DNA from: Octopus sinensis | Taxonomy: Eukaryota | Reading direction: 5' to 3' | NCBI RefSeq assembly: GCF_006345805.1 | Contig: NC_043021.1 | Span: 27,032,001 to 27,096,000, forward strand | DNA: 64,000 nt | Shown: positions 1 through 64,000 of the stretch, piece after piece | Layout: every line of letters starts with the position of its first letter | How positions within the stretch are numbered: position 1 is the first letter of the stretch | Notes under the pieces: model-generated | The model's database searches: none | What the model saw: the letters and a program-made list of their open reading frames with translations, nothing else | What the model was told of the DNA's origin: nothing | Position numbers and translations under genes: made by a program

Positions 1-436
1 CCCTCTAGAGATGTTTGTATGTCCAGTTAGAGGAACAGGTGTGTTTTGCAATAAAGTGTATATGTTTACATTTATATTTGAATATTCTGGGAGGAAGCAA
101 AGAAAAGTCAGATTTTCATAGAAAGTTTTAGGGTTTTGCAAGTCCACAAAAAGAAAAGCGTGATATTTTTAGAGAGAAGAAAAAAAAGGGTGCTTACAGA
201 GGCAGTTGTGGGTATTAAAGTTTTTAAGGCCGATCGGATGTATGTTTGAAAGCTGCAGATATGTAAATTTGTAAATTTCTTAACCCACTTTGAAGAGAAT
301 TTCAAATACTCACGAGGTATTGTAGATGTTCCAGTCTTTGAGAGTTATTTTTCCCCGTTGCTAAACTGGCCCATATTAGTGTTTCTATGGCTTTCAGCCA
401 CCGAACTGTCAGAGCACTGAGGAACACGTCCAGCCG

Positions 437-522
437 CTGTCAAGGCTGGCGCTCTTCTGTCAAGGCTGGCGCTCTTCTGTCAAGGCTGGCGCTCTTCTTA
501 TCAAGGCTGGCGCTCTTCTGTC

Positions 523-523
<1 letters not shown>
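437..523. repeat. 20-bp minisatellite (ctgtcaaggctggcgctctt) x ~4
   Basis: Four near-identical direct copies read directly, abutting a (TTA)n tract. Confidence 0.9.
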
Positions 524-987
<464 letters not shown>

Positions 988-2804
988 GTCATTTACTTTT
1001 AATCTGCATGTTTGATGCAATCACCTGCCGGGGCACACCCAGCGCCCTAGGGCAAGTGAAGGTTAAGAGTTGTTGAAATATAGCTGAAAGCTTGGGGAGG
1101 GGAAGTAGAGAAATATCTCCATGTAATACAAACACAAACATTTACATTGATAGGGTTTTTCTAAGGATGTGGGCAGTACTTGTTAGCACAATCTTTTGGA
1201 TTTCCTTGAGACATGGTTTTCCAGGGATATTGTCTAGGTGTTTCTGACATCCCTTTTTTATCATACCTAGGGCACCTACAATAACAGGAACAGTTTTTGT
1301 TTTAAGATTCCACATCCTCTGTATTTCGATTTCCAGGTCCTTATATTTACTAAGTTTGTCAAATTCCTTGACAGATACATTTTTATCAGTGGGGACGCTT
1401 ACTTCTATTAGTCTGCAGGTATTTTCTTCCCTGTCTTTAACAATTATGTCTGGTCGATTAGCCTTGATCGTTCTGTCAGTGTTGACTGGAAAATCCCAGA
1501 GGACGGTGACATCTTTACCTTCAACAACTGGCTGAGGGTGGTGTTCATACCAGTTAGCAGGAGTGTCGGATTTGTAGTGTTTACATATCTTCCAATGTAT
1601 ATACTGTCCTACCCTATCGTGGCGATTTTTGTATTCGTTTGGTGTCAGCACAGGACATCCCGAAACGAGATGGTCTATCGTTTCGTCAAATGTGTCGCAG
1701 AATCTGCATTTAGGGTCAGTACCGTTTCGGAGAACGTTAGCCTGGTAATTTCTGGTAAACAAGCTTTGATCTTGTGCTGCCATTATGAAACCTTCAGTCT
1801 CTGCTTTCAATCCAGAGCTCTTCAACCCCTGATGGGTTGTTGCTTGGTCTACATCAGCATTTTGGCTTCGGAGAATATATTGTCCATGCAGGGGCTTCTG
1901 GCTCCACCGCCTCTCAATTTGATTCTGCCCGTTCTTTTTTGCAGTCTGCTTGATTCGCTTTGCTTGCTTGGTAGCAGTGGTTTCCGGCTCTTCATCTGAT
2001 TCAAGGTTAATGTCTAGTTCCCTTTCGAACTTATAAGCTTCCTTCACAATAGAATGTAGCTTTTTGCTGCTTTCGTGTTCGCACACAAGTCGCAGCATCC
2101 AGTCCTTTGTACTAGATAGGTACCTGTTCATTCCTACAGTAGAGGTCTTATAGCACAGCTCTAATTGCATCATTCCTCTCCCCCCGCTGCTTCTAGGTAG
2201 GTACAAGCGGTCTACATCTGCCTTAGGGTGGTGCATGCTCTTGGATGTCAGTAACTTTCTTGTCTTCCTGTCCAAGCGTTGGAGTTCCGTAAGGTTCCAG
2301 TTAATGATGTTAAAACTGTACTGGACTACTGGAAGTGCCAGGGTGTTAATGGCCTCAATGCAATTTTTGGAGTTGAGTTCAGTCTTCAGTACAAGCCTTA
2401 TTCTCCTATAGTATTCCTTTCTTATTTTTTCCTTCATAGTAGCATGATGTATACCATCTCCTTCGTTGATTCCTAGGTATTTGTAACTTTCCTGTGGGTC
2501 AAGTTCCTTGATGGTAGTGTCAATATCTAATTTAACAGAAGCTGTTTGCCTGAGCTTGCCTCTTACAAAAGTTGCTTTAGCACACTTATCAAGGCCAAAA
2601 TCCATTCCAATATCATTGCTAAACTCTTTAACAGTTGTTAGCAGCCCTTCTAGCTCTTGGTCATTCCTGGCAAACAGCTTTAGGTCGTCCATATAGAAAA
2701 GGTGGTTTATTAACTTACTAAAAACTTTGTACCCATATCTGGTACTATCCAATTCGTTTGAGAGTGGGATCAGTGCCATGCAAAAAAGTAATGGGGAGAG
2801 GGAG
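988..2804 (-). mobile_element. 5'-truncated R4/Dong-like non-LTR retrotransposon (RT C-half, CCHC finger, REL endonuclease), frame uninterrupted
   Basis: Open frame 2804->1142 with SLSPLLFC, YMDDLKL, YKYLG, ETEGFIMAAQDQ, CRFC..ETIDHLVSGC, RHD, PDII..E..K.KY; (TAA)n on both sides, the known Dong target. Confidence 0.9.
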
Positions 2805-2879
2805 TTATTATTATTATTATTATTATTATTATCATTATTATTATTATTGTTATTATTATTATTATTATTATCATTATTA

Positions 2880-3610
<731 letters not shown>

Positions 3611-4014
3611 GTTGTTGTTGTTGTTGTTGTGGTGTTATAACTGGATTAATTATAAGGGAAATAAATTTGTAAATGAAAGCGAAGGGAAGTAACCAAAGAC
3701 AGGAAGTCTTTCTGGAAGGGAAATAACTTCTACCTCCATCTGTTTTAACACACGAATTTGTCTTAATGTTATCACCTATACTGTACAAATACGCAAGGAA
3801 CTGCCTTGTGACTGATGTCTACGAACGACTCTTTGCATTCTGCGTTCAAATCTTTCCTGTTAAAAGTATTATCTTAAAGATGATTTCGTCTATCACATAA
3901 ATATATGCATGTCCTGTATCGATTGGACAAATTAATAATTCGATCTAAAATACCTGGAATTAAGTGGCAGACTTAATTCATTATACAGTGTAACTTCTCC
4001 ACTCACCCACACCC

Positions 4015-4250
4015 GGAAGCTTGGGAAGGATCCTGAGAACATACTGCCAAAATAACACATTACCGATATTCTTAAGAGAGCCAGCACAAGACAACTTCGC
4101 GATATCTACACAGAACGAAGATTTAAACTAGTAAGTCATATACTCCAGCTACAAGAACAGCTTTCAAATGCATTCCATTGAAAGGAAAAAGAAGTAACAC
4201 CGAAATGAGTATAACGCAGAACATTCACAACCGACGCAAGGGAGGCCAAT
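4015..4250 (+). mobile_element. Degenerate RTE-like LINE C-terminal fragment
   Basis: Manual translation across a frameshift gives LGRILR..ILKRASTRQLRDIYTERRFKLVSHILQL, resembling the RTE LRRIL...RRLR..GHILR motif. Confidence 0.4.
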
Positions 4251-4253
4251 AAC

Positions 4254-4301
<48 letters not shown>

Positions 4302-4669
4302 GATGCAGAGAAAGCAAGCAACCAACTGAAACCCGTGGTGTTAGTCAAATTTCTGCCCAGTGTGTTCACAGGATCAACAGAAATGGATCTTTTGCAAGGA
4401 TTTGTGTTCGGTTTCCGCTTTATGACACCTTCTTCCTTTCCTTGCATTAGACAACGAGGTCGTTTGAAGGGTCAAGGGCATTGTTTTCTCTGCTGACTAA
4501 AACGATAATATACATATTACACACATGTACACAAGCACACATATATATGCATGCATATACATTTACATACAGTCACACACACACATACACACACACACAC
4601 ATATATACATATAAACACGCACACACACATATACGCGCGCGCGCACACACACACACATTTATGATGTAA

Positions 4670-4950
4670 TGGCGCATGGCTCAGTGGTTAGAGCGTCGAG
4701 CTAACGATCATGAGTTTGCGAGTGCGATCACAGGACCGGGCTGCGTGTTGTGTTCTTGAGCAAGGCACTTTATTTCACGTTGCTCCAGCTCACTCAACTG
4801 TAGAAATGAGTTGCGACATCATTGGTACCCAGTTGTATCAGCCTTCGCCTTTCCTTTTCGGTGGAGTGGCGTGGAGAAGGGAGGCTGGTATGCATGGGCG
4901 ACTGTTGGTCTTCCATAAAATCAACCCTAGGTTGTGCGTTCGCCGGTGAG
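4670..4950 (+). mobile_element. tRNA-headed SINE (family C)
   Basis: ggcgcatggctcagtggttagagcg A-box head; related copy at ~42545-42770. Confidence 0.7.
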
Positions 4951-5041
4951 GTGAGTTTCCGCTCAGACTGGTATCCCAGAAAGGAACCTTTTAGGTGCAC
5001 CCATAGTCCTTTGAGACCGACGGAGAGGTTTTATATATATA

Positions 5042-5093
<52 letters not shown>

Positions 5094-5359
5094 ACATACA
5101 TTTATTTATGTATGTATGTATGTATGTATGTATGTATGACACTCATTGTATATAATATATTCCACTAGTGAGTGAGCCGAGCCTGTGTGGTCACTCACCT
5201 TGCTAGTAATATCAACCAAACCTCATTCAAATTATTGCACAACCTAATGTCTTGAGAAGAGATGATTGCGTTGGATAATGAAGACTTGGGCGAATTAGAG
5301 ACTTGATGGTTATGTTTTCATAGTCTGGACTTCTCTTGGCTAAACAACAACAGCAGCAG

Positions 5360-5528
5360 CACCACCACCACCACCACCACCACCACCACCACCACCGCTA
5401 CTACCATAACCACCACCACCACCACCACCACCACCGCTACTACCATAACCACCACCACCACCACCACCACACCACCACCACCACCGCTACTACCATAACC
5501 ACCACCACCACCACCACCACCACCAGCC
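5360..5528. repeat. (CAC)n microsatellite
   Basis: Direct reading. Confidence 0.9.
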
Positions 5529-5713
5529 ACATAGACAGAATATTTGCTCTAGCCCATCTTTTATATCATGACAAAACAATGTACTTGATAACATTACCAA
5601 TCAGTTAAGATGAGAAGCAATGAGAGCCACTCACTGGTACTGCATTGGGGCATATTATTATTATTATTGTGTTGTTATTATTATTATTAAAATTATTATT
5701 ATTAAAATTATTG

Positions 5714-5787
<74 letters not shown>

Positions 5788-5881
5788 GGTCACCGGGAGC
5801 AAAAGAACATGTATATCGAGGCATTACTCTGTGTTTGTGTGTATATATATATATATGTAAGTTTGGAATAATATTCCCTCA

Positions 5882-5978
<97 letters not shown>

Positions 5979-6389
5979 TATATATCTTCAACACGGTTTC
6001 CGTTCATTAAATTCATTCACCTGGCATTCGTCCATCCTGGGGCTGCGGTAAAAGAAATTTTCCCTAAGGTATTGCACAGTTGGAGTGAACTTGAAACTAC
6101 GTGGCACCAAAGCGATCGTCTTAACCATAAAACCGTATGGATACAAAATTTGATGGTCAACAGCAACAACATTTATATACGATTTACAAGCTTGCTCTTT
6201 ATTACCTAAGGCGGGAGTATTGTTTACAGTTGTATTTGTTTGTTTGTGGACAAGATATCTCAAGAACTGCTGGATGGATTAGATAAATCTTTCGGGATGT
6301 TTGACACGAACTGGTTAGATTTTGGGATCGATCCTATACAGGACAAGAATTCTGGATTATTTGTTATATTTACTTTATATGCTTTCAAA

Positions 6390-6810
<421 letters not shown>

Positions 6811-6939
6811 TGATTATAAGTTATGAATTACATTAGCATAAAAAGAAGAAAATTAGAAGAAATACGAAGGAATGATAAGGAAGAAATACAAAAAAAAAAA
6901 ACCCCTCAAAAAACAAAAATATATTGTTTCGAACAAAGA

Positions 6940-7735
6940 GACATAAGGCCTTAAATTCTGGAGTTAGGGTTAGGTTCCAGTACGTTAGTGGTATCATATC
7001 TTATTGAATACGGAAGGATGAAAGGTAAAGTTGACCTCGACTTGATTTAATTTCAAAAAATAGAAAGAGCAAGAATTTCGGGGAAGCGGCTAAGTCGATT
7101 CCATCGATCCTCAGTGTTCAACTGGTACTTATCATATTGACCCTCGAAAGATGAAAGGCAATGTCGATCTCGGCAGCATTTGAACTCAAAACGTGATGAG
7201 GGATGAAAAGCTGCTATGCATTTTGCCCAACATCCTAACGATTCTGTCATTTCACCGCCTTAATGAGAATAAATATTAGTTTCAAATTTTGGTACAAGGC
7301 CAGCAATTTTAAGGGAGAGGAAATTTGATGTAATCGACTTCCAATTTTCAACTGGTATTTATTTTATGAATGAAAAGCAAAGCCGGCGAAATTTGAACTT
7401 CGAACGTAAAGACGGACAAAATGCCAGCGTGCTAACGACTCTGCCAGCCTTAAACAGGATAAATATAATAAACCATTTCGTCCCACACTCCACCGATTCT
7501 GTTTATTTACTATCCTTAAAATAAATGTTTTTAATTTTGGCACGAGGTCAGCAATTTTGAGGGGAGAATGAAGTCAGTTACATCGACGCCAACGTTTAAC
7601 TGTTTCTTATTTCATTGACGATGACAGGCAAAGTTAACCACGACGAGATTTGAGTTAAGAATGCAATGAATCAGAAGAAATACCACTAAGCATTTTGTCC
7701 GACGCGCTAATTATTCTGCTAGCTCACCGCCTTTA
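6940..7735 (-). mobile_element. Tandem cluster of ~4 degenerate SINE family B units
   Basis: Recurring gaaaggcaaagtcgacc...atttgaactc...gctaacgattctgc motif, reverse complement of 58917-59310. Confidence 0.7.
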
Positions 7736-8462
7736 AAATAACTACCTTTCAAAAAACGGAAACTACCTTTAAAATAACGTAAAATCAAGTAACTTTCATC
7801 AAGAAACACAGAGTTTTAGTTTTATGGGTTTTAAACTGGTTCTTAGCTTTACCCTGCATTTGCTATTTAAAAAAAAGTTTTCTTTGAAGAATCTGTATGC
7901 TTATTTTTGAATATTTTTTGTTTTATCGTATTGCTTTTATTTTTCCCAATCTTTTTTTGTTCGCGTTAAAATTGCTCTAACATTTTTATTTCTCAAACAA
8001 TTGAAAAAAAACTATGATTTTTTCTGGTGTGAGTATTCTGGGCATTGTTTAATGTTTATCCTAGCTATCAGTTCAACTGGATTTCCAAAGCATAAAATAC
8101 ATTGTTTTACATTTTTAAAGTTTCATTAAAAACAAAATAGGTTTTATTTCCCTTTTTTCTCCAGCTTTTATCCTGAAAGAGAATTTAAAATATGTTTCAA
8201 GTTTCCTTTCAACTGTTTTTCTTCTCCCTTTTTTCGTGCTCCCTTCCAGTATGTCACTGATTTTTCAGTTAAATTCTATTTATTTAATTTTTTGTTTTAA
8301 AGATTTTTCAGTTTCTTTTTGTCTAATTTATGCTTAAACAAATCTTCCAATTTGATTGAATTTCAGAGACTTATTTTACGGCTTCTTTTTTCTATTTTTC
8401 ATGACCCTTTTTTTAATCTTAAGTTGCGTTTTCTTTTTCATTATTTTTTTTTTTTTTTTTAT

Positions 8463-8864
8463 CTTTTACTTGTTTCAGTCATTTGACTGCGGTCATGCTG
8501 GAGCACCGCCTTTAGTCGAGCAAATCGACCCCGGGACTTATTCTTTGTAAGCCCAGTACTTATTCTATCGGTCTCTTTTGCCGAACCGCTAAGTGACGGG
8601 GACGTAAACACACCAGCATCGGTTGTCAAGCAATGCTAGGGGGACAAACACACAAACACACACACATACACACACACACACATATATATATACATATATA
8701 CGACAGGCTTCTTTCAGTTTCCGTCTACCAAATCCACTCACAAGGCATTGGTCGGCCCGGGGCTATAGCAGAAGACACCTGCCCAAGATGCCACGCAGTG
8801 GGACTGAACCCGGAGCCATGTGGTTGGTTAGCAAGCTACTTACCACACAGCCACTCCTGCGCCT
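8463..8864 (-). mobile_element. Full-length tRNA-headed SINE family A
   Basis: Reverse complement of 56481-56905 along its length. Confidence 0.9.
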
Positions 8865-9344
8865 ATTTACTGAATTTTTCTTCATTTTCATTGAAGCTTC
8901 TAAGTTTTTTTTTCCTTATCTTAAAAAAAGAAATATTGAAAGCTGTTTAAAATGGGTTAAACCTTGTTTAGTATCTAGAATTTCAATTTGAGATCAAATA
9001 AATGTGTGGCATGGAAAATAAATATTAATCACTTTAGATCTACAGAATGGCAAGAATTAAAATTTATTGCGGTTAACTTACGTTGTTGTTGCGATTTTTA
9101 TTGTGGTTATGTGTCCCCAGATCAGGCTTTGATTAAAGCATTTCGGATCTTACGACCCCCAACTCTCTACCATCTAAAATTGCATTCTACAACGTATCTT
9201 TCCTATTTAAAGACGGTTGGAGTTTTAGGTGCTATTCCTAGCAGACAGAAGAACCATATAAAGACTGACAACATATGCTTGTTTATTGAGGTAATAAGGT
9301 GTTCTCTAACCGGTGCGTTATTAAATTTAATATTCTAACCATTT

Positions 9345-10450
9345 TAAGGCGGCAGATCACCTCTTGAATGGCAACCTACAGATTAAATTAAAACATTGGC
9401 ACAAACAACACCATCAACAGCACTGCAGACAGTGCTCGCAGAGTGTGCCCCCGCATGACCACCCCAGGCAGGACCACTTCATCCACCTGCAACACCTCTG
9501 TGATCGCTTCAGACCGGCCAGTGTGGACAGCAACTCATCAGCGACGACACGGTACAACGTCGACTGGCCGTCAACAACCTGCGTTGCCGTAGTCCTGCTC
9601 GAGGGCCTGTCCTCACCCCCTGCCACCGTCAAGCACGACTGCAGTGGGTTACAGAGCACCGACATTGGCGGCATCAACAATGGAGGTCGATAATCTTCTC
9701 TGACGAGAGCCGGTGCTTCGTTTCCACCTCGGATGGTAGAGTGAGGGTGTGGCGTAGGAGGAGGTGAACGCTACAGAGACGCATGTGTCATAGAGAGAGA
9801 CGAGTGAGGTGGTCAAAGCACCATGGTTTGGGGTGCTATAGGCCTGAATCAGAGAATCGGGCCCCATGTGTTCCAAAATGTTGGTGCAGGCAGAGGGAAT
9901 GGCATCACAGCGCAGCGCTACGTTGACCATATCCTAAGACCACATGTTCCAGCAGGACAGTGCTCCATCCGAAACGGCCAGAGTCACCATGGACTTCCTG
10001 CGTCAGCACAGCATCAGGGCCATGCCATGACCGGCTCTCAGCCCGGATTTGAACCCAATTGAACATCTGTAGGTGGAAATCCAGAGACGGCTGAGCCAGG
10101 TGGTCCCAAGGCCGACAACTCGTGTGGAACTGGAGGCAGCTTTCCTCGGGTTGTGTGGACAGGTGCCAATGGCTTTTATGAACCGCTCATGCTCTCCATG
10201 TACCGACGGTGTATGACCGTTTTGAACACCCAGGGAGGGCATACACGGTATCGAACACGTCACGCCTTACAATCTCGATGTGCTACATCCGCCCGCTACC
10301 AGAACACATGAGAACAACCCATAGACTGTGGTCAAAGTGCATCCAAGAAATTGACTTTATCAGATTTATCAAAATTTATCTCTCACATAATGAAATTAAA
10401 ACGTATTTCATAGTAACACACGCCTCGTGTTTCTTTTGCAGTTCAGTGTA
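9345..10450 (+). mobile_element. Tc1-like DNA transposon relic (frameshifted transposase plus right end)
   Basis: Translations across frameshifts: QDHFIHLQHLCDRF, IFSDESR, DGRVRVWRR, MVWGAIG, ITAQRYVDHILRPHV, LSPDLNPIEHL; ends ...ttcagtgTA, typical of a Tc1 TIR plus TA. Confidence 0.85.
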
Positions 10451-10570
10451 TTTAGGTCAGAAAATTTAATTTTCCTCGCGAAAAAATGCCATATGGTATC
10501 ATGCATACAACAGTAAGTGAAAAAAAACAAACAAAACAAAAATACTTTTAAATATTACTGTTTTCTGCTT

Positions 10571-10755
10571 AAGGTGGCGAACTGACAGCATCCTTAACAC
10601 GCCAGGCAAAAATGCTCTTTAGGTTCTGAGTTCAAATTCCGCCGAGGTCGATTTTGCCTTTCAACATTTCGGGGTCGATAAAATAAGAAGTAGTTGAGCA
10701 TTGAGTTCGAAGTACCCACCGATATTGTTGGTTTTATGCCAAAATTTGAAACCGA
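10571..10755 (+). mobile_element. SINE family B fragment
   Basis: ttctgagttcaaattccgccgaggtcga...ggggtcgataaa shared with 58917-59310. Confidence 0.7.
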
Positions 10756-12309
10756 TATTACTATATCCTTCCGATTTTATTTGGTATAATATTGTTTCAG
10801 CTAGATGTAGCTGATATTTCTCGCAGGTCGAATGACTGTGTAGACGCCTCATAGAAGTTCGTTGGTTATTTTCAGTTAGTTTCAAGCATTTGCAGATATT
10901 TGAGTTTATTTTCCATAAAGTTCATCGTTTCTCTGAATTCTTTACAGTTTTTAGGATTACACAGCCATTCTTTCCTTATTTGAAAAAAAATTCTTTTTAC
11001 CTTATTCCATTCTTTAAAAAATTTCATGTATAGATTACAGTTCCGGAAATTCGGCACTGCTGGGACCGGAATAGTACCAGATTATGAAATATGCAGATGC
11101 ACTGGAAGTCAGTAATAAAAAATTAAAATCAATGAGATAAATGTTTGAAGAAAAAAGAATAAAACCTTCGTGCTATGCAGATGAGTGGTTAGACAAACAA
11201 TGTAACCCGATATCAATAAATAAAAATAACAAGATGATACTGTATTATTTTACATAAGTTGCTCACTACTTTTATTATATTTTGGGAAAGATTCACCTTA
11301 TTAAATGTAAGTAAGAAACTAGTTTAAAAGTTCGGAGACAAGTGTTGTTAATGGCAGGCCATTCTGGTGCAAACAAGTAACTCTAATTTACAGAAGCTTC
11401 AATATCTGCCGATTTCTTTTGTCTGGAGAAATTAAGTTAGAAATACCATGTTGAATTTTGAGGTTCCTAAGCCATCTAACCGCAAAGACACAAATCTATG
11501 TGATACCACTATATTCCTGTAATTGCTTGGCGTTTTTAATAACCATTGACCTTAAAATTCGCCTACTCTCTGATCACTTTGCATTAAATCACTTAACACT
11601 AATTCTGAAAATATTGTCATTCTTTTATATATCTTTGCCACGCATCAATACATTTTAACATGTCTTTGAATCAGACATAAATTGTATCAACTTGTCATTT
11701 TGTTTTTTAATATCAGAAATTGTTAAAAAAAAACTCTTCTTTATAATCGCGTGCAACATTGTTTCGGTTTTCGCCTCTTTTCAAATACTGTATCATTTTC
11801 AATTTCCGTGAACAATATGAACGTTAGCTGTATTCTTTTCACATCTTCAGTTTGGCTACATTTATTAAAATTTTCTCTATTCACCGTGCTTTCCTCTTTT
11901 ATCAGGTTGTCAATATATATATTTAATTAAGTTTCAAGATTTTGTTTTAATTCAGTTGGCTTTAGTATTTCTCTCTAAAATTGGATGATTTTTTTCACTA
12001 ATGGAAGGGCGATATATAAGTAGAGGAGAGCTATAAAACTCTTTGATTCTGGTCCTTGTTCTTTCTTTTTAACTTGGATGGAGACAGTTGAGAAGTAATG
12101 TGGGCGACTTTTGACTGCACTTGAATAATCGGGGAAGTACAAATAAATATATAAATATTTATATAAATAAAAATGAAATACAATATGTGCAGGCACGTGA
12201 CTTCTGGTGCAGTTCGATTGCGCGGCACTCGGGTCGACCAATGCATTCGTTGCGAATTTGGTAGAAAAAAACTGTATGGAAGTTTGTCGCATTTATATAT
12301 ATATATAAA

Positions 12310-12627
12310 TATATATTTCGTTTTTGGATTTGGTTTGCAAGATTCTTTATGTGAGTTCGTGTGTTGAAGCATATTCTGTTGTATCATTCTCTTGTTGCCT
12401 TATAATTTAACACACTCACCAGTAAAATTTCCACTTATTTGTTATTTTTATTTTCCTAAAATTTTCGTTGCGCCTCACAACCTTTTCAAGAGTCAAGACT
12501 ATTGAAAAGGTTGCAACATAACGAAAATTTTAGGAAAATAAAAAATAAGAAATAAGAAGAAATTTTACTGGTGAGTGTGTTAAATCATAAGGCACAGAAA
12601 GAAAATGACTCTCCTCAGACACAACAG
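12310..12627. mobile_element. Fold-back (palindromic) MITE-like element; empty relative of the LIS1-carrying arms
   Basis: 12376-12494 pairs with 12497-12627 around a 2-nt loop; the core matches aaaattttcgttgcg..accttttcaatagtc of 40890-41019. Confidence 0.8.
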
Positions 12628-13411
12628 TACACACACACAAACACACACACACACACACACATACACACATACACACACACACACACATATATATATATAT
12701 GCATGTGTGTGTCTTTGACTTTGTCCCTTAGTCACTGACAATCGGTATTAGTTTTTAACATCTCCGTAAATTAGTGGTTCGGCAAAAGAGATCGATCAAT
12801 TAAGTACCAGACATAAATATAAGCTTGACTAAACCTTTCAATGTAATGCCTCCGGGTGGCCGCAATCCAATGACTATAACAAGTAAAATGATGAATCGAG
12901 TCTTTAGGATCACCGGATTAATGGGACTTGATCTTTTTTTATTTTTTGCAATTTTGTCTTTTATATTTTATTGTAATCTTTGGTCACACAGATAAAGATT
13001 TCTCAGGGAATTCTGTAGAATTCCTTTTATTTTTCTATGGGGCTGAACTATAGTGATGTTGGATATAAATTTCCTATGATCTCAATTACTGACTGGTTCA
13101 CAAGATAAAAATGGAGTGTTTCGAATTCGGCACGGAACTAAACTCGCATGTAACTTCATTCAAAGGGCTGCATATGTTTATATCATTTTATCTTTTACGA
13201 TTTTCTTCTCTGTGTTTATATCCTTTGCTATCATGTAGTTCAGAAGGATAAATGCATGCACGCAGACACATGCACACACACGCACACTACATATATGCAC
13301 ACATACACACTCATGTGCATACATTTACACACCAACACACGCAGGCACACCCAGACACAAATACATAGACACACTGACACACACACGCGCGCGCACACAC
13401 ACATATGTGTT

Positions 13412-13690
13412 AAAATCGACAAAAGTGTAAAGTGACTTGCCATTGAGAGTGGATCATCCATCGTTTCGGGTAATGTTAGAAAACTGGCTGCAACAGCTGT
13501 GGCCATTTTTTTCTATCTAGAGAATGTAAAACTCTTATGTTGCACCTTAATTTATCCCCTCTCAACTGTTTTCTTGAAGAAGGACCCTATCCGAAACGTT
13601 GAACTTTTTCACTCTCCACAGCAAGTTCACTGCACTGACTTTGTCGATTTTGCTTAATAATACAAATCTGACAGAACAACTCAAGTCAGT
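13412..13690 (+). mobile_element. Penelope-like terminal relic with diverged inverted repeat and degenerate hammerhead
   Basis: 13412-13472 is a diverged reverse complement of 13588-13651; ttgaagaAGGAcccTATCCgaaacgtt motif. Confidence 0.55.
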
Positions 13691-13899
13691 TTGATTGCAC
13701 ACACGCACACATATCCACGCACACAGACAGACAGACAGACAGACACACACACACACACACACAACACACACACACACACACATTCATACTTTGTCCGAAG
13801 ATTAGAGATCCGAACCATTGAAGTGAAATATCAACATCGAAAACGTAGTACTTAGCCTTCGTTTTCGAGAATTCATTGCTTTTCAACTATCACTCCCCC

Positions 13900-13935
<36 letters not shown>

Positions 13936-13937
13936 AT

Positions 13938-13979
<42 letters not shown>

Positions 13980-14496
13980 CGCACACACATAAACGCGCGA
14001 GTTGGTCTTCCGTATAGTTTCGTCAAGCAATTTCGTCTACCAACGTGTTGCTCGAAAAATTATGGCTTTATGAAAATTAAAAAAAAAAAAAATGCCCAAC
14101 ACTTTTCTAATTTCAAGGTGCTGCGCAGAAGGATCGAACCCAGAAACACGTGGGTGCAAGCCAAACCTCTTAAACTATCAGCGATACATTGAATGAAGTT
14201 ATTAATTTCGTTTTTTACAATCTCATTCAACATATTCCGCTTCCTTTAGCAAACTTCGCAGTTCACTTCAGTATTTCAGTATATTTTAAGTCAGATTTTC
14301 TCCCTTTAATGTGACTTATTCTTTTCGTTAAAATCATACCAGCAAGTCCATTTACGATATTTGAGATCAACGTCACCATCATCATCATCACCACCACCAC
14401 CGCCGTCGCCGCCGCCGCCACCACCACCGCCGCCACCACCACCACCACTACCACCATTATTATCATTATTATTATTATTAATATTACTATTATTAC

Positions 14497-14920
14497 CACG
14501 CCGGGCAAAATGCTTAGCGGCATTTCGTCTGTTTTTATGTTCTGAGTTCAGATTCCCCCGAGGTCGACTTTGACTTTCATCCTTTCGGGTCCATAAAATT
14601 ATATCGATTAAATACTGGGGTCGCTGTAATCGATTTAACCTCTCCCCAACAAAATACTGACCTTGTGCCAAAATTTGAAATTGATATTACTATTATCATT
14701 AAGGCAGCAAATTGGCAGAATCGTTAACGCGACGGGCAAAATGCTTAGCAACATTTCGTCCTTTTTAAAATTCTGCGTTCGAATTCCGCCGAGGTCGACG
14801 TTGTCTTTCATCCTTTCTGGCCGAAAAAATAAGTTAACTGATCAATGAGATCAATGAGATAGATGTAATCGACTTACGCCCTCCCACCAACTTGCTGGCC
14901 TTTTGCCAAAATTTGAAACC
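14497..14920 (+). mobile_element. Two tandem SINE family B units
   Basis: gggcaaaatgcttagc..catttcgtc..gaggtcgac..ctttcatcctttc occurs twice. Confidence 0.75.
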
Positions 14921-14980
<60 letters not shown>

Positions 14981-14981
<1 letters not shown>

Positions 14982-15675
14982 TGTTTGACTTTTGCTTTAT
15001 ATTTGTACAAGTTGGCTCCAAGTCTCACCCAGAGACCTCAAGAGACAACAAGTTGGAAGTTCGTGATGTTGTTATGCCTAGTGTGCCAAATTTTTGGTTT
15101 TGCATTTAGTGTTGTACTAGTGAATGTCTTAAAAAAACAAAACAAAAAACCCCCGAAAATTATGTTTGTTTTAAAACTTGAGATTACATAGAAAGTAATT
15201 TGCGTAGGATTTGAGCAGTTCCCATGAGCACTATCTTTTGAATTTCTGCCATTTTGGGGTTTCCTGGTATCTGAGTTAGGTAGCAATCAGCCCCTTTTGC
15301 TATCATTCCCAAGGCACCTATGACTACAGGTATTGTTTTAGTCTTCAGGTTCCACATTTTTCTGATTTCTATTTCAAGATCTTTATACATGCTCAGTTTT
15401 TGGTAGGTCTTGACAGATACGTTTATATCGATTAGGACAGTCATATCAATGAGGAGGCATGTTCTTTGTCTGAAGTCTTTCAATATGATGTCTGGCCTAT
15501 TTGCATCTATCTTTCTGTCAGTTTGAATGGTGAAGTTCCAGAGGAGTGAGATGTGTCATTTTCAAGCACTGGAGGTGGTTTGTGTTCCCACCAGTTTTTT
15601 TCATGGGGCAAATCCAGGTTTTTGCAGATTACCCAGTGAATATATTGTGCAGCTCTATCATGCCTGTTGAGATAC
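14981..15675 (-). mobile_element. R4/Dong-like LINE 3' fragment (REL domain plus 3' UTR)
   Basis: RPDIILKD..LIDMTV..KLSMYKDLEIEI; 3' UTR nearly identical to that of 15777; (TAA)n flanks. Confidence 0.88.
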
Positions 15676-15694
15676 TATATTATTATTGTTATTG

Positions 15695-15776
<82 letters not shown>

Positions 15777-15777
<1 letters not shown>

Positions 15778-17973
15778 TGTTTGACTTTTGCTTTATGTCT
15801 GTACAAGTTGGCTCCAAGTCTCACCCAGAGACCTCAAGAGACAACAGGTTGGAAGTTCACGCTGTTGTTATGTCTAGTGAGCCATAAATTTGTTTTTTTT
15901 TTGTGTTGTACTAGTGAATGTCTAATACATAAAAAAAAAGTTTGTTTTAAACCTTGGGATTACATAGAGAGTATTTTGCGTAGGACATGAGTAGTTCCCG
16001 TGAGCAATATCTTTTGAATTTCTGCCATTTTGGGGTAGCAATCAGTCCCTTTCGCTATCATTCCCAGGGCACCTATGACTACAGGTATTGTTTTAGTCTT
16101 CAGGTTCCACATTTTTCTGATTTCTATTTCAAGATCTTTATATTCGCTCAGTTTTTGGTAGGTCTTGACAGACACGTTTATATCGATTGGGACAGTCATA
16201 TCAATGAGGAGGCATGTTCTTTGTCTGAAGTCTTTCAATATGATGTCTGGCCTATTTGCATCTATCTTTCTGTCAGTTTGAATGGTGAAGTTCCAGAGGA
16301 GTGAGATGTGGTCATTTTGAAGCACTGGAGGTGGATTGTGTTTCCACCAGTTTTTTTCATGGGGCAAATCCAGGTTTTTGCAAATTACCCAGTGAATATA
16401 TTGTGCAGCTCTATCATGCCTGTTGAGGTACTCTGTAGGCGCTAGAAGACTGCATTTGGAGACAACATGATCAATGGTTTCATTTTGTTGTCGGCATACA
16501 CGACATGTTGGGCTACTGCCGTTCTTTAATATGTTGGTCTGTTGGTAGGCATTGCTCTTGAGCTGCTATGATAAACCCCTCTGTTTCAGATTTTAAGCCA
16601 GAGGCCATTAGCCATTGATGGGTCAGGGCTTTGTCAATATCTGCATTATTCGCTCTCTTTGGATATTTGCCATAGAGAGGTTTTTCTTGCCATTTATTAT
16701 TCAGAATATCTAAGGCCGCAGTTTTGGCACGGGTTTTCATGCGCCTAGCTTTTTCTGTGCTTGTTTCTTGTATGTCTATCTCTAATTCCGAAATTGGTTG
16801 TATTCGGAATTCACTTAGATATTCCTTTGCCTGTTTTGTTACTGAGTATGATGCTTTCTTGTTTTCATGTTTTGAGGCAAGTTTTAACATCCAGTCCTCA
16901 GACTTTTTCAGGTAGGTGTCTAGGCCAATTGTAGCAATCTTCATTGTTATTGCCAGTTGCAAAAGACCACGGCCTCCCTCTTTTCTTGGCAGATAAAGTC
17001 GTTCTGTATCTGCCTTAGGGTGGTGCATTCTATGCATTGTCAACAGTTTTCTTATTTTTCTGTCGAGCTGACATATTTCAGTAATTGACCAGTTAACAAT
17101 ATTGAAACTGTAAGTCACGACTGGTATAGCTAATGCATTGATTGCTTCGATCCTGTTTCTTGCATTCAGCTCTGTCTTGAGTATTGCTCTCACTCTTCGA
17201 TAGCATTCTCTCCTGATCCTTTCCTTCATCTCTGAATGCCTTATTCCGTTCCCTTCAATTACCCCTAGGTACTTGTAGCTCTCCGCTGGGTCTAGTTCTT
17301 TTATGACATTCTGCTGGTCAAGGTTAACGTTAGATGTTTCTGTCATTTTTCCTTTGATAAAGGTAGCTTTTGCACATTTATCGAGGCCGAATTGCATTCT
17401 GATGTCGTCACTGAATTGTTTGACCATCGCTAGTAAGCCCTTGAGTTGTTGGTCATTTTTTGCAAAGAGCTTTAAAATCATCCATGTAAATGAGATGATT
17501 TATATTTTTATCAAACATTTTATACCCGTACTGCGCGTCATTGAGCAGTTTTGAGAGAGGTATTAAGGCTAAACAAAAGAGGAGTGGTGACAGTGAGTCA
17601 CCCTGGAAAATGCCACACGAAGTTTTTACATCACCAGCATTTAGGGATTCATTGTCACTGTTCAGAGTTAGTGTGGTTCTCCATGATCTCATACTTACAG
17701 TCAAAAAGTTTCGCAGAGTAGGTGCTATTTTATACTTTTCCAGGCATTTCTTAATCCAGCTATGTGGTAGGCTATCAAAAGCCTTTTTATAGTCTATCCA
17801 GGCTATTGATAAGTTTTTGTGTCGTTTGTGACAATCCTCTAAGATCATCTTATTGATGAGTAGCTGATCTTTACAACCATAGGATCCACGTTTACATCCT
17901 ATCTGTTCATTAGGGAATATGTTGCTGTCTATTAAAAAACTATAGGTATATTCCGTCAGGACAGATGTTAGCG

Positions 17974-17975
<2 letters not shown>
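15777..17975 (-). mobile_element. 5'-truncated, frameshifted R4/Dong-like LINE
   Basis: WIDYKKAFDS, GIFQGDSLSPLLFC, YMDD, YKYLG, ETEGFIIAAQ, RHD, RPDII spread over ORFs 17453-17848, 16513-17481 and 15960-16367. Confidence 0.9.
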
Positions 17976-18040
<65 letters not shown>

Positions 18041-18122
18041 TAGTTTTATTTTTATAGCGTGCTTTCACTTCACTACCGAGCGCAGCTCTGTGTGCCTTGG
18101 GTATGTGCTGTGATTTGTTGTG

Positions 18123-18153
<31 letters not shown>

Positions 18154-18181
18154 GTTGCTGTTGTTGTTGTTGTTGTTGTTG

Positions 18182-18237
<56 letters not shown>

Positions 18238-18785
18238 GAGCGAGCGAGCAGAGCATGCCATCAAAGTGACACTGGGGTAAAATATACGAAGCCCAGTATA
18301 CCCATCATGACTACCCGTCTGATAAGGGTACACCAGGCACATGCATCACAACCATATGTGCGCGACATGGGGATCTCATAACAAGATAAATAGCGCATGA
18401 CCTTGCGGGTGGGGCCCAGTTAGAATTTTCTTCTGGTTGGGTAACCCATCCCACTCAAAAGGTCCCTGATTAAGGGTTGTTTAAGGATGTTGAACGAAAC
18501 ACCTATGTTTCCAGAGGTGAATTATTCAAACCCCAAAGAATCCCTCTCAACACATGGCTATGATGCTTCCCCACTACTTCTGCTTGTGATCAGTGATGCA
18601 CATATCGTCAGCCACTAAGGGACATGCTCAACTGGTTAAGGTCAAACAACTGACAAGAAAATCTGTCGTATTGAGAAGAATATTTGCGGTAGCCCATCAT
18701 TTATACCAAGACAAAACATTGATAACAATTCTCATCAGTTAAGATCAGAAGTCATGACAGCCACTGCCTGGTACTGCATCAGGGC

Positions 18786-18786
<1 letters not shown>
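18238..18786 (-). mobile_element. ~550-bp non-coding element in (TAA)n, copy 2
   Basis: Matches 2936-3490 end to end. Confidence 0.75.
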
Positions 18787-18868
<82 letters not shown>

Positions 18869-19011
18869 TTGTTTTGTCTTTCAGTCAATTAGTTTTAGAG
18901 TTTCTCACCAATACTATTTTGTCGTTTGTCATTTTCTATATCTGTGTGTTTTTACGTGCATTTGTATGTGTGTCCGTGTATACTCGTGAGAGTACGAATA
19001 CTTGTACAGAT

Positions 19012-19050
<39 letters not shown>

Positions 19051-19789
19051 CAATTCGGTATAGGTGGTGTGTCTTTGTGTGTACACTGGTGCCTCTGCAG
19101 CTCTTTTGTTTGTGATTTCTTTATGTCATTTCACCTCGAATCTTTAAGAAAACCTCGACAGAAGTCGGAAATTAGATTTCGAAAATACCGCACAACTAAT
19201 AAATTATTTACCTGCTATTGTGATCAGCTCGGTAAAAAATTTAGACACACGCACGCACGCATGCATACGTGCGCGCACACACATACACAAACACACACGC
19301 CCGCACGCGCACACACATACACATACACAAACACTATTACAAATAAACATACACACACACACAGAACTTCTATGCTTTATTGCAGAGGAGCAAAAATAGA
19401 TTCACGGTTAGAGGTTAAAGACAAAGGATGGGGTTGGTGTTGGGACAGGGTAACAAGATGGGGACGCACGGAGTAGAGGGTGAGGACGAGAGAAAATTAA
19501 AATGCAAGGTTGATATTGATAATGTTTGCATTTCGCGTGAGTAAAATGTAATTGCAAGTGAGTATAAAAGCATTTCAAGTGTGTATAAAGACAGCTGTCT
19601 CCTAACTCAGTGACAGACAGATTACTGAGTCAGTCTGTCTTTTTATTCGAAGCCGACAAAAACGTGCATAATTAATTCGTAGTAGAATATATTTAAATGA
19701 GAAAAACAGAATCATAATCGAATAAACGTAATCTCCGCTGGGAAACCGGCTTCATATGTTTCTGCCTCTTTGAGGTGTTAACAAGCTTG

Positions 19790-19914
19790 CTTTAGAACCA
19801 CATGGTTTCGGGTAGAGTCCCACTGTGTGGCACTGTGTGCAAGTGTCTCCAGTTATAGCCTTGGACCAACCAAAGCCTTGTGAGTGGATTTGGTTGACAG
19901 AAACTGAAAGAAAC

Positions 19915-20000
<86 letters not shown>

Positions 20001-21046
20001 GGTCGACCTTGAGTGACTTCAGCACAACCAAAGCATTCTATAGGGGATTAGTGGAGGGGAGGTACGACGACGATCTTGGGGCGAACCTGGGCGTCGACGA
20101 GGAATACCTGACCCGCCTGTTTCAAACGACTTTCGGCCCGGGACCTATGGACAACTTCCAGAGATCCCTGGCCTGGCAGTGCTACCGAGAAGCGCTACCC
20201 GTTCGGGATAAGCTCTATAGGCATGGCTCGAGAAACACGGGGCCGACCTGCCCGACATGCGGGCAGAGCGACGAAACTGCTCTGCACGCAATCGTGTAGT
20301 GTCCAGCAATTTCCGACCTGTGGGCTTATGTCGAACAACTGCTGTTACGTGTGGGACGAGTCGGTTTATCAGCCGAGTATATCGTTAATATCGTCACGCC
20401 TCCTTCCTTCAAACGGGAAGGAAGAGCTATTTTTATCATACTTGTGGCTATGGCGAAAGAATGTATCTGGTGGACGCGCCTGAAAGGATTAGAGACAAAC
20501 ACTTTCCTCTCTGGTCAATCTCTCATCAACTTCTTCAAGTATCGCTTGAAGAGGAAAGTGAGAGTAGAGAGGCAAGTTTTGTTTGGTGAATGTTTTAAAA
20601 AAGATGGGTCAATGTAGCGAGGATGGCACGTATGAATGACGAAGCCACCTTGACTATGATTCTATGAACCGTAAAAATTAATACAGAGAGTTGCTTATTT
20701 GCAAAAAAAAAAGAAATATAACATGTGACTTCATTGACCGAGGCTACCGTGGTCTTTTCCGTAGGCTTTTCCTTCCACGAGTAAACCTCACCTATCCTCC
20801 CCTTTACATTTCATATTGACATTTCTGTGATTACGATCCCTATTGATCAACTTTTTTTCCTCTCCCCTTTTTTCCCCTCTCCCCACTTTTTAAAAAAAAA
20901 TCCTCACCTTTTTTTGTCCTCCTTCTTTCCTTTTACGATCCCTTTTGATCGAAAACCAACCCCCTTTTTTTTTACCCCCAAAAGAAAAGCTCTACCTTGT
21001 AATTTGTTCTGTCTGTGTGCAGCCCTGTGTGGCTAATAAAGAAACA

Positions 21047-21117
<71 letters not shown>

Positions 21118-21118
21118 G

Positions 21119-21185
<67 letters not shown>

Positions 21186-21405
21186 TTATCTATCTCGCTC
21201 TCTCGCTCTCCCTGTATATGTATACATCTATGTGTGTATGTCTTTGTGTCTGTGTTTGCCTACCATCACTACTTGACAACCGGTGTTGGTGTGTTTACGT
21301 CCCCTTAACTTAGTGATTTAGGAAAAGAGACCAATTGAATAAGTACCCTGCTTTAAAAAATGGCGGTGCCCCAGTATATCCGCAGTGAAATGACTGAAGC
21401 ACGAA
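19790..21405 (+). mobile_element. SINE family A split by a Tx1 insertion (5' half 19790-19915, 3' half ~21230-21405)
   Basis: Head ends ...gaaactgaaagaa before (TATC)n; tail ttgacaaccgg...ggcggtgccccag...tgactgaa resumes after the Tx1 copy. Confidence 0.7.
20001..21046 (+). mobile_element. Tx1/L1-like LINE 3' fragment in (TATC)n
   Basis: LPVRDKLYRHG, CPTCGQSDETALHAIV*C zinc knuckle; near-identical to 46967-48006; ends aataaagaaaca then (TATC)n. Confidence 0.85.
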
Positions 21406-21420
21406 AAGAAATATATATAG

Positions 21421-21583
<163 letters not shown>

Positions 21584-21590
21584 ACCCTCG

Positions 21591-21972
21591 TGGAGGCGCA
21601 ATGGCCCATGTGGTTTGGGGTAGCGGACTTGCGGTCATAAGATCGCGGTTTCGATTCCTAGACCTGGCGTTGTGAGTGTTTCTTGAGCAAAAACACCTAA
21701 AGCTCCACGAGGCTCCGGCAGGGGATGGCGGTGATCCCTGCTGTACTCTTTCACCACAACTTTCTCTCACTCTTACTTCATGTTTCTGTTGTACCTGTAT
21801 TTCAAAGGGCCGGCCTTGTCACTCTCTGTCACGCTGAATATCCCCGAGAACTACGTTAAGGGTACGCGTGTCTATGGAGTGCTCAGCCACTTACACGTTA
21901 ATTTCACGAGCAGGCTGTTCCGTTGATTCGGATCAACCGGAACCCTCGTCGTCGTAACCGACGGAGTGCTTC
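21591..21972 (+). mobile_element. tRNA-headed SINE (family D)
   Basis: ggaggcgcaatggccc..tggtt..ggtttcgattcc A/B-box head; partial inverted copy at 44455-44625. Confidence 0.8.
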
Positions 21973-21984
21973 CTATATATCCAC

Positions 21985-23185
21985 CCACCAAATACACACA
22001 AATCCTTATGTCCATTAATACGCTGATATATACGGAATGACAGACTTTCTCAAACACATCCCAACTACTGTCCCGGAAGGTACTATACTTGTAAGTTTTG
22101 ACGTCACTAATCTCTATGCCAACATACTGCATTTCTTAGGCCGGGAAGCGGTCAAACACTGGGTAGAGAAACAGAAGATGTATAGATGAACGTTTCAAAA
22201 CAGACTTCATTACCAAGGTCAATCGTCTAGTATTAGAAGAAAACACATGCAGATTTGATAAGATATACCGACAGATAGAGGGTACGGCTATGGGTACAAA
22301 ATTTTCACCCTCATATATCAACCTAGGTTACCTAGAACGTAGACTTTACGAGGAAGTAGGAAAAACCTTTGATCACAACTTAAGGAAAACATAGTGAAGT
22401 GGAAGCGCTACCACGATGACTGCTTCGTTTTTGGGGATACACCAAAAGAAGACTTACCACCATTTCACAAGACCCTCAACACACTGCACCCATCTATCAA
22501 ATTCACAACAGAAACCAGCTACAACGAACTACCATTCCTAGACATTCACATCAAAATACACAACTCCACTGTCACAACAGACATATTTTACTAAAAGACA
22601 GATATACACCAATATTTAAATTTCTACTCTTGCCACCCCTCAAACATCAGAAGGAACATCTCAATGACGCATCTGCATCATTGTAATTGATCCACAAATA
22701 CCCTAAATTAGACTTGATGAACTCAAAAACTTCTTACAAGAACAAAATTACCCTGTGAAACTTATGAATAATGGAATCTCGAAAGCAATGAAATTAGACA
22801 TCACACAACCTAGGACTCCAAAAGAAAAAAAAACAAGGAACATACTATTCCATTTTAACACATACAACCCTTCAATAACCAATATTTCCACGTTATATAA
22901 TCAATCCTACCAATATTCTTAAAGAGAACGCCAGGAAAAAAACTTACAAGAGCAAAATTCTCATCAGGCAACGAAACAAAATTCTCCGTAAAGGAATGTG
23001 AAAACAGCAGTTGTGGAATATGCGACAACAACAATTACTACAAATATAAAGACGGGGACATCTACGAAAAATTTAGGAGTGGATTCTTATTCAAAGTAAA
23101 TGGAAATATGAACTGCAATATACAAAACCTCATATACTGCATTACTTGCCCCAAATGCCAGGAGAATTATATTGGCGAAACCCTT
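21985..23185 (+). mobile_element. Penelope-like element relic (RT plus start of GIY-YIG), Neptune/Nematis-like
   Basis: Manual translation: LVSFDVTNLYANI, QIEGTAMGTKFSPSY, WKRYHDDCF, LHPSIKFT, LPFLDI, HQYLNFYSCHP, NLIYCITCPKCQENYIGET; many stops and frameshifts. Confidence 0.85.
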
Positions 23186-23580
23186 TGCCAACAGAACTAC
23201 TGTGCTCAGTGTTTCTGCCTTAACAGGCGTTCTCAGCTCAGTTATTCTGCTTCTACTCCAACTCTTAGATAACTGCTAAGTTGACAATGTTTATGGAGGC
23301 AGAAGCAATTGCAAACAGTTAACTTTTTTGCTTCCAGATAACCTGACTACATTTCCATCTTGTGACCCAGTTCCAGAGAATTATTGATGCTTGCGATTAT
23401 CTCCCTTTCTTGTTTAAATTTGGTGGCAATTTACTGAAACGGAAGCATATTTCAATAAAACAAGAATTCATCCTAATTTAGTTATGTTTGTATTCACACG
23501 TCCGCATACACGTACACAGATATGCACGCATATATAAATACATGTATATGTATGTTTGTACACAAATGTGGTGTGTTTGT

Positions 23581-23613
<33 letters not shown>

Positions 23614-23722
23614 TATATATTATATATGTGTGTGTGTGTGTGTGTGTGTATAATATATATATATATATATATATGTATGTGTATAGATATATATATATAT
23701 ATTATATATATATATACATACA

Positions 23723-23753
<31 letters not shown>

Positions 23754-24001
23754 GCGTGTATATGCTATGTGTTTATGAATATATATATATATATATTCAT
23801 AAACACATAACATATACACGCATATATATGTATGTATGTATGTATCTATCTATCTATGTTTACACATTCATGCATGGCATACATATGCCAATTCTCATTG
23901 AAGCTAATGAAGATTTTCATATTACAGTTATCAATTCTATTGATCAAAATGATTTTTAGCTGTTGCATACAAAGTAGGTTAATTAGTATTTGACTATGTG
24001 C

Positions 24002-24034
<33 letters not shown>

Positions 24035-24042
<8 letters not shown>

Positions 24043-24752
24043 AAAGGGCTTAGTAAAATAAATTACTTTGCCGCATACTGAACTCATTAGAAATAGCAGC
24101 TAAAAAAACTTTTTTAAAGCTATTTCTAATACTTAACGAAAATCTCTCTCATATATAGTGTTTGCTTAATTCAACTCACAAAAGTTTGGGGGTAAGGACA
24201 TCGAAAAATCAAATGCTAAGGTTATTAATGCTTCGGATTTTACCGAAATAAGCATAGTGTTTGATGATTTTAACCCACGCTGGTGGAAAGGGGAGAACAG
24301 AGATTCTTCGCTTGCTTATTTTGAATTTGTTGGCACTGTTAGTTACGAGCAGATCTTCGAAAGGGTATGTTCTTATTTTCAGTGTTTCCAAATCCAAACC
24401 AAGGAATTTCTGAGCTGATGATAGAAGTGTTGTTTTTGACTAATCTTGAAACGTACGTTCTCAAATAACCTTAGCATTTGATTTTTCGATGTCCTTACCC
24501 CCAAACTTTTGTGAGTTGAATTAAGCAAACACTATATATGAGAGAGATTTTCGTTAAGTATTAGAAATAGCTTTAAAAAAGTTTTTTTAGCTGCTATTTC
24601 TAATGAGTTCAGTATGCGGCAAAGTAATTTATTTTACTAAGCCCTTTTATATAATGTAATAATTTGAATTCGCCTTGAATGGTCCCTTTGCATACTGAAC
24701 ACTTGGTGAAATTGATTAATAATTAATTAATTTTGCCCTCAATTGTTGAAAT

Positions 24753-24755
<3 letters not shown>
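24035..24755 (+). mobile_element. Penelope-like terminal element with ~190-bp inverted duplication, in (TA)n
   Basis: 24035-24226 is the reverse complement of 24464-24655; hammerhead in the spacer; (TA)n on both sides. Confidence 0.75.
24411..24463 (+). ncRNA. Type I hammerhead ribozyme candidate
   Basis: TGAG-CTGATGA-TAGA..TCTT-GAAA-CGTACG-TT-CTCA: stem I TGAG/CTCA, intact cores, palindromic stem III. Confidence 0.7.
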
Positions 24756-24795
<40 letters not shown>

Positions 24796-24821
24796 TTTTT
24801 TATGTAGTAAGTGTGTGTGTG

Positions 24822-24868
<47 letters not shown>

Positions 24869-24935
24869 GAGAGAGAGAGATACACACATATATACCTATG
24901 TCTATCTAACTATCTATTTATCTAAATATATATAA

Positions 24936-25031
<96 letters not shown>

Positions 25032-25670
25032 ATCTATATATATATATATTATATATTATATATATTAGAAGAATGAGATACTCAGAAAATCAGATGGTTT
25101 TATATTTACAGATATTTATTTGTATATTACATTTTTTATACATCATATAACTTAGATCATGTATTAGCGCTTTCCCCCATTCTAGTGGGGTTTTCATATC
25201 GAACTAAGTTCCTGTGTGAAAAGTTTTGACCATTTTATAGTGGTATTGAGTTTGTAGTGGTGGGGAGGAATATAAGACAGTACAAGAGGGATGAGGGGAA
25301 AGTGAGAGAGAGAGAGAGAGAGAGCATGTGTGTGTGTGTGTTTTTGTATTTGGAAGAGGTGCTAAAGAAAAAGAAGGAAAGGGAGAGGGAAGAAGAAGAA
25401 AATTTTTTTTGTTCTGCTGGACAGGGTGCTTACTCCAAGGGGGGGGGGTCTAAGCTCTCGAGGAAAAAGAATTTGAGTTTTGACCATTTCATAGTGTTAT
25501 TGAGTGTGTGGTGGCGGGGAGGTAGACCATAAATTATATTTCCTTTTTATCATTGTGAGAGAGTGTGTGTGTGTGTTTAATGAGGGAAGGTCAAATGGTT
25601 TTTGGGTTTAGAGAAGAATTCTTTTTATTATTGCTTTGTGGAGGTGTGTGCGTGTATATATATATATATG

Positions 25671-25726
<56 letters not shown>

Positions 25727-26515
25727 ACTACTACTACTACTTAGAAGCCATAGCATATTTTTAAATATTCATAACGTTTTCTGTTCATAATTGGATTTGA
25801 GGCGTATTGATTTTCTTTTTAACGTTCATTTTCCTTCTTGGTCTTCTTGATAATGCTGTTGCTGTTTTCGTTTGTTGTTGTTTCTCTTCTGGTCCTTGTT
25901 GTTGATATTGTTGTTGTTGTTCTTATGCTCATTGCGCTCTTTCTCATCTGCTTCATTAACCTCTCTCTTGGTTGTTCTTGTTGTTGTTGACGTTTTGCTA
26001 GTTACTTCTCACTGCCATCACAAAATCTCACGAATTCATCTCCTAACTCCCACTCCTGCTTCGCTTTTCATTTCCCTCCTTTAATTTTTCCTATTTCTAT
26101 GGCAGCAAACTTTACTATTGTACTCTCCAAACGTAGCAGTCCAATCTTCCACAAACCGGCATCATACACTTGCAACCTTGATTTAATACAAAATCCACGT
26201 ATTTCAGGAAAAGGGTTTTAAAAGCACCTCTCCTCAAACCTGTCTCTCTTTTCTTTCTACTAAAATAGAAAAATATCATTGTACCATATTTTAGATTCTT
26301 CAAAACCGCACCAAATGTCGGTCCTCATTATCAGCGAGTATCTCTCCAGATGAAATCAATACCTAAAGCTACATCTCAGTGACTGGCCCTTATCTTCAGG
26401 AATAGAAGATGCTTGGATTTCCAACGATTGTTGATACCTTACAAAGCTTAAGTGAGCACTAAAACGATAGAATAAATATGAAAAGTTGTTGGATAACTTT
26501 AGCTTGCAATATTAG

Positions 26516-26560
26516 ACCTCTGAAGATATGTTAACATAAACGGTACGCGTATCGTAAGGT
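26516..26560 (+). ncRNA. Degenerate hammerhead motif (Penelope-type)
   Basis: ACCT-CTGAAGA-TATG ttaa CATA-AA-CGGTAC gc GTATCG-TA-AGGT; the GAAA core is defective. Confidence 0.45.
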
Positions 26561-26819
26561 AAATATCACGAATAGAAATATCTTTATACATATGTACATA
26601 AAATTACGTGCGCAAACACACAGGCACAAGAAGTTTGTTTCTCAACCACATAGCCCTGGTTAAGCGTCACTGGGTGGCACTTTAGGCAAGTGTCTTCAGT
26701 TATAGCTCCGGACCAACTAATGCCTTCTGCGTGGATTTGGTACACGAAAACTGAAAGAAGCCCGTTGTATACAAACATACATACATATATATATATATAC
26801 ATATACATACATACATGCA

Positions 26820-26858
<39 letters not shown>

Positions 26859-27827
26859 TTAATGAGAGAGATGGAAGATGGAAGATACGAGAAATTATAT
26901 TAATCCCTATAATCGTTTCGAGCCATCTAGCAACGATCACTCACGGGTGGGATACTTAAGAACTGGTTTAGGAGCATTAGTAGATATATGTGTTCGGGCG
27001 ATAATTTGATATAACTCATTAAAATAGCGACTGTTCCGCTAGGTATCTTCTTGGTTCGCGTAAGGAAAAGCAGCAAATTAAAGGATATGGCTTCATTTAT
27101 ACAGAAGATCAGTAATAAAAAGGAACAGCTGCGAAAAATGAGCAAATGCACAATACAGCGAAAAAAGTATTAAATAAAACCGTTCACGGATGTGGATGTA
27201 GAAACTCCCTCGCGTAGGTTGTTTGGCGCAAATACACTCGCGCATACAAACATTCACAAAGATATAAGCATACGCATAGCTGTAGTTTGGCGTACACACG
27301 TTCACATAGTGAATTAAATAGCTACTTGTTTATAAAAACGGCTAAGTTAGAGCTAAATTTAATACATCCACATCTTAAGGTGAATTATGCTTATTAATTA
27401 CACAAATTCATTCCCACCACATTGTGCTAAAGTTCATTTATATGCATGTAAGCATATTGAGAGTGTTTCAGATATTCTATTAATGATCTTCTCATTGATC
27501 CATGGAATAGAGAGTGATTCCTCGGAGCAGAGTCGGAATCTCATGGAAAAAAACATTACATGGTTTTGTGCGCCTTACTATGGACCAAGTTATGTTATAC
27601 TTACTTTTATCTTACTCAAGATAAAATCGGCCAAAGATGTTGAATGTCTCTTGTTAATTTTCTCGAAGCTGGTGACACGGTTGGGATAGCGATACTTGAA
27701 TGAATCAGCCGTTGCCCCGATGAACGTGCTTTGCCGATAAGTTACCAGTTATATACCATGCGTTTTATTACCTAATACATACATACATACATACATACAT
27801 ACATACATACATACATACATACATACA

Positions 27828-27904
<77 letters not shown>

Positions 27905-27910
<6 letters not shown>

Positions 27911-28247
27911 ACAACTTCTAAGTAAGGGCTAAAGAAAATTATTTCAATGCCAATATGCTGATTACAGACTATTAAATCGTCAATTTCCACATATTATTTA
28001 CTCGCTACAGAAAAAACCGAAGAACGGAAATCGGGCAAGCCGGATTTCAGTTCTCCGGTTTTTGCTGTAGCGAGTAAATAATATGTGGAAATTGACGATT
28101 AATAGTCTGTAATCAGCATATTGGCATTGAAATAATTTTCTTTAGCCCTTACTTAGAAGTTGTTTATATTTTTAACCGTAAAAGTATTTTAATATGCTGC
28201 CACATTTTTTGATGGAATTTTTTTCTGTAGAAAAAAAAACTTCATCC

Positions 28248-28248
<1 letters not shown>
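27905..28248. repeat. ~265-bp near-perfect palindrome plus tail, related to the 24-kb element
   Basis: Arms pair around ggcAAgcc (28034-28041); shares the agggct..aaat..tgcc..at.ctga motif with 24045-24082. Confidence 0.85.
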
Positions 28249-28300
<52 letters not shown>

Positions 28301-29129
28301 CATACATACATGTATGTATATATATACATATACATATATATATATATGTATACACACATATATACATACATACAACACATCATACATACATATGATATAC
28401 AGATCTGGGTGTGCATCTTTGTGTTTGTGATTTTCTCCCCACCAACTGCTGTCAACCGGTGTAAGCTTGGTTACGTCCTCGTAATTTAGCTGTCTGTCAA
28501 GTGAGTCCGATCGAATAAGTACCATGCTTAAAAAATTCAAGTACCGGGGTGATTTTTGTTCGTTTAAACACGTCAAGGCAATGTTCCAGTATGGCTGCAG
28601 TCCAATAAGCAAAACAAATAAAGAATAAAAAGATAAAAGATATATACTTTGACATATTTATTTGGTTGCGTATAAGGGAAGAACAGTAATTCATCCTGCA
28701 TTTAGAGACATAAAACTTCTTTAAAGTAAACAGAAGAAAAATTGAGTGACAGGATTATTAGTACTTTAAACATTTTGAAACACGAGAAACTGCAGGACGC
28801 GGAGAGCCTGATTTGCTTAATTACAGCTTGTTTTTAAAAGTTCTCCTTCAGAGAGTTTCAGCTCAGTTGATATTATTTGGGAGACGCTGACATGATTTTC
28901 TCATACTTGACTACAAAATTTGTTCATAATCCTTATTTCTTGCTTTTCTTTAGTAGTTGATGTCGACGTTTCAATTGTTGTTGTAGTTTGTTGACTCAGT
29001 TTTCCATTTACTAACGAACTATTGAGATGAAATCTAAATAGTTTTTCCAGAGCTTTATTCGTGGCTTTCCTGTATCTTTGTTTTCTTTGCCTTCTGCATA
29101 CAACTAGCAAGCTCGTACACAGACACACA

Positions 29130-29178
<49 letters not shown>

Positions 29179-29216
29179 TATATAGATATATACATATAGT
29201 GTATATGTGTATATAC

Positions 29217-29255
<39 letters not shown>

Positions 29256-29350
29256 CGTATATATATGTATATATGTTTATATAAATGAATTTACATATAC
29301 ATATACATATGTATATATATATGTACATATGTGTGTATATATATGCATGC

Positions 29351-29382
<32 letters not shown>

Positions 29383-29487
29383 GTATATATGTATTATGTA
29401 TTATGTATGTATATATATATATAATATATATATATATACAAACGCGTGTATGTTATATACATATATATAAATATGCATATGTATATA

Positions 29488-29536
<49 letters not shown>

Positions 29537-29822
29537 ATATATATAATCTTTCACTGTGATATCTGATTTAGATTTTATATTTTTCTTATAATTTAATTCA
29601 GCATTCCATTACCAATGGAAAGGCGTAGCAGTAAAACACTGTATTCTCGCTATTTTTCTTCTCTTTTCGGAGACATTGAAAGGAGCTGTCAGATTCGTTC
29701 CATTGTGCCGAAGTCTCAAAGAGAAATGGCTTTAAACTTAATTACATTCGACGTCATATTTCGCACCTATTGATTAGTATACAATGCAATAAAGAGATGA
29801 GACTTGTGTCTTTGTGGAAGTG

Positions 29823-29905
<83 letters not shown>

Positions 29906-30039
29906 GTCTATGTATGCTATATATGCAAGTATATGTTTATATAGATACCTATGATATATATATAATCTACACACACACACACATATATATATGTATATAT
30001 ATATAATATATGTATATTTTGATTTTTTTTATTTGATTT

Positions 30040-32995
30040 TTCCAGTTTCAGCTTATGAGCTGTGGCTATGCTGGGGCACCGCCATTTGGTGTTGCTACTT
30101 GGTTTCACTTCATGAAGGCTTTCTAGCAACTGCTATTTGGTGCATGAGAGAGTTCGATGCAGCTGCCCTCATCTGCCCCTCCTGCCGTGAAGTTGGTTCA
30201 TCTGGGACACCTGACAGGAAGAGATCCAGCTTCATTTTAAAGACATCTGTAATCCACCCCATGCAGGTCTCTCAGGTTCTTCGGGAGGATATTGAAGAGC
30301 TGTGGGCCTCGGAAGCCCAGCTATCACAGAATCTTGTCCTACATCTTGATGGCAAGTTTGGAGTCCTAGGCACCACACAGTGGCGCCCAGTTCTGGCATT
30401 TGCGTAACTCTCGATGCCAAAGTTCAGGACACTTCCCTCCAGGATCTTCCAGATGTATATTATGGCATATCTTTCCCGCCTACGCTCCAGGAATATAATT
30501 TTAATTTTCTGAGTCTTTCCCAGTAGCTTACATTCTGCATAGAGGCTATCTTCTTCGTGTAGCTACTTGGATCGCCTCGAGCTCTGTGATCAACTTGACA
30601 ATGGATGGTGACCATAACTGAGAGCAGTAGTCAAAGTGGCTTAGGACAAGTGTCCTCCAGAGGACCATCATGGTTTCTTGTTCTCTTGTTCTAAAGGTCT
30701 GAGGATCCATCCGGCCAGTCGTCTACATTTCATTGCCAATTTAGCAACATGTACAGAAAGGTCGCGTCATCACTCATGTAAATACCTAGGTCACGCACTG
30801 ATTGTGCCTCTGGGATTGCTATTCCTCCGGGACCAGTGTATTCATTGGTATTGCATTTAGTTTTGCATGCTGATAGTATAGAGCTTGAAACTTTTCAGCA
30901 TTGAACTGCATGCTATTCTTTTCGGCCCACTTGTATATTTTGTCTAGCTCACATTGCAGGTGTTTAGTGTCTCAGGGTTCTGTATTGCCTGTGAAACTTT
31001 TGTATCATCTGCATAACTTGTGATCGTGGCTCTCTGCGTGGCTGAGGGCATGTCTGAGAGGGCCATTATGAACAGTAGTGGTCCCAGAACAGTGCCATGC
31101 GAAAACCGCTCACTATTGCGTGTTAATGGAAGTGGCCCCCTTGGCCACTACCACCTGACTTCTATCTTTCAGAAAGTCATGAAGCCATTCTCCCAGTTTT
31201 CCAACTATGTTGAGATCACGCAGTTTGTGACATATCATTCTCCATGATCGACTTTATCAAAGGCCTTTGCAAAGTCGAGATATATCACTTCCACATTTGA
31301 GTGGTTGAGCAGCCATTTCAGCACCCAGTCATAGTGTTTAGGAGCTGAGTTAAACAGCTTCTCCCTGGTCGGAAACCATGTTGGGTGTCGGGCAGCAAGT
31401 CATTTTCTTCAAGGAAGGTGATTAGTTTCCTTCTGACTATTCGTTCCATGACCTTGCTGATGTGTGAGGTCAGAGAGATAGGTCTATAGTTCTTGGCTTC
31501 CGCTCTGCTACCGCCTTTATGAATGGGGCATATTTTACCTTCCTTCAGTTTCTTGGAAGTTTGCCAGCTGCAAGGAAGCTCTGAAAGAGGAACTGCAGTG
31601 GTCTTGCTAGGACTCTCTTACATGCTTTTAGGAGGATTGCCGGGAATCCATCGGGGCCAGTAGCTGAGTCTGTTTTCATTTCATCTATAGCCTTGATTAC
31701 ATCGTCTTCCTTTATATCGATGTAATCTATCTCGCCGCCTCTGATTTTATATCTGCAGTGGTAAAAAAGTCAGTTGGATTGGTGATTTGGAGATGCCGAA
31801 TGGGTGGAGTGAAAACACTCTTGAATTGCTCATTCAGTATTTCACTTACCCTCATTGGTTTTCCACTTACCCTCATTGATTTTATGTTGTCTATAGCCCA
31901 GGCTTCTTTGTCTGCTCTTTCCTTTTCATGGGAGAGTTTCAGACATTTTTCGATTTCCAACAGTTTTATTTTTAGGCGGGACTTTTCACTGCTTTCAATC
32001 TGTTTGTTTAGGTGATTTGAAAATTTTGTACGCCGTCTCATTAGAATTTTCCTCTCTCTGGGGATTTTGTTCTTGTGTACAGTGGCCTTTCTCTCTGGGA
32101 CATATTTGTAGCATATGGCTTGCATTACAGACATGAATTGTTGAAGTTTCACGTCGATGTCCGGCGAGGAGAGACATTCAGGCCAGTTTTGTTTGAGGAT
32201 CTCTTTCTCAATTTGTTTCCAGTTTGCCTTATGGTAGTTCAAGCTGGAAAGATTCTGGGGGTTTCTTGTAGGCTGCATGTCCGTGCTCTCTTTTGGCCCG
32301 TACATGGTCAGCTCTATCATGTTGTGATCCGAGAGTAGTGTCGGTGTCACTTTCACATTATGGATGAGATCCATGTCATTTGTGAAGCAGAGATCCAGTG
32401 TGTTACCTGCCCTGGTTGGTTGGAGTATTACCTGCTCCATGTACAGGGTGTTGATGAGGTTCAGGAGGGACCTCGCCTGTCCTCGTTCACATCTTGTCAT
32501 TCCTGGGAGAGAAAGGCCCTTGGGCCATCTGACATTTGGAAGATTGAAGTCTCCCATAAGAAGTACACTTATGTGTTGTTCTAATGTGGTTAGAACTTCT
32601 ATTTTTATAAGGCAGTCTTCAAACTTGCCCACATGGCTTGGGGCATCTGGAGGGCGATATGTAGCACACACAACTACATCAAGTTGCCTAATATGTACAA
32701 TTAGTGTGTCACACACCGAGTTTGAGTATGACAAGAGGACCTGGGTGTGAGGTCCTCACGGATGTACATAGCAACACCTCCATGACTCCTTTCTTCCTGT
32801 CGGTCCGTAGTACAGCATACTGGGTATGTGTAACTCCGCATCTGCTATATCCGGTTTCAGGTGCGTTTCCGTTAGTGCTATGCATAAGGCTTGATTGCAT
32901 GCAACAATCTCTCAGGAACGGGATTTTTGTCCTGTTACTGATGTTTTTGTAGTCCTCTGATGTTCAGTAGGAGCATCGAGGTGAGGTGTACGTTG
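30040..32995 (-). mobile_element. CR1-like LINE (APE endonuclease plus RT), degenerate
   Basis: LLLNIRGL, YRPP, MGDFNLP, NTLDLCFTN, LSDHN (ORF 31727-32734); YRPISLTS, YLDFAKAFDKVDHG, GTVLGPLLF, YADDTK downstream. Confidence 0.88.
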
Positions 32996-33107
32996 TTGCC
33001 AGGACTGTATCGAAGCAGAAGAAAACAGCGTATATAAAACAGGTATATAAAAATGCCATGGAGTCATTGTTAAAACATACGAAGGCTGGCTTCATCAAAA
33101 CTGAAAA

Positions 33108-34300
33108 TTGTGTAATGAAAGAAAAATTGAGAGAAGAAATGAACCCCCCAAAAGAAAAAGCATGAGGTGCAAAAAATTGTACGGTCAGTTTGCAAGAGAT
33201 ATGAACGCCAAGTCAGATATAGAGAACCGGTGGCTATGGATGAGGACGAGTGAATTGAAGATAAAGACAGAAGAACTCATATGCGCAGCTCAAGAACAAA
33301 TGTTAAGAACCAACTATGAAATTGGTAAAGTCAAGTACAATCGAATTAGATGTCGAAACAGTGATAAAGGAACTTGAGCAGGAACAAACCTATAAATACC
33401 TAGGAATAAATGAAGGCTCTGGTATCCAGCATGAATGTATGAAAGAGTTTAGGAAGGAATGTTATAGAAGAGTTCAAGCAGTCCTGAAGTCTGAGCTGAA
33501 TGCATATAATAAGCCATAAATTCCTTAGCAGTACCAAATGTTCTTTATAGCTTCAATGTGCTTGACTGGAATACAAGTGAAATAATGAAAATTGACAGAA
33601 AAATCTGCCAGCTACTGACTTGTAATAAGATGCACCATTCAAAGGTAGACGTGGATCGTCTTTACCTTCCCAGAGCTCAGGGAGGTCGAGGCTTGATCCA
33701 GCTTGAACTTACATACAAAACTTACATACAAAACCACCACAATCGGACTGGACAAATACCTTGAAACAACCAACGATTGGGTGCTAAAACTTGTTGAAAA
33801 ACATGAAAGACCGAAATAACTTCACTCTATTCTGAAAGAGAGCAAAAAATTCGCTCCTGATCTCTTAGATACCTACCAGATTGCTCAGGTTGAAGGAAAT
33901 GCGCCAACTGCAGCTGCAAAGAAAGTAAAATTAATTGCAAAGACAAAAGCAATGAAAAATTAACTAGCAGATGGGAACAGAAACCACTGCATGGCAAGTA
34001 TGTGGCCCGTAACAAACAAGCTGATGTCGACCAGAAACACACGCATCAATGGTTACGAAGCTCAGGGCTAAAAGCAGAGAATAAAGATTTGATATTAGCT
34101 GCTTATTAACCCGGAACTACCAAGCCAATGTGATAAAAAATGGAGCTGGCCCAAAATGCCGATTCTGTAGCGATGAGATTGAACTATAGACAGCCTAATC
34201 TCAGGGAGTAGAGTCTTAGCAGGGTGTAGAATATAAAGCAAGACATGACAGAGTCGGCCAGTGTTTACACCGGACAATATGTCGGCATTATAATATCAAA
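33108..34300 (+). mobile_element. Degenerate, rearranged R4/Dong-like LINE fragments
   Basis: KTEELICAAQEQ; YKYLGINEG; MHH..VDVDRLYLPRAQGGRGL; KPLHGKY; WLRSSGLKAE; RHDRV. Confidence 0.8.
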
Positions 34301-34622
34301 ACCGAAGGTTGTCCTTATGAAGGGCATGTGATTGGTTTTTTACCAATCCCACTTTCTTTTCCCCTTTTTTATTCTTAAAATGTAGTTTTTGCATAATTAA
34401 TTTGGTTTTTGCCTAATTAATTCATGGCAAATAATTTTGAAAAGAATAGCCGTATACACCCGAGCACCCGATGAGAAAGGACACTGAATGGCCACGAAAC
34501 TATTGTCGGGGTACATGCTACGCAAGCAGTGTCTCCTTTAGAAAACAACTGTCGTGTTTGATTACTTTTACCCTTCTTTTAACTTTCAGACGTCAGATTA
34601 AACACACACACACACACACGCA

Positions 34623-34720
<98 letters not shown>

Positions 34721-35124
34721 CACATACACACATACACACACACACGCATATATCATGAAGACAATCAACAAAAAACCAAAATAAATAAAACTCAGGAGAG
34801 CCAATATTGTATTAGTTTAACGCATAGAAATGAAACACCCTAAAATAATAAACTTCACCTGATTTGTGGGATAATTCCATGAGCGATTACCTCTACAGAA
34901 AATCCGGAGGGAGGGACCCTAAAATGGATGTGTAGGCTTATATCTGGTATTCACTGCGGCTTCGTGAATGCTGCGAACGAACTGACTTGTCTTCTTTTCA
35001 TGACATATGCCTGAGTGGGAAGATGGTGAGCGCATTTGGGCGTGGGCACGTGGTTCCAGAAACAGCCCAGTTCAAGTAACTCTCTCCTCAATATCGTCGA
35101 CCAGATTTATATGGAATCTTCTTT

Positions 35125-35470
35125 TTGACTTGTTTTCGGCCATTTGACTGCGGTTATGCACCCTGGAGGGTTTTACTCGAACAAATCGACTCTAAGACTT
35201 ATTTTTTTAAAGCCTAGTACTTATTCTATCGGTCTCTTTGGCTGAACCACTAAGTAAGCACAACGACACCGGCTGTCAAGTGGTGGGGGACAAACACAGA
35301 TACAGAGACACATACACATATACACACGACAGGCTTCTTTCAGTTTCCATCTAACAAATCCACTTTGATCCAAAGGCTTGGATCGGCGCGAGGCTATAGT
35401 CGAAGACACTTATATATATCGCTGTGGGAATGAACCTGGAACCATGTGGTCGAAAAACTAGTTTCTTACC
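35125..35470 (-). mobile_element. SINE family A, diverged
   Basis: Similar to 8463-8864. Confidence 0.7.
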
Positions 35471-35613
35471 AAGATGTGTTGAAATGTTTAAAGTCACAAG
35501 CAAATAACGCTGTCATAGAAGCTCAAACGGGAATCGGTGAGAATTGTGATAAAAGCGCTTTTACTTACAACTCAATTAATTCGTATAAAAATCGATAGAG
35601 TAATACAATATAT

Positions 35614-35746
35614 TATTTAAAAGGATTTATTTACATAAATATTGTACATATATTTCCACAATATATTACATTTAAAAATAATAATTACCTATCATTGCTG
35701 AAGGAGTAATATGTACAAGAGTTGTGTAAATAAATCCTTTTAAATA
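35614..35746. repeat. Short inverted repeat
   Basis: tatttaaaaggatttatttaca..ttgtacatat pairs with atatgtacaa..tgtaaataaatccttttaaata. Confidence 0.7.
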
Positions 35747-35783
35747 TTATACATGTATACATATATATGTATACATACATACA

Positions 35784-35845
<62 letters not shown>

Positions 35846-35864
35846 AATAATTATATATATATAT

Positions 35865-35896
<32 letters not shown>

Positions 35897-35899
35897 CTA

Positions 35900-36700
35900 T
35901 ACAATAATATGTTACATTACTCGGTAGTCAAGATAAAACTCTGAGTTTCAGATGCCGAAGTGGAAATCCACAACACCACCTTCTCTTCGGTTATCTGGCT
36001 ATTTGAAAACGCTATGAAAAAATACCGTTAAAAATGAAGGGAAATTACTCTGTTATAACTCTGCTTGCCTGCGTACTTATACATCGCTCGCATTTTTCGT
36101 CATAAAAATTATATAAAAATACATAAAAATATATAAAAATATATAAAAATATAAATTCTTCTTGGGACATAACATAGAAAGCTGTTCTATTGTTTTCTTT
36201 AGGGGACCAAAAACGTAACAGAAATTTAGTCACATGTGGGCATGATCCGAAAAGCTCTGTCCTTGTATTTAGACATGTAGTAGGGTCTAAGCTGCTTTTC
36301 CAGATAAGCCATCTCTCCATGTCGCATAGACCGCACCTTCCGCTGCCGTTAGTATAGGGCTTACATTTGGCCAAAATCTTCCATTGTATGTTATAATCGA
36401 CACCTTTATCTCTTAAAGACCAAATATGATTAGATAATTGTGTCGCTTTTCTTTTGTTCCAGTGCCTAAAGCTCAAAGTGTGGTTATTGAACCTGGCCTT
36501 GAAATTACCCTCTGTAAGGCCCACGTATTTCTTCGTCGAAACGGTGTCTTTAGTGGTTATAGAGTTTACGGTAGCTTCATATATGATGGTCTTGGACATG
36601 CAAGCTCCATTTAGCGGGCACAATTCTTTATTCCTGCATGAACAGCTGTTTTCTTGTTGTGTTTTTTGTATGTTATGTTTGATTATGTTTTTAAAATTGT
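35900..36700 (-). mobile_element. Penelope-like 3' fragment encoding a C-terminal GIY-YIG endonuclease with CxxC, in (TA)n
   Basis: ORF 36045-36623: CPLNGAC..IIYEATV..YVGLTE.NFKARFNNH..SF..LSNHIW..CGLC..E..LN. Confidence 0.85.
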
Positions 36701-37256
36701 TATCTTACCGTTTTATCAATATATATCATATATATATATACTTATATATATACATGCTTATATATAAATATATATATATACATATATAAATACACTCACA
36801 CTTATATGTAAATACATATGTATATATATATAATTATACATACCTACATATACTTACATACATGCATATACATACATACACACACACTAGGCTTCTCAAA
36901 ACCAGAAAAGAAAAAGTTAACTCGAAGACTACAGATCCAATCCATCACTGGAACTGTAAAAATCTGTAAAACATTCCAAAAGTTTATCATTTTAATATAT
37001 ATGAGCATGTCAAGATATATACAAATATATGCATGAGAATACATACATAAAGCAAAACAGACAAATCTGCACACATACATACATACATACACACATGGTG
37101 CGTAAGATATTTGAGGACGGATTTAAGTTTATATAAAACAGATATATAATAACTGATAATAACTTCCTTTATCAAAAAATGCTATGAGGATAAAATAATC
37201 CTTCTTTTCTATAATGTTCAATAAAGCCACCTTCAGCTCCAACAACTGCTTCTATA

Positions 37257-37635
37257 TTCTTTTACTTGTTTCAGTCATTTAACTGCAGCCATGCTGGAGC
37301 GCCACCTTTAGTCGAACAAATCGACCCCAGGACTTATTCTTTGTAAGCTTAGTATCTATTCTATCGGTTCTTTTACCGAACCGCTAAGTTACGGGGACGT
37401 AAACACACCAATATCGGTTGTCAAGCGATAGTGGAGGGACAAACACAGACATGAATAACAAACACACACACACATTTACATATATATTTACGGGCAAGTG
37501 GTTTTTACTATAACCTCGGTCCGACCAAAGCCTTGTGAGTGGATTTGGTAGACGGAAGGTGCCACACAGTGGACTGAACCCGGAAACATGTGGTTGGGAA
37601 GCATTCTTCTTACCACACAGCCATCCTGCGCCTAT
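37257..37635 (-). mobile_element. SINE family A with internal rearrangement
   Basis: Similar to 8463-8864. Confidence 0.8.
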
Positions 37636-37645
37636 GAGATCTAAG

Positions 37646-38640
37646 TCACCTACATGCTCGAATCAAGTGGTCCTGGTTCATTTTTGACATCACTCTGACG
37701 ATGGCAGCTTTCAAAGAATCTTTGCTGTTATGGATGTGTTCATTGACCTCTCTCTCAACAACGCTCCATATGTAATAGTCCAATGAACTGATATCTGGGG
37801 AATTAGGAGGCCAAATATTAGGGGTTTTGTGATCATGAAAATTTTCAGCCATTCGTTCCTGTGTGACTAGAGCCATGTGTGATAGCACAGAGTCTAACCG
37901 AAACACATATGGCCTTCCATTGCACACACTGTCAATCCTGGGCTTAACAATTATTTGCAGGACTTCAATGTAGGCAGTAGAGTTAACTCTAAAGCCTTTT
38001 GGAAAGAAGTAAGGAGGCATCACACATCCTTCATTGCTGACAACCTCTAAAACCATGACAGTTGCAGGAAATTTTGTATGCATAACACCTGGATCTTAAG
38101 AAAGGTCTGCACATAACCATCTGTTACTACTGTTAACTTTTTGACTTTGGTCGAAGTTTTTCTCGTTTGAGAAAAACCAAATCAAATCTTCTTCTGGATT
38201 TTTCAGTTTGTTTAAGAACCTTTTAAATCTGATGTAATGATTTTCTGTTCTTTTTTCTGACAAATTGACCTTTCCTCATCATACAAGACTTATATCTGAT
38301 GTCTTCGCGGACAACATTTCTGGCTGTTCCTTTTGACACATGGAGATCTATTGCAAATGACTTCATGGACTTTCTGGGTGATCAATGGTTTGGTGTTCAA
38401 TGGTCTGGTTGAACTTGCTGGATAAATTCAGGTGTTCCGATGATTTCAGAGCGTTTATGCTTTGATACTGGTGAAACGTTTCCGTCTTCAGTCTCTAGCT
38501 CCTTACAAACTTTGTAGACGACAGATCTGGCAACTTTTAAAAAGTCGAGATATTTCTAAATCGCTATGATCAACCTTTATAACCACAATAACTGCATGTC
38601 TTTTCATTTCTTGGGTAAGCTGAGTGTCTGGCATTATTAT
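37646..38640 (-). mobile_element. Tc1/mariner superfamily transposase relic (maT/DD37D-like)
   Basis: WFFSNEKNF, TKFPATVMVL.VVSNEG, GRPYVF.LD, WPPNSPD..LDYYIW. Confidence 0.8.
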
Positions 38641-38699
38641 TTTCTGTAACAAAGATTATATAGAGTTAGCAGAAAATGCAGCAATGACCCCAAAAATGT

Positions 38700-39410
38700 A
38701 TGTCCTCAGATACCTTACGCACCACCTCTCCACTCTTACTCCGACTCCTACTTCTCTTCACTCCTACCCATGTTCTCCTTCCTCCCTTCGTCACTCCTCC
38801 CTCGTAAACCCACCCACCCCACCCCCACAATTCCAACCCACCTTCCCTATCCTTCCCCATCCCACGCCACTCCACCCCTTACACCCATACTCACATACCC
38901 CACCTTTACCTCTACCCTCCGTCTACCCACACCCCACCTCTACACCCACCCTCAGCCTAACCCACACACCCCTCTTCATTTCTCCACTCCCGCCTCCCAA
39001 CACCATCACACACCACCATACCACACAACACACGACCACGCACACATCGCACTGATCACTTCCCAGACTCACATTTTCACACATACACGCTCACGTCCAG
39101 ATCACCAGCCCTCTTCCACACGCACATACAAACTCTCTTATACACACGCACGCGCACCTTCGTTTTGGGATCACCACCACTTTGTTATCTCCCCTTCTCC
39201 CTAGCTCTCCTGTGTGATCCTTCTGTCCGGTCTTCGCCATGATATACCGCTAGCCACTACAGATTCTTTATTTTCTCTCCTTGTTTCTTTCTGTGTTCCT
39301 TTCTGTGGAAGGGCGTAAGCTCGAAACGTTAAAGACTTTTTCACTTCCCGCGCGTTATACTAATACATCTGTTTGTTGTCTACACCACCTGTCTTCGTCT
39401 TTTGTGTGTG
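38700..39410 (+). mobile_element. Penelope-like 3' UTR relic with C-rich tract and degenerate hammerhead
   Basis: ctgtggaaGGGCgtaaGCTCgaaacgttaaaga at ~39303-39335; ends in (TA)n. Confidence 0.5.
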
Positions 39411-39439
39411 TATATATACATAATATATATATATACTAT

Positions 39440-39484
<45 letters not shown>

Positions 39485-40644
39485 TATATATATACACTAT
39501 AATGGAGAAAGCTGCTTATTAATTAGGTGTGTAGCAATTACTAAAAGTACTAAAAGAAAGCAATTATTAAAGGGTTGACCGTCGGGAAATATTTTTACAA
39601 ATTCACGTTCTAAGAAATTTCCTATAATTTCGATTTCTCAAGTTTATTGAATTTTTTAAATTCCAGTTTCTCGCATATTTAAATATTCATTGCATCCAAT
39701 TCATAAATTTAAATATTCATTGCATTCACCGCGGAGGATTCCATTTTTATTTGTAAAGTCTCACTTTCTCTTTTAATGTTTTCATTTTAAGTTTTAATTC
39801 GCTGTTTGGAAAACCGACAGTTTATTTTATTAATGTATACTTAATATTAAAACATTATTTATTGAATGGAAATTTTTAAAATACCCGTATATTTTTTGTA
39901 AAAAAATTTAAAAGTGATTTTGTTGTTATGGCTGTTTTGAACGCTATAAGCCTTACAGTAAAACTATCCGGACCGATTCTGGCCATTTTCCTTTTTAACT
40001 TAAAAACTATGGGAGGAACCTTTTCGGTAAAAAACACAAAAGAAAACAAATTGTAAATATTTTCAGAGGAAAAAGGGGAACAATTCAAAGGAGATTTCGC
40101 TGTTGTTTCTAGCACAACTCAAACTACCCTCTCTTTTCATTCTCACATTCATTTATGTTTTTTCAATATTTTTCTCCCATTAAACTCATTTTATGGAATG
40201 ATGAGGCTAAAGTAACACACACGTGATCCATTGGTAGAAGAAAAACAACAAAATAAATCCTAATCTGAATTTTTACCGCCATAGTCGCTTTGAAACCGCA
40301 ACCTGTTCGTGCTGCATCATTTTGTGAAGTTTTCAGCACATAATCTCAGATCAAGTTGCTTGCTGCGCAAGTACATCTGCGTAATTTAAAAAAAATCACT
40401 GTGGATAAATACCAGCAATGACCTTCTCAGAAACAATCGGGAGCAAGGAGTGGGGTTGTCAAAAATTAATAATTTCTCAGATTTTCGCTTAAAATCAAAC
40501 ATCAAAAATTAGTGTCCATAGTGCTAATCAAGATACGTTATTAAAGCGGCCTACAAAGGAACTATGGGCCTAAGGAATCTATTTTGTACTATTTTTTACC
40601 ATTCGTTATAGAGCTAAATTTCAGATTGAACTAAATGAAACTAA

Positions 40645-41019
40645 ATATCTTTGTCCTGCATTGCCTAATTATTTGCCTTTCCTCACTACTTAAAACTATA
40701 CCTACTGACTCAAAAGGATGCTACCTTCAGCCGAGTTTGAGCAAGACAATCACACAACCACAACTTCAATCGCTATTCTAACTGGACTTTTGGTGGTACA
40801 AATATTTGAGAATTCAGAACACACACCTATTAGTCTGAGTTATCCTGACAAAAGCTCCTCTAACTCTCTCTCTCTCTCTGTATATATATTATTGCGTCTG
40901 GGGAGAGTCCTTCTCCTTTAGTATCTTATTACTTAACACAATCATCGGTTCGATTTCCACTTATTTACTTATTTTTTCAAAAATTTTCGTTGCGTCTTGC
41001 TACCTTTTCAATAGTCATT
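40645..41019. repeat. Left arm of the long inverted repeat flanking the LIS1 fragment
   Basis: Near-perfect reverse complement of 41599-41980 (a few differences plus microsatellite length change). Confidence 0.95.
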
Positions 41020-41290
41020 CTGTAGGACTTCTGTTGCCACGAGTCGGGGCTCCGGCATTCACCTCTTTCTCCGCTTCAACTAATTTTGATTCAAGGTCCA
41101 TCACCTTTTTCTGTAGTCGGATGACTGAGGTCCACTTCTTCTCAAGTAACCCAGCATATTTCTTGTCAATCTCTCCTGGCATTTCTGTCTCCTTTTGGAA
41201 TGCATCTAAAGAGTTCAGGTATCCATTGGCACTAAGATAATCCGCAACTGCTTTGTTCAGTTCCTCACGCTGTCTTTGGGAGAGTACCAT
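41015..41290 (-). pseudogene. LIS1: Intronless, 3'-truncated copy of LIS1 (PAFAH1B1): LisH plus coiled coil, 91 aa, open frame
   Basis: [50 protein letters not shown] matches the LIS1 N-terminus; accATGg Kozak; stops where conserved EWIPRPP would continue; no WD40 region seen. Confidence 0.92.
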
Positions 41291-41598
41291 GGTGTCGAAA
41301 CAGTCAGCAAGATACACACCACTTGCAACTTTTCAATGCAAAAAAGCTTATCGCTCGTGTATGGAGTGTGTGTTTCAATTACAAGACGGAGAGAGGAGGG
41401 GGGGCTTGTTGACTTATTTTAGCTTTAATCCAAATAACATCCAAAACTTAACACTTTTGGTTAGGCCACATTCTCACGAAATTTTGAGAAAATAAACAGC
41501 CATGGTAGTAAATATGTTGGAAGAGTTAATTAGATAATTGTTAACTAATTAAAGTTGGAACAAGACAACTGCCACTGTCACAAACAACGGGTGACGTC

Positions 41599-41980
41599 AA
41601 TGACTATTGAAAAGGTAGCAAGACGCAACGAAAACTTTTGAAAAAATAAGTAAATAAGTGGAAATCGAACCGATGATTGTGTTAAGTAATAAGATACTAA
41701 GGAGAAGGACTCTCCCCAGACGCAATAATATATATATATACAGAGAGAGAGAGAGAGAGAGTTAGAGGAGCTTTTGTCAGGATAACTCAGACTAATAGGT
41801 GTGTGTTCTGAATTCTCAAATATTTGTACCACCAAAAGTCCAGTTAGAATAGCGATTGAAGTTGTGGTTGTGTGATTGTCTTGCTCAAACTCGGCTGAAG
41901 GTAGCATCCTTTTGAGTCAGTAGGTATAGTTTTAAGTAGTGAGGAAAGGCAAATAATTAGGCAATGCAGGACAAAGATAT
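41599..41980. repeat. Right arm of the long inverted repeat, ending in (AT)n
   Basis: Reverse complement of 40645-41019. Confidence 0.95.
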
Positions 41981-42000
41981 ATATATATATATATATATAA

Positions 42001-42471
42001 AATTAAAATCAAAATGAGGGTGAAAATTTGGATATTAATTTAATAACATCCATTTAGTAAATAGTATTTTATACATAAATATACGAGGGAACCACTATGT
42101 GGAAGCCCTTACGTTATTTTGAAGGATTTTTGAAGATAACCGCAGATATAATAGGTGGGACTACATGCATTTTCGACCTCGTGTTGATATCTGGCATGGA
42201 GTTCGACAAATTACATCTTAATATGAGGATCTCACTGATGATCTGCAGATGTATTGTCTAAGTAAAATTGCATAATAATTTATTAACAGTGAAACAATTG
42301 TTTGGGATTAATCTATAGTTTTGTTATTTTTCATTTGTCTTGCTCGCTTACGTTTCTGGTGTGCTAAATTTTCTGGAGAACAATTCTTAGTGGTTGAGAC
42401 CTATGCAGATCTCTTTTAAGCGTAAGGGCTTCCACATAGTGGTTCCCTCTTATATTTATGTATAAAATACT
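42001..42471 (+). mobile_element. Penelope-like terminal element with ~50-bp inverted repeat, in (TA)n
   Basis: 42063-42113 pairs with 42421-42471; hammerhead in the spacer. Confidence 0.7.
42229..42308 (+). ncRNA. Type I hammerhead ribozyme candidate
   Basis: ATCTCA-CTGATGA-TCTG...CAGT-GAAA-CAATTG-TT-TGGGAT: 6-bp stem I, intact cores, palindromic stem III. Confidence 0.7.
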
Positions 42472-42472
42472 A

Positions 42473-42539
<67 letters not shown>

Positions 42540-42820
42540 GGTGGGGGCGCATGGCTTAGTGGTTGGATTGTTGGACTCGTGATCGATTCATGACCCGGGT
42601 GATGCATGGTTGTCTTGAGCAAAACACTTCATATCACGTGGCTCCAGTCCACTCAGCTGGCAAAAATAAGTTGTTCCTGCGACGAAGCTGCATCCCATCC
42701 AGGTGAGGAATATAGACGTCACTGAAACCGGGAAACCGGCCCTTATGAGCCTGACATGGCGCCAGAAGGAAACATTTACCTTTTATTATGTATGTATATA
42801 TATATATATTCTTTTTTCGT

Positions 42821-43203
42821 TCTTTTACTTGTTTCAGCCATTTGGCTGCAGCCATGCTGGAGCACCGCTTTTAGTTGAGCAAATCGACCCCAGGACTTAT
42901 TCTTTGTAAGCCTAGCACTTATTGTATCGCTCTCTTTTGCCGAACCGCTAGGTTACGGGGACGTAAACATACCCGCATAGGTTGTCAAGCGATTTGGGTG
43001 AGACAAATCACACACTTATATATATATATATATATATATACGACAGGGTTCTTTCAGTTTCCGTCTACCAAATCCACTTATAAGACTTTGGTCGGCCCGA
43101 GGCTATAGTAGAAGACACTTGCCCAAGGTGCCATGTAGTGGGACTGAACCAGGGACCATGTGGTTGACAAATAAGCTACTTACCACCAGCCAATCCTGCG
43201 CCT
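42821..43203 (-). mobile_element. Full-length SINE family A
   Basis: Matches 8463-8864. Confidence 0.88.
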
Positions 43204-43250
<47 letters not shown>

Positions 43251-43344
43251 CATATACATACATATATATATATATATATAATATATATATACATATACAT
43301 ATATATATATATATATAATATATATATATATATATAATATATAC

Positions 43345-43396
<52 letters not shown>

Positions 43397-43873
43397 ATAT
43401 ATAATATACATACATACATATATACATATATATATACACACACCCACACATATCTATATCTATATCTATATATATATTTCAGGACTCCTATATACATATA
43501 TGTATGCATATAAAACAAAATGAACATACACGTATAAAAATACATGTATATGTGTGTATTTGCATATATATATGTATGACTATGTGTGGAAGTGTGCGTG
43601 CATGTGTGGGCGTGTATACATGTATTCATGATGTTCATACCAACCTACTGTTTTTCCTGCATACTTAATGGTAAGCCGAACTGCCGGAAGCGAAGCTAGA
43701 TGTGTCACGGTTTGATCTCATTACTTCCCGATCGTCTTACATATACGACCAATCGATCAATGAACAGTGAGAAGACAATATCCTAGATTCTAATTTTCTA
43801 TACACACTCGCTACAAACGCACACACATGGAATTATGCATGTATATGCGAGTTTATTTGTCAGTACACATACA

Positions 43874-43917
<44 letters not shown>

Positions 43918-44383
43918 CCTATACGTATATATATGTGCATATTTATACACACACACACACACATACACACACATACACACACATATATATGTATGCATGT
44001 GTGTGTATGGAGTTTTGTACATATGTAGAGAAAATGATATACATGTATGTTTCCATATACAGGTATTTCAGAATACGTACATATGCTTGTAAATACACAC
44101 GTACACGCATACACACATACACGCACGCACACACATACACACGCACACACACAACCACACACACACATGCGCGCATATATGCATGTCTATAAGATGCAGT
44201 CATTTATATTCACACACAGAAAGATTAGCAGGACGGATGCAGCTGCAATTATGCGCTGCTCCTCAAATTAGTCACATGTAGACAACTTGTTTAACTCACC
44301 CGGTACACCCTCACACAAACTCTCACACACACACACTCACGCACACACACACACACACAGATACATATATTTTCGCTCATATT

Positions 44384-44417
<34 letters not shown>

Positions 44418-44649
44418 TTTTGTACTTGTTTCACTCATTTGACTGCGGCCATTTTAGAGTGGTGAAAGAGTACAGCAGGGATCACCACCTCCTGCCGGAG
44501 CCTCGTGGAGCTTTTAGGTGTTTTTTTCGCTCAATAAACACACACAACGCCCGGTCTGGGAATCGAAACCGCGATCCTCCGACCGCAAGTCCGCTGCCTT
44601 AACCACTAGGCCATTGCGCCTCCACATATGAATATATATTATATTTATG

Positions 44650-45270
44650 TCTTTTACTTGATAAGACTGAGGCCATACTGGGGCAGATCCTTAAAGAATT
44701 TTAGTCGAATTAAACGGCCTCAGTACTTATTTTTAAAAGCTTGGTACTTATCGAACCGCTGGATTACGGGTACGTACTTACACCAACATCGGTTGGTATG
44801 CGATGGTGGGGACAAACACAGACACAAAGACACACACACATACACATATACGACGCTCTTCTCTCAGTTTCTGTCTACCAAATCTAATCATGAGGCTTTA
44901 GTCGGCCCGAGGTTATAGTAGAAGACACGTGTTCAAGCAGCCCCGCAGCAGGACTGAACCCGGAAACATGAGGTTGGGAAGCAAGCTTCCTTTACATCTA
45001 TGTATGCTTAGATACACACACACACAGACATTTTTAATCTTTCACTTATTTCACTCATTAGACCGCTGCCATTCTGGGCACCACCTTGAATTTTAGTCGA
45101 ATGACTGGTTCCCATACTTTTTTTTTACTTTTAAAGTCGGGTACTTATGTTATTGGTCTCTTTTATCGAACTGCTAAGTTACGAGGCCGTAAACACACCA
45201 GCACCGGTCAGTTGTCAAGCGGTGAGGGAGACAAACACATACACCCCTACGTATATATATACATTGATTG

Positions 45271-45328
<58 letters not shown>

Positions 45329-45500
45329 TATGTGACGGGCTTCTTTAAGTTTCCATCTGCCAAATCCACACAGAAAGCTTTCGTCTGCCCGAGGCTATAA
45401 AAAAAAAACACTTACCCAAGATGCCATGCAGTGCGCCTGGATCCGAATCTATGCGTTTGAGAAACAAACTCCTTACCGCACAGCAACGTCTGCACCTGTA
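44650..45500 (-). mobile_element. Two successive diverged SINE family A copies
   Basis: Each has the cttttactt..tagtcgaa..tctaccaaatc..gaggctatag motif order. Confidence 0.7.
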
Positions 45501-45661
45501 TATATACACCTGAATGAATATATGCAGCCTAAATAAATCTCATCGCTGATGTCATTGTAATCAAAGACAGGAGAGACACACGTCTATATGTATACATCAA
45601 TATTATATACGGATATACATATATGTATATGTCTATAATTCAGATTCACAAATATATGCTC

Positions 45662-45729
<68 letters not shown>

Positions 45730-45745
45730 CTATCTATCTATCTAT

Positions 45746-48006
45746 CGCCCTACGAGTTTTACAGTTGTATGCCAGACTTGTTTGGAGACGTCTTGGCAGC
45801 GGTATACTGCAACTGGCAGCAAAACGGGAGCATACCCGGTTTTGTGAGTCGAGGAGCCGTAACGCTGCTGAAGAAAGATCCAAACATAGGGGACATTATA
45901 GATAACTTTAGGCCCATCACTCTGCTCAATGCAGACCTGAAAGTTTTGACCAAGGTGTTAGCCAAGAGGTTGGCGCTTGTCATCGAGAAACTGGTCGACA
46001 AGGCGCAAACGTGCGCCGTGCCGGGCCGGAGCATCCATGGCAGCCTCCACCTGATGCGCTACATCATAGACAGAGTAGTTAAGTAACGTGGCATGGGTGG
46101 GGCCCTGATCAATTTGGATCAATCGAAAGCTTTCGATAGGGTAGACCATCAATACTTGGAGGCAGTTCTGAGAGCGGCTGGTTTCGGTCTCGTCTTCCGC
46201 GGCTGGATAGCTGCTTTGTACAAAGGTATCCGTTCGGTAGTTCGCGTAAATGGACATCTGTCGAGACCTTTCGACATTGCACGTTCGGTCCGTCAGGGAT
46301 GCCCCCTCTCGTCGCTTCTATACATATTGACTCTCGAGCCACTACTGCGGAAGCTGGCGACTCTGAGGGGCATCCCGCGAGAATTGGGATGCGGGATGAG
46401 CGTGTCTGCATACGCGGACAACGTCACCATCATAGTGTCAAGCCACGAGCACATCGAGCTGGTCGGCGAGACACTGAAAGACTACGAAGCGGTGACAGGA
46501 GCGAAAATCAACCGGGAAAAGTCAGTGGGCTTGCGGCTCGGCACCTGGAGAAGCAAGCCCATGCCGTCCACCAGCACCTCCGTCGTGGAACGCTGGACGG
46601 ACGGTCGAGTTGCTCGGGTCTGGTTCGGTCCGGACCTCCAAATGGAGAACTGGAACGAGATAACGAGTAGGGTGATCACTCTCGCCCGGCAATGGGCCGA
46701 GAAGAAACTGTCCCTAAAAGGTCGGGCGGAGGTGGCGAACACGTACATCGCGTCCGTCATCTACTACCGTGGTTGATGATGCGCAGACATGCGGCATCTC
46801 CAGCTCTATGTAAACGACGGTGAACAGGTGTGGTCGCCGTTTGTGAGGCACGCTTTCCCGCAGCTCGTCTCCATGACAGAACTGCAGTCGTGGATCAAAA
46901 ATAGGCCGAGGAAGGGTGAATGGCACCGCGAGTGTCGCGTTGCTCTCAGGCAACTATGCTGTCCCGGGTCGACCTTGAGTGACTTCAGCACAACCAAAGC
47001 ATTCTATAGGGGATTAGTGGAGGGAGGTACGACGACGATCTTGGGGCGAACCTGGGCGTCGACGAGGAATAGCTGACCCGCCTGTTTGAGACGACCTTCG
47101 GGCCGGGACCTATGGGCAACTTCAAGAGATCCCTGGCCTGGCAATGCTACCGAGAAGCGCTACCCGTTCGGGATAAGCTCTATAGGCATGGCTCGAGAAA
47201 CACGGGGCCGACCTGCCCGAGATGCGGTCAAAGCGACGAAACCGTTCTGCACGCAATCGTGCAGTGTCCAACAATCTCCGACCTGTGGGCTTATGTCGAA
47301 CGACTGCTGTCACGTGTGGGACATGTCAGTTTATCAGCCGAGTCTATCGTTAATATTGTCACGCCTCTTTTCTTCAAATGGGAAGGAGGAGCTATTTTTA
47401 TCATACTTGTGGCTGTGGCGAAAGAATGTATCTGGTGGACGTGCCTGAAAGGATTAGAGACAAACACTTTCCTCTCTAGTCAATCTCTCACCAACTTCTT
47501 CAAGCATCACTTGAAAAGGAAAGTGAGAGTAGAGAGGCAAGTTTTGTCTAGCGAATGTTTAAAAAAAAGATGGGTCAATGTAGCAAGGATGGCACGTATG
47601 AATGACGAAGCCACCTTGACTATGATCCTATGAACCGTAAAAATTAATACAGAGAGTTGCTTAATTGTAAAAGAAAAAAAATATAACATGTGACTTCATT
47701 GACCGAGGCTACCGTAGTCTTTTCCGTTGGCTTTTCTTTCCACTTGTAAACCTCACCTGTCCTCCCCTTTACGTTTTATATTGACATTTCTGTGATAACG
47801 ATCCCTATTGATCGATTTTTTCTTTTTCCTTTTATTTCTATCCCCCCTGTTTTTGCTTTTATTTGTTTTTTGCTTTCCTCTTTCTTTCCATTTACGATCC
47901 CTTTTGATCGAAAACCAACCCACGTTTTTTTTATCCCCCAAAAGAAAAGCTCTACCTTGTAATTAGTCCCGTCAGTGTGCAGCCCTGTGTGGCTAATAAA
48001 GAAGCA
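45746..48006 (+). mobile_element. 5'-truncated Tx1/L1-like LINE (RT plus zinc knuckle) in (TATC)n
   Basis: NFRPITLLNADLKVL, LDQSKAFDRVDH, VRQGCPLS, AYADNV, CPRCGQSDETVLHAIVQC; a stop, frameshifts and an apparent internal deletion near 46768. Confidence 0.9.
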
Positions 48007-48739
<733 letters not shown>

Positions 48740-48753
48740 ATATCTATCTATCT

Positions 48754-49253
48754 AAGGATTAGAGACAAACACTTTCCTCTCTGATCAATCTCTCATCAAC
48801 TTCTTCAAGTATCACTTGAAAAGGAAAGTGAGAGTAGAGAGGCAAGTTTTGTCTAGCGAATGTTTAAAAAAAAGATGGGTGAATGTAGCAAGGATGGCAC
48901 GCATGAACTCGGAAAAATTTAAAACAGTGAGTTACTTACTTGCGAATAAATGTGTTAACATGTGACATTATTGACCGAGGTTACCGTGGTCTTTTCCGTA
49001 GGCTTTTCTTTCCACGGATAAACCTTATCTGCTTCCCCCTTTACACTCTACATCATGACATTTCTGTGATACACGATCCCAATTGATCGTTTTTTTTTGT
49101 TTTTTTCTCTCTCTTTTTACGATCCCTTTTGATCGAAAACCTACCACCTTTTTATTTTTTATTTTTATTTTCTTTTTTTCTCCCCAAAAAGAAAAGCTCT
49201 ACTTTGTAATTTGTCGCCTCTCTGTTCAGCCCTGTGTGGCTAATAAAGAAACA
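48754..49253 (+). mobile_element. Tx1-like 3' fragment in (TATC)n
   Basis: Same start as 48176; 3' UTR similar to 47630-48006. Confidence 0.85.
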
Positions 49254-49399
49254 TATCTATCTGCACACATATCTATAAAACAAATGACAAATGATAGAGT
49301 CGGAAAATGCAATACATGTGAAACTTTATTGTTCACAACGATCGTCATGGACTTTATCGGCGTATTACTTGGAAAATACCCAACACTTCAATATTAACC

Positions 49400-49445
<46 letters not shown>

Positions 49446-49924
49446 TTGTATATATTATTGATCATTTGTATTATTAATCTGAATCATGGTATTTAAATAT
49501 TAAAGACACAAAGTTAGGGTTGCGTTCAGAGCATCCGTTTATACTGAATACTGACACTCCCGCATTTATCCATGCATATACGGACACGTCCAAACACTTC
49601 CATGGGCATATACATGAACTCATCAATATAGACATACGTATACATGTATATGAAATTGTATGTCCTCGCACGTCAGCATGCAGTCTCAGGATCCACTGTG
49701 AGTTTCAGAGTCAACGTTAGAAAGGTTCCAGGTGAGGTGTTTACATATAGAAAGAACACAAATGGGATAAGGTTCACTAGAACTGTTTCAGGCGCGGTTC
49801 TTTTTCTGGAGGAAGAAACCGATTACATCAGAAAAAAGAACCGTTTTCTGTAGGAGAATCAAAAATTTATAATTTAAATTTGTTTTGGAAAAAATACCAG
49901 AATGTGGAATGTGTGTTGACCCTC

Positions 49925-51512
49925 ACAATTTAATGTGGCATTGCCTGTTGATTATTTTATGAGCCATACGCTCATGAGACATCTGGCTATACTTCAGTAT
50001 GCTTTCAATGAAAGCATACTGAAGTATAGCCAGATGTCTCATGAGCGTATGGCTAGCATACTGAAGTATAGCCAGATGTCTCATGAGCGTATGGCTAGCA
50101 TACTGAAGTATAGCCAGATGTCTCATGAGCGTATGGCTAGCATACTGAAGTATAGCCAGATGTCTCATGAGCGTATGGCTAGCATACTGAAGTATAGCCA
50201 GATGTCTCATGAGCGTATGGCTAGCATACTGAAGTATAGTCAGATGTCTCATGAGCGTATGGCTAGCATACTGAAGTATAGCCAGATGTCTCATGAGCGT
50301 ATGGCTAGCATACTGAAGTATAGCCAGATGTCTCATGAGCGTATGGCTAGCATACTGAAGTATAGCCAGATGTCTCATGAGCGTATGGCTAGCATACTGA
50401 AGTATAGCCAGATGTCTCATGAGCGTATGGCTAGCATACTGAAGTATAGCCAGATGTCTCATGAGCGTATGGCTAGCATACTGAAGTATAGCCAGATGTC
50501 TCATGAGCGTATGGCTAGCATACTGAAGTATAGCCAGATGTCTCATGAGCGTATGGCTAGCATACTGAAGTATAGCCAGATGTCTCATGAGCGTATGGCT
50601 AGCATACTGAAGTATAGTCAGATGTCTCATGAGCGTATGGCTAGCATACTGAAGTATAGCCAGATGTCTCATGAGCGTATGGCTAGCATACTGAAGTATA
50701 GCCAGATGTCTCATGAGCGTATGGCTAGCATACTGAAGTATAGCCAGATGTCTCATGAGCGTATGGCTAGCATACTGAAGTATAGCCAGATGTCTCATGA
50801 GCGTATGGCTAGCATACTGAAGTATAGTCAGATGTCTCATGAGCGTATGGCTAGCATACTGAAGTATAGCCAGATGTCTCATGAGCGTATGGCTAGCATA
50901 CTGAAGTATAGCCAGATGTCTCATGAGCGTATGGCTAGCATACTGAAGTATAGTCAGATGTCTCATGAGCGTATGGCTAGCATACTGAAGTATAGTCAGA
51001 TGTCTCATGAGCGTATGGCTAGCATACTGAAGTATAGCCAGATGTCTCATGAGCGTATGGCTAGCATACTGAAGTATAGCCAGATGTCTCATGAGCGTAT
51101 GGCTAGCATACTGAAGTATAGTCAGATGTCTCATGAGCGTATGGCTAGCATACTGAAGTATAGCCAGATGTCTCATGAGCGTATGGCTAGCATACTGAAG
51201 TATAGCCAGATGTCTCATGAGCGTATGGCTAGCATACTGAAGTATAGTCAGATGTCTCATGAGCGTATGGCTAGCATACTGAAGTATAGTCAGATGTCTC
51301 ATGAGCGTATGGCTAGCATACTGAAGTATAGCCAGATGTCTCATGAGCGTATGGCTAGCATACTGAAGTATAGCCAGATGTCTCATGAGCGTATGGCTAG
51401 CATACTGAAGTATAGTCAGATGTCTCATGAGCGTATGGCTAGCATACTGAAGTATAGTCAGATGTCTCATGAGCTCATAAAATAATCAACAGGCAATGCC
51501 ACATTAAATTGT
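49925..51512. repeat. Inverted duplication enclosing a 42-bp tandem array (34 full units plus 1 partial, 50013-51474)
   Basis: Unit agcatactgaagtatagYcagatgtctcatgagcgtatggct; 49925-50008 is the reverse complement of one unit plus the right flank; hairpin centre atgctttca-a-tgaaagcat. Confidence 0.95.
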
Positions 51513-51789
51513 TTCTTTAAATAGATAACAAGAGATAGAAGTTGAGAGGAAGACAGAGAGAATCGAATAGGGGGTGATATGAGAAACTGGGTTAGGGCAT
51601 ATCAGCATAGTAATAGTGAAGACAAAATTCCTGGCGCCCGCCCCCACCAAAAAAAAAATTTACTACTAAACAACGTAACATCAGAAGAGGAGGAACAACT
51701 TATATACACACATACAATTCACACGCGCACATACCTTCATGCACACACACACACACATATGTGTGCATATATATATATAACTTAGATAT

Positions 51790-52865
51790 ATTTCGACCAA
51801 AGATTGGTCCAGACCCTGCCTGACTCAATAGCACCACCTGACAGGATGACTTAAATTCTTTTAAAGTCAAGTGTAGTGGCATCATGGTCCATTCGAGTAG
51901 GGAGTTCTTGTTGAGTGAGTTGTATCCAGGTGGATCATCTGGTATTCGTTGAAGAAATTTATCCAGATTTCATTTAAAGAAGATCAGATCGTTTTCCTCT
52001 TTGATCTGTTTCGGAAGTGTTAAATAGGGCAGGGCCTGTCGAGGAAATTGTGTTGCAATGTATTTATGTGTTGCGATCCTGAATTGGGTAGGGGACGATT
52101 GGCCAGTGGTCCCAGTCTTGGATGAATTTTGAAGCTAATGCTGAGGTCGTTTGGACAATACTGATGGTATATTCTCCACATCTTGCAAATGAACTCACAG
52201 CGGCGCTGGAGAGAATAGAGTTTCAATGCTTTAAGGTGATCCCAATAATGAAGATCTGTCAAGCCCTTAATTCATTTAATGAATTTCCTCTGGGATGATT
52301 CAATTTTCGAATTTTTTTTTGTATGGGGAGATCCTAGGGAGAAAAGAGGAATGATAATACCTTGTTCTGGACCGGATGGTTCTTAGGATCCAGGAGCTCA
52401 TCCTACGAGCTATATCGACCTTATTATTGATGTGGGTACTCCAGCTGAGATTGTAGTCAACAATTAGTCCTAGGTCTCTGATATTATTAGATGCTGTGAG
52501 TGTATGAAGAGAGTATGGCTGTTTCAGCACAGTCTTCCAAAATGTATCAGCTCAAATTTTCCCTCAATTAGTTGCATTTTGTTTTTGTTTGCCCATTGAC
52601 TCACAGAATGTAGATCAGACGGGAGTTTGGTTCGGTCTTCTTTTCCATTGATAATCTTCTGGAGATTGGAGTCAGCGAATATTTTTCACTTTGCTGTGTT
52701 TTATGACGCTGGAAAGGTCGTGACTATAAATAGAAGCGGGCGCAAGACAGTCTCCTGAGGGACCCACTGGTGACTTTCGCTGAGCTTGAGTGGATTCCAC
52801 TGATCACAACATGTGTTACGTCCCTAGGAAATACTCAATCCAGTACAGAAGTTTTCCACGGGAAA
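51790..52865 (-). mobile_element. CR1-like LINE RT 3' fragment, degenerate
   Basis: PQETVL.PLL, IFADS, IRDLGLIVD.NLSWSTHI, YWDHLKALKLYSLQRR. Confidence 0.8.
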
Positions 52866-53061
52866 CCAACAGAATAACTACTAGGCTGACAAAGAATAAG
52901 TCCTCGGGTTGATTTGCTCGACTAAAGGCGGTGCTCCATCATGGCTGCAGTCAAATGACTGAAACGAGTAACAGAGTTAAAAGAATATATATATGATTTC
53001 GGGGTGTGTATGTATGTATGTACATATACCCCGAAATATAGATACATAAATTTGTGCGTGC

Positions 53062-53132
<71 letters not shown>

Positions 53133-53646
53133 CACATAAGTGTGTGTGTACTAGTATGTACGCATCTTTACATTCCCATATACACATATGTGTCTGTGTA
53201 TGCGCATTTGGAGTGTTGTACTCGTATACCTCTACTTTGTCAAATAGTAACAACCTAAAAGTAATAATAACAACAACAACAACAATACTAACAAGAACAA
53301 CAATAATGATAATGATAAAAGAAAACCGAACACAAAGAATAAAGGTAGAGCAGTTTTCGCAACTTCCACTTTCTCACACCTTTTTTTTGTATTATTTCTG
53401 TTTCCTTATTTTATTCTATTCTTTCATTGGTATCTTCACATCACTTCTGTGATGTGGAAACAGCTTCAGTTTTGTGCATTGTTACCTGTTGAGAGTGTGT
53501 GGGGGGGGGAAGAAGTGTTGGAAAATGCGAGCGGGAAAGATGAAACACTCGCATACGCTCATGCACAAATGCAATTCCAGGTATATACGTATATAATGAT
53601 ATATATACTCATATATATATATATATAATAGAAATATTAAAATTAC

Positions 53647-53714
<68 letters not shown>

Positions 53715-54241
53715 TATGTATATGTATATGCATGTTTATATATTATGTCTATGTATATATATATATATATGTATGCACACGCGCACACACATACGTATAT
53801 ATTCATACATAGATATACCTATATAGATATGTATGTATCTATCTATATATATATTTATTTTTTCTCTCTCTCTCGCTCCCTCACACTCTCTCTACATATA
53901 TATATATATATGATACGTATGTTTATATATATATATATATATGCATGGATGTGCATAGCATACGTGTACACACACACACACACACACGCACAAATATATA
54001 CACACATATACACTCTTACAAAGAACAATGATACTGATGCAATAAAATATACAAAATATAAAGATAAAAACAAAATTTTACTAAAACTACTTAACTTACT
54101 TAAATTACGTCACAATATACCTTTTCTCTTCTATTTGTGATCCATACTGTACTTGTTATATATATATATATGCATACATACATATGTGTGCGTGAATGTG
54201 TATGTGTATATATATATATGTATATATGGATGTATATATGG

Positions 54242-54300
<59 letters not shown>

Positions 54301-54574
54301 GATTGTGCTCATGTAAATATATGCACACACACACGCACACACGCACATTGACATTGCGTCAGCTATGCGAGAAGGAAAAAGTGGCGTCGAGCACGGCGAT
54401 GATGATGATGATCACTTGGAGAATGGAGATGATACTGATGTTGAACTTTGTCTGAGAGAAACACGAAACGAGCAAATGATACTTTTGAGTGATGACTTGT
54501 GTACGAGTACTCACGCACTTATCGTACTGGATCGTGCACGCACTTAGCCACGGAAACATTACAGTATATTAATT

Positions 54575-55275
54575 ATTTGTAGGATCTATTTGAATCAAGG
54601 TATTTTAATATTAAGGATACTAAATAAGGGTCGAGAACCGCACATCCGTGTATATACAGTACACTGACACTCCTGCATATATTCATGTCCAATGCTAACA
54701 TATATATGTTTATGAACAAATCAATATATACATACATATAGATATACATGTACATGAAATTATATACCCATGCACACCGGCATCCAGTTTAACGATCCAC
54801 TGTGAGATCTATATCCAACACAGAGAAGGTTCTAGATGAGATGTTTACGTAGAGAATGAACACAAATAGGGTAAGATTCATTACAGCTATTTCAGATGCG
54901 TTTTTTATTGGTGAATAATTCAATAACATCATGAAAAAATTATAATAAAACGTGAATTAAAAATTTTAAATTTAAAATTTGTTTCAGAAAAAAATACCAA
55001 GATGTGGAATGTATGATGAACCTTTCAACATAAAAGAGAGTGAATGCATATCGAAGTATAGCCAGATGTCATATGCATATGGATCATAAAATACTACACT
55101 AAATTATTTCTTTAAATAGATAGCAAAAGATAAGCTTAAGAGGAAGACAAAGAGAATGGAAAAAGAGGATGTGACAGACTAGGTTAGGGTATTTCAACGC
55201 CCTGTAGTGGAGACAAAATTTCTATCGCCGAAAAGAAAATGTTACTACTAAGCTACGGACCACCAGACAGAAACA
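54575..55275. repeat. Diverged direct paralog of 49470-51700 with a single unit in place of the array
   Basis: Collinear blocks (actgacactcc, gatccactgtgag, gaacacaaat, atgtggaatgt, gaagtatagccagatgtc, tttctttaaatagata, ggttaggg). Confidence 0.8.
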
Positions 55276-55771
55276 TTTATAATAAATACTTAACCCGAAG
55301 AGGCTTTGGAATCTAAGATTCCGGAATATCGATGTCATATTTGTATATGATTTGTAATTATTTAATTATTATATCCATGCCCAGTGTGATTTGAACTCTG
55401 AATGCAGAGGAGACCGACAGAGAAATTAACTGTTGTAAAACATCTAATCTATCAATTTATTAGTTTTACACGAACGAGTTCAAATGTACTCTAATGTTAA
55501 GACCTATATCTAATTCCTGAAAATAATCCCGGAAAAACCAAACCAAATATATGAATTATTGATACGGCTGCAGGAGTTAACGATAAAAAAATATGGGAAG
55601 ACATCCATGGAAAGCTAATTACGACTAACTGAGATGAGAACGAACCGATGAGAGATCAACAATGATGAGGTCAAACAAGTTGCTAAAAACAGAAGTTAAA
55701 TCTGAATTTGGACTAATTCGGAGCTAAAATGCAAACAACATTATCTGAATAAAACAATAACTAAAGGCGAC

Positions 55772-55852
<81 letters not shown>

Positions 55853-56480
55853 AAGAAGAGAAGAAATATTTGAAGAAGAGGGCAGAGGAAATTAAAGAGA
55901 CAAGAAATAGAGATGAAAATAAGGTATAATAAGGAACAGAAGAGATGAGTAGATCGTAGAAGTGAACAGAAGATTACAAGAAAGAATAAAGAAGGGGAAA
56001 AGGGGAAGAGGAAGAGTAAAGAGTAGGAAAACTAAAAGATTGTGGTAGTTGCGATTGTTGCTGTTTCGCTGGGGAAATTGCAGAGGTTGAAAATAAGAAG
56101 TGAGCAAGATAATTGAGGAAAATAGAAGTTATTTAGGAAAATGTTCTCAATACACAAAAGATTTCCATGTTTTTCGTTTGTATTTTCTTTTTCGTTACAT
56201 TCTCCCGAAGGAAGAACTTGGCCGCCATTACTTTTGATGGTGGTGATGGTGGAGAATCATTTTTCACTATAATCATTGCAACCATGTTGAAAACAATTTC
56301 TACCTTTATGTCAGAAGCGAGTAACATATAATATATGTCTTCCCATTTAGGGGAAGACGTAATAATGAAAGTACAATTGTGGCAATATAAATACAACAAA
56401 TGTAAAAGTGGTTAAGGAAAACAACACTACCAACGACAGAATTAAATTCCATACCAAATAAAACAAAAACTGCTTCAATA

Positions 56481-56669
56481 GGCGCAGGAGTGGCTGTGTG
56501 GTAAGTAGCTTGTTTACAAACCACATGGTTCTGGGTTCAGTCCCACTGCGTGGCACCTTGGGCAAGTGTCTTCTACTATAGCCTCGGGCACACCAAAGCC
56601 TTGTGAGTGGATTTGGTAGACGGAAACTGAAAGAAGCCCGTTGTATATATGTATTTATATATATATATG

Positions 56670-56702
<33 letters not shown>

Positions 56703-56902
56703 TTGTGTGTCTGTGTTTGTCCCCCTAGCATTGCTTGACAACCGATGCTGGTGTGTTTATGTCCCCGTCACTTAGCGGTTCGGCAAAAGAGACCGATAGA
56801 ATAAGTGCTGGGCTTACAAAGAATAAGTCCCAGGGTCGAGTTGCTCGATTAAAGGCGGTGCTCCAGCATGGCCGCAGTCAAATGACTGAAACAAGTAAAA
56901 GA

Positions 56903-56905
<3 letters not shown>
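56481..56905 (+). mobile_element. Full-length tRNA-headed SINE family A (reference copy)
   Basis: ggcgcaggagtggctgtgtggtaag..ggttcagtccc head, internal (TA)(TG) tract, tail ggcggtgctccagcatggccgcagtcaaatgactgaaac; more than ten relatives in the window. Confidence 0.9.
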
Positions 56906-56937
<32 letters not shown>

Positions 56938-57029
56938 ATACATTGAGTGATAAAGCATAACAACGACAACAATAATAATGACAATGCAAATGATAATGAC
57001 TTTCAACAGATATATTTCAACGGTTATAT

Positions 57030-57655
57030 ATTTACGGGAAGGGTATAGTCATTTATATCGATTCCCCTGTAATTTACTGGTACTTAATTTTATTATTGTC
57101 GAAGCTTGAATGGCAAAGTTAACCTCAGCAGGATTTGAACTCAGAAATTAAAGAGCCAGAATGTATTTATTCCTGACGCTGTAACAACTCTGCTACTTCA
57201 CCATCCTAAACAGCAATAATAATAAATACCCCTTTCTACTATAGGTGCAAAGTCTGAAATGTTGGATGGTAGGGGGCTGGTCGATTTCATCGACCTCAGT
57301 GCTCGACTGGCCTTTATTTCATCGGTCAGCAGAAGAAGGAACAGCAAAATCGGCCCTGGCGAGATTTGAACCTAGAAAGTGAAGAGCAACAAGAAATACC
57401 GCAGGTATTTTTTCGGGCCCTGTAACAATTTTGTCATTCCATCACACTAGACAGCAATAATCCTTTCTACTATATGCAGAAGGGCTGAGATTTGGGGGAG
57501 GGGCATAGTCGGTTACATCGACCCCAGTACTCAACTGGTATTTAATTTGTCGACCCCGAAAGGATGAAAGGCAAAAGTCGACCTTAGCGGAATTTGAACT
57601 CAGAACATAGCAGCAGTCGAAATACCGCTAAGCATTTCGCCAGGCGTGCTAACCT
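57030..57655 (-). mobile_element. Three tandem SINE family B units
   Basis: Recurring tcgac..cagtactc..actggta..ggcaaagt..atttgaactcagaa. Confidence 0.7.
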
Positions 57656-57679
57656 ATCTATCTACATATATATACGTTT

Positions 57680-58035
57680 ATGTATTTGTTTTGCAAGTTT
57701 CCTGATGTGAAATCGTATGTTGAAATAGATATTGCTATATTTTGGGATGGTTATATTTTTGTCTTTTTTTTTGCCAAATAAACACAGGCACTTCTATATT
57801 CGTTCTTCACTTCAGCTCAATTATTGCTCGTTTTTTATAGAATAGACTAAACAGAACAGGAGGAGATATTTCGGACGGAGAGTCGCTGAAGAGGAGGCAG
57901 AATGTGTGACGAGAGGTTTCAGACAAGGGACACTAAAATAAGAACAGAAATAAAACTGAAGGGAAGAACGAATTCATAGAGCATGTGTTTATTTGGCTAA
58001 ACAAAAACAGTATGACAATCCCGAAATATAGAATA
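57680..58035. mobile_element. Diverged MITE-like inverted-repeat element with ~140-bp spacer
   Basis: 57730-57815 pairs with 57956-58035; outer part tttgcaag..atgtga..tcgt.tgttgaa..atatt resembles 12334-12375. Confidence 0.6.
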
Positions 58036-58070
58036 TAATAACATACATTCATACATAATGCATACACATG

Positions 58071-58113
<43 letters not shown>

Positions 58114-58513
58114 GTGTGCGTGTGTGTGTGCGTGTATATGTAAATGGGGATTTTTCACGCTTGGAACACCTTTGATCATAGTTCTTGTCGATAAAGGTTG
58201 AGCACCTGCAATAACGATTACAATAATCATATTTTCATAACTGGCCATTAATACAAAAGCAGACGCAGTGGAATTCATTTTGAAGCACTAACCATTCTCT
58301 TTGAGCAAAATATAAAAACAAACAGCGTTTCTAGGAAATACAGGAAACGGAAGTCAAACTCTTTAGTAATTGTGTCTACACTTTCAGCTTAACGAACAAT
58401 TTCTCTCAGTTATCCAATAACAGTTATCTTCATCTGTCTCTTTCCCTCTCTTTCTCTCTCCCTTCTTGCCATAACTCGCTCTCCACGTCTCGGCTACTTT
58501 CTCCTTGGTCACC

Positions 58514-58557
<44 letters not shown>

Positions 58558-58916
58558 CTCCTCCCCCTCCTCCTCCCCTCCTCCTCCTCCATCTCTTCCT
58601 CATTCTGTTTCAACCTCCTCCGCCTCCGCTTCTACTTTCTCTTCTGCCTCCTCCATCCCCTCCACTTCCGCCGCATCTTCCTCCTTCAACTCCTCCCTTT
58701 CCGTCTCTTTCTCTGTTATAGAAATGGGTTGCAAACTTTGGTTCTGAAAATTAAGATACTAGGTGGACAATGTTCTATGTAGGTTAGGGTAGTGGTGGTG
58801 GTGGTGGGGAAATGATGGCATTGGTGGTCGTCACGGCGACGGTGCTGACAGTAGTAGTAGTAGTGGTGGTCGTTGTGGTGAAGGGATTAATGGTGGCATG
58901 ATCGTGTGTTAAGATT

Positions 58917-59310
58917 GGCAGGAGCTGGCAGAAACGTTAGCACGCCGGGCGAAATGCTGAGCGGTATTTCGTCTGTCGCTACGTTCTGAGTTCAAATTCC
59001 GCCGAGGTCGACTTTGCCTTTCATCCATTCGGAGTCGATTAAATAAGTACCAGTTACGCACTGGGGTCGATATAATCGACTTAATACCTATGCCTGTCCT
59101 TGTTTGTCCCTTCTGTGTTTAGCCCCTTGTGGGTAATAAAGAAATAGGTATTTCGTCTGTCGCTACGTTCTGAGTTCAAAATCTGCCGAAGTCGACTTTG
59201 CCTTTCATTCTTTCGGGGTCGATAAATTAAGTACCAGTTGCGTACCGGGTCAATCTAATCGACTGCCCCTTCCTCCAGAACTTCGTGCTTTGTGCCTAGA
59301 GTAGAATAAA
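58917..59310 (+). mobile_element. SINE family B with internal duplication
   Basis: ggtatttcgtctgtcgctacgttctgagttcaaa..gtcgactttgcctttcat occurs at ~58963 and ~59147. Confidence 0.8.
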
Positions 59311-59899
59311 AAAAGAAAAAAAAGATTGGCAGTGGTGGTAGTGGTGGTAGTGGTGGTGGTAGTAATGCAGGCGATAGGGGTGGTTGTAAGAATGGTTGTA
59401 AAAGTTGTGGTGGCCATATTAGTGATTGTGTCAGTTGTGGACGTGGTGGTCATAGTGTTGGTGATAGCGATAGCGTTTCGAATCTCGATCGACACCAGCA
59501 CCACCACCACCACCATCATCATCGTCGTCATCGTCATCATCATTATCATCATCATTGGCATCATCGTCGTCGTCATCGTTGTCATTATCATTCATGCATT
59601 CATACATAATGGTGACCGTTGTGGTTAATCCGATATTCGGACGCCTATATTACTGCTTATATGAAGACACCATACCCAATACCGGATTTGGTAAGATTGT
59701 ATGCGAATATTTGTACGTAAGTGTTTTAAAGATTACATGTATTACAGCATGTCTATATAAACGTTACATATGTTTTAACATAGTCATACAAACATAACAC
59801 TCAAATGTTACAAACATAAAGAAGTAAGCCAAGTAACGTTTCAAAACAACTCACGAAACAAAAGAAAAAAGAAAGAAAGAAAGAAAAGAAGAAAGAAAA

Positions 59900-62800
59900 G
59901 GACACTCATTATGTACGTCTAAATACAATTGTAGAATTTAAAACAACCTCAAGGGAAAGATTACCCAAGCTGTGAACAACTTCAAATTCCATTCTGACAA
60001 AACATTATGGAAACATTTAAAGGAGTTCATTGTCTACTTTGAAAAAATAATACAAATATCATGGCTGAACGTATGAGTTTTCTTTGACCACATTGGGACT
60101 ACAATTACTTTAAAAATGGAGTACGATCTTGTCAAAGATTTATTGGAAGCACATATAGAGTCTATCTCCAAAATTTTGCTTTTATGCAAAGGCTAAAATA
60201 TTTGTGGAACACCAAACACCTAGAATTAGATTTTCCTTCCAAAGATTTAAATGGACAAGCAGAACGTATCATTATATGTGAATTGATACTGCTAACGGAA
60301 ATGTCTGATCCAAAGCAGGGTGGTACTATAAAGCCAACCATTAAAGATAATCACTTCACTTCCACTGATAAATAGACAGAATGGCCAGGGAAATCTTGTT
60401 TAAAAACAACACATCAAAAATTTAACTGAAATCCTTATCTATAATGTACTAACAGAAGAACATCAAAAGCTTGTGGACGCCTTATCTAGGTTGATATGCT
60501 TCGACAAGTCTACAACCTTAATTTGAATGACAAACCGTACAACACCAGTATAAATAAAGAACCCAGTAACTTAGAATTAAAGGCAGTAAATGAAATAACA
60601 AACAAATATCTAAAGACCACACAATCTAGAAGTGTATGAAAACAACCTACGAAATCATAAACCTTTTGATAGATGTCTCAGCTATTACATCACTAGTGTA
60701 TCACAGAGCTGAAGTCACGCATTCGAGATAACAAGTAGAAAGCCTTAAAAAACATGGGCATGTAATTTAAAAACTAAAATTTGACTCCAGAGAAACAGTG
60801 CCTCACAGATCGTTTTGGTTATGAAATGTAACACAGTGAACAACTTTACACATCAAGATCTCAGAAAAGAAAAGAAAAAGGTGGAGAGGCGATTTGGTGA
60901 TAGAGGATTCAAAAACCTAAACCCCAAACTGCACTATCTGAAACAATAACTCATAGCTACAACTGAAAAACTAAAATATAAATCTGCAGCATATAAACAG
61001 TAAATGCCCAATAAATTATCTGCCGGAGATCCCAAGTCAGTGCTTCGCAGCTGCAATGAAGAAAGCTGAATCCCTGTAAAAGGTACCTCAGCACATGATC
61101 AGCTTTAGGGCTTCTGGAGATTTGTAAGGGAAAAACTGATAAATTCAACAAACAAGCTGTATGGCTAAAGAAACTGGAGCAGGGCTACTGCCAGCATGCC
61201 CAGCAAAATTAATATGATAATAGACAGCGAAATACTGGAAGCAATCCTACAAAAAATGTCAAACAGGAAATCCCCGAGTTCAGACCTCGTACCAGTTTAT
61301 TGATTGAAGAATTGCACCTTCTATCGGTGGGATCTCACGAGGTTGTATGGAGAAAGTATCAAGCGCATACAACAATTGCCCAAATAGTTATCAACTGCAA
61401 CTACTCTCCTCATACCTCAAAATAACCAAACCACCCTTGCTAAAAATTAACGCCCAATAGTCGGCCAGAACATCATGTACAAATCATACACCAAGTTCCT
61501 CAATCTATCCTTGCATGATCCTTATGCTACCAACATTATAGCACCTGAATAAACTGGAGGAAAGATGTGAGGCTGTATACAACAGCTACTGTTATACCTG
61601 CTCAAGAAACATAATGGCCATAGAAATGGATCCAAAATTATCTCCCATCTTTCCTTTATCAACTACCTGAATCTGTATAGGCCAACTATCAACCATATGA
61701 AAAAGCAATTGGACTTCATTACACAATTTTTTAAAGACATTGGAATGAAATTTGGTGCATTTTGGGCAATGAAACGTAGAAAAGTTGTGCCCTCTTCTGA
61801 AAACCTAAAAATGAATGGCTTGAAAAAACAACCTCTACAGTCAGATGACAATTACAGGCATCTCGGACAGGATGAGTATGTCAAATATGGTGGATGGACT
61901 TATAAATAAAGGACCAGGAATGAATACCCCTGGTGAGTAAAGAGAAATTGGTCATCAGAACGCTCAGCTTGCAACAAGAATATCGTCTACAACACCTTTG
62001 CAGTGCCTGTCCTCAAGCTTCGTTTGGAATTTTGAACTGGACACTACAAAAGATGAATGAGATAGATGTTCGTACACACAAGTTGCTCAGTATTCCAGGA
62101 GACTTTAACATAAATGGAGATGTAGTCAGGCTCTACTTCTCACACCAGGGATGGTGGCCGTGGACTCAATCCCGTAATTATAACATGTGAAGCGTATATT
62201 GTGACACTGAAAGAAACATGTGTAGCAAAGGAGAGAGACTAGTAACTGTCTTGCCCAAGTCTGGGACATTGAAATCGACAACATAATTAGGATAGCTAAT
62301 GAACACGAGGAGAGGCATGAAATAAGAACTGATATAGATCTCACCCCAAAGAGCGTTGGTAAAACATTTATCAGAACAACAGAATAAAAAATGGACCATT
62401 TCACCAAGAAGATAATACTTGGGTACTTGGCGCATAAAACACAAACCATAGAAGGGATTGGTCATGTCAAAAGCTTAGTTTGGAGTACCGACAAGTATAT
62501 GACATCACAGTTTGAAAGCTACCTCCATGCAGCCCAAGAACAGGAAATCCCAATAAAGTACCGACAGCATAAGAGGCGGAAAACATTGATAAGCAACAAA
62601 CGCTGAGCGTGCAAGTCCCAAACTGAAGACATCAACCACAGTATTGCTAATTGCGAGAGAATGTCTTCCAGATATTATCTTGCCACGTGACACGAGGCAG
62701 TCGCTAGAATAGCCTGGAATAGGAAAACAAAGAAAGAAAAAGAAAACATCTACAGTATTCAAGATACACTTTCAGCATCATGCTTATTATCATTGGAGCA

Positions 62801-62930
62801 ATAGGATACGCACCAACCCGTCTGGAGCAAAGTGTGGTGGAACTTGAGTTCTTGGGGAGAGAACCTAAATACTTTAGTCAACAAATGACCACAATATCTG
62901 GGAAGATAAAAATCTGAAAGATTTGGAGGA
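59900..62930 (+). mobile_element. Old, heavily decayed R4/Dong-like LINE
   Basis: Remnants: KSPSSDLVPVY*LK, RPIVGQNIMYKSYT, FFKDIGMKFG, NYRHLG, QFESYLHAAQEQEI; left boundary uncertain. Confidence 0.65.
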
Positions 62931-63244
62931 TGATAAATAAAGCAAGATTTTTTCCTACACAACCTTGCTACCAAACAGATGATCGGCCAAAATTTATTTC
63001 AAAGTAGAGAAAGAGAACGCACACACACACACACACAAACATATACGCGCGCACACATATATACATATGAGCCAATGTCATGAATTTCGATAATTTATGA
63101 ATACATAGTTCATTGCACTCTCCGCATAATTCAGAAAAAGTAAGCAACGACCTAACAAAACCTGCTTGAGGAAAAGAGAGATAATTTCTAGAAACTTAGA
63201 ATTATTTCCCGAGTGAATTTAAATTCTTAGGGAAATGAGAGTCT

Positions 63245-63325
63245 GATCTTTCTGTGCTTTCTTTGCAATCGAAGGAAAAGCATAGACACATGTTTCGGTT
63301 TATTTTACCTCCTCAGTTTAAGGAA
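63245..63325 (-). ncRNA. Degenerate minimal hammerhead (Penelope-type)
   Basis: Minus strand CTGAGGA-GGT aaaataa ACC-GAAA-catgtgtc; stem I weak. Confidence 0.4.
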
Positions 63326-64000
63326 ATCTAATTGAAACCTGAAAATTATTGCGATAGATTTCTACATGCAGCAAAATAATTTCGTATAATTTTGGTTAGA
63401 ATACTCCGTTTCTTTTTCGTGTTTAATTTTAAATTTTAGACATAAACGTAGAAAACTATTGTTCAAATTGTGTTATTAATCACACTTATGCATAATAACA
63501 AATTGATAACACACGTGTGTAAGAAATTATGAATAGCACTTTGCATGACGCTCGAAATTGTTCCAAAACCTTGAATTAAATTTTGTAAGAGTCTTTGTCG
63601 CACCTGGATACACTTTGCGAAACTATTGGTTTAATCTATATTCAAATTTCTGTGTTTAATTACAATTGCGGATGAAACTCCAAGGACTCAGGTTTTGGTT
63701 TTTAAAAAATCATTTAAATTGTATTCTTTTTTTCCTGCTTTAGGCATTGGACTGCGACCATGCTGGAGTATTGACTTATAGGGTTAGTGGAACAAATCGA
63801 TAGCTTCACCCAGATGTGAGAAGGGCAGCAGCTGAACAGCAATCTTTTTTGTGCATGGCACAAAAAATTGTTCAGCAGCTGACCTGGCTACAAGCACAAA
63901 GCTGGAACTACCACCACATAAGGCCACCACCAACAGATGTAGGATGGCCACCACAGACACCAACACCAACACACACACCACAAAAATATTTCTACTGAAC

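Follow-up and report, generated by a model that had tools for sequence, protein, structure and literature searches.

A foldback junction holding the cDNA of a host gene, CHML, has been described from human cells, where it is mediated by L1 (PMC11702581; this and all other articles are cited from the part of the text that was available). The steps proposed there are the ones we consider below, in which a DNA end is extended by reverse transcription (RT) of a host mRNA, and the 3' end of the cDNA anneals to its own strand and leaves an inverted duplication. In mouse zygotes, pieces of spliced mRNA without poly(A) but with microhomology are captured at breaks, according to the available text of PMC4516963. 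Two further systems involve retroelement termini. The accessible part of PMC3846280 describes genes of Adineta vaga framed by Penelope terminal repeats (pLTRs), and LTR-mediated retroposition yields incomplete retrocopies, frequently truncated at the 3' end, that have retroelement flanks and show microsimilarity at each of the two joints (PMC5131818, in part). Pack-TIRs, finally, are single-copy captures within a resident repeat by break repair, with a donor on the same chromosome and with microhomology (PMC8277862, in part).

The locus described here occupies positions 40645..41980 of the window, that is, of the whole 64,000-nucleotide stretch of Octopus sinensis DNA that was analysed, and consists of a partial LIS1 cDNA between long inverted arms. 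It would share its succession of steps with the L1 case, which differs, as far as the available account goes, in its full-length cDNA, in poly(A) priming at an L1 endonuclease site, in a large copy-number change and in its origin in induced human clones. The octopus locus has instead an apparent internal priming over 4 nt without poly(A), a local duplication of 375 bp that apparently rejoined the flank at a TA repeat, a natural animal genome as its setting and a probable break within a Penelope terminus. With the RT-product-mediated break repair of mouse zygotes it has in common a partial spliced copy, no poly(A), short microhomologies and no target-site duplication (TSD), whereas the breaks there were made by Cas9 and the available text shows no inverted duplication of the flank.

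As in A. vaga, host sequence lies between Penelope terminal repeats, one of them inverted. The A. vaga units, in the part of the article at hand, retain introns, carry an 8-bp TSD and two direct pLTRs, and have moved as units, whereas in the octopus the introns are gone, TSD and tail are absent and the arm includes flanking sequence foreign to the element. The locus also recalls LTR-mediated retroposition in its partial copy, its microsimilarity and its flanks, but that process, in the same partial source, needs direct LTRs and an integrase, and in the octopus the flanks are resident pieces of Penelope type in inverted arrangement. Pack-TIRs, which resemble the locus in the traits given above, differ in having DNA templates inside TIR transposons, and the study, in its available part, discarded intronless captures by design. 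Among the papers listed in literature searches, none deals with intronless Penelope-associated retrocopies or with this locus. We take the locus to be a variant, arisen in a natural genome, of fold-back repair extended by RT, for which close precedents are known from human cells and mouse zygotes.

Organization of the locus

Alignment bears out the initial annotation of two inverted arms of ~375 bp around a 579-bp spacer. The arms (40645-41019 and 41599-41980) are 96.9% identical over 386 alignment columns, differing by one substitution, one 1-nt indel and the length of a microsatellite (an 8-nt gap), and the spacer between them measures 579 nt. The features are as follows.

40579..40860, plus strand: repeat A, old interspersed repeat, unclassified; other copies are 75-87% identical, many aligning out to 40579-40595
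40645..41019, plus strand: left arm, seemingly resident and putative template of the inverted duplication; part of A, then (CT)n(TA)n, then a piece of B
40890..41019, minus strand: repeat B, the 3' terminus (pLTR), without a tail, of an element that is old and Penelope-like, assigned by similarity search and by the GIY-YIG ORF upstream in the family
41015..41290, minus strand: predicted 91-codon frame, the portion of LIS1 with LisH and coiled coil, with a stop supplied by the arm
41016..41019, minus strand: 4-nt microhomology AATG between LIS1 exon 5 and arm; putative RT priming site
41020..41598, minus strand: spliced LIS1 cDNA, 100% identical to the parent
41598-41483, minus strand: cDNA exon 1
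41482-41259, minus strand: cDNA exon 2
41258-41180, minus strand: cDNA exon 3
41179-41105, minus strand: cDNA exon 4
41104-41020, minus strand: cDNA exon 5, first 85 nt
41599..41603, minus strand: 5-nt microhomology TCATT between LIS1 5' end and arm; putative fold-back point
41599..41980, minus strand: right arm, apparently 40645-41019 newly copied in inverted orientation; a substitution and a 1-nt deletion are derived, and the microsatellites are longer than on the left
41978..42000, unstranded: (TA)n tract, junction of the right arm with the right flank via a few common AT bases

Comparison of the outer ends reveals no TSD, and no poly(A) is present at the locus, where the cDNA ends inside exon 5.

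A spliced LIS1 copy and its parent

The minus-strand frame 41290-41015 comprises 91 codons, and its TGA is contributed by the arm. The predicted product matches LIS1/PAFAH1B1 (PDB 1vyh_C, E 7.8e-31; Pfam LisH_PAC1, E 1.3e-16), in agreement with what had been read from the sequence at first. Against the 2.72-Gb genome the spacer gives six matches (6/6 candidates), which are the locus itself and five exon pieces of a parent gene at C25:24.71-24.76 Mb, on the same contig and 2.3 Mb from the locus. Each piece is 100% identical, leaving 0 differences over the 579 nt and upholding the earlier view of a recent event. All four cDNA joints fall exactly on GT..AG boundaries of the parent, the absent introns measuring 5429, 27305, 6044 and 11493 bp (about 50 kb), and the spliced 5' leader of the parent accounts for the 308 nt that precede the ATG.

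The exact removal of four introns shows that the copy came from spliced RNA, as the initial annotation had proposed; a parent encoding these codons in a single exon is ruled out. Its further statement that the 5' part is kept without 3' end or poly(A) also stands, the cDNA running from exon 1 to the middle of exon 5. The parent is separate, intact and intron-bearing and continues past exon 5 through WD40 exons to the C-terminus (L080-L082), which removes the objection that this might be the only LIS1 locus. The copy has the two hallmarks of a processed pseudogene, exact intron removal and a separate intact parent with introns. It lacks what marks a LINE retrocopy of the canonical kind, namely a retained 3' end followed by poly(A), and a TSD. 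Its spliced form occurs in only one genomic copy (all six candidates scored). We regard the product as a partial processed pseudogene, lodged in a hairpin and with little or no activity, that does not transpose as a unit. The parent has promoter-like motifs near the position of the cDNA 5' end, and the predicted 91-aa piece contains the N-terminal dimerisation region of LIS1.

The arms and their relative age

Among 40 scored of 2237 candidates, near-identical copies of the 375-bp arm are found at this locus only. Repeat A continues ~65 bp to the left of the arm boundary, so the outer boundary of the arm does not coincide with the end of an element. Each arm is pieced together from A and B, which are old repeats unrelated to each other, and a microsatellite; the two arms are not the ends of one element. 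The idea of an mRNA-capturing fold-back element, put forward in the initial annotation, is not sustained by arms that are composite, single-copy among those scored and, on the left, apparently pre-existing. We also considered the arms as the ends of a MITE or TIR element and rejected this assignment, as they are composite and not dispersed, and repeat A passes the left boundary. No readable ORF was found in repeat A. Repeat A (40579-40860, and at L011, L012, L014, L033) also occurs in inverted pairs with one arm longer, a Penelope-like layout.

Two of the arm differences can be polarised. At both, the left arm holds the state of the family (26/28 copies; 23/23 scorable of 28) and the right arm the derived state. 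A Penelope-type tail is absent from both arms and from the 15 kb to the right. Together, the family state at the diagnostic sites, the lack of a tail on either arm and the A sequence in contigs of runs X3 and X4 (below) indicate that the left arm is seemingly resident and predates the event, and that the right arm is its new inverted copy.

Repeat B is a Penelope-like terminus

Repeat B constitutes the inner 130 bp of each arm, and its best other copy is 90% identical (40 scored of 2010 candidates). We assembled 48 distinct B loci, 28 from similarity and 20 new ones from an exact 18-nt pattern (22 matches); three of the 51 rows in the corresponding table merely extend other loci of the set. 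At 17/20 loci, B lies 321-1082 nt downstream of a match to the endonuclease side of an ORF, in the same sense. This ORF has a GIY-YIG domain (E 1.5e-06, above cut-off), and its reverse transcriptase is recognised from a YVDD motif and from Atlas neighbours with HTH_animal, RVT_1 and GIY-YIG members; Pfam RVT_1 itself gives no match in the family B ORF. A reverse transcriptase followed by a C-terminal GIY-YIG endonuclease upstream of the terminus is a mark of Penelope-like elements.

Inverted B pairs occupy 20 of the 48 loci and, by eye, carry a tail on one arm only in 19/20. An inverted 5' copy with a tail at one end is the layout of Penelope-like elements in the available text of PMC8557442, and the accessible part of PMC3846280 describes it too. 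The earlier guess of a Penelope-type process finds support in the inner 130 bp of each arm, which are a Penelope-like 3' terminus; a Penelope enzyme is a candidate. The spacer is at most 59 nt in 15/20 pairs, and fold centres cluster near the break site of our locus, a clustering that is partly ascertainment, the loci having been chosen by similarity to a query ending there. In the left arm, B breaks at a short palindromic spot near the fold site of many family copies. The initial annotation had suggested a look at other paired arms for host cargo; no host coding frame was recognised by eye in the spacers of the 20 other inverted B pairs.

Family B looks old and dead. None of 150 scored of 3357 candidates has a near-intact ORF, the longest open frame being 428 aa, and no hammerhead ribozyme was found by regular expression or by Rfam on eight loci, in copies that are old and decayed.

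Single loci show further arrangements of B. In L086 an inverted pair surrounds the endonuclease frame of the family itself. At L054:582-1634 inverted B arms surround a reverse-transcriptase-like frame unlike that of B and without a Pfam match, which may be a nested insertion or a template switch. In L049, immediately past the B match, the same palindromic spot is where B adjoins what looks like the 3' end of a LINE frame. An older inverted B pair with one tailed arm, the normal layout of the family, is found within the window at 12296-12624. A further Penelope-like family is represented in the window by a GIY-YIG frame at 36045-36704 (minus strand; with Pfam E 0.0041 it stays below cut-off), and a piece of L021 is 96% identical to it; this family may be young and a candidate enzyme donor.

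Junctions

Microhomology is present at both ends of the cDNA. The AATG at its 3' end (4 nt), noted previously, is confirmed, and a second match, TCATT (5 nt), lies at its 5' end. The latter would extend to 8 nt if the resident B went on with GAC, as most family copies do. At local base composition the rough chance of a match of at least 4 nt is 0.021 and that of at least 5 nt 0.0067. DNA folding of four junction stretches revealed no unusual local hairpin (z-scores -1.25 to 0.04).

Proposed mechanism and alternatives

The locus is a one-off scar and not a new mobile element. We consider it probable that it arose in a single recent event of RNA-templated repair with fold-back. A break or nick inside the resident Penelope-like terminus would have left a plus-strand 3' end in CATT, which would pair with AAUG in exon 5 of the spliced LIS1 mRNA and be extended by RT through exon 1, up to or near the mRNA 5' end. 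The spliced template of this step is observed, whereas direction and priming are deduced from strand geometry: the plus strand is LIS1 antisense, and first-strand synthesis would thus have run from left to right. The 3' end of the cDNA, complementary to TCATT of the same tract, may then have folded back, and 375 nt of the left flank would have been copied a second time as an inverted repeat, a step suggested by the composite make-up of the arm and by the derived state of the right-arm differences. The strand would finally have rejoined the far side of the break at (TA)n, with loss of the intervening DNA, probably the rest of the old Penelope copy. Candidates for the reverse transcriptase are a LINE, an active Penelope family and a host polymerase.

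As fold-back repair predicts, RT-derived sequence lies between inverted copies of one DNA end, with microhomology at the joints. The model is supported by the exact splicing, the 0/579 differences, the microhomology at both cDNA ends and the AT overlap at the outer joint, and equally by the A-microsatellite-B composition of the arm, the extension of A beyond the left boundary and the derived state of the right-arm changes.

A more specific and less likely version assigns the event to a Penelope enzyme. Tentatively, a Penelope-like RNP may have nicked a resident pLTR of its own kind, begun RT inside a spliced host mRNA and closed by fold-back; the closing fold-back could then, by an equally tentative extension, be the step that normally makes the inverted 5' terminus of Penelope. 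According to the available part of PMC11167929, a Penelope-like protein cuts at ATT, its own pLTR included, and starts internally on RNA without homology, behaviour that fits the site but not the microhomology. Against this version, ATT is common, family B looks dead, and that protein needs no homology at its start site. Penelope-mediated mobilisation of a host gene would be expected to leave both pLTRs new and a TSD or a tail; here the left arm is seemingly resident, and TSD and tails are absent. LINE and Penelope families recently active in Octopus vulgaris are described in PMC13282606 (available in part), and either could supply the enzyme if the present genome is that of a close relative. 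If a Penelope enzyme was at work, Penelope, known for intron retention, would also make intronless 5'-end retrocopies without poly(A), and the thousands of old pLTRs in the genome would be landing sites for them. The fold-back would then have gone 245 nt beyond the pLTR into the flank, and the inverted terminus would be copied from target DNA, not from RNA.

The right arm carries two changes outside the microsatellites and the cDNA none, which simple self-templated fold-back does not predict. A homolog template, error-prone synthesis or a consensus error would each explain them, and they leave room for a sister or homolog template in place of self fold-back. A ready-made LIS1 cDNA might accordingly have bridged two replicated ends, of a sister chromatid or homolog, through microhomology-mediated joining, the right arm deriving from another molecule. 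The two derived differences and the microsatellite lengths would become allelic, the match would be 8 nt instead of 5 nt if an intact B went on with GAC, and the available texts of PMC11702581 and PMC4516963 describe both routes. We regard this bridging as unlikely, since the cDNA would have to stop precisely where a 4-mer fits and both arms would have to break at one and the same base, and one primed end accounts for both more simply.

Fold-back repair from one primed end also has to be weighed against a chimera formed at the RNA level, in which a retroelement switched template between a pLTR read-through transcript and LIS1 RNA and the product was inserted beside its source in the inverted-terminus layout of Penelope. 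Inverted pairs are routine in family B and may enclose the ORF of the family itself (L086) or part of a different RT frame (L054), and LTR elements switching template at short matches yield partial 3'-truncated retrocopies in the accessible part of PMC5131818. The geometry speaks against it, as a sense read-through RNA and the LIS1 mRNA cannot both template the first strand of right arm and spacer. The tail that nearly all family pairs carry on one side is missing from both arms here, no other B pair reaches far into its flank, and the scored family matches contain no near-full ORF. Such a chimera is quite improbable.

Support from sequencing runs

Near-perfect inverted repeats are a recognised form of artefact, and a fold-back chimera or transcript sequence introduced during assembly or polishing could in principle mimic the locus. 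Four of 24 runs (X1, X3, X4, X6) were compared as contigs over 41000-42420, leaving out the repeats at 41723-41771 and 41966-42024. X1, a run of genomic size (2720 million letters), has a 254-nt contig that spans exon 2 and 30 nt of exon 3 with 0 differences, its short side of 30 letters being one under our 31-letter bridging rule; the spliced exon 2-exon 3 junction is thereby backed by short-read contigs in 1/4 runs. The exon-1 contig of X1 ends exactly at the exon end, whereas that of X3, X4 and X6 extends into intron 1; the exon-5 contig extends into the intron in X3 and X6. Both X1 observations support the fold-back model.

The A part of the arm is present with 0 differences in contigs of X3 and X4, neither of which shows a sign of the retrocopy; an arm identical where exon-1 contigs enter intron 1 again fits fold-back repair of a resident sequence. 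A contig with the extra base of the left arm occurs in all four runs compared, possibly from another family copy in X3, X4 and X6. Zero cover of exon 2 in X3, X4 and X6 was left out of the evidence, as the filter can remove records. RNA-like runs contain 0.28-0.35 of the words, approximately what the LIS1 part alone would give.

Depth in X1 is 65.7 on exon 2 and 40.1 on the mostly parent-only exon-1 contig, a difference that is a weak sign of an additional copy in heterozygous state. The assembly may have been made from the very sample of X1, and the insertion is possibly still heterozygous. No haplotig with the empty site was found among 40 scored candidates.

An artefact would suit the near-perfect repeats, the 100% identity to the parent and the absence, among the contigs listed, of any across either arm-LIS1 junction or the outer joint. 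It sits poorly with the letters of X1 over the exon 2-exon 3 joint, with its break at the exon-1 end unlike the three other runs, with non-random junction microhomology, with arms that differ at polarisable sites and with flanks of ordinary genomic sequence on both sides. We conclude that the structure is real and an artefact very unlikely.

A Pack-TIR-like TIR/Foldback DNA element that acquired LIS1, as a retrocopy or as cDNA, when a gap was filled and that can move as a unit would share long inverted arms, a right-end TA, a same-chromosome parent and microhomology with the Pack-TIRs of PMC8277862 (available in part). It can practically be dismissed, as the arms are not TIRs of a dispersed family but composite, single-copy among the candidates scored and, on the left, not delimited by the end of an element; B is the terminus of a retroelement, and the spliced spacer is found once in the genome.

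Age and significance

From 0/579 differences and the octopus rate quoted in the available part of PMC13282606, the event is younger than about 0.7-1.4 My, a rough bound. As a natural trace of probable RNA-templated repair the locus is unusually clear, since all its junctions can still be made out, and it is a test case for the formation of the inverted termini of Penelope. It suggests that retrocopy screens relying on poly(A) and TSD miss 5'-end copies. Transcription of the locus, if it occurs, would produce an RNA duplex of 375 bp and a 91-aa piece of LIS1 that could interfere with the parent. As a single event whose function would be at most putative, it carries limited weight.

Other features of the window

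A second near-perfect inverted repeat, at 24032-24658, was considered as a further cargo case and rejected, its spacer being present at 99-100% identity in all 40 scored candidates. It is a young MITE-like element with 195-bp arms that are 99.5% identical, and copies of its spacer often lie in tandem or inverted clusters ~546 bp apart (for example C3:22.436-22.439 Mb, C1:120.634-120.637 Mb). The element is probably active or was so recently.

On the minus strand, 1142-3043 contains an open LINE-type frame of 633 aa (RVT_1, E 9.4e-10), 5'-truncated at an (AAT)n tract, and related fragments lie at 15184-18064. A palindrome of 265 bp with 95% self-complementarity is located at 27905-28169. At 49962-51512, ~35 copies of a partly palindromic 42-bp unit follow each other at 99% identity, and both strands are open for ~520 codons. 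Directly to the right of the LIS1 locus, at 42046-42487, lies a MITE-like repeat with 68-bp arms, which is present in high copy in 4/4 runs.
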